From the NCBI GenBank assembly GCA_003971905.1, contig RSEE01000053.1, positions 310,001-374,000 of the forward strand: DNA of 64,000 nucleotides, given 5' to 3'. Each line of letters starts with the position of its first letter. The stretch's first letter is position 1. The stretch is from Moniliella sp. 'wahieum'. Lineage: Eukaryota. Positions 1 through 64,000 of this stretch are shown here, piece by piece. The notes beneath the pieces are model-generated. The model saw only the letters and a list, made by a program, of their open reading frames with translations. It did not search any database and was not told the DNA's origin. Position numbers and translations under genes: made by a program.

Positions 1-1689
1 AAGCCTTCGGGCTCAGGGACGGGGAACGGGCAGCTGACGACCTACGCTGCTAGACTCCTGCTGGGCTGGGACTGGTGGCGGCGTGGTTGTAGGCAGGATC
101 ACACGCGGCTAAACGGGGTAGGATGGACTTGGGCTGGGAGGACTGAGAGCTGACGAGGAGAGCTGGAGGAGCAACTAAGAGGAGAGGAGTTACCTGTACT
201 GGGTTGGTCAATTTTGAGGAGAGTATAGAGGAAGACGCCAATGGGCCGGAGGGAAAAGCACGAACCAATATGCTAACAGACAGGGACTAAAAGGGAAACA
301 AGGCAACAGAGGAAGGACGGAAAACAGAGGAAAACAGGGGAGACGGCTGCCGCACGGGCAACCTAGAAAGGTAAGGTAAACAGGCACGGGGCGACTAATG
401 CCGCAAAAGGGTTGCCACAAGCGCAACGCGGAGAAGTAAGATAAACGGGCACAAGGCGACTAGCGTGTCGCAAGGACAATGGAAACCGGGGAACCACGAG
501 ACTGGGGTTCTCAATTCACTATAGGGAGAAAGGCCGCTATTGTCGCTCCGATACGTAGACTGATAATCGAGCTGGCAGTTGAGCCAGCAGCGATGGAACT
601 GAATTGAATCTGAGAGCGCGCTCTATTATTGGGTAGAGCGGACGCTCCTCAGCTGAAATTGGATGAGATCGAATCTGACCCCCACTGAACAACCTGCGGA
701 CGGGGTTAGGAAGGCGAAGGGTGCGCGTAAACTCTGCCGGGCTTGCCAGCCCGTCTTCGCCCGTGACATCACGCTCCTCTTCACCAAAAGCGTGTCCTCA
801 CGCTCAAAGGAACGGCTCCCCTCTCCCAACAGCGGGGGAGGGGGTGAAGGAGCGTACGGTTACCCGTGTACACACATCTCCTTTTCACGGTAGACCAGAC
901 TTGGAACTGGAACTGAGTACTTGAATACTCGGCACGCCCCCTTCCTTCGGTCGTAGGGCATGTCATCCAAACGGGTTCTTGCTCACACACGCACCCTTCC
1001 TTCGAGCATCGGAGGTACTGTTGAGCCATCAGATGGCTCGTGCTTTGACCAATGTCCCTTCAGGTCCTCCTCAGGCCTAGGAGTTCCGTTGTTTTTCTCT
1101 CCTGTTTTTCCTTGTTCCGCAGCTTAGCCCCTGGTGGCGACTCGCTGCTTGATGTTCCTCTGTAGGCATTGCTGGTTGGCTCAGACCACCACCACCACTA
1201 TTGCGATTGCATCACCTCGAGGACCATCTGGACTCCAGGTCTCATCAGAGTTACAAGTCTTCGCTCATCCAGTGAGCAACGGTGATCAACCCACAATTCC
1301 CTTTTCCATCCCCTCACCCTCTCCGTATCCATCCCTTTCCATCGGCGTCTTTATCAACAATGAGCGCCATTTCACTTCCTACCCCTCAGCTGTCGAACCC
1401 GGACTGGGCCGACCAGCACCTTCCGTCCCCTTTTCCTAAAGACGGCATTACTTTCGCGCGTGCCTCGCAATTGGCCAACGAACAACCGAACCAATACCAA
1501 GTCCTTTACCATATTCTTGAGGACCACAGTCCTTTGGTGGCCAAAAACAATGCGTCTGATTTTCAACTCGTCTCACATTTATCTCAGGCAAACTATCAGC
1601 TCTTGAGCAAAAGGTCGTGAAAATGGTCGGCGATCCTACTCAGCGACTTCCCAGCGATCCATCTGTCCAGTCGACTGTCGTGCGTCACT

Positions 1690-2997
1690 TTGACGAATTG
1701 CGTGCGTAGTGTGTTCCACCGCACTTTGATGCGTTTTTGCGAACCGTTTGGTTCTCCGCTTCTTCTTCCCAACAATCTTCCGCAAATCGGAACCGGAGGA
1801 TCCCGTTGCGACCCCACGGCCGGTCGCGTCGCCTGTGTCCCACGACGAATCCGTTGTTCATACTCTGTGGCAACAACGACACCACCGCTTCCTCCTCCGA
1901 TTGACGATACAATCTTGTCATCTTTAAATAATCTTTTCCGTTCAGGCGCATCCCCCGACCTTCTCCTGAATGCAGCCGAGAAACGTTGGGGTACTGACGT
2001 GGGCATTGCCGCTGCTATGAAGGTTATCGATGATTGGTCGTCCAGAGCACCCACCGGCAATGTTTCGTCCGTGACGCCGCCCCTGCCTTCTAACCCGGAG
2101 CCCTTCCCAGCCTTGGCCAAAATTACCCGAAGCGTCAACGTTGTGGACAAATACAAGATGGGACAAGATTTCTGGCCTTGGGCGGACTTGATTCTGGGCA
2201 GACTTGACGATGCGGTCGCCGGTGCTCGTGCTTTGATTCAAACTGGAGAAGCTGATCCCAATTACAATCGCTTACTGGATCACAAACTACACGCTCCTCT
2301 CTTGGCTCACTTGCACCGCAATGTTAGCGCGTCTGTTCCATATTCTGTTACTAACGGCCTGGCTTCCGTACTTTTCCGTATCCTGTTACAACGTTTCGGT
2401 CAATCGTCACCGGCCGAACATTGTGATATTATCCGGCAGCTTCTTGACCTTCGTCTCGGGTCTTCGACAGGATCCACATACGTGGAGCGGCACCGCAGTC
2501 TGGTTTACAAACTGGAAGTGCATTTGGGTCGTCCCTTTCCTGAGGAAGTCCTCCGTTCTTTTTTACTTAATGGTCTCCAGGATCCAACGTTTGTGGCATT
2601 CACCCCTCACACGAACTACGACCAGCTATTGATGTTGGTTTCGAGCCGTGCAGCACATTCGTCATCGTCTCTTCCGAACAAGCCTGTAATGCAGGGCTCA
2701 GGTGGTCGAAAGCCTTCTCATACCAGTACATCTCAGGGTGGCGGGCCGTCTCGCAAGGGGGCTCTTCCCAATGGAGTGGGGCACCTGGCTCAGGGTCTGG
2801 TCAACGTGGAGGTGGGACTGTGGCTTACGGATCTCAAGGTGCCGCCAATTGGACTGCTGCTAACACTGTGGCTTCTGTTTCGGGCCTTCTGTGGCAGCAT
2901 ACCCCAACGCTACTTTTTCTGGAGGACCCCTACCTTTCCCCCCTATTCCTACCAACGCTTCCAGTGCGTCCAGTATCTCTCCTTCTCAACAGCCTAA
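1690..2997 (+). CDS. Copia gag-like protein (probably starts at ATG 1360 across a frameshift)
   Basis: Lies upstream of the DSGA protease; FRILLQRFG...IIRQLLDLRL...YVER...FLLNGL pattern is typical of Copia gag. Confidence 0.7.
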   Translation: MTNCVRSVFHRTLMRFCEPFGSPLLLPNNLPQIGTGGSRCDPTAGRVACVPRRIRCSYSVATTTPPLPPPIDDTILSSLNNLFRSGASPDLLLNAAEKRWGTDVGIAAAMKVIDDWSSRAPTGNVSSVTPPLPSNPEPFPALAKITRSVNVVDKYKMGQDFWPWADLILGRLDDAVAGARALIQTGEADPNYNRLLDHKLHAPLLAHLHRNVSASVPYSVTNGLASVLFRILLQRFGQSSPAEHCDIIRQLLDLRLGSSTGSTYVERHRSLVYKLEVHLGRPFPEEVLRSFLLNGLQDPTFVAFTPHTNYDQLLMLVSSRAAHSSSSLPNKPVMQGSGGRKPSHTSTSQGGGPSRKGALPNGVGHLAQGLVNVEVGLWLTDLKVPPIGLLLTLWLLFRAFCGSIPQRYFFWRTPTFPPYSYQRFQCVQYLSFSTA

Positions 2998-3621
2998 ATA
3001 GGACGGCGCGGGAGTACTTCGCCAGCCACCCTCCCTGCGCAACATGATTCGGGCGCGCGCCCGTCTGTCTTCAAGGATAGGAACGCATTTACCTCACTAC
3101 GTCCTAGTCGTGCTCCTATAGTCCCTGCAGATGGACGGGTAGTGCAAGCCGATGGCATTGGCACTGTCTCTTTCTATATCCATACCTATACCGGTCCTCC
3201 CCTGTATGTTCAACTCTCCGACTCTTTCTATTGTTCTTCTTTTCCTTACAACTTGGTCAGTGCGTACCAACTCTCGATGGCCGGGATCGAGAGTTTAGTG
3301 GCAGCATGGGGCCAAGGCTTCTACCTTACCGAAAGGGTGACATTCCCCGCCTTGTTACGGACGCTAGCTACAAAATGTTTATCCAACCACTTCTACCTTC
3401 CTCTTCTCCTTCTCCTTCTCCTTCCCCTTCCCTTCCCCCTTCCCCTTCCCCTTCCCAAAATGCCTTTTCAATCGAACCCTCTACTGTTTTGGACAAGGTT
3501 CAACGTGTCCATGAACAGTGGAACCATATCGCCCTTGACCAGCTCCCACACTTAACCGCATCCATGTCCCTTCCTTATCGTGTTTTACCTCAAGATGTAG
3601 CGACTGTTCGTCCCACTGGCA

Positions 3622-4215
3622 TTGCCCTTCCTGTATTCTCTCGCATGCCACATCCCGTCCTCATTCCCTTTCTCCAACTGCTACCCGAACCACCCGACCT
3701 TTTCCTTGATCCACATCGATGTGGTCGACATTCCTCGCCAAGGTGGCGGGGGACACGGGTGGGGTTTAGTATCGTTGACGACTTCACCCGATACGTTTTC
3801 TTCCTTCCTCTTTCTTCCAAAGGTGAAGCCACTGCTCTCTCTTCGCCATTTTATTACCCGTGAGCAGCGTCAGCGCCCTGAAAGACCCCTCCAAGTGGTC
3901 CGCTCCGACAATGCTCCAGAATTGACCTCCGCTATGATCGATTTTTACGCCGCACAAGGTATCGTGACCGAAACCACCAATCCAGGTGAAAGTGCTTCAA
4001 ATGGTATTGCCGAACGAGCGATCCGGTCCATCATGGATCGTGCTCGCACTTTGCTCGCTTCTACTCGCCTGGATCCCGAAGATTGGTGGCAACATGCTCT
4101 TCACGCTGCGGCGTACACACACAACCTTGTGCCTCCGAAAGGTTGGGGGGGCAACAGCCGTTTTGTACGTTACCACGATTTCCCTCCCTTCCTATGCATG
4201 GTTTCGGTACCCTAG
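3622..4215 (+). CDS. Retrotransposon integrase core (frameshifted)
   Basis: DDE motifs: HIDV, RSDNAPE, NGIAERAIRSI; W..AL.AAAY..N. Confidence 0.9.
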   Translation: MPFLYSLACHIPSSFPFSNCYPNHPTFSLIHIDVVDIPRQGGGGHGWGLVSLTTSPDTFSSFLFLPKVKPLLSLRHFITREQRQRPERPLQVVRSDNAPELTSAMIDFYAAQGIVTETTNPGESASNGIAERAIRSIMDRARTLLASTRLDPEDWWQHALHAAAYTHNLVPPKGWGGNSRFVRYHDFPPFLCMVSVP

Positions 4216-4781
4216 CGTACCTTCACCTCTTTCCCAACCAGCGTGACGGAGGCAAGTTGGGTCCGCGGGCTGTTCCTGCCATGCTCATCGGATACGACGA
4301 GCGCCGTGGTAGTATGGGTTGGCTTTTTGCTCTGCATGGCGGCCCTGGCCTAGTTTACTATCGCTGGAAGAAACCGTTCAAGTGGACCAACCTGTCATAT
4401 ACTGCAGACACATTTCAACCTATTCCTTCTAACATTGTTTCTCCTCACGCGACCGGGGGGTTGAGGAGACACCCGACGCACGTTCCCCAAACCTTCCGAC
4501 TTTACCTGCTCCTCCTACTGTCGCCCATCCTACTCCTACCATTGTATCCCCACCTCCTACTGATGCCGTCCCTGTTCCTAACCAACAACAATCTGCGCTG
4601 TGTCGTAATCCCGGACGCCGAGCACGACTCCACGCCCTCCCCTTGATCTCTCTCACCCTGTTCCCGATAACCCCCAGGATCCATCTTTCATTCCCCTTGC
4701 TCTAAAGGTTCCCACCCTCTTTCATCCTCCTGTCTCACTTTCCACTCTTGACTTACCCACTTTGTCAACATCTTCGGTCCC

Positions 4782-5642
4782 ATGCCCAATACTTCCCTGA
4801 TCCCCGACTCGGACCGCACTCAACCTCCTCTTGCCCTTGCTCTCGACCACGCGCGAGACGAGGACGCACTCCTTCTTACCACCGATGGTGTTACCTTGGC
4901 GCCCAAGTCCGTCCGGGCTCTCGTCGGCCACCCTGCATTTGATGATGTCCTTGCTGCCATGCGCGTTGAACTGACGCGTTTCGATTCTCGCAAGGTGAAG
5001 GAGGTGGTGCCCATTCCTCCGGGGGCACGTGTGTTACCCGGTATTTGGGTCCTCAGTACCAAGACGGATGCTGAGGGTCGCTTTGTCAAGTATCGAGCGC
5101 GTTATGTCGTGGGAGGCCATCGCCAGCTTCCCGGATCCTGGACCAATAAGTCATTTGCTCCCGCGGTTCGCACCTCCGCCGTCAATACTTTGATCGCCGT
5201 CTCAGAGGCGGAAGGGCTCCAGCTCTTTACAGCCGACGTTGAGGCGGCGTACCTGTATGCGGACGTGACCGAAGAGGTCTATGTTAGGCCGCCTCCCTTT
5301 TTCCCAGAAGGGAAAGGCAAGTGTTGGAAACTGAAGAAGAGTCTTTATGGTCTCCATCAAAGTGGAGCGAATTTTGGTGATTGGCTGCGTACTCTCCTTT
5401 GTGACCGTCTTGGCTTTACCAGTCTCAAGTCGGAGCCTTGCCTCTTCATTCGTCGTACCCAATCCTTGGATCTCATTCTATTGGCCATCCACACTGACGA
5501 TTTTCTTGTTGCTTGCCGTTCGGGAGACATTTGCGATTCCTTCCTTGTTGAGCTTCGCAACCATATCGAAATTAAATCCAACGGCCCACTTCGTTTCCAT
5601 CTGGATGCCAGTACGACCGCATTGATGGACGCCTCTACGTGA
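4782..5642 (+). CDS. Copia reverse transcriptase (RVT_2), 3'-truncated or frameshifted
   Basis: WVLSTK...KYRARYVVGG, DVEAAYLYA, KKSLYGLHQSG, EPCLF, HTDD. Confidence 0.92.
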   Translation: MPNTSLIPDSDRTQPPLALALDHARDEDALLLTTDGVTLAPKSVRALVGHPAFDDVLAAMRVELTRFDSRKVKEVVPIPPGARVLPGIWVLSTKTDAEGRFVKYRARYVVGGHRQLPGSWTNKSFAPAVRTSAVNTLIAVSEAEGLQLFTADVEAAYLYADVTEEVYVRPPPFFPEGKGKCWKLKKSLYGLHQSGANFGDWLRTLLCDRLGFTSLKSEPCLFIRRTQSLDLILLAIHTDDFLVACRSGDICDSFLVELRNHIEIKSNGPLRFHLDASTTALMDAST

Positions 5643-8600
5643 GCCGACCCAAATTCCTTGCTGAAACGCTTGCCACCCACGACATGATTCACGACCATCC
5701 TCGACGTCTCCCGCTCAGTCACACTCTTCCCCCTCCCCTCCGTCCCGAGCACGAACCACGATCCACACGCGCGAGAATCACGCCTTCCGTTCTATGGTTG
5801 GGTCTGCATGTGGTCGGCTCGCATGCCTCGTCCCGACACTTTGTGTTGCGAAGGGACATTGGCCAAAGCACGAGCCACCCGATGGCTCAACTATATCAGT
5901 AGAATTAAGGTGAAGTGTCCCCTAGCGGAACCTGAGGATCTACAGCCACAGTCTATAAAGACTGACAAAAGGACATACACGAGAAGACAGGGAAGTGCGA
6001 CTTCGGCTGTGCAGATTTTGCAGCCCCGAATATCCACTCTGGCAAGTCTATTTGATACCATATCGTCCGTGATGTGGTTACACCCAATGGTTATGCGCAT
6101 GATGGTATCTGCGTACGCTTGGTAATGTTTTACGACTTATTATACGAGCACTGGGGGTGATGCAACAGTTGTTCAAATCATCCACCGGGGGTGATAACTG
6201 CCAAGTGCTCAGTCAAAGAGGGCTTGACCAGCTCGACACTGAGCTCACACTTCCACGGCTTTGTACCTGAGAAGTAGATGATCGGTGCGACGTCCTCCTT
6301 CAGCGCCTCTTTAACGACCTTTTTGGGTTGGGCCGTCAGGCCAGCTTTTCTTGCGCTTGTTTTCCGTGTGAGCGCTCAGCTGAGCGGTCAATTGTCCCGG
6401 TTTCCAACATTAAATCTCTTGAAGCTTGATCACGGAAGTGCTGAAGGAAGAGGAGTGTGATTTCAAGAGAGGTACAGGAAGTTCTATGAGAAGGTAGGAC
6501 CTTATAGTATCGCCGAGGATACTGCGGAGCAGAGGGAGCGTCCGGGCGGATAAGAGTGGTGATGTTCATGATGTGTCGCGCAGAATGATGTGGGAACATC
6601 GCCCCAACATGAAGTAGCAATCCCATTCCTCAGGGGAGGTCGGCAGGCGGGACGGAGTACGGGGGTGTATTGTGGCCTTGGTAGTTGCAGGCCGGGGATG
6701 GGACCGCGTCGGTTCTTGATCTTTGTCGTATCGTGCGTGTTGTGGGGTCTACTAAGAACCTAAGGAACCGACGGAAGACCAAGAGGAGAGCAACTTTGGG
6801 GAGAAGGAGCAAAGCGAACAGCAGTGGTTAGGGACCGACTCGGTGTGGGGAAAGGAGAGGAGGACTTCTGCTGGAAAAGACGTTTGGGCAATACGACAAG
6901 GGGGCGAGGACAAGTTCAACTGAACATTTCAATATTCAACGTTCAACATGTTCCAACCTTGAAGCTTGAAGCTTGAAGCGCTTGAAGCGCTTCAATGCTG
7001 ACGTCAGCCTACTTGGCCGCGACAAGCCAAGAAACAGAGCTTGCTCTCTTTTCAGATCCTCAGATCCATTACGCTTCATGCATCATGCATGACCACTAGT
7101 ACTGACTAGTGACTAGTAGTGACTAGTGACTAGTCACTAGTGAAGTCAATCATCATGAGCATCATGCATCACGCGTCAGTCGCCACTAGTCATATTCATA
7201 GTCACGCGTCACGAGTCACACTAGTCCCTAGTCACTAGTCCCAAGCGCCACTCCATCATGCATCACATGTCCCACGCTGTTATTTGCGTCACATGTCACA
7301 TGTCACATGTCACATAAAACCCGCCCGTTCGTGGCGTTGGTAGCGCCGCGCGCGGCGGCCGCATGAGGCCGCACGCCGGTCTCTTCTTGAAGGATTTGCG
7401 CGGAGGCTAGCCAAGCTAGCCTAGGGTCCAGCCGCATGGCAATCCAGACCTCCGATCTCGGATACTCAGATTGGTCTCAGATCACACGCGTCAGCGGCAC
7501 ATAGTGCTTCATTAATCATTGGCCTGGCAAGCGCAACTGGCTACAGTCCTCCGCGAATCGCGCGCTGCAGATTGAATACCAACTCGCCCTGTTGCGCCCT
7601 GTCCTCCCCCCTCCGCTCCTCTTTCTTGCACTCAAGGTTGGACTATCGTCCGTACTCAGACTCAGCAGCTGACACGAAGCTGTCTCTGACTGTTTCCGCC
7701 CTGCGCAAGTGCAATCGCCCCCGTAGCTAGGCAAGCGTCGCTGTCCTCTCAGGTAATCAGCGCCGAGCGCCAAGGCGCTAAGGGACAACCGCGGTTTAGG
7801 CTATCTCTCGTGATCGCGTGATCGACTACTCATCCGGCCTCGCCCATCGATCGTCCTGCAGGTGCAGCGTGCATTGCCCTCAACGATTCTTTCATCCTGT
7901 ATCCGGGGGGTTAAGCCTGTGGGGTACGTTCCGTTCCGGTTGTTACTAAACGCGACTTAAGAGGGGGTTGGCGGCGAGCACTTTCATTAGGAAAATAGTT
8001 CACTGTGAATTTGAGCGTTGAGCTCAGCCAAGATGGGGCCCGTTCTGCCAGTCCACATGGCTATACACTGGATACTTCGTGGGAGGACCGCCTCGAGACG
8101 ACCTAAAGAGCTTGAAGCTTGAAGCTTGAAGCTTGAAGCTTGATTAATGATTGAGCTTGATAGCCTGGTCGATGATCAATGATCGGTCCTCGGCCATCCA
8201 CGCGACTGTCGCCGTCCTGGGATGTGGCAAGCCTGGCAAGCGTTACATGTTGGGAGTTAAAACACGTTATTAGAGGCCCAAGGCCTAAGACTTTGGCCTA
8301 AGGCCGACGCCCCAAAGGCGCAAGCTAAAACGGCAGGGGTAGCGCGCGATAGGCACGGGATCGCAGGCATCAACATCATGCGTCATATGCGTCATACATC
8401 ATGCGTTTGCACTATATATGCTGAAAGCGCCGCGCCGGCACCCGGCACAAGAGGAGTGTCCACACTTTGTCCGCGAGGCTGGCGTGCTGTTCCAGGGGCG
8501 AATGGGGGGCGTGGGACGGGATGTGTGTGAGACAGAATCTTCTGCCAGCGAAGGCGGTGTGGGCCAGGGTGGCCGGTGGTCGCCGCGGACTGGAGGAGGG

Positions 8601-9198
8601 GGATGGAGCTTGGAGGCGGGTAGGTGGTCGGGCGATCAGCGTGCTGACGAATGGCAGGCGGTGACACCACCGGTGGGCTATTGGTTCGGCCGGTTGCCTG
8701 TGCGCTGTGTGGGGTTGCCGGTGAGCCTCACCAGTGAGCGGTGGGCGGTGATGGCCGCGTGCCCAGTGTGCAATGGTGAATGAGTACGGAGATCGAGTAC
8801 TGAGGACATGAGTAATGCGTAATGGTGCATGATGCATGATGCCCATCCATGGCTTGCGCTTAGGGCGAACAGCAGTCTGATCGATGGTCGTTCTGTGGAG
8901 GTTGCATGCGCGCAAGAAGGGCGTCGGCCAGCGCTATTGCCGCTGGCGCCAGGCAAGTGTCCGCTGCGTTTCAGCCGGATGCGGCGTTTGGAATATGCCC
9001 GTCCAGTCGCAGCAGCCCTGTGGAGGCCTCATGCTACAACACCAGGACTTTCACTTGGACACGGCCGTTGTCAGCGCTCAGCCCGCAGGACTCAGCCGAA
9101 GCGCTCTCGCTCAGCCCCACCAGCCGCCGCCGCTCCTTCTTCTCCCCCTGTCCTTCTCACCACCGCCCCCCCTGCCTCGTCTGTCGCTGCTACCCGCC

Positions 9199-11804
9199 AT
9201 GGACACTCTCATGGCTCCCGACCTGCCCGTCTCGCCCGTCTCGCCCAGCCGCTCCTTCCCGCTCGGAACGTTGGATGCTACCCAGATGCCACCCCATCTT
9301 CTGGCCTCGCCCGCTGATTCGGCCGCTGCCGTGTTCCAACCCCATGATGGCAGTCCCCGTCGCTCCTCTGTCGTCGGCTCTGCTGCCCGTCGTCGCTCGT
9401 CTGCATCACGCCGCCGTGCCATAGCTGGCGCCAGCTTCAACAGCATCTCAGGGCCAGGCAGCGACTACTCCTTGCCCCCAGCATCGGGTGCTGGTTCCGG
9501 CGCCGGCGCCGCGCGGTTGGCCGTCAATTTGTGTGTAAAGAATGCAACCGCTCTTTTGCACGCCTCCTTCACCTTCAGCGCCACGAATACCGCCATGTCG
9601 ATTACCGCCCCTTTGAGTGCCCATGCTGTGATAAAACATTCAGCCGACATGATTCCCTTGTGCGGCATGCACGCTTGCACAAGGACCAGTTGCCTGAAGG
9701 CGCCAGGCAGCGGAGAAGCTGCGCAAACACAAGGGTACGCTCTGCCTCCGAACATGCACGCCTAGCTTATCAGAAGTGTACTGACCTTGGATCTAATCGC
9801 CATCTCAGCCTGCATGTCATGTACCGACACTGCCAAGTGCGAGAGGTGCGCTAAGTTTGCTCGCCGGTCCTCGAATGGCAAAGCCTCACGCAAAAACAAA
9901 TCCCATTCTAATTCGACTTCGGCTACGGAGAGTCACTTTGACACGACCCGACACTTACCTGGCGACGAACCAATGATGTCCAAGGCGTTATCCGCAGGCG
10001 AATTCGGCGCCTCTACTCAGCGCCAGCCTTCCCCTCTCGGTCCTCGGCTTCACAGCCCTTTTGGGCTCGACCAAAAGCGCAACCCAGGCCTGGCCGGATG
10101 CCCTCAAACTCGTCCATCACGTCGTCTCGAAGCCAAACCACGACTTGGAGCTCCCGTTCGCGAGCATCCATGCCCACCACGGCTCTCGGCCCAGATCATG
10201 GCCCCTGTCAGCCCATCTGCCCATTCGGCCTTCTCAGATGATCAGCTGCAGAGTCACCAGAGCCATGCTCGAGCAGCTGCGACAGCGTTGTTCGCTAATT
10301 ATGCTCAACCTACGCACCCGCTCTCTTGGCCCCTGGCCAACCCAAGCCCGAGGCTGGAACTCACGAGACCGACACAGCCTCAACGCGTTAGCCACGGCTG
10401 ATGCCCAACTGCAATCGTTCGCATTTGCCCCAACTTCGCATCCTGGCATCAATCTGCATCGTGGTTCTTTCTCGAGCGAACCCCCCTTCCCACCCAGGTA
10501 CCGCACCCGCCCAGGCCGATCCCACCAGCCATGCCTATAGTTGACCCAGCTACTCTTGCGGAGCAAGGCATCCTTGTTGACACATACATCCAGATGCAAG
10601 TTCAAATGGCGACGATTCGAACATTTATGCACGACAACATGGTTGCCTATCTCGCACGGAGATTGCCTCCAATGGCGCTTGATGGCCTCCCCGCGCCCGG
10701 GGTGCCCGGGGAACAATGAACCAACCACATCCTGGTCCGCCCAATCCGCAATCTTTTCTCCCTGCGCAACCCGTCCAAGTTGATGTACCATCGGGTCGGA
10801 GTCCTTCTCAGGGCTCCGACCAGTCCGGGACGACACACACCACCCCGAACGTGAGCCCCGCCGAATATCCAGCATGTTGGTACCTGAGCTGGTTGGACTT
10901 GGTTTGGGAGGGGAGGACACCTCACGCCCCATGGATTCGTCGCGCGGCCCTCACGATGTTACTTTTCCTAGCCCTGATAATATCAAACCCGAACGTCGCG
11001 CCTTGACCACGCTGACCACCCGGTCTCCCCCAGCGATTTCACTGCCATTTCCATCTCTGATTTGTTGGAGCAAGCCCAAGGATTCCACTCTGAGCTGGAT
11101 GCCAGCCCGGGCCCACAGGGGCGTACGGCCGAGCTCTCTGACTTGGCGGACGACGACGTGGATCACGAACTGATGCTGGACCCCAGTGACGTGTACAACC
11201 TGGAGGAGCTGGCGAATTAGGCAAACCCCCCCACCCCCATGGCCACCGTCTCTGTAGCGCAAGCTTTCTTTGCTCGTTCTGGATGCGTGGTTCAGGACCT
11301 TTTCCGCTTCCCCCGTCTTTCCTCAACTCACCCTTCCTTGTACGCCTTTGGCCCACCCCACGTTCGGGACCTGGCATGGTGCTGATTATACCCCCGCACG
11401 CTCTCCCTCCCACTAGCCTACCTGGGCGCAGATCCGATCTGCGCAGGACTGCCTGACTGTGTGACGGTCTCCAGGGTAGGCTCAGTACACCTGTTTACCA
11501 CATTGGCATAGCCTTGGCCCCTCGGCGGGCAGAGGCTACTTCTAACCCCGCCCGTCTGCTGCACGGTCTTGCGGGTTGTTTTGTCCTCCATCTGTATCAT
11601 GAAATCCACAGTAAAAGCTGGCATGTCTCTTGCCTTTCACTGCCGATATCCATTTTGGTTTATCTTTCGCCTTGCGCGCATCCAGATATAGAAGACTGCG
11701 TTGATCCACCAGGCGAGAATGCCACGGGGAATGAGTCTGTCCGCCAGCACCGATTGACCACCACTACTTTTGTCATAACCGCCATCTTGAACACCGACGC
11801 ATAG
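9199..11804 (+). CDS. C2H2 zinc-finger transcription factor (3' end uncertain)
   Basis: Two C2H2 fingers, CKECNRSFARLLHLQRHEYRH and CPCCDKTFSRHDSLVRHARLH, with an RPF linker (9531-9680). S/P-rich N-terminus from ATG 9199; probable GT-AG intron at ~9735-9808. Confidence 0.75.
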
Positions 11805-12347
11805 GCCGGAGAAAGAAAGGTAACCACTGCGACGAAAAGGGCCATGCACCAGTTCGAGTTAAAATTGTGCTGATTGACCCAACAGACACTATCCCATCCG
11901 GCACCACCACATTTTTTGTGGTATTCTACTGGCAATCCTTCCTCTGATTCCTTCGTAGCCATGCCATATTCGAGTACCAACAACTCCTTTGCCTGACTCT
12001 TTGCAAGTACTTCTGGTTCTATCCATCTTCCCCACATGCTTACATCAACCTCGGATCGGTTTTCGCTCTCCGTGCACAAGGCTGGTCGAGAAGCGAGAGA
12101 TAATCGACACTGGAAATTGTAGACAGAGGGCTGGGTCACATCCGTCACAGTCACATCACACGCCACATGTCACACATCACATGGCCTGTCGCAACCCTGG
12201 CACGGTTCTGGACTCGATGGAGAAGTTTTCGTCCACCGCCAAGGGTATGGGCTACGCGCCAAGCGCCGGCCCGGGTACCTGATCGATGATTATTGTGACA
12301 CTGATAAGCAGTGCCAACAAGCAAGTTGGGATTTCTTCTTGCCCACC

Positions 12348-13580
12348 ATGGCTGCTTCACTCCGCCTCATCGAGTATGTCCTCCTCGCTCCTGTCGTCTC
12401 TGCGCCCGATACAGGCGCACTGGCGCTGACGTTCCTCGTGCAGCGTGCACACGCATGTCTACACCAAGCGCCTCGTTGCGCTTCTTCGCCGCCGCACCCA
12501 GGTACCCCGCATCCACGGTCCCACCGGAGCCGAGAAGCTGGCCATCCTGGCTGACGAACCGGGTGCCGGCGGGGGACGTCCTGTAGGACCCCAATATTGG
12601 GACAGGTCCGAAAAGCTCAAGTTCATGCACCGACACGGTATCTCTACTTCGGTCGTATCGGTGGCCAATCCGTGGGTGGATTGGCTCGAGACTCCCTCTG
12701 AGGCGGTCACGGCTGCGTCTGAGGCGAATTCTGACTTGGTCGAGTGGTGCGCTGGCGAGGAGAGAGTTAAGGCGTTTGGCCTTCTCCCTCTTGCGCCTGG
12801 TGTCTCTTCTTCCGATGTAGTCAAAGCGGCAGAGTGGATCGCGGACAACACGGTGGAGGTCCGCTTGTTGGCGCAATCCTTGGTACTCGTGGTCTCGGAC
12901 GAGGTCTGGACGATCCAGCCTTGGAAGGCCTTTGGTCGGCTGCCGAAAAGGGCGGGCTGACCTTGTTTGTTCACCCTCACTATGGCGTGGCGGGGGCAAC
13001 CGCCCCCGACGGTCTATGGGGCGAGCAGGACAATGGCCACGTCTTGCCTCTTGCCCTCGGATTCCCGTATGAGACGGCTGCTGCCGCCTCTCGCTTGATT
13101 CTGGCAGGCGTCTTGGATCGGTATGCCAATCTCAAGCTTCTATTGGCCCATTCGGGGGGAGCGTTACCTGCACTCGCCTCACGTTTGGCTAGCTGTGTTG
13201 CACACGACCCTGTCGTACATGAACGCCTTGCCCACGACCCTCGCTTTTACTTGGGGCGACTGTACTTTGACGCTGTCGCCTACGGTCCTGAGGAGTTAAT
13301 GGCAGCATGTGCGATTGTCGGGCGGGCAGGGCGGTATGCTGGCAAGCAAGGCGCCCAAGCTGGACCGAGCACCCTGGAGGGCTACGCGGACGAAGTCAAG
13401 CAGGGTGCCCGGCGCTTCTTTTTCGGCACGGACCACCCTTTCTTCCCTCCCTTGGACGAGGGGGATGTGTGGGCCTCGGTGACGGAAAACGTAGCGGCTT
13501 TGCAGGCTGTGCCGGCCTTTGATGCTGAAACACAGGCTGCGGTGGCGGCAGGCAATGCGGTCCGAGTGCTCGGTCTCTGA
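12348..13580 (+). CDS. Amidohydrolase-2 family decarboxylase (uracil-5-carboxylate/iso-orotate decarboxylase-like)
   Basis: Spliced start MAASLRLID|VHTHVY (intron ~12374-12442); SVVSVANPWVD, GLGRGLDD, FVHPHYG, GHVLPLALGFPYET, AHSGGALP, FGTDHPFFPP. One frameshift near 12850. Confidence 0.88.
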
Positions 13581-14090
13581 CGTGTGCGACTTATGCTGAG
13601 AGAGATGTTACGCCACACTTTTGGGGAGTGGCGACGGTAGCGCAGGTTCCCTCTCTGACGCGTTGTTCCCCGAAGGGTCGATCGCTGTCCTTCCCACAGG
13701 CAGGAATAATATTCGCTAGCCACGGTAGCTCATGTAGAGCAGGATGCAATGTACCACCGTCCCCCACGAGGTAGCGGGACTGCGTCGGCTTGGTTCCTGG
13801 TTTGGCCCGTCCGCGGGCTGCTTCCGCCATTGCGCCGCCCTCACCCAGGCTTCACGTGCGAGAGGAATTGGTGCGTCCATTCCGCCTGGCCTGCCCCCGC
13901 CTAATTACTGGGCTGGGACAGGGGTGGGTGGCGGACTGACTGTGTGACATGCGATGCCTGTGACATGCATGCCTGTGACATGTGACAGCCTTGCGCTGCG
14001 CTGATTGATGATCTCAGTGGTGATCCTGCCATCCGCGCGGCTCCACGCCGTCACAGCGCCATCCGGTGCCTGTGCTCGCCATCGCCTGCG

Positions 14091-15028
14091 ATGAATGCGG
14101 CTTACAACTCGGCCTTGCGCGATGTGACCAGCATCAAAACGACCTTGCTCGCCTCGAGTCCCGTGAGGCCCCAGCCCCGCCCGACCTCGACGCCCGCTTC
14201 GATGTGCTGAGCGCTACCCTGGACGAATATGAGCGCCTCGCCAAGCGCGAGCTCGTCTTCCAAGCAGCAGAAGGCTCTCTCGCGTCTCAAGGATTTCCGC
14301 CGTGAAGAAGAAGAGCTCCGCATGCGCGTATCCGCCGCTGTGGCGGAAGCAGCCTCGGTAGGCCCATCCTATACCTCTGTGAGTGCCACGGGGGTGGGCG
14401 TGGCCGCCCCGCGGCGAACGCGCTCCATGCTCGTGGGCTTTCGACGCTTGGGGCTGGGCTAGGAACGCCCTCGCCTGTGCCTTCCTCACACCAAGCCTCG
14501 CCCGGACCGCAGGTTGCAGGCACGTCGTCTCCATATGGGTACGGAGGATATGGGGGCTACTCGCCTGGGAGCAGCTATGTGGGCTATGGCGGGTATGGTT
14601 CCTACGCAGCCGGGCATGACCCCCGCGCCGCATACAAGATGAACGCGTCGGCGGCAGCCATGTTTGGGAATGGGTCAGCGCGCGAGACGCATGCACTGCG
14701 AGAACACAGCTTCATTGAGCAGACCGAAGCCTCAGCTGGATGCCTTCATTTCCCAGGCCGGGAGGTCTGGGAGAATTTGACGGAACAACGGCATATTCTC
14801 AAGGGCACTCGCAGGCGTCTCCTCGATGCAGCCAACACACTGGGTCTATCACGCAAGGTGATTGGTTGTATGAACGGAGGAGCATCCAAGATAATGTCAT
14901 CTTCTTTGCCGGGGCTGTCTTCACCCTTGTATCGTTTTGTCAGTCCAGCTCTTCTCGATGACATGGCCTCTATACTAACCATCCCTCCACGGCATCCGAC
15001 AGATTACATCTACAAGTGGTTTGGCTAA
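14091..15028 (+). CDS. BOS1: ER-Golgi Qb-SNARE Bos1/GOSR2
   Basis: N-terminus MNAAYNSALR; REHSFIEQTE...QGREVWENLTEQRHILKGTRRRLLDAANTLGLSR..ERRS.QD..IF..G; C-terminal TM segment split by an intron. Frameshifted. Confidence 0.85.
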
Positions 15029-16216
15029 CTGGGAGTGTGAGTTATCTCGACGGCGTTTGACGCTGGCTATACCTTGCACGTTCCGCCATCTAGTTTCTAT
15101 CCACTTGAGGACTTTTTTTCTCAGATCGGTACCCCCCTATCGGCCTTGCCTTCAGCAGCCACCCTTCGCCAGTGGCAGCACCTCAACATTTTTCCTGTTC
15201 CTGTCCCTCCAGCCCCCCACGACCGCCACCCATGTACTTGTACCGATTATGTGCTGTAAATCGGACCCCTCGTATAGTGGGATGCAGCCTTTTGCGGGCG
15301 TGCTTGCCATATATTCATGTACCTCGCTACCCCAACCCCGTAACTCCTTATGCATTCAAGGGGACCAGGGGGTCATGATGGCAGTTCAAACATACGTCCG
15401 TGTCCCAGGTCATCATTTGTGCTGTCACCTTAGATCTGTACAGCCTCGATTTTCGAGGTGTGGTGGAAGTATGGCGTCGTCCAACATGCTGTTTCCGCTG
15501 CAACACTCTTCGATGCTTCCTCGAGATGGCTCTTCGACTTGGCCTTTGCCAGCGTACGGAAAACGCGATAGCGCCGTGGGCCAACACCCGCCTCTCCCAG
15601 GTTATCGACAACACATGGCTATGCATGATGGCTTCTACTCAAGACAGCGGCGAGAACCGCGCCCACCTCGCATCAGTGGCCCTTCGCCCTGCCTCGAAAG
15701 GGGAAGGGGAGTCACAAAGCCTCGATCGGCACCGTACCAAATCCATATCATTCGCAAAGCTTTTGGTAGGAACAGGAGAGAGAGACAGAGACGGGATGGA
15801 GAGGGGAACGCAACTATACGAAGTAAAAGACCGAAACACACCTGGTATTTGCACCATAAGATCGTTGATCGCGATTGGAGGAAATCTAAAAGACCATGAC
15901 GAGCAGAGTAGGGAGGATGGGAAAAAATGACAGTGGATCACCTCGAGGTTGTCTCCTAAAGCTGGATCTAGGAGGGAAAGGTGGGCGGTGGGAAAAGAGG
16001 GGTAGAAGGAAAAGTTGGTCCAAGTTGGAGAAAGGGAACAAAAGAAGGATCAAGCCCAAAGTGGCGAGACAGAGAAGAGACGAGGTATCAAGTAAGCTGT
16101 CAGGCTCCATGAGGCACATGGAAGGCCCGACAGGCCGTGACGTTGATGGCCCAGAGGAAGGGGAAAAAGGAGGGGGGTAAACGGGAGCAGCAGGAGAGAA
16201 GACGGCGGAAGGATGC

Positions 16217-19200
16217 TTAGCGTCGCAGCGGTGAATGGCGCGCTCCACTGCCAGCGCGCGGGCGAGGTATGGACCCGCCCATGTCAGATCCGCTGGCGAC
16301 ATGTACCCTCCCATTGGGTGAACATGCCAGGCATCGACATGTAAGGGTTGTAGCCAGCCGGGGTGGCCGCTCCCGAGTGACCGCCCATCATGCCCATGCC
16401 ACCAGGCATATTTCCAGGCATCATGCCTGACATGCCAGGCGCGACCGAGCCGGGTCCAGCTCCTCCAGCTTGCGAGGGGGCCTGGGACATGGCTTGGGCG
16501 TATGCCATTTGGGCCGCTTGCATGGCCTGCATTGTTGCATTTGCTGCATCTGCATCATGTACATCTGCTGTTGGTTGGGTGTCGCGGCGCCACGGCCACC
16601 GAGCGCCGAGCAGGTGCCTGGAGGCATCATCCCGGGCATCATCCCAGGCCACATCATGTAGGGGTTCGGCATGTACCCCATCATTGGCGGCATCATCCGC
16701 CCTGCATCCCGCCCCATTGACCAGGAGTCATGAGCCCCGCAGCGCGGTTCTCCTCATCTCTTTCCGGTGACGCTTCTCCATCGCAATCCGTTCCCGTTCC
16801 CGTTCAGTCAGGGTTGCACCAAGGCCTCCTGCCGCTTTTCGTTCACGCTCATGGGCGGAAATAGCGCCCAGCAGCCCTGCCGCCGGCGGAGGCGGCTGGT
16901 TGGGCATGTGACCAAGGCCGTACCTTCCTTTCTCGCTTCAGCCTCTTGCGCTTTGGCCGAGCGCTCCGCCTTCTCCGCCGCACCAGCCTGCAATAATCCA
17001 TGGGGCTGGAACAATGCAGTCATGCTCCCGGGTGCATCATCTCCCAAGTCCACAAACGTGTTGGGCTTGGCCGAGCCCGTGGGGCCGGTGGAGGAGGCGG
17101 CTTTGCCGACCATTAGACCATGTGGCCCCGCTTCCGCTGCCGACGATGCTTCAGTGATAGCCTGTGCATCAGTGTGGGGGCACTGAGGAGGGTATTGAAC
17201 ATGCTCTTGCGAGGATCAGCATGAGCAGCATGGTGGCCTGCTGCTTGTTGCTGCAGCTGCCGGGTCGAGGGTCCGGCACCAGCACCCAACCCAAACCCGG
17301 GCGAGGCCGACGCGAACGCGCATAAGGAGATCCTCGACCACTACCGTTGTACACATAAGGGGGTTGCGGCACTCCATACACCTCCGGCGCTGCAGGATAG
17401 CCCTGCCTGCGACCGAGTCTGGCCCCCAGCCCAAGTTGGGCGTCGCCTGGCCGACGTTGGGTTAGACGAGTAGTCCTGTTGGGAGGGATGGGCATTGCAT
17501 GGGCAGCCGGATTTTCCTCTTCTTCCTCATCCTCATCCTCGTCTTCTTCTTCTTTTCCCTCCTCCTTCGGACGAGTCTGATCCCCAAGGGTCCGAGGCAC
17601 GTGGGCGCGCAGCAAAAGATGTACTGCGCTTACCGTCCTCTACCAGGGGCTTGAAGTGCAGCATGGTGCGCCTCCGCTTGTTGTGCAGCGGCATTTTGCG
17701 CTCCTGCGCCCGCTTGTTCGACTTGAACGATGAAGGGAACGCACCCGCCTTGGAGGGCAACTGGAAGTCGTGGACGGCTGATCAGGCACCCTGGGGGTTT
17801 GAGCCTCCTGTTGCGAAGGAGAGCGGGTCGTGTCCTGTTGATCCTTCATCGAAGCATCAGAAATCTGATCCGCGAAAGACCCAGTTTGGGGTGGTGGTGA
17901 GAGATGAGAGCCAGTAACCGTGCGATAGGTGGCGAAGGGGGGCGGTCTAAAAAGTTGGCGGCAGCCAATACATCGTCGGCAATACCGTTCGTACGTTTGT
18001 CGTGTGGACGGAGTCGTGTGCGACACAGACGCTGGATCCAGGAGGTGGGGGGAGGAAGGGCGGAGGTCGATCTGGCCTCCTCCCCAATGAGGGCTTGGAA
18101 GGCACTCGGAGGGGGGGCACAGACTCCACCTGATGGGCTTCGAGTGAAGGAGCCTGATCAGGAATGGCCCTCATATATGAGAGGATGTCCTCGTCGAAGC
18201 GCCCAAATCAGTTCTGGAATCGCACGAGAGTTGTTCTCCCCGGTAATGCCGGTTCCCCACTTGGTGCGGTCCATCGGGACATTGGCTGCGAGGTCAGCCT
18301 CGGCACCTCGTCCCGAGGGCCCAAAGCCAGGAGGCTGTGTGGCAAACTTGGGGCGAGAACAGCAGTTGATGCAGGTGAATGGGCATCGCTCAATGAGGAT
18401 GGGTCACGATTGAAGCCAGAAGACAGCGGGTGAGGTGATAGCCCTGATCCAGGACGGTAGTCACTCGACACGTCCGCATGTCTGGACCCAGGAAAGCTTG
18501 ACCACACCTTCAAACCCTCCGGGAGAAGGAGAGAGGGGGCGGGAATCACTCTCCTGACTACGGGGCATCTGGGGGTGGCAAGGAATTGTTGTTGCTGCTC
18601 CAAGGGAGATGCAGCCTTTGCAAGATCGGAGTAGCGCTGCGCCCGCGTCGGGGACAGTATGCAAGGACAGTCCACGAGAGGGGGAAGCAGGGAAGCAGCG
18701 GTAGATGCCGGCTGCTGGTGTGCATGCGGACTCTGCAGCAGGGAAGCGGAGTTGGATGTCTGCTGCTCTTGAGGGATATCGGGGGTGCGTGTAGGCGAGA
18801 TAAAGCTTTGACCCCCTCAGCAAACCCTATGCCAAGGTGTGGGGAAGGCGATGTATACCCTTCAGCATTTGCGCCTTGGTGAGGAGACCAGGGTGCAGCA
18901 GGCGGCCCCGAGGCAACTTGATGTGCAGGACCGCCCAGCTCGAGCGAACCAAAGTTGAAGTAAGCTGGGGAAGCTCAGAGGAATTGAAGTCCCTCGTCGC
19001 AACGGGCGAAAATTGACCATTGGTCACAGAGTCAGGCTGTTGGGGTCCAGGTGGGTAGTGCAGGTTCTGGCCTTGGAATTGAGATTGAGCCGCTTGCGCT
19101 TGCGCTTGGGCCTGAGCCTCGAGCTCAGCCTGTGCTTGCGCATGGGCTTGAGCTTGGGCCTCGGCCTGGAAACGGGCTTGAGCCTCGGCATTGGCTTGGG

Positions 19201-21117
19201 TCTGGGCATCAGCCTGGGCTTGTGCTTCGGCCTCGACCTGGGCTTGATGCTGCATCTGCTCGGCAGCGGCGCGTTGCTGGCAGCGGCCGCGGCAGCTGAG
19301 CAGCAAAGAAGCCAGTTCGGACCATGCCCTGTCCGCATTGAGCACGGCCGTGGCTGACTTGTTCGGTTGCGGCAACTCTCGCATCAGCGGCGTGTCTTGT
19401 CCATGCATCCTCATTGCCATGATGGAATGCAGAGTATGCGGTGGACAAGGTGGGACTCCTCCATGATCTTGAGGTACTCGGCTAGTTCACGGTCGAGGAA
19501 GAGCCGATCCTTATACTGGCCAATGGGGTAGGCAAAGAAGGCGGACACGGGATTACGCGGGTCAAAGTCTAAGGCCGCCGGGCGGCCGTAGAGGTGGAAA
19601 GCGTCGACAAAGCCTGAAGGAAGAGAGAAGAAGAGTTAGTAGACACACATTTAATGCGAGGTTGTAACGCACCTATCAGCCACTTGGTCATCTCCTTGAT
19701 GGGTGTCATTCCTTGGACTTCGGACTGAGGCATGAGCATCACCCAACCAGATTCGCGGGGCGTTCCCGAGGCCGAAAGGACAGGGCGGCCATCAGGCGGC
19801 TGAGCGAGGACTCCTTCCAGCTTGAACAACGCTGAGCTCGCCACCAGCTCTGGCCGGACGGGTATACAGCATACACATGGGCCACATAGACAACCGTTGC
19901 AAATGGTGCTGCACCTGCATGGAATGCTTTTTTGACTCGTAAAAGTAAGCTACCCCGCGCGTCGGAGTCATCCCGGCCGGCGGTGCGATGAGCAAATGGA
20001 TCCGCGGCACCCGCCCCACCGGCCGTGGGGCCAAAGTCAGAACCGGGGCCGCAGTTCCATGGTGGCCAGTGAGAGACAAAATACTTCCTCGACTTCCCGT
20101 TGAGCCAATCTTCCAAAACTTGGACTTAGTGTTTTGTTCTGGCACAGCATTTTGAGGTGAGTCGGCAAGAACGAGCCAGGAGTTGCGCCATTCCGTCGAT
20201 CCCATGAATCGTGCCCTGACTGGGCCTTCCAGCGGCCCTTGACAAGAGGAGTGCGCAGCGCACGTTGTCATAGTCACTTGAATCACCTGGAGACGGGGGT
20301 GCGTTGTCAGAATCATCCAGGAAGTTGGAAGCGGGACTCAAGGCGAGGTCTGCCTGGTATTCGGGTCCCAGATGACGTGACCAACGCCTAGACGCGAATC
20401 ACGGCGTTGAAGGCCATTTGCACCTGATGCAGCTGTGGCCATGGGCGCAGCAAGGAGGGCACGGATGAGAGAGCCTGTGTACATCTCCTCAAGGCGCATA
20501 CGCTCCCAGGAGGCCAAACGAATGGCGTTAACCCATGCTTGGATGAGACGGCGGCCAACAGGCCCCTCGACACAGTAGTATGACCGGTTGGCTCCGGCCG
20601 TGTTGAGAGCAAACACATTCTCGTATTGCACCTTGCTGTTGGGGACCTGCTTGGGTCCTCGGTAAGGGTGCCAACGTAGTCGACGAAAGCGTCGGTGATG
20701 TTGATGTAGGAGGGTGGTACGGTCGTCCCAACCTTGGTAGCATGCTCAAGAGCCCGTACGGACCACACGGCGAGCACGGTGCCGGTAAGTTGGACGAAGC
20801 ATAGCGTCCAGCTCTTGCGGGGGTCGTTGGCGCGCAGGGGGCGGCCATCAGCGGCGGCGTCATCGCGGCGGCTGAGGTAACCCTCCATGTAGAGCTTGGA
20901 GGACTGCGCACGGTGAAGGTCGAGAGAACGACGGAGATCACGGTGACGGAAGGTTGGAGCGTCGTGAGCGGCAGCGCTGGGATAGGACCCAGCGCTGGCT
21001 TGCGCGTCGGGCGAGGATGCGGCAGGCAAGGCGGAGGCGGGGACGCTGCCCGAGGCCGAGACGACGTGGCGAGGAGTGGACGGAAAAAGAAGGGCTGGCG
21101 GGTCGCTGTGCGCTCAT
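16217..21117 (-). CDS. Skg3/Caf120-like PH-domain protein with Q/M/P-rich C-terminus
   Basis: KLYMEGYL...WTLCFVQLTGTVLAVW...PSYINITDA; NVFALNTAGANR; AIRLASWER.RLEEMYTG; ARFMGSTEW..SW; VYAVYP; GLLQAG..EKAERSAK.QE. Many frameshifts; boundaries approximate. Confidence 0.8.
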
Positions 21118-21710
21118 GTTGCACACAGGCCACACGAGCCAGAGGAGAACGAGGCGGTGGTGGTGGTGGTGGTGGTGGGGAGGAAGGGGGGGGGGTCTGC
21201 GCGCTGCCCAAAGGCGGCCTAACTGACTGGATGCGCCCATGGAACGGCCGCCAGCACACACTGGCGCTGTGCTTGGACTGAGGCGCCGCACATCCGCCGC
21301 CCGTACGGCAGCCGTGCGCTGGCCTCTGCTGGCCGGGAGCTTGCCGCCGGCGCTGGCCAAATTGCACATTTCAACGCACACGGGCGGTCTTTGCCCCTCC
21401 TGGTTTGCACCGGTGCCGAGCTGAACGTTTCAGCAGCGTCGCGGTTCTGGTTAGAAGACAATCTATAGTGGGAGCGAGGACACTGGCGCTGTGCAGAGAC
21501 GCGGTGTTTGCACCGATGGACCACGAGTTTTGTGGGACGCATGTGCTTGCGGCCTTACGTAGGGCCCAGTGCTCCTCCGCAAGTGGCTCCGCCGAGTCCA
21601 CCTCACCGCCTCGCCTGGGCCACCTGACCTTCGCGCGCACGCTCCTCTTGGTGCCATCCTTGCTCCCGCCGCCCGTCCGTCCATGGGTCCTCCTTCATCC
21701 GTGCCCCGGC

Positions 21711-24700
21711 ATGTGGAGCGACCGCAGCCAGCAACTCGATGCCATCCTCCAGCGCCCCCTCCTAGCCAGCATCCTCCGCTCGGCCAGGATACGCGCATGC
21801 CAGCCGCACGCACGCAATGCCCTTCCCGGCCTGCAGTCCAGCGCAACTTGCCAGCAGCATCGACGTTGCTTTGGCTCTCCTCTGGCTCCCGCCCGCCGCT
21901 CGACTCCACCTAGCACCGCCGACCACACCGCTCTCGCCCGCATCCCCCAGCTTATGCTCCACGAGGGTGACTTCGCTCCCGTCCGCAACCTCCAACGCGG
22001 CGGCCCCGGTCTGGTCGACCTCGTACGCTGCCGGCACGATGGCAAGGTGTACGTTCTCAAGTCGACACTGAAGGGTGTGGCGGCGAGAGAAAGCTCTCGC
22101 ATCAACCCCCTCATTGAGAGGCATATTTTGGTGAAAGCTCTGGAAACTGCTTCAGCAAATGCGCCCATGCCGCGATTAGGAGCCGAGTTAAATGATGCCC
22201 TCGAGGGAGGCTTACACTCCCAGGCTTCATACTGCCTTCCTGTCAGGAAGCGACTCACCTTGTGATGGAATACTGTCCTGCAGGGGATCTCGAAACCCTC
22301 TTGGCTTCGGCCGGTGCCGCCAGCTCGGCGAGTCCGGGAAAAAGCCCATATCCTGGCGGGTTGCTCTCTGAGGTTTGGGCCATTGCATACGCCAAGGATA
22401 TATGTACTGCTGTTTCCTGGTTGCACGACATTGGATTCGCACACAGGTATGCCATTGATGGCCACATTTCCACCTCACTCGAGCAGCACAAACTAACGTG
22501 CTCTTCCTTCTCCAGAGACATCAAACCTGCTAACTTCTTGCTACATTCGTCGGGCCATCTCAAAATGTGCGACTTTGGTACTGCCGCTCCCATCTCGTGG
22601 TTTGATACACCTTTATCCGAGCATAAGAAACGTCTGGTGCACCATGCCTACTGCCAAAAGCCCGCTGGGACATGCGACTACATTGCACCCGAGATCCTGC
22701 TGTATCAAGAAGCCAAGCTTGCCGGGGGGAATTCCAGTAAGGGTTTGGCCTCAGCCTAGGTGCCGATGTATCGGCGCGTGATAACCTATCTATTCCACCA
22801 GATGGCCCGGGTGCCTATGGGCCTGAAGTCGACTGGTGGTCGGTGGGAGTTGTTTTGTACGAGATGGTATATGGTACACTCCCTTTTTGGGCCGTGAGTC
22901 CGGCCGAGGCATGGTACCAAATCCGTCACCATGACCAATTTCTCCACTTTAATGATTCTGTACCCATCAGCTCTGAACTCCATTCTCTCCTATCGGGTCT
23001 GATGGCCAGCGCCCCCAACCGTCTCGGTCGAAATGGATCAACGGAGGTCCTACACCACCCTGCTTTCGGAGGGTCAGACCCTGCGACTTGGGCGTCTGAT
23101 CCACCTCCTTTTATTCCCTCGATCGATCAAACATTGCTTCTCTCCGATAAGAGCTGCATGTACCCGACTGATCCATTTTCGCGCGAGTCTCTCGATGACC
23201 CCTTACCACCTCACTCGGCTGTTCCGACAGGGGATGCGTCGATTCCGGCACCCCAATGATGGATGCTGCTGGGCCGAGGGTATGCGCTTCTGGAGGGCAT
23301 CATCCATCCTCCTCTTCAGAGGTAGCGAAGGTCGAAGCAGATGCCTCGATGGCCGACACCTCAGTCGAGTCGGTTGGCCTCATGTCCGAAGCAGAAGCGG
23401 ACGATGAACATGACCCTCTTGAGGGGAGTGACTATGCTTGGGTCGGTTTACTTACCGCCCTGATCGACAATGTTTCCACACTGCCCGTGCCCAGGTCCAA
23501 GCCCAAACCCGAACCCAGCCTCCAGAGCCTATGGATACGAAGATCAGCAACACGCCTCCCAACCCACCCAGTGGACCCCATTGGTGCCTTTCCTGAGAAA
23601 AGACCTGGGTCCCCTCGTCTCTACTCCATTTTCCCGCACTGGATTGAAAGCTGCAGCACCTGACTTTGTCACATCCACTCCAGCTGTGGAGCTGGCTTCT
23701 GGTCGGCCGACTCGGTCATGCCGCCACCGCCACATGGCTTCCACGGGTTTTCCACTCCTGCTCGGACAGGTGTTCCACCGGCTGTGGGGTCAGTGCCTCC
23801 CAGCGGTATCCCTCCCTCGCCTTACCCATTCCCCTACATGACGCCTGCCCTACCCAGATCCTGCTGGCGCTCTGGAAGCAGAATGCCACCACCCGCGTTG
23901 GCCTTAGGGAGCTGGGACGGCTCCGCTTCCCGTCTCCCGCGGCTTTCAGATGCCCGTTTGCAGGGATGGATAGGGTCCGATACGCGTTGCTCTGGAGGAA
24001 GCAATGCTAAGCACAGTCTCCGAGTCGCAGGCTTGGAAACAGATGATGAAAGCGGTTCACCAGAGCGCCCAGAAGCGCGCCAAGGCCAGCCTTGGACCCC
24101 AGCAAATATTGGTTGCTGAGCCGGCACCTGGTGGGGAGCAAAAGCCATCCTTAGTTTTTGCCCATTCTCAAGCTTACCACCCAGCACCCCATCACACCGA
24201 CCAACTGGTGCCATCAAGTCCAGTTGGTACTCACCCCGCATCACATATCCGATTACCTCGTACCCATTCTCCCTCCCCTTCGCTTCCTTCCGACGGCGAA
24301 GATGCACCTATCGATCGGGGCCCCATTCAACCACGCAAGTGGCCCTCGGTCCCTTATTGGGGAAGTGCAGGGATCCGTGCCCCTACTATGCGGTCGGTAC
24401 GCCCTATCTCAGGCGAGGAGGAGGAGGAGAGGAGGATCCGATGCAGCTTAATGCGTCCCCCCGACAGCGATTGAAACCGGGGGAGAGAGCATTTCTATGC
24501 GAACAGACTCTTTTTCCGCCTCTTTACTGCTGACTGGTGAAGTAAACGCCTCGGACTCTGACTCTGCCTCGGATGAGAGAGAAGATTGGATCTCTATCTC
24601 TCCCTCAGCCGCTCGGACCCGCTCACGGAACCCGGTCTCCCCCCTGGTACATCTTTCGCTCACATCACTTCCAGTAGCGACGAAGCATCGGGTGTTTGTG

Positions 24701-25547
24701 TGGGGAATGTGTCCCGCGCATCTCGTGATGGGAGAGCAGGACGGTCGACTAAGTTATGCACTATGGCTGGTCCTCATTTGGTGGGCTTCAATCATTTCCA
24801 TGACGACCGGTGTTCTTCGCTGGAGGAGCTACAAGACCCGCCATTGCCAAACCCCCACGCGAGGGATGAGAAATGGAACTCCATCGGAAGGATGCACTCA
24901 GGAAGAATCGAGCGGCCATGGGTGGACTTCCTCTGCCCAGACGCCTTTTCACCAAGACGACCAGCCTTCCTGTTGTGCCCCAATTGCACTCATCACCTTG
25001 CCTTCACCTGGACTGGGTTCGTCGTGGAGTGAACACGTCAGGGGTGGGGCATCTTCACTCTCCTCTGGCTCAGACGGCAGTGTGAGCCCTGGTCCTTTGC
25101 CATTTATTGGCCGCGGGCTAGTAAGGTCCACACCAAAAGCTCCTCCGATGCGTTCCTCATTTCCATCCATCGTTCGTTCAACCAGCTCCTTGAACGTCTT
25201 TGATTCTACCAGCACGGCCCCCACGTCCCCAACTGCGGAGGCTGCCAACACGTCTTACGACCGCCAACCTGATGCATCATCCCGAAATGGGCGCGCCTTG
25301 CAAAACGTAACAATCGCCAGTCACGTCAACCACGATCCATGGTGCGCCCCAAGCCACTGCGGAGCCAATCTCTCGTTGCACCTGCTCCTCAACATTCACA
25401 ACCATGATGCAGTCGGACACAGATGAGAGCTTGAGCTTTGCTGCTGCTTGGGCCTCCAGCAAAATCGCCTCCCTTCATTCGCCTCACTTGGACGACTCTG
25501 AGTCCCCACCCACCCCTCCTTTAGATTCACAGAAGGTGCGCAACTGA
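21711..25547 (+). CDS. AGC-family Ser/Thr protein kinase (DMPK/NDR-like) with long low-complexity tail
   Basis: VYVLK, MEYCPAGDL, HR|DIKPANFLL (intron), KMCDFG, GTCDYIAPE, DWWSVGVVLYEMVYGTLPF, PPPFIP. Confidence 0.85.
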
Positions 25548-25670
25548 CATCTACGTTACCCACGTTCGCCCCGCCATACCCTCATCTTCGGAGCCTCCGT
25601 CCACTGTCCCAGCTACTTTGAGCAGTCTCGGGTCTCCCACACATTTGGCCACGGCCAACGATTCACAAGA

Positions 25671-28368
25671 ATGCCCCCCCCACCCCAGTGCATGCCAGAT
25701 CCCGCACGGACACGAAGCGAACTGGTGCCCACATCAGCGTCGTGTGACCCCGCTGAACCCGAGATCCGTGAGCGAGGACAGATTTGGGTCAACTTGAAGG
25801 AGCGGCTCGATGGAGTTCATCTCTCTCCCGCGTCGCAACGGGCCACAGAGCTGGTCTTGCTCATAATTTGACCACGCACGTTACTCCCCACCGCACTGCA
25901 CCTTCGCCGCCTCTAGCATCTAGTTGCGGTGGCTGTACCCCCCACGTCTATAGAGAACAGGTCGGCCATACGAGAGAGGAATGGGGGGAACCAGGCAGGG
26001 CACCTAGAACTAAGGCAGGTTCTGATGTCCGAGGCTGTATTTGGTTCACCAGTGATGCGAATGTTATCATGTCGATGATCTGTCTGGTCAACAGCACTAT
26101 GGTATGGTACGGTGCACCACTCACGCACGCGCAGGGGAACGCGTTTATGAAATGTCACCAAGTTGTCGGGATGCTCCTCCCCAGTCGCCACCATCAGCAG
26201 CGCCAGTTGCCGCGCGAGAGCCCCAGGGTGGTCCCCGTGGAAGGCAATGTCAGTACCGCACATGTCCCCGCTTATCATATCTCCGCCACTGGCTATGGGT
26301 CGAATGGACCCTGCCCCATGTCTACGCTCCCACCCGGCGTCAGCGCCAACCGCGCCATCCGTCAAGCCTCCGCCTCCTGTACTACTAGTTGGTAGAGGGG
26401 GGGCCGCTGTTGTCACCGGTAAGGTCATCTAAGGTCATCGGTCCCCGGCTGCGTCACCGGTTCGCCCCAATGCTCCACACCAAGCTCTGTCCGTACCTGG
26501 TCCAGGGGCTCAAGTGAGCAGCCGCGCCTGCCCCGGCGGCTGTTCGATGGCCATTATCACCACCTGGCGTATCTATACCCCACTCCGCTTGCGCATACGC
26601 CCCACCACGGTCCCTCCGCTCCATCACTCCTGCCCGCATCTGGTGTTCGGCACCACCGTGTCGCGATCGCCCGACGAAGATGCCGACAGCACAGGACTTT
26701 GCTCTGAACACTGTGCCCATTGGTCCCAACGAAAGCGTGCCTGAAGGGTACAATGGTACGTGTTCTCTTTCAGCCTTGGCCCGAGGCCGCTTCGAGACTG
26801 ACATGCCACGCCCCGCTCGCTTGCAGGAAATTTAACTCCATTTCACAAAGAGAAGCTCAAGCAAATGTGGGTTAGGACGCTTGAGACGTGCGACTACCAC
26901 CAGGAAGTCTCCGACCGCGTTCGCATGGTCGGTGGCCCCTCCTTTGTACCCAAGCCTCCGCTTCAGTTTACCAATCACAAGAGCTTGACAAAGGCCAACC
27001 AGCTTGTGTTCAGCGATGATGACGCCATATCAGAGACCTTCAAGGAGCGCTATGCCCTGCGCACGAATACACCAGTCTTATGGCGGCCCTTTGCTCCGTG
27101 AAGCTTTTTGGGAGGGTACCGGAGTGAGTATTTCCGCTCCTTTTTTGGCATTCCTACATTCAGTTTACTGATACCTTACTTAGGGTGAATTTGCAGATGA
27201 CTTTTCCTTCGCGTCCTTCGTGCGCGTGACTTTGACGTGGAGGCGGCGGTGTCGTTGGTCATGCAAATGCTCAGCACATGGTACGAACTTGATGTGCCCA
27301 ACATCGTTAAGGAGGGTGAGGGTCAGTTCGTTAATATTTTTCACAGAGGCCCGGCTTACATCCAAGGCTATACAAAGGTCCGTGGAGTAACCATGCCCTT
27401 GTTTATATTCAATCCGGTGCGCCTCATGGGCGGAACCCAGTCAACCGAGGCGCTGCAGAAGGTCCTCGTTTTGACCACGCAAGCCTCCAGCGAATGATGG
27501 CCAGTCGGTTTGGCAAGGCCGTTTTCTTGGTTGATTTGGCCAACGTGGCAGGCCAGCCGCTGGACTGGCAAGCCATTTTGTTCTCCATCAAGTACTTGGA
27601 GCTCATCATGGTCGAACGCATGGAAGTCGTCTTCCTCCACCGTGCCTCTTGGGCTTTTAGAGGGGTCTGGCAGACGATCCTACCCCTGATTGACGTCAAA
27701 GTGCGACACAAGATCCGCTTCACCCATACGCCCAAAGACCTGGAGAATATGCGCCCCTTAACATTCTCCCCACTCACCTTGGCGGCGAAGCACAGTGGCA
27801 GTGGCGCTACATTGACCCCAAGCCGGACGAAGATCGGGTACAGAAGGGAATTGATTGTGGGGAGATGATCGAGCTCGAGCTACAAGAGCTCATGCGCGCA
27901 TTGGACCAGCTTTCGCTCCAGTGGGCTGAGACGGAGGGGGGCAGTCCAGCAGAGGAGGAGATCGACTTCCGTCGCATGGTGCTGCAGATCCAAATCCGAC
28001 TTAAACAGTTACAGCTTCGGCCATACGTCTACGCAACCCATAACTACAACCGTACCGGTGTGCTGCATGAGGACGCTTCCATCACTTGGATGACCTATAC
28101 CTCGGATCCGAACCATCCTGAGATGGAAACGATGCAAGTGCAATACAGTATTCCTGGTCTCATCAGCTGGCTTAAGCACCACGGACAAGACACTATGGCG
28201 CAGTCCTTTGGTGGTCGTTTTGGGGCATGTGGGACGGAGCGGACTCCCGATTTGATCCCGCTTTACGTGGCCGAGCCATACAGTCCTGAGGCCTTCACTT
28301 TCCCTCCCAAGGACATCGTAGCAAGCCTGTCGGCCGACTTACCCCGCACTCCCGTTCGCCTCTCTTGA
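25671..28368 (+). CDS. CRAL-TRIO (Sec14/Csr1-like) lipid-binding protein; start uncertain
   Basis: GNLT...L..W; DDF.LR.LRAR.FDVEAA; AYIQG; AVFLVDL..DWQAILFSIKYLE; RAS.AFRGVWQTILPLID.KVRHKIRFT. Introns near 26757 and 27124. Confidence 0.78.
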
Positions 28369-28447
28369 CGGATGATTTCGAGAGGGAGATGGGGACTGGC
28401 AAGATTATACCACGGCCTAACTCAAAAGTATCACTCGTTCCAAAACA

Positions 28448-30714
28448 TTGCCCTTAATGCCCAACAACCTAGATGCCTCTTCGGTTCAAGCCTCCTCCTC
28501 TGCGCAAGAAAGGTCTCACGAAGATGGTGTGTCCTCTTCCACCGGGGAAAGAGACAAGTCAGTCCCTTTCGTCCCAGGTCACAGCTCCCCTGTGCACAGT
28601 TTAGGACAAAATGCTAGCCAGTCATCTTCGCTTGATGCGGTAGAGGACCCAAACAGCAAGGTTGTGCAAGCAGGCGAAGAGGAGGCAATTGACTGGATTC
28701 CTTCTACCGGCGTCACTCCCGACTACATTCCTTCTCATCCTCTAACCCGGGCAGATGTGGCTCTGACAGATGCTCAGCTTGCTCGTGACAGAAGAACGAT
28801 GCGCGTCGCAAGAGATATGCTGCTCGACGGTCGGTCTGGTGAATTAGGGGATATGATCTCCAAGGATGCGGGCACTCATCTCTACCCAGCAGCCGGCATG
28901 GCGTTGGTCAACTCCCTCAAGGCTTTGCTTACGTTCAATTCATCGGACATTGTAGCGGCGATGCAATGCTGCTCTCACGGATTGAATGTTGCGGAGCTGC
29001 TCCGTAAGCGACGATCCAAGATAGGTCGTATCCTCTCCTTTTCCGGCGCCAACGCTACTTATGCCACCATGTCCCCTGTTCAGCTTCACGCGGAGCTCTT
29101 GGCGACGGAACTGCGTGTTCTCCTTGCTCTTGTCACGTCCGTCCACACGCATAACAAGACGACGATGGCCCGAGTGGTACTGATGCTTAAGACGGCGCGC
29201 AAGATGATTTTGGGCCTGAGCGCATTTGTCCAGACTATGGACGAAGCGGCAGAGCGAGCTTCTATCCAAGGCGAAAAGCCGCTAAAAATACTTGATGCGG
29301 ACTTTCGCTCGGGCGTGCTGGTTACCCGGGGCGTACTCCTTTTTGTGATCAACACCATTCCCCACGGAGTGAGCTCGGTATTTGGTCTTCCCAAAAGGTC
29401 ACAGACACTCGTCGAGCACTCACGTACCTCCTGGCTTCTGGTGGCTGGACCAAGACCAGCGTGGCCCCCAGGGTCACTTCACTGGGGGAGGGTCTCCAGC
29501 GGCCGATGGGAGACATTTTTGTCTTATTGGTTGATCTCTTCGGATCCTCATTCATGCCTGTCCCAGACCTTGACTATGAATTGTGCGACTCGATCACCGC
29601 CTGGAATCTGAAGCGGTTCCCCAAGAGTCCCATTTTCCTTCACGCCCATGCACGATTGTTTATTAACCAAGCCCTACCTGAACAGGGATTCAGTTGCTGT
29701 TGGCCACCATTCGTTCTCCGAACGTGGTCAGTGAGTTTTATCATGTGTGTTATGGGATCTGTCTACTGCGTACATCATCATTGGCGATTGGCAGAGTGCG
29801 TATGAGTGCTTTGACATACTGAGCAAGCAAAGTAATTGGAGCAAGGCTGTGTTCCAGTGGCTCAAGGCTGTTGTTCTCTACGAATTGGACCCGAGTCAAG
29901 TGGAACGGGTAACAACCATCATGCGGACTGTCCCAGCCCTGGCACGGTCCGGGAGCGATACGGCAGTAGCCCTGGAGTTGGGTAGTCTTACGCGCTAAAC
30001 GATTTGCTGATCCCAAGCGCCGGACCACCCTGCTCATCGCTCAATTCATGGCTCTGCTTCACATTTTCGAGCAAACCCCAGTCTTCACCCTTGTCCAAGA
30101 TACCCTGCCCCGCATCGAAAGCAAGCTGGAGTTTCTCACCAATATCCCCTCTCCCGAGCAGTATGGAACAAGGGCCGACTACTTTTTGGGCCTGGCTCTG
30201 TGTCATACCATTCGTGGGGTGTGTACTCTTACCCAATCTATTTCCCAGTGACTAACGCACCCTGCAGATTGTTTTATGTCGCATTGCCTACCCCGCACCA
30301 GGAACGATCGTTCGCCTTCCTTCAGTGGGTGTGCGGTTGCCCAGCCGCAAGGAGATGGCATCAGATGCCTGCCACTCATTCGAGTCCGCTTTCAACATGG
30401 GACCAGCCCTGGCAGAGGGAGATTTGTCCGTCATTTAGTAAGTCCCACAATCCCGCCTTTGCCCCCTAGGCCACCAAACTGACTCTTTTCCTAGCTGTGC
30501 CCACTTGGAACATGCCCGTCTTCGGTTCCTCATGGGCGACCACAAGAGAGCAAAGAGCGAGTGCCACAAGATATTGTCAGGCAAGCCATTGGACACCGGC
30601 TCGTCTCGAGGCATTGCTCATAACCAGCCCCCCGCTGGTGCGCGCATGTACGTTGCCCGTGCCAACCATCTCCTCGAGGAGATCGGAAATGCTGATCGGC
30701 CCAACTCGGCGTAG
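28448..30714 (+). CDS. IML2/TTC39 (DUF3808) TPR-like protein
   Basis: KALLTF..SDI..A, HAELL..E, DADFRSGV...G, LKRFPKSPIFL, FDILSKQSNWSKA.F.WLKA. Frameshifted. Confidence 0.75.
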
Positions 30715-30974
30715 CGTCATCCTACCTCTCTCGCCAGTCTGTTGCTTCATATTCTCTTGTTCCCTTTCCTTGCTCTTTCTCCTTACTTCCCAAATTGGAC
30801 TTCGGTTGGGCATATATACCCTCTACCTACCTGTCACATGCTATGTTTGTTGATCTCCCTTGATTATTTGGTGTTGAGACGTTGAGGGTTGAAGTGTGCA
30901 TTTCCACCGATTGAGTACAGCAACGCACAAAATGTGATGGATGGGTATGAATGTACAGGTACAAACATCGTGGG

Positions 30975-31749
30975 TTAAGGCGACGGCTGGAAGGTGTGGT
31001 CCCGATAGCGGGTCAAAACAACAAAATGTGTCGAGTTGGCTGGGTCCAAACAAATGTCAGTCAGCCAGCTATTACCTGGGAAGAGAGGGGAACAACTCAC
31101 CCTCTTTATCCTGCACGCCTTGAGCAAAGACACAAGCGCCATAGAGTTGAGCGGCAAAGGGCGAGGCAATAGCTGCAATCCCTTCCTCCTCTCGCACATG
31201 GGAAGCTGCCAGCGCCGTGCTGGCCACAGGGACACGCGTAGCATGGGGCAGGTGAGCGGACAGGTAGGCCTGGCATTGGCCTAACGCTTGTTCATGACTC
31301 TCTACCGCCCTGACCCTTGCTAGAACGTCTCCTCCAAGGTCCCAATTCGGCTGGGAAACGAGAAGAGCATGCTGAATCGCGAGGTGGACGTGTCCCACGA
31401 TTCTACGTGCCTCCCCATCACACGGGGGGAGAACGCAATCTTGCCCCTCCCATGTCCAAGGTGTGGAAGAAGGCGTTTTGGGAGGGTGACAGGGAGGTAC
31501 AGTGGAGAGTTCAAGCGCTTGGATAGTCTCCTTCACTGGTCCGTAGATGGAGTTCTCGATTGGCACAACACAATACCTTTCCTCCTCGTGCGTGTGGGGT
31601 TCATCAAGGAAAGAGATGGCCTCACCAATGGTTCCCACGCGGCAAAAGTCCACGGCAGCGCCGGCTTGGAGGGGGGCAAAAGCCTCTGCAGCGGCTTGGT
31701 GGGAGTATGTGCCCTTCGGACCCAGATATGCCACGTGCAGCGTCCTCAT
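30975..31749 (-). CDS. PHA2: Prephenate dehydratase (catalytic domain)
   Basis: VAYLGPKGTYSHQAA, VVPIENSIYG.V, SHEQALGQC, STALAA, AAIAS..AA.LYG, QD..(intron)NSTHFVVL. Confidence 0.9.
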
Positions 31750-32278
31750 TGTCGTGGACCCCGAGCACAGCAGAAGGTGAAGGTGGGAATGAGGGAGATG
31801 GAGCAGGGCAGTGACGCGATGACGGAGAAGGCTGCTGCCGTTGAAATCGCACCCCGTTCTTCTCCATCAGCGGGGGAGCTTGAAGCTCTTCAATTTCCAC
31901 GCCAAGCTTGGGCCCATCGTCGATTGGTTGATTGATCATCATCATCTCCGTCGCTAGAAACATTTCAACTTGTCTTCATTCGGCCTGTCACCGGTCACCC
32001 ATCATGCATCCACAAAACGAGAGGGGTGCTTCGGATGATCGATGAAGTGCGGCACGCTGCATGTCGTGTATACCCCACTCCCACTATAATTACAGGTGTA
32101 GTTGTTAGGTGCATACCAAGTAAAGCAGGAGAAAATGGCCAGCCTTGTAAATGTAAAAGAGGTAGCTCGGAAGAAACCATCACAGGCAAACGAAGAGAGG
32201 AGGAGGGAGGCTGGTCAGACCGGCAGGCCAGGTGACTTCAAAGAAGTGGTAATGAGTCCATGGACATTTAACGCATCC

Positions 32279-32362
32279 GTTCTATTAGCTCAGTTGGCTA
32301 GAGCGTCCGACTGTTAATTCACGGCCATCGGGAGGTCGTTGGTTCGAGCCCAACATGGAACG
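32279..32362 (+). tRNA. tRNA-Asn(GTT) with ~10-nt canonical intron
   Basis: Acceptor GTTCTAT/ATGGAAC, D arm GCTC/GAGC, anticodon stem TCCGA/TCGGG, loop CT-GTT-A, T arm GTTGG-TTCGAGC-CCAAC, followed by TTTTT. Confidence 0.93.
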
Positions 32363-32375
32363 TCTTTTTGTTACA

Positions 32376-32771
32376 CTAGAAGACCACCGGGCCTACGGCC
32401 CGGTCAGCTGGGGCTTCGCCCCAGCTGTGCTGCGTCGCCACCTTAGCCACCGGTCCGCCTTCGCCACCGTAGCCACCGTTCCCCCCCATCGTCACCTTAG
32501 CCACCGGTCCACCGTCGCCATCGTAGCCTCCATTCCACGCTGGAGGAATTTTATCACCCATGTGCATGGCTGAGCACGCGGGGGTGGGGTGCGCATTCCG
32601 CCCGCGCAAACAAATAGGTAAGCATGACGTAAAGAAAAAAGGGGGTCTGCGATATAAAAAGGGAGACATGTGCATGGCTGAGCACGCGGGGGTGGGGTGC
32701 GCATTCCGCCCGCGCAAACAAATAGGTAAGCATGACGTAAAGAAAAAAGGGGGTCTGCGATATAAGGGAGA
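32376..32771 (-). mobile_element. Non-autonomous Helitron-like element (~396 bp) with duplicated 5' terminus
   Basis: Minus strand begins A|TCTCCCTTATATC and ends with two perfect hairpins then GGTCTTCTAG|T. No target-site duplication. The same termini recur at 39986-40814. Confidence 0.8.
32559..32771. repeat. Direct tandem duplication, 108 bp + 105 bp
   Basis: 32559-32666 and 32667-32771 are identical except for three A's in the terminal A-run. Confidence 0.97.
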
Positions 32772-32953
32772 TTTGCCAAAGGTGCTCATGACAGGTGGCA
32801 ACACTTTCAATTAAAAAACAAAAACAAAATAAAACAACCCCCCCCCCCCATGCCTATGGCCCGCGTCCTGCCGACCCGAGTATGATCGTGTTGGCGGGAG
32901 AACAACACTGGCTGCCCAACCACGTGTGCCCGAACCCGACCACCAGGCCTACC

Positions 32954-35268
32954 ATGAACCGGCGAGGCACACGTCGCGGCCATCTCAGCACCAAAGTGCC
33001 TGGCGCCCGGAATCGCCCTGCCCCACCCCTCGCCACGACGATGACGAAGCGGACATGGCCGAGGAGCGAAGAGCGGTGCTGGTGGGGTCCGCGTCGGAGC
33101 CCGAGTCGGAGCCCGAGCCGGTGGCGGCTCCCAAACCTGCTGGTCCCCTGGCTGGTCTCATGATTGCCTTCACTGGCATCCCAGCTGCGGATAAGGCGGA
33201 GCTGGTGGAGCATGCCGAAGCGTTGGGTGCAAAGACCCAGCCTGATCTCACCATTGTCGCTACCCATCTTGTATCTCTTCAGGTGGGCAGCGCCAAATAC
33301 CGCCAGGCCATCCTGCATGGCATGACAGTGGTGGATCCCAAGTGGATTAAAGCTGTAAGGCTCCGCTGGGTCGAAGGACAAGAGTGCGACGCGCTGCGCA
33401 TGGCGGATGAGTACCCTCTGCGCCCTCTGCAGGGCCTTCGGACTGCATTAGTCACACAGGGTACGTCCCCTCCCACTCTCCAGTGCACCTGACTGACCAG
33501 CATCAGCGTCGGAGGATAATACACGGGTGCAGGCCAAGGTGGACAAAGTCAAATCGTTGGGGGCAGACTGCGTGGTGCTCAGGGGTGCCTCCTTACCTCC
33601 CAAGACGAGCCACGTCCTCTTTCTCGAATCCGAGGCAGGATACATCAAGACCATCACGAGCCAGCTGCGCGAGAGCGAGTCACAAGGTAGATCACAAGGC
33701 TCGCGCCGCAGTTCGATGGAACTCAAATTTGTCGACGCGGTTTGGGTGGAGGACTGCGAGCGTGCCAAATTATGCATAGGGGAAGAACTCTATGACCCGC
33801 TTCATCCACCCTCCGTTCAAGAAAGGCGGAAACACATGCAGTCGTATGCTACGTCCAGGAAGAAAGCACAGGAAAAGCTGCGCCAGGAACGGGCCCCGCA
33901 TGGACTAGGCCCGGATGGCCTCTTTCTCAAGAACAAGGAAACTTCATCCAAGCGAAGATTGGTGGACAGCATTGTGCAGGAACCATCGGCACCAGCGCGC
34001 AAGACTTCCCTCGAATCATCCAAGTGGGACGACGGGTTGCCTAGCAAGGGCAAAGAGAGTGATTCTTGGGCAGAGTCCGCGACGACTGTGGACACCAGTC
34101 CAATGACTTCCGCGCCGGTCGTTGACGGGCGTTTCCTCGAAGGAGTCAGGATACGAGTGGACGCCAAACTGGACGAGAAGAAGGAGGTGTTAAGCAGCCT
34201 AACTCGGATGGGTGCCCATCTTGCTCCCCTTGGGAGAAGGCGGAGTATACTATTGTTCCACTTAGCTATTCCCTCGATGGGACAGATAAGGATGGAACTC
34301 TGGTTACGCATCTGTGGTTGGAGGAGAGCGCAGCAGTGGGCCGCAAGGTGGATGTCAAGGATCAATTTTTTTATTCACCTACGCGGATACCCTTCCCTGT
34401 CCCTGGGGCTGAAGGGTGGTGCTCCATTCCACTGGCTTTCCCCTTGGAGGCGCTGTGCGACACAATATTGACACGATGGCCAAACGAATGGGGGTCAAGA
34501 TGACGCCTGCGTTCAGTCGGCTCAACACCCATCTCCTTGTGGGCGATGAGAACCCATCTCAGCCCAAGAAGGAAATGGCACGGCGGGTCGAAGCTCACGT
34601 GGTGGGCCTCGAGTTCCTCCAACGAATGTATGAAGAAGGTGTGATCAACCCATTACCGTTACCTCGCTTAGCACCCAAACGAGCCTCACAATCCAGCGCC
34701 TCGCAATTGGGCCCTTCCCAAATGCCCACGCCCACGGCTCTGCCATCAACGTTCGTTCCAGCGCGCTTGGCTCCCCTTCCACATCGTCCTGTGTCCGCCC
34801 CTGGCCCGACAGGATCTCAGCTTCGCCATGCCCTGCTCTCGGACGGCAAAGGGCGCCGGCGCACGCGCCCACCGACCTGGAGGCAGTCCACCTCGCCGCG
34901 CCCCATGATGGAAACCAAGACACGTTCGCTGCCGCTGCCGCCGCCGCCGCCGCTGCCCAATCCCAATCGAGAGCCCTCCCCGGAAGAGCAGCCTGCACAG
35001 ACCCAGGCAATCATGTCGTACGATGATCCCAACGAACGCAAAGAACGCGCACGACTTGACGCGCTGATGAATGGGGATGCGCGTGCTACAACACGGGGGG
35101 CTCTGGTCCCGCCGCTCCCCTCCAGCCGACAGCAGCGTGCCGCCCTCGGCTGGGACACGCACCCGGCGACGGGCACGACAGCAAGATAATGGAGACGGGG
35201 AAGTGGTGGACATCACCGCCTCACTACCCAAGCGACCGCGCAGACGGGTAGCTACCCCAAGAGACTGA
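32954..35268 (+). CDS. Multi-BRCT protein, Dpb11/Cut5/TopBP1-like
   Basis: N-terminus MNRRG...STKVP; BRCT PLAGLMIAFTG...LGA...THLV...SAKY...W; further BRCT-like repeats (LHSTGF...MGV..THLLV). Intron at ~33461-33531; frameshifts. Confidence 0.75.
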
Positions 35269-35999
35269 TGCGCCTTTGAAGTTATCCCCACTATGAGCAT
35301 GCTACGCCAACGAGTCTATTGTACTAGCGATTAATCAAGTGAAGTGATCCATGGTTTCCATTATTCGGGTCTGCTTTCAATAACGTCCACTTTCCCTGCC
35401 CACGAAGAAACCTGTCAGGGAAAAGGCGCTGGCTTCACTCCCTAAGGGGGAGGGGGTTGTCGCCCACCTATCGCACTTCAGCGCCCAGACGTGTTCCTCA
35501 ACACGGTCCTGGCCGGGTAGATGTTGTTGAAGGGCTTGCGAGTCAATTTAAACTAGTGGAATGCATGCGCCTGACCTAGTGGAATGTATCTCCTTCCCCG
35601 ACGGGAGACATCGCCGGTGGTGCCAGATAGCTGTGAGTATGGCGTTTGGACCTATAGGGGTCGGAGGTGCGAGTACGCGTAAGAATTTGGCTTATGTGTC
35701 CTGTAACGCAGCAGGGAAAAAAGACGATGGAGGCAGCATCTCGTACTGCCGGATGTCACAATAGTGCTAAGGCCTTTTCTCGACTCGCCCTGGACCGAGC
35801 AGTGCGCTTCCTCCATGACGGACTGAGCGAGTGGGGCAGGAACTTGAGCCGGGTCTATCTTGGTGCATGAGATTGGTCCGCGACTACAAACCCACAGGAC
35901 TGTCTGTCATAGCCGCTCCTCCCCAATAAACCACCATGCGTGCCCGCCTCTCGCTCTCAAAGAAGATGATCAACACACGACACGTAGATTTTGCCAAGC

Positions 36000-36387
36000 T
36001 TAGGCGGTTGTGTTGCGCAGCACTATCAGAACCAAGGTCAGCGATTGTGTCAGGGGAAAGAACGAGCCAACATACCCAAGACGACCGAGTCGCCGCGGAG
36101 GAACATCTTGGAGATAAAGCGGTCCTTATTGATCGGCTTACGGTTCTTGCCCCTAGGGGTCTCGGTCCACATCTCCTTGACGTTTTCGAGAACCATGTTG
36201 GAGTGGCGGTCAAAGGCCTTGACGCGGGCGAGGAGCTTTTTGTTGTTGCGGAGCGAGATGAGGATTTGTTGTTGCGCACACTCTGCTGCAGGACCGAGAG
36301 GGGGCCCTGGCTGATCTCGTACGCCTCCAGCTCGCGCAGCTGCGCCTCGTCCAGTTCGGAGCGTGGGACGTGGAGGTATTGGGACAT
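36000..36387 (-). CDS. SMD2: Small nuclear ribonucleoprotein Sm D2
   Basis: [48 protein letters not shown]...[21 protein letters not shown]. One frameshift and one intron. Confidence 0.96.
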
Positions 36388-36732
36388 GGTGGCGGCGCAG
36401 AGGTGGGGGCGTGTTGTGTGGCCTCCATCGGTAGACGCCTAGACGCCCGCGACGGGCGGAAGAATTTGGGTTTGTTTTATTTTTGGCTTCATTTTGGCTG
36501 CGACGGGATGTGATGCGGGTGTGATGGCATGCTCGGCACTTACAATGCGTGGCTCGTGGCATGGCCCAGTCAGCAGCCTGCCCCAAGCAGTGGGCATTGG
36601 AGATGGGTTCACTTTCCGCCCCTCCACTCGTTCCGCTGCCCAGCCCAGGAGTTTTCTTCTTTTTGCGCCCGCCCCTGGCGGTTGTCGGCTGCCAGCCACC
36701 ACCACCTGCTGTGAGTAAGTGTCGTCCGAAGC

Positions 36733-36858
36733 GTTGGATGATGACCAAGCCCCACGGGGCTGTGTCCGTTTACTTAGGAAGAGCCGTCGAAGCGGCGGGA
36801 ACATCACGCAAGCACGGCTGGTGTGCATGCCACCCCTTCCTCGCTCCCGACTGAGCAC
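36733..36858 (+). ncRNA. Box C/D snoRNA, U49/SNORD49-like, in a putative intron of a non-coding host transcript
   Basis: C box ATGATGA at 36738-36744 and D box CTGA at 36851-36854. TAGGAAGAGCCG (36775-36786) is the exact complement of the conserved LSU rRNA sequence CGGCUCUUCCUA. A GTGAGT donor lies at 36711. Confidence 0.7.
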
Positions 36859-37315
36859 TGTGACACGACGCTCCGCCCGCCTAGCCGAGGCCCTGGATGC
36901 CCAGCCCCACGCTCATTCAACTCCCCTATGGGGCTCTTTCTTCTACGGAGGATGGGGTTTGGTAGTGGGAGAGGGTTGTGCTGTTGTGGGCCGGGAGCAA
37001 AGGGAGGAAGCGGGGCAGGCGTTGAGCGTCGAGTCTGGTTTGGTCTGGGGCTTGAGGAGGGGGTGCCCGTGTACGCTTGGCTGACTTGTGTGCCCGTCCG
37101 CGAGGGCGAGAACAGGTCACTACTGAATTGCCACTTTTGTTTTTGCTCAAGCAAGGTTGCTAACTTTTCATGTCATGTGCAACAGACTGCGTTGACTCCC
37201 GACAAATGCATCGTTTGTCTGACTCGAAGCATTTTACGTTCTCATGTACCCGACAGCCCTATATCATGCAGCCAACAAAGTCTCTAGTTGGGATGAAGTG
37301 AATGCCCCCATAGAT

Positions 37316-39252
37316 TCAAGCCCAGAGCTTGATGCTCCCATCCCACGAGCCAGTAATGACTTGAGACGTTTCGTGCGGCAGCCAACAGTGGGAGATGACG
37401 ACGCGGTCATGCGCCTTGATGCGCTTGAGGATGCGGGTCGTTTTCCAATCCCAAAACACCAGGTTGCCTGCACCGTCGCCAGAGGAGACAAAGCGACCAT
37501 CAGGACTAAAGTTGACTTGGCACGCGTACCCGGCCACATTGTGCCCACGAAAGGACTTTTTGCGGTTCGCGCGGAACGTGTCGGCCGTGTAGATCAACAC
37601 TTGATTGTCGAGCGACTGGCAGGCCAGGTATTTGGCGGACGGGGATAGCGTAACAGCCGGCATAGAGTACATGGTGGGATCGGCAATGTACTTGATCACC
37701 ACGGGTATGTCCCACTCCCACGCACGCATCGTCTTATCGTCCGACGTGCTCACGAACCGTCGGTTCTGATCCACGAACGTAATGCTGTTGATCGCACCAA
37801 GATGCTGGTCGTACTCTTGGGTGATCTCACCAGACCGCAGATCGTATTGAATAATCTTCTTGTCGTTCATACCCGCGAGGAAACAGTGCTTCTCCTCCTC
37901 AGGATGGAAAGCGACGCAATAAGGTGTCTTGCCATTGGAAAAAGTCCGGATGGCCTGCCCAGTTTCCGTGTCCCAAAGTTTAATTTGCCGGTCATACGAG
38001 GCCGAGAGGAACTGGGTTCCAGACGGGCTGAACTCCGCCGTCCGGACCGCTTTGTTATGACCCATGAATGTACGCAACACCCGCCCATCATGGTACACGT
38101 CCCACAGCTTGACTTTGGTGTCCATACTTGCTGAGAGGAGGAGATGCCCACTTCGAGGAAAGAGTCGGACTGATGAGACACCTTTGGTGTGTCCCTTGAA
38201 CTCATGTACACACTCCTTGGGAAGGAAGCAAGTCTGATCCCCCGGATTCGAGAACAAATTGGAGTCCACGTCCGTCGGGACGGACATGTAGGTTCGGCCT
38301 TGGTAATCGTACATGGACTCGCCATGGAAGATGGAGCGTTCCTCCCCGGTGGTGCACCGGTCTTGGCTAGTGCTTTTTCTTCTTTTTGGGCTTGAAGTTT
38401 CTTCTCCGAAGCACGCAGCTCTTCCCTAGCCTTGGAAGCAGACAGCTGTTCTTCCGAAGGCCCTACCCCTTCCGTCAGGTTCACCTTCTCCCCCGCCCAG
38501 CCGGCCCAAGGACCCTGGTACGCCCCCTCCCCCTCGGTCACACTTGCGTCCCCTCCCTGTGCGCGATTCCTCTTAATGTCCCGTGACTTGGCCCGCATCT
38601 CCCCCCCGGCCAGACCGGCATTCCGATCGAGTGCCATACCACCCGAACCAGACGGGGTGCCGACAAATGCGCCCAGGTGGGCTGGGTCGTGAGCGTAGCC
38701 CTTAGTATCAAAGGTGCGCTGCTCATTGCGGAAGTCAATGGGCCGGAGGAACGCGGGCTCGACATGGCCGGTCCATACGTTCTGGCGTTTACGCATGATC
38801 TCTTCTTCCGTTGTTGCTTGGAGCGAGCGCGACAGCACCTCATACGGCAAGTTCACCAGCATCGCCGAGTCTTGCGGAGCGAGCGTGATTGCCTCATCCT
38901 GGGAAGGGGCAGCCTCGACTTCTGGGGCAGACGGGCGGACAAGTGCAGTAGGTGGCGAAGGCGCTTTCCGTTTGCGCTTATCCCTTGGAGCAGGAAAAGT
39001 GTTGGTGTGCGAAACACGATGCAAGCCAAAAGGGTCGTCGAGTGGGTTGACAGGGCCCAGGTCGTCGTCGTCGTTGACATTTTCATCGTCCTCCTCCTCT
39101 TGGGGGGCACTACTGCCCGGAACAGAATTGGCAGAAGAAAAGGTGTTACTGAATGTGCTCGGAGTGGGAAGGGAAGCGGCCGGGGCGGTGATGGTGGGGG
39201 CCTCCGTCTCGGATACCGAGTCGCTGTCGGACGCGTACCCAACCAACGACAT
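37316..39252 (-). CDS. PRP17: Pre-mRNA splicing factor Prp17/Cdc40 (WD40)
   Basis: MSLVGYASDSD, Y.GPWAGW, YDYQGRTYM, GHTKGVS..RLFPRSGHLLLSASMD, QEYDQHLGAIN, SWDGSIKLW. Frameshift near 38340. Confidence 0.95.
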
Positions 39253-39985
39253 GGTTGGGCCTCACCAAACAACCACTGGGCGATGCCCGAGTTATGAACG
39301 GGGCGGAATAGGGCGCGGCCACGATGTGCATATTCCGCCGGGGGGAAATTTTAAGGCCTGAGGGCCCCGAGGCTAAGAACGACTGCTAATACAGAGACAC
39401 TTTCCATACTCCATTTCGACTTGGTTCACTGCCCCGGATTGATTGCATCTCCCTGCCACAGCCGAAAAGAGGAAGAGGCGTCAACGCTCAGTCTTCTCCA
39501 AGGGTACGCAGGATGGCATCGTGAGTATGAGGGGGATGCTGGGAGTCAAAAGTGCATTTTCCTGTGTCTAGTCTCGCTTGTCCTCATGAGAATGAAAGGA
39601 GGTTGTCGAGTATACTAGCCTAGTACTAACATCCCCGACTCTCATCGATTGTTAAAATATAGTTCTACTGACCTTCCTTCATCCTCAACCACGGCGCTCC
39701 AAACACTCCTTACTGTCCAGACAACGAGGGTGGCTATTGCCTAGGTGTAGGCTGGGACGGAGTTGGCAACTCAATCTCTTGACTTACCCACAGGAGGCCA
39801 GGTCCGTGGCCTGGCGCTTGTGAAATACACCCCCTCTTCCTAGTAGACATTCCTACTAGCAGACAGTTCTTTCGGCCTTTCCACCTGGTCCGTACCCAAC
39901 TGACAGTGAAATCCTCCACAAGTTCCAGCACTGTGACCATGGTCCTGGCAGTTCTTGCCGCATGCACACATGCAATTATACACAA

Positions 39986-40814
39986 CTAGAAGACCACCGG
40001 GCCTACGGCCCGGTCAGCTGGGGCCTCGCCCCAGCTTGGTACTTGGTCGCCACCTTAGCCACCGTTCCGCCGGGGTGTCATGTCCTCGCTGGAGCACATC
40101 ATGTCTTGCACCCGCACCCAGGCCAAGTTTAGTGCGTTGCATGAGGCAGTGAGGGAGCCCATTCTCCAGCTCATACGCTCCATCCCCGACACTCACGTCC
40201 GCAACGAACCTATGGTGGAGGACGAGGATGGGACGAGGCGCGGACCGAGGGCACAGCGCACCGACTACCGCGTGATGGGGCCTGGAGCACTGGGAGGATC
40301 AGGAATGGAGGTCGACCACACGCTGCGCGACACGGGAACGCAAGAGGCGCAGAGCGCGTACCGGCGGGTGGTGCAGAGCACTGCGTCGCCTTTGGAACGC
40401 TGGGAGAAGGAACTGCTTCGGCTGCTTGAACAAGCAGAATGCGACAAGAACGCCAAGTACCAGGGACGCACTCAAGAGCCGTTTTTCCCCCTGGTTTTGA
40501 CGACGCGAGGATACTACGGCACCAAGACAGCGGGCAAGTTGTTTGCGCATTGGAAGGAGTTGGCTACTAAGTCTCAGTGGAAATGGTTCCTCGCTCGGAT
40601 GTCAACCACGTTCATCCGTGTCCACACGCGCTTCCTAGGGTACGGGACCGGATGGCGAGAACCGGAGGGTCCTGATATCCTGGCGATCCCTCTGGTTCCT
40701 TGACCTTAGTGGCGCTTTCAAGTAACCCCCGCAAGATGAACGGTTCGGTTCAGACGTAGCGTTCCCCCTGTCCCAGCCTTAAGCTCAGTCAATAATATGG
40801 ATTCAAAAGGGAGA
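39986..40814 (-). mobile_element. Helitron-ended element (~829 bp) containing a non-LTR retroelement endonuclease ORF
   Basis: The first ~85 bp are near-identical to the start of the 32376 element (CTAG plus twin hairpins). The other end, AAAAGGGAGA|T, matches that element's 5' terminus. A|T insertion site. Confidence 0.75.
40080..40703 (+). CDS. Restriction-like (PD-(D/E)XK) endonuclease domain of a CRE/Cnl1/MoTeR-type non-LTR retrotransposon
   Basis: Ordered motifs recognised by eye: H-x3-C (EHIMSC), LH (RH position), EP, RTD, EVD, E.DK..KY, PFFPLVLTTRG. ATG start, 207 aa, no interruption. Confidence 0.78.
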   Translation: MSSLEHIMSCTRTQAKFSALHEAVREPILQLIRSIPDTHVRNEPMVEDEDGTRRGPRAQRTDYRVMGPGALGGSGMEVDHTLRDTGTQEAQSAYRRVVQSTASPLERWEKELLRLLEQAECDKNAKYQGRTQEPFFPLVLTTRGYYGTKTAGKLFAHWKELATKSQWKWFLARMSTTFIRVHTRFLGYGTGWREPEGPDILAIPLVP

Positions 40815-40863
40815 TTGAGGAGCTTGGATCACATACTTGGGGAAAAGTCGCGCAAGCCGTGCG

Positions 40864-42727
40864 TTAGGAGGCACAATACTTGCTACTGGCGCGAACGCGA
40901 TCTCCGATTCGATAAAGAACAAAAGGGATGGGGATCTAGAGCCAGTTAGTTCACATCGCAATTACCGAAGCTGAAGGGGGAGCTGCGCACCATCAATACG
41001 TTGAGTCCGGCGAGGAATAGTGACCCTCCCACGGGCTGCATTCGCCTAAACATCTGCCCAACTGTCAGTAATGCCAGCGAAACGATAGAAGTATGTACGC
41101 ACTGGGATAGCGAAGAGGGGCATGGCGGTACTGAAGATACAACGGACGCAAGTATTGCAAGCCATGGCAGATGCTGCAACGGGACGGAAAGCTTCCCCAG
41201 TGTAAGCGAAAATGGACATGAAGCAAAGAATGACCCCCGTTCCAAATGGCAAGATGGAAATGATAGGGGCCACCCAATGGACCGACTTAAAGGTAGTCAA
41301 GCCAAATACGACCAAGCCCACCACCGTCAAGATTGCCCCAAGCATACTGGGGAATAGACGTTCTTCTGGGGGAGGACTTCCGTCATACTTTTCCAATGCC
41401 CGCCTGTACCTCTTATTCCAATACGGAATTGAACAAACTGCCAGTATCCCCTACAAGGATACCAGAGAATGACTTGAGGATGATGTCAGTATCTCGCATC
41501 ACCAGGTCAAAGAAGGTGCGACACGTACGAGGCCCGACTGCCAATCGTTGAAGTTGTGTTTAGTGCGCATGGTAAAGGGGAGCGCCTCAAAGAGCAAGTA
41601 CACGATACCGAGAAGAAGTGCCGACCAAGCACATAACAGGGAAAGCATCAACTCGGTTGCAAGGAGCACGGGAATCCTTCGCATGAACTGCAAAACGACC
41701 TGCGTCTTGTTTTTACTTCCCACATCTAGTTCCATTTGAGACACCCACGCGGGGTCGTTGGTTTCGCGGCGGAGACGCTGAGCACGACGCGTCAGGATAA
41801 GAGGGTGGTAGGTTTCTTGATAGAAGAAGATAAGCCCAATGACAAGAATGAAAGACCAAATGATGATTGGAAAGTAAGTCCAACGGAAACCGCCAGTGAA
41901 CTGGTTGGCAAAGCCAGAGTATATTGGACCTAGAATAGGACCTAGAAACGGGCTGGAGAGTAAGTTAGTTTTAGGAGGGGCAGAGAACATTAGAGTACAT
42001 ACCCAACAGTAAACAAAGACATGGGGACAAACAATTCCTCCCGAGGAAAGAGGTCAGTGCATGTGGCCCCAGCAACACTGAGGAAGGCACTAGCGGAAAA
42101 TGCAGACAGAAATCGGAAGATGATAAGAACAGCGATATTGTTGGCGAAGGCAACGGGGAAGTTGAGGAGGAAGAAAGCCCCCAAGGAAATAATGTAGATG
42201 GGCCGTCGCCCGTAGAACTCCGAAAGCGGGGAAAAGATGGCAGGTCCCAAGCCAAAGCCAAGGACGAACCTAGTCAAACACACGTTACGTTAGTGTCACT
42301 GCATACCTTCAAAATAGGGTACTCACAAGGCGACAGTCAGAATTGCGACTTCTTGCCCCACATGAAACTTTTCTTGGACGTGGCCATAGCTAAGAGCAGC
42401 GGCACTACTGCAAGTAGTGGCGACCAGCGCGGCTTGGATAACAAGGAGGAGGAGAAAGAAGCGGCGAGTTCCCCATGTCATGGGGTTTTCCGGGTCCGCA
42501 AGGGGGTCAGGCAACGATTCTACGAGGTCGGCATCTGAGTAAACACCCCAGCCGACCAACTTGCGCTTTTGCGTGTCGCATGCGTCATCGACGGGGTTGA
42601 GGTCAGGAATCGTGCTGGCTGACCGTTCATCAATCGGCTTTTCTCCTTGTGGGCCGGGGCGGTATTGGATGGTGGATGCATCGAGCTGGTCGTCCGCGGC
42701 CAAGTTGGCAACCGTTGCGAATGCCAT
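40864..42727 (-). CDS. MFS drug:H+ antiporter (DHA1 family) transporter
   Basis: DPENPMTW, FSPLSEFYGRRPIY, FLGPILGPI, ETYHPLIL..RA.RLR.ET, PPEERL, ASAMA.NT..R, IPFVLY..G.R.RA.SKY. Several introns. Confidence 0.92.
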
Positions 42728-44471
42728 GTGCGAGAGGATATGGACGCAGGAAGCTGAGAGCTCACACTCTTACGAGGCAGCTACTATAGATGGTGGGGGA
42801 GAGACCCAAGGTCAAGAGCCACGGCCCAACGCGTTGAGTGCCGGCCGCTCGCTCTGGGGGGTTGGAAATTGGACAGGTGATTTTGGATTCTGAGACTGGA
42901 TATACCCACGCATAAACACCGGTTGTGTGTTTGGAATGGTCAGCAAATCCGTGTGGTTGCTTTCGTTCGTATGGCCTGGTGGTCGTCGGCGAGCTGGTGC
43001 CGGGATGCCGAGTTCGGTAGCGGTCTGTATCAACACGATGCACGGCCGAGCGGAACCGGCTCCGCATCATGCATCATGCATCGCTTGATATTTCCCGTGC
43101 TATCGCCGAGCGGAATTGCAGTCTAGCGAAGCGCCGACCATCGGCTCTGGCGTTTGCTTCCGCGGACTTAAAGCGGCTCAGCCGGTTAAACGTTAAACGT
43201 TAACGCTAAGCGCTTAAGCTTTAAGCTTCAAGCTTTAAGCTCGCCCCAGCCGAGAGACGAGATGGAAGAACACCGCAGATCACATGCATGTCACATGCCA
43301 CAAGAGAAGATCCATGTCACCTGCTGGCAAGCTTTCAAATGTCATTGGTGGTTCCGGACATGCCTTCAGGGCCTCAGAATCCGAATCGCCAGGGGCGCAT
43401 CAGCGCAGCCCATGCTAGACGCCAGTGCTAGGGTTGTTTGAGGTGAACGTTGCATTAATGATTGGGGACGCTCGCCTAGCCGGGCGGAAGAGTGCCGCTC
43501 GCCGGCTGCGCCCCCCCTGCGCTCTCGCCTGTCTCCATCCCTTCAGACGTTCAACGCTTGAAGACTTGTGTGGCTCGCCACTTGACCCCCCCACCTTGCA
43601 CCTTGAGCCGTTCCTCACGCAGCATTGCAGGTGTGGCATCATGTCCTTGCTTGAGCAAAGAAAAAAGAGCAACTGATGATATATTGGTTGAGACCCAACA
43701 CCACACGATTTGATGGCTACGGGGGCCTCCCCAGAGCTCCTCTCGGAGCTGGGCAAAGGTAGCGGGGAGGTGTGCGGATTGGGTGGGCAGAGAGCGTTGA
43801 ACTCAACGTTGAACATGTTGAGCTGGCAACCACTGGCAGCAGCTGCCCACGTTGGTGAGTTGAGCACGTGGCTGTGCTGGACCTTCAGGTATTCACGGCA
43901 GAGTTGGTGCCAATACGCTCACATCTCCTCATCTTCCCATCCTTTCCCACCCTCCCCCGCAAAGAGAGGCAACATGTAGCAACCCACGCCAGCTGCGGTC
44001 GCACTCTCTCTCGGGGGGTGGTACATGTGCTTATTATAACTCTTGTTGGCCACAGGTGTGTGAGACGGTATGGTGGGGTATCTGTGGGGCGTGCGGTGGA
44101 CTGCATGGCTCAGTAACACGTCGAACCGGTGGCGTTCTCCGATAGCCCCTGGTAACCCGTAACCCGTAACCGCGTAACCCATTCGCCAGCCGCATCAAAT
44201 CCGGCGCCTATCTCCACCAGAGCTCACTGCATGGGATGTGCCGCGTGACGAGACGCCACGACACCGAGTGCTGACACTCGCACGCTCGCTAGCCTCTAGC
44301 CTCTAGCCTTTTTCGGAGCATGGTCAGTCAGGTCAGCAGAGGCGGACGAGGGCGCCATTCCATTCACTAAGTACGTTTTAAGAGTCATGAATCACAGGCC
44401 TCTCTTGTCGATGGGAGGAGCGGGCAGCAGGATGAGACCACTCCGAGGGAAAGGTAGAGACGAGTGGGCGG

Positions 44472-44585
44472 GGCGGTCTTTAGTCTGCGGTCTTTAGTCT
44501 GCGGTCTTTACTAGTCTGCGGTCTTTACTAGTCTGCGGTCTTCAGTCTGCGGTCTTCAGTCTGCAGTCGGCGTTCTTCAGTCTGC
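44472..44585. repeat. Tandem minisatellite, 14-17 bp unit (AGTCTGCGGTCTTT / ACTAGTCTGCGGTCTTT)
   Basis: About seven adjacent copies visible. Confidence 0.9.
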
Positions 44586-44864
44586 CATCTTGAGTCCTTG
44601 AGTCTACACTCTGCGGTCTGCAACGTCGGCAGCAGCTATATGGAGGCAGGAGGACGAGGAGACGAGCCGAGCGTGGGCGCCTGGCATGGCGCAATGTGTG
44701 GGCGAGAGAGCTGAAGCTTGAAGATCGGTCCGCAGTTCGTTGGCTACGTGCCTCGCCAGACCTGCTCCTCGGTCCGCCACACCGCTGCCAGGAAACGGGC
44801 AACGTGAGACGAAGGCTACAGGACGCAAGACATGAGACATGAGACATGAGACCCGCGAAAAAAG

Positions 44865-47861
44865 TTATAGCTCAACACCAGCGTCGGCAAGGGCGCGAAC
44901 CATATCGGCATCGAGGTAGGCGCGTGCGCTCACCTCGTCCGCCAAGCCTTTACGCCTACGGGTTTTGAGGACAAAGTCGCGAGCCAAGCCGAGTGGGGGC
45001 GCCGGTTCGAGTGGGCGGAGGACGAGGGACGTATCGAGCGGGTCACCCGGTACGACTTGCCAATGGGAGAAAGTTTGGAGCGGCATGGCCTGGCCCTGGG
45101 TGAGCGTGCGCACGTCCGTTTCGAATCCGGCCGAGTCGATGGCGGGTAGCAAGGCGTGCATGGTGACGAGCGGTGTGCCAGGTTTCGGTGCGTCGCGGAC
45201 CACGTGCCCGCGTCGTCGTGAGAGCGCAGTGTAGATATCCCCGACGGCTTCGGGTGGTGCTTGGACTTCGACCGCCAGCACCGGTTCGAGCAACCGCGGT
45301 TGGGCCAGGAGGAACGCGGCGTAACATGCGCGCCGTGCGGTGGGGATGATTTGTCCGCCGCCGCGCTGGAGTGGGTTGTCGGCCAAGCTGGCGGACAAGA
45401 TGCGGAACTTGACGTTGCGCATGGGTTCGTCGGCCAAGGGACCTTCGCGCGTACCCCAGGCAAATCCTTGTGCGATCGACTGTTTGACCGCATAGAGCAA
45501 TGTCTTGTCCACTTCGCCGGGCAAGGTATCGTCGACCAACACGTTGGGACCTTGGGTGTCCGGGCCAAACGCCCAGACCGAACGGGCGGCCAAGACATCC
45601 CAGTCGTACCTCTCCGTGAGCAGTTTGGCCAATTGGCGCGGGGGCAAGCGAATGTCGATCGTGCCCGCTTCAATGTCTTCAGCCAGACCCTTTTCCAACG
45701 GCTCCGCCACCAACGTCAAGCTGTTCTTGCCATTCGGCGTGGTAGCCACGCATTGCACCATGCTCGTCTCGATCACCGTCTCGGCAAACCGGACAATGGG
45801 GTCCGACACTTTGATTTCCACCTCGGCCCAGATGGTACGCAGATCATAAAGGATCGAGTCCAGGTACAGTTCGCCCGTGCCGAGCAGGATGTGTTCGCCA
45901 CTCTCCTCCACGCGTACTTCGGCCAAGGGGTAAGTCTTGCTCACCGCGCGCAATCCCGCCAGCAACTTGGGCAGGTCGGACGGGACAAGGGGTTCGACAG
46001 CGACTTTGAGCACGGCCTGGTTGAACTGCCGAATGGGATGGAAGATGGCCAGTTCGGAACCTGTTCCGCCCACCACGGTGGCCAACTTGACGATGCTCTC
46101 TTCCACGCCAGACAGGAGCACGAGCGAGCCAGCCGGCACGCCCTCGACCGGGAGCACGTAGCGGGTATGGTCCAGCAACACGCCTTCGACCGTAGCTTGC
46201 ATCATGTCCTCCTCGTCGTCGGGTGAAAAGGTAGGTCCCAACACACGTACGCTCATGCCGACCTCGACTGTGCCGCTCATCACGCGTCCCAAGGCGCGAA
46301 GCGAGCGGCCATCGACGGTAGGCAACAACTTGGTCACATGGACCACCACCTCGGCCTTGGGGTCGCACTGGGCCATGCCCTGGGCCAAGCTGGGGGCCAA
46401 CTCGGCGGGGAAGTAGCGTTGGACTTTTTTCGCGGCACCTTCTTGGGCGCTCGGCAGGCTGACGAGCAGGTCGCCCAAGCCCGCGGGACCGGTAGAGAAG
46501 AACTGGGTGAGAACGAGACGGAGGAGAGGCCGAACGTCGGTCTTGTACGCTTGCGATGGGAGATGGATGCCCATTCCGCCCAGGGTTTTCTTGAGCTCGG
46601 CCGGTTCCGAGGACAAGACCGAGGTGTAGAGTTTGTACAGGGAGTCAGGATGAACTGGAGGAAACTGCGGACACTACCGGAGGTCGGGGTGCGGGTAAAG
46701 TTGCGCGAGGCGGGCGTGTAGTAAATGTCGCCCCAGAGCCGCTGGGCAAACTTAGGTTGGTCCAAGGGGGTGGTGAGCGCGTAGAGTTGGGCAAAGGAGC
46801 GAAGCGTAAAAACGTAGCGGTGCTCGGTACTGGCAAACGCCACGTTGCCCCGTTCGGGCGACAGACGCCGTGCCGGGTCGGAGGAGACGGAGGCAACGAC
46901 AGTGTTAACCTCATCGATTGTTTGGCGGATCTTAAAGTAGGCGTCGGTCGGGGGCAAGCGCAACTCGAGAATCAACCGGTCCAACTTGTTGACCACCAGG
47001 ACGATGGGCAAGTCCTCCGTCACACAGTACTTGATGATGGCCTCGGTTTGACTCATCACGCCTTCCACCACATCCACCACTAGCACCACGCCGTCCACCA
47101 AGCGCAACGCAGCTGCCACCTCGTCGGAAAAGTTGGGGTGGCCGGCGTGTCGAGCAAGTGGACCGCATGGGACTTGCCGCGCGTATCGGAGAGGACAAGG
47201 GAGAGAGCGGCAGTTTTGAGGGAGATACCACGGTCTCGCTCCAGCTTGAGAGCGTCCGTGTAGCCCAAGCGGCGGTCGACATCGACCTGCATCTTGTGAG
47301 TATACTCGACGAGCATGTCCAACAAGGAAGTCTTGCCGTGGTGCAGGTGGCCAACGACCGCCACGTTGCGCACCATGTCGGGGAACTGGAGGAGGTCGAC
47401 GAGGAACTTCTTTTCGTACCTCGTCTCGGGCAAGTCGGCCTCTTGGAGTGCGAATTGGCGGATCTGCACGGGCTCAACCAAGGGCTGGGTGATGGGCTGG
47501 GCATCTTCTTCTTGCACCAGCGTCTCTACATGCTCCCCATAGACCTCGGAGGCATCGGGATAGTACTTTTTGTCCTCGTGGAGGATGACGGCATTGGAGG
47601 GCGCCTCATCGACCTGCATCAACGCGAGTGATGGCTCCTCGGGCGCAGCGCTGTCGACAGAGCGGGGCGAAGCAGAGGTGGCGGAAGCGGCGCCGGGCGC
47701 CGGGGCCGGGGCTGCGGGCGGGGAGACATAGGAGTCGTCCGAGTCCGAGCCGGAGTCCGAGTCGGAGAGTGCGCCGAGGTAGTTGCCGCTGGAGCCGGGT
47801 TAGCCGAGGCGGCGGATGCGGACAGAGGGGGGGGGACGTACAATTCGTCGTACTCGTCCAT
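44865..47861 (-). CDS. SNU114: U5 snRNP GTPase Snu114/EFTUD2
   Basis: [71 protein letters not shown]. Frameshifts near 47140 and 46640. Confidence 0.97.
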
Positions 47862-48158
47862 GGAGCCGAGGGGGGGGGGCTCGTGGAGGAGGCGGTGGAG
47901 GTAGTGGAGGTAGTGAAGGTGAAGGAGGCGATGGCGATGGCGACGGCGATGGCGACGCGTCGAGGCCACCGGAGAGGATGGATGCTGCTGGCAGAACAAG
48001 GGCCAGACCAGGGGGATCGGTGCAACTCATCCATTCTCGCCTCGCCGCCGTTGGATTTGTTTTGTTTTTTCTTTTCTGTTTTTTTTTTGGTTGGGGCTTC
48101 TCACGTGGTCCTATTAGCGGGGGGAAAGCACCAGGAGCAGCAACTGGCCACCTTCCCG

Positions 48159-49738
48159 ATGCGCCTCCATCGGTTCCCATCGCCTGGCACCCGCACCCTC
48201 ACCACCACCGCCACCGCCATGTCGCGACCCTCGAAGCGTGCCCGGACCGCCCCGTCCACCATCGACTCCCGTCCGCTCTCGGGCGTGTTTGCCATCAACA
48301 AGCCTTCGGGCCCCACCTCGGCCGAGCTGCTGGACCGTCTCAAGCCGCTGCTTGCGCGCTCAGCACTGTTCAAGACGGCCGATGGCAAGCCTGTGCCCCT
48401 GGAGGGCAGGATGTTCCGCACGCTCAATCGCCAGCCCCATATCCCACCCAAAATTGGCCATGGTGGCACGCTGGACCCGTTGGCCGACGGGGTACTGGGT
48501 ACGTCCGCTCCCCGTTCCTATCTGGCTTAAATGCCTCTGTCCCTCGTCCAGACCGGGTGGCTAACCCCCTCCCCCTCTCCCTTTTGTACTAATCGCAGTC
48601 ATTGGCGTCAATGGTGGAACCAAGGCGTGTGGGCAATTCCAGTCGTGCACAAAAGAGTACGCAACGACAGCGCTACTCGGCTCGTCGACCACGAGCTATG
48701 ACAAGTTGGATCCGATTATGTACCGTGCCGCCCACACGCACGTGACGCCCGCTGTGCTGGAGCAAGGTCTGGCCCACTTCCGCGGCACGATTACCCAGGC
48801 GCCGCCGCTGTACTCGGCAGTTCGGATCGAAGGCAGACGGCTGTTTGAGTATGCACGACAAAACCTCCCGTTGCCGCGCCCGATTCCCAAGCGCGAGGTG
48901 CAGGTGGATGCGTTGCGCCTGACGTCCTTCCTCAAGGCGGGCGAGCACCCGTATGCGCCGCCGGAGAAGGAGGTTCCGGAGGAAGACAAGGCGCTGGTGG
49001 GGAGGGTGCGTGCGTTGGCGGGCGACGAGGCGCGTGCCGAGCCCAAGCGGGTCGCATCGGAGCAAGCAGAGGCAGCTAAAGAGGAGGGCAGGTGGAAACC
49101 AACAAAGAGAGCACCACAGCGGAGGCTCAGGACGCTGAGCAGCCGAGCGCCGAGCCCAAGCCGGTCGCATCAGAGTCAGCAGAGCCAACGCCAGCCAAAG
49201 AGGAGGAGCGGGCGGAAACCAACAAAAGAGAGCACCACGGCGGAGGCCGAAGACGCAGAGCAGGCGAACGCCGAGGCCGAGACGGCACAAGAAAAGCAGC
49301 AAGGCAGCAGCACCACCCCCACCACGGGTGCCACCACCACCACCACCACCACGGTGGACGCAGCGGACGATGAGCGTGATATTGCGCCGGCAGCATTCAG
49401 CTTGGAGATGACGGTCAGTGGCGGGACGTATGTGCGGTCGATCGTGCATGACCTAGCGCGGGAGGTGGGGAGTGCGGCGCATGTGGTCAAGCTCACGCGG
49501 CTTCGCCAGGCCGAGTTTTGCATTGCGCATCAGCCGGCCGAAGGCGAGGCGGTCGAGGGCAACGTGATTGAGTGGAGTGTGTTTGAGCGTGCGCTGGCGG
49601 CGCTGGAGCAGCAGCAGGCAGGAGCGGGCGGCGCGGCGGCTGGGTCGGCGGCAGCAGCTGGGACCAAGACCGCGGCGGGGGAGGCGGGGGGTGGCGGAGT
49701 GGGAGAAGGAGCTGCTGAGGCGGTTTGTGCCCAAGTAA
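48159..49738 (+). CDS. PUS4: tRNA pseudouridine(55) synthase (TruB family)
   Basis: [31 protein letters not shown] (intron), [33 protein letters not shown]. Confidence 0.93.
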
Positions 49739-50045
49739 ACGCATGTGTGTACTGAAGAGTGTGGATGTATTGGTGGTGGAGGTAGCGTAGGAGGAGATAT
49801 ACAAGAGCCCACAGAATATACGAAGTGCTGCGTCCAGCAGTATCAGGTGCGGCGAGGCAGGGCGGCGCGTGGGGGTCGGTGCAACCGCTCGTGTCCGCCC
49901 GGCCGGCGGCAGTGGATTCCGCCCCTGCCTGGCTGGGTTTCCCGACGCAGGCAATTTTTTTCTCGAGCGGCGGCCGGGCGGACAATCGACGGACGATACC
50001 GGCCGCACCAAACACACCAACACCAACCCCACCACCACCACCACC

Positions 50046-51142
50046 ATGAGTCTCGATCCCATCGTGTCGATTGAGGAGGAGCGGGTGGGCAACGTCACGT
50101 CCCCCTTTCTCCCCCGCCACATGGCCGCCGACCGGCGTCTGGGACCTGGCCCGCTTCCGCCGCGGCCTTACCTGCCAGATCACCTCCCTCGCCAGCGACC
50201 GCATCGAGCTCGACCTGGTCGGCGTCGACGCGAGCATTGCGAATGCCATTCGGCGTGTGCTCATTGCCGAGGTGCCGACAGTGGCGGTGGAGCATGTGTA
50301 TGTGTTTAAGAACACGTCGATTGTGCAGGACGAGGTGCTGGCTCACCGGCTCGGCCTGGTGCCCATTGGCTTTGATCCGGACCTGTTCACCTTTAAGGAG
50401 CCTAATGCGGCGGGCGACGATGAGAACACGCTCGTCTTTCTGCTGAATGCGACGTGCACGCGCAATCCGCAGTACAAGAAGAATGGCCGGCACGTGGCCA
50501 CCAACAAGCTCGAGACGGACCCGCTCAAGTTGTACGACAATGCGCATGTGACCAGTGGCATGATGCAGTTTTCGCGCCGCAGGGCGGGCAAGCGGACTGG
50601 ACCTGGCGCTCACCTAACAACCCGCGCGGCCTGCCCCCGGCGCCAGTCAACAAGGACATTGTCCTGGCCAAGATGCGTCCGGGCCAGTCGATCGAGATGG
50701 AGCGCACTGCGTCAAGGGCGTGGGCAAGGACCATGCCAAGTTTTCGCCCGTTGCTACTGCCTCCTACCGCCTCCTGCCGACGGTTGACATTCTCAAGCCG
50801 ATTGGCCAGACAGGGGACCGGGAAAAGGACAAGGAACTGCAAGCCAGGTTTACCCAGTGCTTCCCCGAGGGCGTCATTGGTACCCGCCCCACCGCCCAGG
50901 GAGGCCAAGAAGTGTACGTGGCCGATGCACGGAAGGATACCGTGTCGCGCGAGGTGCTGCGGCACGAGGAGTTTAAGGATGCGGTCAAGCTGGGCCGGGT
51001 GCGGGACCATTTCCTATTTGACATTGAGTCCACCGGCATCATCCCGCCCGAACGGCTGCTGCTGGCATCGCTCAAGGTGCTGACGGAGAAGGTGGACTTG
51101 CTGTCGGCGGCGCTGGATGCGCTGGAAACGCCCGAGGCGTGA
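50046..51142 (+). CDS. RPC40: RNA polymerase I/III subunit AC40
   Basis: DLVGVDASIANAIRRVLIAEVPTVA, NTSIVQDEVLAHRLGLVP, LAKMRPGQ, GKDHAKFSPVATASYRLLP, RVRDHFLFDIESTG. Confidence 0.96.
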
Positions 51143-51418
51143 CGCCCTGGGCGGAGGCAATGTACAAGTAGCTCATCGGGCAGGGCAGCTGCGGGGGGGA
51201 GGGTCGAGGTAGGAGTCTGGATCTGGGTTAGTTCGTAGGGTTGGGCTGCCATGTGTACTAAGTGTAAGGCAGGAGCGTTCGGTCGATCGTCAGGCCTCAG
51301 GCAAAGTTGAAGCGTGAAGCGGGAAGCGTGAAGGGCGGCGCCAGTTTTAATCTCGTGCGCCGCATCCATCCCACCACCACCACCATCACCACCACCACCT
51401 GCTCTCCCCGCCGCCGCC

Positions 51419-52524
51419 ATGCTCTCCTCCGCCTGGGCGAGCAGCTTCGGCGCTGGGCAGCGCCGGGGTGCTGTACGCATGGGCGCCCGCGCGCTCGCCG
51501 GCTGGGTCCTCCCGCACCTTGTCGCGCACGGCATCGTGCCTGCGCCATCGAGCGCGCGAGCGGCGCGGAGCTACCAACTAATCGTCGTGCTTCTCGTCCT
51601 GCTACTTCTTGCGCTCTACCAAGCCTACAAGGCCGTGCAGCCCATCTTGGCGCAGCACTCGCTGTATGCGCTGGTGGGCGTGCACGGCGGGCGCGCAGCG
51701 TCGCAAGGTGGTACGGCGGCGCTGGCATCTGCTGGCCAAGACACGTCATCCTGACAAACTAAGTCGTCATGCGAGTCTTGGCGCAGCTCGGAGGCCGACG
51801 CGCACTTTGCCCAGCTGAATCAGGCGGTGCAGACGCTACTCGATCCGAGCGCGCGGGACGCGTACGACCGGCTGGGTGTGATCGTGCCGAAGCTTGCGGC
51901 TGCTGATGGGGCCACTGTGGCTGACTCTGTGTCTGGTTCGACCGCCGTGGGCCGTAGCGACCTTTCCGCGCGGCTCAAAGTGGCCGTCGCCGACGCTGGG
52001 GCGACGTACCTGGTGCGTCACCTGACCTTGGCCAGCTACACGTCATCTTCGCTGTTTTGGCCGGGACTCGTGTCGCTGTGTGCGTTTGCGCTGGAGACGC
52101 ACTTGCTCTTATCGCCGCCGAGGCTCATTCCGTTTGCGCCGAACCTAACGCCGTACATGTGCGGCCAACTGGTGCGCGCCGTCACCGGCGCCATCGTCCC
52201 GGCCCTCGTCCAGGCTGGGTACGTGTTGGAAGAACTGATGCAGCTCGCTGCCCCCCCCGGTGCACCTTCGTTTTATTCCTTTTTCCTCCAGGCTCAAATG
52301 GCCTTGGCACGCCAAACTGCCGCGTTGGCCACCGCTACCCTACTACCACTACCGCTACCACTCCCACTCCCACTCCCAATCCCACTACCGCTACCGCTAC
52401 CACTACCGCTACGGATGTTGAGGCCGATAAGTCTCCTGAGTCTCCGGCGACAGCAGGGACGCCTGCGGCTCATCCGCCTCCGCTCCCGCACCACCGCTGG
52501 CTGACGTTCCTACCAACGAGGTAG
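51419..52524 (+). CDS. Membrane-associated J-domain (DnaJ) protein
   Basis: Hydrophobic N-terminal segments, SLYALVGV, HPDK motif, QTLLDP..RDAYDRLG. Frameshifted. Confidence 0.75.
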
Positions 52525-53771
52525 AGCGAGTGAGTCTGGCCCAGGCGATGCACCCACGCCGCTTACCTTGGTCCCTGCGCCTGCGCCTGAGCCTGCACTC
52601 AGTTCGCCGGCCACGAGCCAGCCCACCCCCGTGCCCTAAGCCCGCGCGGGCACCTATGGCTGTAGGCTGTGAGCTATACAGACAGGTTGGGAACTTGGAC
52701 CTTGGACCTTGGAACTGGAAAACACTTGGTACTTGAAACTCGGAATGTGTAGGGTCTTGGATTGAGCCTGACCATCGTGTTCGTCCAGCACGCACACGCC
52801 ACGGCAGACCGGACGACGTAGGCCTGAAGGTAGGTAGCATGTAGGAGGTCCGAGACCCAGGTAGGAGGTGGAAGATCCAAGAACGGGGAACGACATGCGA
52901 CAGTGTGACTGTGACGTGTGGACCACACCCCTCCCACTCCTTCTGGCCTCACCTCCATCCCATACAAACACAACACACAAAGACCCCCCACAATGTATTG
53001 TACTCCCCATGCGTCTCGCCAAGAGCAGCCCGACATGCAGTAGGGGGCTGAATCCACGGTCCACGGCCCACGATCAACGTCAGCGATCTTGGCTCGCATT
53101 CAATATTCACGCGTCACATGTCACACGGGACCCTAACCGGACGCTTGCATCCACACCACCCACCAATTCAACCCGTTCCTGCCACTACATCAGCGCAAGT
53201 ACATCCTTGCGCATTGGTATCGATGTAGTACAATATACACCGTCGCGGGCTCGGGCTCGGGCTCAGGCTCGGGCTTGCGCTCGGACTCGGTTATTGCGCT
53301 CGGGCCCGGGCATGGGGCGGGCCAATAAGTGCGCACAGTTGATGAGCGCATGGCGGGAGCTCCCCTCCAATCCTGTCGACTTGGTCTATCTCCCGTCCAC
53401 TGCATCCAGCGCCTTCCACCGCCACCGCCATACCGCGACAGCCCCAACACGTGAGCCATGACAGCGCGGCGGACCCGCAGGGACCTGTCGGGGAGTTTCT
53501 AGGGAAGAATCGAGCAATGGAGGAGGGACTCTACTAGCTACTACCTCGCGCCCGGGAACGAGACATCAAGTGGGGACCGAGACCAAGACCGAGGCGCAGA
53601 TGGGGATGGAGCTAGGGACGGAGCTAGGGATGGAGCTAGGGGTGGAGATGGATGGGGAAGAAGCGGTTGGGAACTTGCAAGAGCTCCAGCGCATGTGCGA
53701 ATCAGCATCTCTACGTAGGGGCAGGGGGGGGAGGGGGCGAGAAGGTGGGGGGGGGGGGGGGGTAAGGGGAG

Positions 53772-55302
53772 TTACGGAGCCTGAAGGACTGCGCGAAGGG
53801 ACAAGTTAGTTAGGTAAGTAGGTAGGTAGGTACCGACAAGGCAAGACGTAAGAAAGCGGGGAGAAGGGAGAAGTGCCGACCGAGGGGAGAAGAGGGGGAG
53901 CGAGCGAGGGATACTCGACCCGAACCCCGCTCGCTCGCTCCCTTGGTACGCGCCCGGGGGGCGGGATGGAGGAGGCAGGCAAGGAAAAAGACGACGGGAC
54001 GTACCGATTTCCATAAACTGCTGGTAAGTTAAGGTGGCCGCGCCGCGCCGTTCCACGTCGTACTTCTGGAACCCTTGGGTCAAGGAGCGAACCGCGACGC
54101 AAGCACGGACGAAATGGTCAAAGGTGATCCCGCCCGGACGGTTGACCGAACCTGAACTCGCTTGGTGGTGGTTAGCATCAGCTCATACGCACATACGCAA
54201 TTGGAGAGTGGAAAGGGACAGGTGGCAAGGTGGCAACGGGGAGGTGGGAGGGATGGGGGGTTCGCCCGTTCACGCCTCAACCCCACCGAGCAGAGCAGAG
54301 CAGAACAGAACAGAACAGGAGAGAGTAGAACGCCACGCACCGTATTTGGCCACTACCAACTGGATCAGATTGGGGGCAAGTTGAAGCCAAACTGGGACAA
54401 GGCCGTGCCCAGTTCTTGCGGATCAATGGTACCGCTTCCATCGCGGTCGGCCTGGCGGAAAATGCCCTGCCATTGCTCAATGTACCTGAGGAGGGGGGAT
54501 TGCGTTAGCCCAACGAAACAAGGAAAAGAAACAAGAACAAAGAACAGAGAACAGAGCAAAGCAGTGGCATCCCCAAGAGCTAACACTGGGCGAGCCCGTT
54601 GCTGAGGGGGTAGGGGTACGGGTAAATGTACGTACTTGAACAGGCCCACAAACTCTGGGTAGGACAGTTGGCCCGACCGGTCAACATCGTGCATGGATAA
54701 GAGCATCTTGACCGTGTCGAGGTCAAAGGGGGTCCAGTCACCATTGACAAGAGCCTGTTGGAGCTCGGTGGCGCCAATCGTGCCGCTATGGTCGCGGTCG
54801 ACGGCAGAGAACCAGCCCTGGTGACGCGCAGACGCCGCGTGGTGGAGGGGTCAGGGGGTGCTAGGCAGCGGGGCAAGGGCGGGGCAGAAGGACGTACCAC
54901 AGTTTGGGGTCGGCGCCGGGAGGGGGGGCCGGCTGGGGAGGCGGACGAGCTGGCGGTGGCGGTGGCGGTGGCGGTGGCGATGACGATGACGATGACAATG
55001 GCGGTGGGACGAGGGGGTGGGGGGGGAGGTGTGAGCAAGGGGGCGGAACCAAGGGGTTAGAACAAGGGGGGCGCACGTACCTCCATAGCCCTGGGGGGGC
55101 CGTAACCCTGAGGGGCGCCATAACCCTGGGGGGCACCGTATCCCTGCGGGGCGCCGTATCCCTGCGGAGCGCCATAGGCCTGTTGAGGCGGCGGGGGTGC
55201 GCCGTAGCCTCCGCCGTAGCCGGGTTGGGGCGGAGGCGGGGCCGGGGCGCGGTTGTTGTAGCCGCCGCCGTATCCGTAAGCGCCGCCGTAGTTGTAGCTC
55301 AT
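53772..55302 (-). CDS. PEF1: Penta-EF-hand protein (Pef1/peflin/ALG-2-like)
   Basis: G/Y/P-rich N-terminus with GYGAPQ repeats; [15 protein letters not shown]...[46 protein letters not shown]; ends VLQAP. Several introns. Confidence 0.88.
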
Positions 55303-55704
55303 CGGCACGCGGGTGGTGGGGGTGGTGGTGAGGGTGGTGAGGGTGGTGAAGGTGGTGAAGGTGGTGAAGGTGGTGGGGGGGCACTTGAGGCAAGGAGCAG
55401 CGGCAGACCAATCAATCAATGGTGCCGTCGCAGCAGCAAGAACGTCATTCGTCGTACCCTACTGTCCTCCCCCACGTCACCATCACCCATCCCGCTATCC
55501 CTCCCCCGTCCTTCTCCGACCGACTGCCCCTGCGCCTGTGAGGCGCGCAAAAACTCACCCTCCAGTTCCACTCACCAGGTGCCGCTCCACTGCCACTCGC
55601 TCCCGGCACTGCGACTCAAATGCATCCACATCCAACATCCGCCGCTTGCACACCTCCCCTCAGGGAGATACCATAGGTTTATGCATGTTACTCGCTCACC
55701 CAAC

Positions 55705-55791
55705 GGTTCCATATTGTAGTTGGTTAGCAAGTAGGATTCTGAAGCTATGCCTCGTCTTCCTGAAACCTGGGTTCGAATCCCAGTGGGACCT
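55705..55791 (+). tRNA. tRNA-Gln(CTG) with ~14-nt canonical intron
   Basis: Acceptor GGTTCCA/TGGGACC, anticodon stem TAGGA/TCCTG, loop TT-CTG-A, T arm CTGGG-TTCGAAT-CCCAG, T-run terminator. Confidence 0.92.
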
Positions 55792-55940
55792 TTTTTTTGT
55801 GATTTTGCCATTCCACCCGCACGCACCCATTTGCGTGGCTAGCCTCCCTGCCTTGGTCCTAGGCCCATGCATGCCTTTACGCTGCCCACCGTCAGACGGC
55901 AATGCCCAATCAAAAAACACACCCAGAGACACGCAAAAAG

Positions 55941-56045
55941 TGTCGTGTCCCGGGATCGAACCGGGGACCTTGAGGAATCCACTGCCGCAGATCGGACATC
56001 GAAGTCACCTTCAATCTCACGCTCTCCCATCTGAGCTAACCCGAC
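55941..56045 (-). tRNA. tRNA-Phe(GAA) with 32 nt of intervening sequence, probably two introns
   Basis: GTCGGGT TA GCTC AGATGGGA GAGC G TGAGA TT GAA G ... AGGTC CCCGG TTCGATC CCGGG ACACGAC A, followed by CTTTTT. Confidence 0.88.
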
Positions 56046-56616
56046 ATGATGTTTGCGTTGCCCAGCCCGCATTACTGTTCAAGCTTCAATCCACAAGGAT
56101 GCCCAGGCCTACCATCCGTGGCCGCATGCAATCCATCACGCCACTGCACTCAGAAGACAGACTGAGAACTCAGAGAGAACTTAGTACTCGGTTTACTCTT
56201 TGCACGCCAAACCACCTCACAATGGTTAGAATCTATCAAGGATCCTATATCTACGTAGCTAGAGCGCAGCACCTACGAGTACACGGACAAAAAACACACG
56301 ACAACAGGCACAGATGAAAGCGGTGAATTTGATCGTCGAGCCAGGCCAAGCGAGCAACGAAAACCCATGCACTGCTCAGAGGGATAGGCCGCAAATAGGA
56401 AGAGGGGAGAAAAGAGACAGGGAAAGTACAAACAGAAGGATGCTCGTGCTCTATCGATGCATGTCGATCGTAGAATGATTTCGTGGCCCGAAGCAAGAGA
56501 CAAGAGCACCGCCCCGTCCCGCGCTTGTCACATGAGACGGTGGGTGGCTCCAGCTCCTGCGGGGGCGAGAGGAAGAGAGAGGGTGGGGGGAGACGACGAC
56601 GACGACGACGTGGGGT

Positions 56617-58196
56617 TTACAAGTGCTTGTACACACCGTCGTCCCAGCGTTTCTTGGTCATGGCGGCAATCACACCGGCGCCGACACCCGAGCCGTCCTC
56701 GGCCTGGTAGAGGTGAATTTTCTTGCCATTAGTTTGGCCAAAGATGTCGCAGAGGGCATCGGAGATGCGCTGCGGGTAACCGGGGTACTTGGTGAACAAG
56801 CTTCCGTCGGCACCGACGCCGCAGCCCTCCTCGATCAAGCCCATCTTGCTGACGAGGGCGGCAATGCCTACGGCGGAGAGGCGGGCGGCACGAGTACCAA
56901 TCAAGTTGGCCAAGGTGCGGAAGAACTTCCTTTCCTCGAGGGTGGTCTCGAGGTTGAAGAAGTGGGCGAACAGGCCGGCGGTGGTGAGCATTTCGGGCGT
57001 TTCATCCGACTCGATCAGGGACAGGAAGGCCGTGTCGAAGACGGGCGAGTCGAGCTTGTAGGTGTTCTGGCCGACGAAGAGGTCGCCCTGGTCAATCATG
57101 TCCATCAGGCAGAGACGGAAGATCTCGCCGAGGTACAGGCCGCCAATCATCTTCTCGTACACTTGCTGCGTGGGCTTGTTGGAGGTAGTGTCGATGGTTA
57201 CGTCGTACTTGGTGCGGGGCAAGTACTTGGGCGAGTAAGAGTCAAAGGCACCGTACTCGCAGTTGATGGCCATGATGTCATTCTTGTTGACTTCCGGGTG
57301 CTCCTTCATGAACTTGGGGATGTTGGACACATGTTCCATGTAGGCAGCGTTGCAGCCCGTGCCGAAGATGCAAGCAATCTTCACGTCGGGCTTGGTGTAG
57401 TGGGAGGCGATCAGGGTGCCGGTCGTGTCGTTGATGAGGGCAGTAAGGCGGATGGGAATGTTGAACTTCTTCAACGACGCACGCAGCATCGCGGCCACAT
57501 CCATGCCCTCGGTGTTGGGGTTGCCAAAGCCCTTGGTCCAGCGCACCAGACGGCCATGGTCGATCTTGTCCTGTTCCATGGGGTAGGAGAAGGTGAAGCC
57601 GAGAGGGATGCGGTGCTCGAGGTCGGCCGAGCCGTCCGCTTTCTTGGGGAAGTTCTCCTCGACGAATTGGCCAAGGCACTGGGCGCAGAAGTCAAACAGT
57701 TCCGAGCCCTCGCAGTGCTTTTGTTCTTCAGCAAGCTTGTACTTGGCCTGGGTGACGTCAAAGGCACGGTCGCCCTTGAGCTCAATCAGGCACACACGCA
57801 AGTTGGTTCCACCAAGGTCGAGCGCCAAGAACTGGCCACCTTCCGTGCCCTTGGGGAAGCCAAACACGTACGTCGGGAACATCTGCACTGTCTGGCCCGG
57901 AGTGTCAAGTCCCTGTTGGAACACCTTGACAAAGTCGGCCATAAGCTCCTTCAATTTGGGAGTGTCAACCGTGAACATCTCGGTGAACTGGGCCAGGAGC
58001 TGCGGGAGGGGGGTGCGGGGTGCAGGCGTGCTGGGCTTGCTGTTGGAGCTCATCTTGAAGGTAACCTAGAAGGAGAAGAAGTCAGTCAACGTGCTTGCAC
58101 CAACGTGTGTTGGGTCGAGGGGTTACGCTGACATACGTGGTCCATGCTAGGGGTGCCCGGGCGCGAAGGAGGGCGGGAGCGAGAGACGGAGGACAT
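56617..58196 (-). CDS. Hexokinase
   Basis: ALDLGGTNLRV, LGFTFSYP, RWTKGF, INDTTGT, IFGTGCNAAY, INCEYGAFD, EKMIGGLYLGE, EDGSGVGA. Short first exon 58196-58138; ORF 56617-58053 is intact. Confidence 0.97.
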
Positions 58197-61100
58197 TGTT
58201 GGTATCGGAAGGGAAAGGGGGGAGTTGGTGTGGGTGGGGGGGTAATAGTAGGGAAGGAAGTGGATCAGAATCAGAAGAAAGTTGGAGGTGGGTTCGGGCG
58301 CTTGCAGCAAGGGGGAGAAGATGGGTGCTTTATGTACCCGCGGCGATCGGGCAGGAAGACTGAGCGGTTGAGCGGTTGAGCCTGAACGTCTGAACGCTCA
58401 AGCTGTCAAACTGAGCTGTAGCGCACAGTGCGTAGTGCGTCGTCTGTCTTCCATAGCTTCTAGGCGGGAGCACAGGAAGCAACACGGGGCCAGTGGGTGC
58501 TGACAGACCGCAGGCCACAGGTGTCTGGACCGACGGACTGAGTCCTGGCGATTGGCAGCTTTGCTTCCTCCACACTTGTGCGGCGCTCGTCTCGCCCCAC
58601 CGGCCGGCCACTGGCTACTGGTCACGCTGGGCACAACACAACGGTTGGGTGCAGAACGCAGGTACGATCCTCTGATGGATGATCTTCATCGACCGACCGT
58701 CGGTCGTCTCACTTACTCCGTACTCAGTATCAGCGCATCAGCGCATTCGACGTGGTTTGTCGCCTGGCGCGCACAGGATGCCTGGGGCGTGGTGCATGAT
58801 CGAGTGTGTCTGATGTATGACGCACGCTTGTGTGTGTCACTCTGCCCAGTCCATTCGGACGTCAGTGGGTCAGTACTGAGGTACTCAGTACCTCAGAGCG
58901 CTCTCGGGGGACGGGGCGGGGCGGGGAGCGTGGGAGGGGGGGGTGTGTCTGCGCAATGCACCATGTTTCACAGGGGGGGTGTGAGACAGGTACGTCCGCT
59001 CGGCCCCCCAGGCACTGGCCACACCCTACCCACTGGCACACACTGCCCCAGTGCCGGCCGCCTGCGCTCACGCCAGCTTGCGCTCGGTCCCTCGGGTTCA
59101 TATTTCAAACCTCGGGCGTCGAGCAAGCCTGTGGGACGTGGGTTGGCTGCGCCGCTCTGAACGCTGCAGTGACAAGTAGTGTGGCTCAGCCGCTCAGCTC
59201 GGTCGAGTGATCGATGATCGCTCGGGCCCGAAAGCACCAACTGTCTCGGAATCGATTCCATTGAGTCTGGCTCTGGCTCTGAATCTGAATCAGGATCAGG
59301 ATCAGGATCTGGAACCCGATCGAGCCAACCGCAGGGGGGGGCGGCTCAGTACTCAGTGTCCTGTCTCTCGTTTTTCGTGTGGTCTTCTGTACTCTTTCTT
59401 CTGTACTCTTCATTACCATTCTGGCCCACCTCTGTCCATCCTCTGGCGCACCCGTCCGTACTTTTTTCGGCGGGCGAGCGCGCCTACCGGAGGAGGGCAC
59501 TATAGTAATCCAAGCGACGAGACAACACTGGCATAATGCATAACTAGTGCATACCCAGCAACTAGTAACTGGTAACTGGTAATCAGTACTCAGTGCCACA
59601 CTACTAAGTACTAAACGTTCAACACGTTCAATCACCATCGTCCCACCATCCACCCAAGAATCGGTTCCTGCGATGCATACACCTGCCCACCCAACACAGC
59701 CTAGACGCGTACGGGGCCTACTATAGCCCTTGGCCTCAGGCCTCAGGCCGCACACAATAAGCATGTCACATGTTACACGCTCACCGGGTGCGCTCACATA
59801 TGTGCATGCCGCGTCTATATGTCGCACGTTCCACATGCCCCAAAATGTCTCCCCAGAGGACTGAGCCTCAGTGCGTCCACCCTCCGGCCAGCCTCTTGTT
59901 TTGTATGCACGTCTACGCCTGTCTAAGCACTGTGTCTAAGTACCTAAGTCGAGTACGCCACACAAGACGATATACGTGGCCCAAAGTCGGTCCGTTGCCA
60001 CGTAGCATAGCAGGTCCGTGCATTACTCGGGGAGGGGACTGGAGGGCACTGTAAGGTACCGTCGCCCTACTCGGGTGGTATTGAGTACCGAGTACTTGAC
60101 TACTTGAGTATCCCACACTGCCACCGAAAATGCCCCGTGGGGAGAAAGCGGGCCCCCGCGCCAGCCAAAGTGCCTGCGTGCGCCAGGTGGCGCGGTGATG
60201 ATCGGTGATCGATGATCGGTGAGACCCTCACAGGCCTGAGCCCCTGAGCCTCGGCCCTCAGGCGTTCTAGTCGATTATCGATGACCCAATCCACACTGTG
60301 CAGGCACGACCCCACTTTTTCGTGCCTCACGTGTTTTCGTCTCCGACTCTGGATCTGATGTGTGCCGTGTGGGTCGCGGGGTGTGGGTCGCGGGGTGTGG
60401 GCGCGGCGCGGGCGTGGCTAGTACTAAGTATACTCGACCGAGCCAACCTGGGCCATACCATGTTTTCGCCTGTAACCATGTAACCGATACCTAGTATATC
60501 TCCTTCTGTATTCCCACGCTGCCACAAGGAAACGTAAAGACGGGTAACGCTTAACGTAACGAGGAACAGCACAGTATACTAATCTAGTAGTTCGTACGGA
60601 ACAAGCAGGACCGGGGATACGTCAACTCTGTATATGCCTTCGTTTCTGAGTCCCCATTAACCAGCCAGCATGATCCTCGTCATTTACTCCAAGTAACATC
60701 GGGAGTCCGGTCCTGTCTCCTGCCTCATAGGCTTTTCAACTAGGGTCTCATCTCATCTCTTAATGGATTGCTCCTGCGAGGGGCACTAGCTGTTCATCGA
60801 TCCTCATCAATTAATCCTCGGCATCTGTCCATTCCACGAGATGCGTATACGATGGTGCCCATCCGCACGCGCGTGACGCCTGACGCGTGCCGCGTGAAGC
60901 TTGTTGAAGCTTGAAGCTTGAAGACGAGAAGTAGGTGTGTAGTTCTTCGCTAGCTCCGCGATCCGGCGAATCGCTCCGTCTCTTCGGCCGACGCGAAGCA
61001 TACGCTTCCTGGATACCGGCTAGGCAGCGCTGCAATCATTAATCACCCCCATACATGGGGTAGGTTACGCACCATTCCGCATCTCTGACCTCGGTCCGGC

Positions 61101-62609
61101 TCAGCTGAGCGCGCTGAGCCTGAGCGCCCAGGCGACAGGACGGGGCTAAGTCAGGCGTGACATGTGACACGTGACATGCAACGAATCATCCATCATCAAC
61201 ATCATCGATCATCTGTGAACATGTAAATCATCAGAATGGACGGATTGGTTCCTGTTGCAGTTTGCAGAGTAGAGAATGGATATTGTGGGTGTGCATGTGA
61301 TCCATGGATATCGATGATTCTCGATTCGCGGGTACGGTATTCGGACCTACTCATCCTTAGGAAGATGGCATGATCGGGGAGGGATGCTGCGCTCATCAAG
61401 ATGATCCGTCGCATTACATTTTGTGTGCGTGTGTCTACTATTACTATGGACGTGGCCGGTGGCCAGTGGGTGAGTATGAGATCTGGGATCTCAGTCTGAG
61501 ATGTGGAGAATGCCCCATTTTGAAAGTCGAGATAGAGAAATCGGAGTGTGTGGGGAAGCGCGGGGGTTCGAAAGTGTGTGCACCTGTGTTGCATGTGTAC
61601 ATAGAGTATGGGTAGCTTTTATATATCGTCCCTGTTTCCTCTTATGCAGTCGGGGCGATCGATGTCGATGATCGAAGAGGCGGATGAAGACGAAGGTGCT
61701 GCCCCCTCTCATGCACCTTCATCTCTTCCATCTGTCTTGAAGCTTGAAGCTTGAAGCTTGTGCTGTTTGAGGCCTTAAAAAGTTCGGATGCGAGAGTCTT
61801 TCAAAAAAGTGTTTTGGAGAGAGAGGCTTGAGTGTGGTTTCTCCTAGCCGCGTATCCTCCCGTATCCTTCGCCCAAACGGACCTATCTCCTGCAGTGCAC
61901 GGTGCGGTGGCGGGGGGAGGAGGGACAAACAGGGGCTCGGTGCTGGAGCATGCGTTGTGGCTGAGATGGACCATCGCGCAGAACAGCCGACACAGGCGAA
62001 ACTATATAACTTGTGGGTTTGGGCGCAATGATCGTGGCCCCACATCTATATCGCGGGGTGGGAGGGTGGGTCCATGTAATAGAGTTGGCTGCGTGTCTAG
62101 ATGGCCATGGCTATTCTACGAGGATCTGGGAAGAGGGTGGCGGTGCATTCTGGGCTGGTCCGTGCGGCGACTGGATGCTCGAAGGCGCGCCAGGCAATCG
62201 TCCTCTCGTGACGCGTGATCACACCACTGCCTGTGCTGTGGGTTATGCCGCCCCCCGCCTGCCACACGCTGTCTCAGCTTCGCCGCCCACTTGCGTTTCA
62301 AATGTCACTGTCACGTGTGGTAAGCGGCCGCGTGTCACATGTCATCGGTCAGAGCGTGTCCGCTTGGGCGTGACATGTGACATGCGACACGTGATGTGTG
62401 ATGTAGCTGAACATTGAAAGTGGGAGCGCCACCCACTGAAATGTTCAGGAGGCTGGTCGCAACGTTGAATATCGATTGATGGCCGACGTCATCGATGTGG
62501 GGCCGCGTCAGCTCGGCACCCGAACAGATGGACGACTCGTCCACATCTCAAGTCTCCATTCGGGTCTGCCTTGCCTCCCACCGTCCCAATCACCACCCTG
62601 CCCACCCCC

Positions 62610-63271
62610 ATGTCCGAATCTGAAAGCCCCTCGCCCGTGGAGCTGTGGGTGTACGATCTGAGCGGCGGCATGGCGCGGCAGCTCAGCGCGTCATTCTTGG
62701 GCACCCAACTCGATGCCATCTACCACACCTCGGTCGTCGTCTACGGCAAAGAACACTTTTTTGGCCAGGGCATCAGCATCACCACGCCAGGCATGAGCCA
62801 TGTGCGTACAGATCTTCTCCCCTGTCCCTTTGTGCATCTCTGTCTGTGTCTGTGCTGACGCATGTGGTGCTTATACAGCACGGGGCGCCGTTGGAGCGGC
62901 TCGATATGGGCCACACGGAGATTGACGAAGAAACGTTTGGGGAATTGTTAGAGGACTTGCGGGAGCGGTACACGGCCCAGTCGTACCATCTTCTCCAAAA
63001 CAACTGCAACCACTTTTCGAACGAGGTGGTGCAGCTGTTGACGGGAGAAGAGCGAGTGCCCAAAGACATTCTCGAATTGCCCAACCAGTTCCTCTCTACG
63101 CCTATGGGTCAGCTCATGGCAGGCCACATCAATGCCCTCTTCCCTCCTGGACCGGCCGCACCGCTTGTCCGCCTGCCCCAGCGAGTACCGCCGGCACGCA
63201 GGATCTACCACAGACGGCTAATTCTACCGCCCTGGGTGAGGACCAACCTACCCCTACTACACCAGCGGTGA
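62610..63271 (+). CDS. PPPDE/DeSI-type (C97) isopeptidase; 3' end uncertain
   Basis: [26 protein letters not shown] (catalytic His), [12 protein letters not shown] (catalytic Cys). Intron at ~62802-62878. Confidence 0.9.
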
Positions 63272-64000
63272 CGACGATCCAATCCGTCGTCGACGATGTT
63301 GCGCAGAAGGCGTATCCCACTGCGTCGGAGGGGCCCGATGCGGCGGGGTCACGGGATAAACCCGAACCAACACATAGCTGCCATCCACCCCCATCCCTGT
63401 CCCCGATAATAGACTCTTAATTGCCTGCTTTCCGCATGATCCAGTTCAAACACTTGTGGCGGTGACGGTCTAAGCCAACCCTCAACGCCTATTACCAGAG
63501 GAACACCAAGCAGCCACTCGACACCAGGGCTAAGCTGTGGAACAAGGAAAACAGGAGGAGGGGAAAACAACGTAACACCTATTAGGCCTGTGATGCATGA
63601 TGAGGAACTGAAGGGACGTTAGTCACAAAACACACGAGCCACCCGGCGGCTCAGCAAACGTCCGAAGAGGGAAGAACTATGGTCCGTAGACGAAATGGGG
63701 CTGTTAGCCCCGCGGACATCTGCCGAGATGACATCGATGACAGGTATATTAGCTCGCTGGTTGTGATCAGCCGCGGAGCTGTGGAAAGAGAGAGGGCCTG
63801 TTGGACAGGCTGTATATGGAAACGTGTAGTCCGCGCCCGCCGTCGTGCGAGTACCCACTGCCACTCCTCTTATTTCCGCGGGGCTAGCTAGGCCGCCGGA
63901 AGGTGCGCTCGGCATGGTTGAAGAGGGACCCAGGCTGAGTCGAGATGCGCGGGTGTGGGGACATCGTATGCGATGGGGGGGTGGTGATGTCAATTAATGT

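Follow-up and report, generated by a model that had tools for sequence, protein, structure and literature searches.

The locus described here is made of parts that are already known kinds, namely an R2/CRE-like non-LTR retrotransposon encoding a restriction-like endonuclease (RLE), and a Helibat-like Helitron with TC and CTAG ends. RLE elements are usually sequence-specific, and in fungi the non-LTR elements that encode an RLE have been assigned to the CRE clade, exemplified by CRE1/2, SLACS, Cnl1, MoTeR, and FoTeR. In the R2 proteins of solved structure (8gh6, 8ibw-8ibz, 9dou, 9nl2, and 9nl3), a reverse transcriptase (RT) is followed by a linker, a CCHC zinc knuckle, and a nuclease of the PD-(D/E)XK type at the extreme C-terminus. 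For CRE, SLACS, and MoTeR, a pattern termed REL has been published, C-x1-3-C-x7-8-H-x3-4-C-x9-10-RH[D/N]-x19-33-E-x9-21-[R/K]PD-x12-14-[D/E] (PMC12857005, in the accessible part of that paper).

On the other side stand the rolling-circle transposons. Helitrons are known capturers of gene fragments. Helibat and Helraiser, as well as their non-autonomous kin, are described in the available excerpts as having a 5'-TC and a CTAG-3' terminus and a palindrome 11 nt from the 3' end; they insert between A and T and create no duplication. Helraiser, the one Helitron studied by experiment, cannot do without its left terminal sequence; the determinants of cleavage are confined to the terminal 40 bp, and the 3' hairpin acts as a terminator (PMC4778049, accessible sections). 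Helentrons, which encode RepHel fused to an APE endonuclease of CR1 non-LTR origin, resemble the present locus in that a piece of non-LTR endonuclease lies inside a rolling-circle transposon (PMC4067079, accessible sections). They differ from it in several respects, since here the nuclease is an RLE and not an APE, is antisense and unfused to RepHel, and sits in a tiny non-autonomous element with no sign of use. In the titles and abstract openings of the papers listed as joining 'Helitron' and 'restriction-like endonuclease', no such pairing is described.

The locus studied here is most likely ordinary transposon-in-transposon debris rather than a new mobile nuclease gene. It lies in a stretch of 64,000 nt, hereafter the window, of Moniliella sp. 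'wahieum' (GCA_003971905.1, contig RSEE01000053.1, positions 310,001-374,000, forward strand), with a G+C content of 58%. The genes of the window form a fungal-looking housekeeping set, ordinary eukaryotic in character, and include a WD40-repeat protein, an MFS transporter, an EFTUD2-like GTPase, hexokinase, TruB, prephenate dehydratase, and an intron-bearing tRNA; Rfam found nothing beyond tRNA in 32000-41500. A Ty1/copia-type LTR retrotransposon remnant is also present, at about 3990-5640 on the plus strand, with RVT_2 at 4752-5639 (E 1.2e-36) and a retroviral SH3-like match, below threshold, at 3990-4643; its ORFs fall in several frames and it is probably degraded. Four sequencing runs were listed, two of which contain part of the stretch (shares 0.21 and 0.06), with no RNA run among those listed. 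The 829-bp unit of interest (39986-40814) is intergenic, flanked by the WD40 gene on one side and by the 3' end of the MFS gene on the other. Its features and those of its surroundings are given below, where X1 (a metagenome containing a relative) and X2 are sources of matching contigs.

32279-32362: intron-bearing tRNA gene (Rfam and ARAGORN)
32376-32771, minus strand: 'empty' 396-bp Helitron-type reference copy, of the same family by its shared ends
37316-39261, minus strand: WD40-repeat gene, its 5' side facing the 829-bp unit
39986-40071, minus strand: Helitron-type 3' terminal 86 bp, non-autonomous; the terminal CTAG occupies plus-strand positions 39986-39989 and, on the Helitron strand, abuts T
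40072-40073, no strand: junction, 2 bases of neither partner; Helitron homology extends to 40071 and the retroelement frame runs from 40074
40074-40703, plus strand: 3' part of a 5'-truncated non-LTR retrotransposon ORF, with the second half of the CCHC knuckle, a complete RLE (PD-(D/E)XK-type) core, and the natural stop
40704-40804, plus strand: presumed retroelement 3' UTR, about 101 bp, contiguous with the ORF; the X2 and X1 contigs reach at least 40757
40805-40814, minus strand: Helitron-type 5' terminus TCTCCCTTTT, matching the 5' ends at 32764-32771 and 32659-32666
41046-41396, minus strand: MFS transporter gene, its 3' end facing the 829-bp unit

The termini of the unit can be compared directly with those of the 396-bp element. 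At the 3' end, 39986-40071 is 91.9% identical to 32376-32459 over 86 columns (E 9e-30, blastn within the window), and reading by eye shows that the outermost 39 nt are the same in both. On the minus strand, both copies start with TCTCCC... and end with ...TCTTCTAG, that is, with the 5'-TC and 3'-CTRR termini of a Helitron. The 10-mer GGTCTTCTAG, which forms the minus-strand 3' end of both elements, is present exactly twice in the window, at these two places alone. Two hairpins follow one another at this end, the first (39997-40013) with a 7-bp stem 11 nt from the terminus and the second (40016-40036) with a 9-bp stem. Together they are predicted to fold, as DNA, at -27.5 kcal/mol (z -3.85, a value equalled by 0 of 200 shuffles), and they provide the GC-rich hairpin at 10-12 nt that is looked for in Helitrons.

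The 5' end is much shorter. What all three copies of it have in common is TCTCCCTT alone, with TCTCCCTTTT being common to the 829-bp unit and the inner 5'-end copy of the 32376-32771 element. The 8-mer TCTCCCTT occurs 8 times in the window against 2.33 expected, a count reached by 0 of 100 shuffles, and 3 of these 8 are the ends in question. The candidate Helitron 5' end is thus recognized from 8-10 bases, and its run of four A (40805-40808) could equally be assigned to a short A tail of the retroelement. The interiors of the two elements show no further similarity (blastn, word size 7). Their flanks read ...ACACAA|CTAG...GGGAGA|TTGAGG for the 829-bp unit and ...GTTACA|CTAG...GGGAGA|TTTGCC for the 396-bp element. 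In the Helitron orientation, both window copies therefore have the form A|TC...CTAG|T, with target duplication absent and insertion between A and T as in other Helitrons; in the 829-bp unit, the plus-strand T after 40814 is the A before TC on the Helitron strand. An X1 contig supplies one more 3' half-site, also against the expected base, and in the same metagenome a Helitron 3' end of the 32376 type stands beside a different flank (loose end at 39983).

On all these points the initial annotation was accurate: it had stated that the 829-bp segment and the 32376-32771 element share both ends, here delimited to 86 bp at the 3' end (92%) and 8-10 bases at the 5' end, that twin hairpins mark the 3' end, and that insertion took place at an A|T site without duplication, which is true of both window elements. 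It had also suggested looking for an autonomous RepHel element with these ends; within the window, none of the 55 ORFs scanned encodes RepHel. Searches with a 28-nt Helitron end gave 0 matches in each of the metagenome, prokaryote-genome, and viral contig collections, the latter two being long shots for a eukaryotic repeat. The family is thus like Helibat and Helraiser in its termini, palindrome position, and insertion preference, and unlike them in having twin hairpins instead of one, in the lack of RepHel in the window, and in the 8-10 nt of 5' end that the unit shares with its relative.

The 'empty' copy itself lies 13 bp downstream of the tRNA gene. Within it, a stretch of 105/108 bp is duplicated in tandem (97.2% identical); each of the two repeats ends in the family 5' terminus, and the element accordingly has two 5' ends and one 3' end, with the retroelement at neither 5' end. 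Its middle is made of degenerate GCCACC-type short repeats. Directly downstream of it comes a run of about 12 C (32838-32849), preceded by an A-rich stretch; the run is placed just upstream of a BRCT-domain ORF (32833-33489). In the X1 contig at 39983, the family 3' end is preceded by sequence like the interior of the 396-bp element (about 32535-32560), which suggests that one Helitron has inserted, at an A|T site, into another member of the same family.

The interior of the 829-bp unit is occupied by an ATG-started ORF of 207 aa (40080-40703, plus strand), antisense to the Helitron, in a frame that is open from 40059. As 59 stop-to-stop ORFs of at least 200 aa exist in the window, it is homology and not length that makes this ORF real. 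Pfam assigned it to no family, the sole sub-threshold match being a chance one (Gluconate_2-dh3, E 0.022). Its closest relative in a word-indexed search is P0001, a protein of 279 aa from a 1174-bp contig, with 80-81% identity; P0001 extends 70 aa further toward the N-terminus, past CKCG and through a C-x-C...H-x3-C knuckle. A word-based search returned no longer relatives of P0001, whereas an exhaustive search did yield them, and 38 proteins (P0001-P0038) were found at E<=1e-3 by phmmer among 1.84 billion cluster representatives. When P0001 was compared with metagenome contigs, 12 pattern matches were obtained and 0 were confirmed. Many of the 38 representatives are short C-terminal fragments, an observation consistent with frequent 5' truncation.

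The long homologues (949-1301 aa) show what the ORF derives from. The matched region is their extreme C-terminus, ending within about 20 residues of it. RVT_1 was detected above the Pfam cut-off in 7 of the 14 homologues scanned among the 38, and in 10 of the 14 at E<=1e-3 (4 had no family); in homologues carrying both, it is always upstream of the matched region. The family thus has the RT-plus-C-terminal-RLE arrangement, and the window copy is without RT. Its linker/CCHC/RLE region is recognized by no Pfam model. The solved proteins nearest to the RT of P0012 are R2 (8gh6_A, E 2.2e-7), then LINE-1 ORF2p. In the ESM Atlas, a full-length relative falls with RVT_1 clusters; the nearest clusters are unnamed, with one weak lead to zf-RVT (score 0.90, 42% of members). 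A cluster look-up returned no names. When 41 family proteins were compared with the window by tblastn, every one of the 34 HSPs fell at the 829-bp unit, which is therefore the one locus of this retroelement in the window. These homologies identify the 207-aa ORF as the C-terminal portion, with the RLE, of a protein encoded by a non-LTR retrotransposon.

Structure prediction leads to the same assignment. The AlphaFold model of P0001 (pLDDT 86.3, pTM 0.84) had R2 proteins as all 7 of its top Foldseek matches (E 3e-6 to 1.6e-3, the next at 0.089). With VIA-align, R2 gave Z 12.8-14.8 over 215-221 residues (rmsd 3.7-5.0), the next tier being at Z 6.6, and the part of R2Bm aligned, residues 858-1107 of 1114, comprises the linker, the CCHC knuckle, and the RLE. 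The model of the window ORF (pLDDT 83.1) retrieved the same 7 R2 chains first, with Z 9.1-10.0 over 148-158 residues and rmsd 3.5-4.3 (8gh6_A 942-1107), followed by PD-(D/E)XK cap-snatching endonucleases at Z<=7.6. Both models thus adopt an R2-like fold of the PD-(D/E)XK type, and R2 chains are the sole strong structural matches. By contrast, the structural-alignment identity with R2 is 12-23%, and no PDB chain is matched by sequence profile: the RLE-region profile of the family gave only a chance match among PDB sequences (E 4.9), and P0003 gave nothing. Further differences from R2 are that no rDNA target is found here and that the window copy has no RT and misses half of the knuckle.

In P0001 numbering, conservation across the family falls on C66, C68, H76, C80, R90-H91-E92, E113-P114, R130-T131-D132, E148-x-D150, K195...Y199, and F207-x-P209. 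Of these, the window ORF lacks C66 and C68 and, like P0001, has Leu in place of R90; all the others are present. D132 (38/38), D150 (38/38), and K195 (39/39) are invariant, are all present in the window ORF, and from the order of the motifs are putative catalytic residues. The knuckle is well conserved in the family (C66 in 32 of 33, C68 in 31 of 33, H76 and C80 in 34 of 35 each); the window ORF has H76 and C80 only, the two Cys columns lying 5' of the break, and hence no CCHC knuckle of its own. The order CCHC, R-H-(D/N/E), E, R-x-D, D/E is shared with the CRE clade, from which the family departs by having RHE in place of RHD/N and RTD in place of R/KPD, and by the greater length of its last spacer; in addition, no telomere repeat is found at the junctions of the 829-bp unit. 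The strict REL pattern is found in 0 of 42 family sequences and a loosened version in 7 of 42; removal of the two leading Cys from the loosened version raises this to 13 of 42, the window ORF among them. For these reasons (strict 0/42, loosened 7/42), the ORF is best filed as the RLE of an R2/CRE-like non-LTR element, with no claim of CRE-clade membership.

Most of what the initial annotation had said of the ORF agrees with these results. It had described an uninterrupted, ATG-started 207-aa frame followed by about 100 bp of 3'-UTR-like sequence (about 101 bp after the stop by our coordinates), which begins in the middle of a zinc knuckle and encodes an RLE. Homology and fold bear out the RLE identification, the two N-terminal Cys columns do lie upstream of the break, the motif order listed corresponds to the conserved columns of the family, and the Foldseek comparison that it had recommended puts R2 chains first for the P0001 model. 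Its likening of the ORF to CRE/Cnl1/MoTeR-type elements holds for the order of the motifs and fails for the strict published pattern.

The beginning of the retroelement copy can be placed precisely. From 40074 the frame reads Gly-Val-Met, as in P0001, so that no more than 2 nt separate the break from the last base of Helitron homology. An X1 contig covering 40077-40233 has 54 letters further upstream, which encode the ...SMCKCG of P0001. Because the contig of this relative continues 5' of 40077 into retroelement coding sequence, comparison of the sequences identifies the window copy as a retroelement truncated at its 5' end (about 40073). It follows that the first two knuckle Cys are missing through this truncation and, since both P0001 and the X1 contig code upstream of it, that the ATG at 40080 encodes a Met from within the retroelement protein. 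At the other end, residues 1-206 of the window ORF align with residues 71-278 of the 279 of P0001, and the natural stop has therefore been kept. The 40704-40804 segment is unlike the 396-bp Helitron and ends with ...AATAATATGGATTC, after which comes AAAAGGGAGA.

Other contigs complete this picture. X1 also has retroelement contigs of their own, apart from its Helitron ends; since each occurs alone there, the Helitron and retroelement families exist separately in a relative. Among the 34 differences listed between the ORF and the X2 contig (there are 53 further ones), 20 fall at third, 9 at first, and 5 at second codon positions, an excess at third positions that is as expected for a retroelement lineage under coding constraint. 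One X2 contig ceases to match at 40492, upstream of which it has 140 unlike letters, and this may be another 5' truncation or else divergence (about 81% likeness). Among the X1 and X2 pieces listed, none spans the insertion site or the 40071-40074 junction. Contig depth, when summed, increases along the ORF from about 12 to about 70, a measure unfit to rank gene parts and not used as evidence.

How the two elements came together is a separate question. On balance, the locus probably arose when a dead, 5'-truncated retroelement copy landed in a resident non-autonomous Helitron, the interior of which was lost. A short Helitron-type element, mobilized by RepHel acting in trans, would first have inserted between A 39985 and T 40815. 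Later, the cDNA of an RLE-type (R2/CRE-like) non-LTR retrotransposon would have been built into this resident Helitron, with target-primed reverse transcription or the repair of a break by a cDNA patch as possible routes. Priming may have occurred where the A-rich 3' end of the RNA could pair with the T-run of the Helitron strand (TCTCCCTTTT^), 6-10 nt from the 5' end of that strand; such priming of an A tail on a T-run is a conjecture. Copying would have stopped early, inside the CCHC codons, and the cDNA would have been attached to the Helitron at a point 86 bp short of the Helitron 3' terminus, with loss of the interior between. The 207-codon ORF would then be the still-open tail of an RT-RLE gene, started at an internal Met, and no gene in its own right.

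As to the order of events, parsimony favours nesting in place over a composite that has moved, because the copy is 5'-truncated with an intact 3' part, its A-run sits on a T-run of the target strand, and its 5' junction is abrupt. 5' truncation is typical of non-LTR insertions, and these three features are the usual marks of dead-on-arrival copies. If the resident copy resembled the 396-bp one, nesting requires that about 300 bp of Helitron interior were lost; target deletions can accompany non-LTR insertions. No clear microhomology is seen at the 5' junction (40071-40074), and there is no target duplication at the unit. Without RT, linker, and half of the zinc knuckle, the 207-aa fragment is probably inactive; as its ORF is fully open and every core residue is kept, some residual activity or expression is possible. 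The composite itself is probably immobile, because at most 10 bp of 5' end are left, to be set against the need of the experimentally tested Helitron. Between the two readings proposed by the initial annotation, (a) a Helitron with a captured nuclease as cargo and (b) a retroelement inserted in a Helitron, the evidence therefore leans to (b), given the internal-Met ORF and the 5' truncation revealed by X1. The description of the ORF as a stand-alone nuclease is not supported by these results.

The first alternative is that a Helitron at another place acquired the fragment, through retroposition, filler-DNA repair, or transduction, and that the composite then reached the present A|T site by rolling-circle transposition, carrying an RT-free RLE ORF. 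This is in fact reading (b) with one more transposition added at the end, a step of which no evidence is seen. Both histories predict the same local structure and thus differ solely in whether the composite ever moved. Capture accords with the known habit of Helitrons noted above. It also accords with the intact ORF, with the 39 terminal 3' nucleotides identical to those of the other copy, and with the canonical outer ends (TC...CTAG, hairpin at 11 nt, A|T site, no duplication), but such ends are expected just as much from insertion in situ. A parallel exists in Helentrons, whose APE nuclease is thought to stem from a non-LTR element retroposed into a Helitron, or to have been transduced (PMC4067079, accessible sections). 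However, no second copy of the composite was seen in the window, in the protein-relative search, or in scans of metagenome contigs, and the ORF, which is antisense and lacks half of its knuckle, begins at an internal Met of the parent protein. Moreover, the 10 bp of family 5' end fall well short of what Helraiser needs, namely its left terminal sequence, with determinants within 40 bp (PMC4778049, accessible sections). We thus regard an earlier life of the composite as mobile cargo as unlikely.

A special case of insertion in place is that the retroelement is sequence-specific for the T-run by the 5' end of this Helitron family, so that the junction AAAAGGGAGA would be recurrent. The usual specificity of RLE elements and the position of the 3' junction, 6-10 nt from the Helitron 5' end, speak for it, and the insertion of Tx1 into Tx1d is a precedent for a non-LTR element targeting a DNA transposon (PMC6719617, accessible part). 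Against it, a single junction is available, and the two 5' ends of the other Helitron copy in the window are both unoccupied, which makes such targeting quite improbable. Taken jointly, the claim that either a Helitron carries an RT-free RLE ORF or a retroelement family homes to the 5' end of a Helitron family is doubtful.

Very improbable, finally, is the absence of any complete Helitron, with 40805-40814 matching by chance and the 86-bp end being either co-inserted with the cDNA (for example by template switching) or a broken remnant: the match is short and TCTCCCTT is found at 5 other places in the window, but it ends exactly at the expected A|TC boundary, has the strand that is required, and is no more than about 100 bp from the ORF stop, and the 86-bp piece stops exactly at the family terminal CTAG, beside the expected T. 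Insertion of a Helitron into a pre-existing retroelement was also considered and rejected, there being no sequence of the retroelement left of 39986, and the 86-bp 'Helitron' that this implies would have no TC 5' end.

Read as a retroelement nested in a resident Helitron, the locus is a well-delimited case of a transposon within a transposon. In annotation, the proper treatment of the 207-aa ORF is to mask it as the remnant of a retroelement instead of calling it a gene. The locus documents an RLE-type non-LTR family whose nuclease region escapes every Pfam model, as well as a Helitron-type family with twin 3' hairpins. Should the composite prove to be multi-copy, it would be a direct example of a rolling-circle element gaining a retroelement nuclease, the route proposed for Helentrons (PMC4067079, accessible sections). 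If it did move as cargo, it would show in the present day the kind of step by which Helentrons are proposed to have gained their APE nuclease. If instead the retroelement targets the Helitron, it would be an RLE element with a rolling-circle transposon as its 'safe harbour', and the locus would then be of greater interest.
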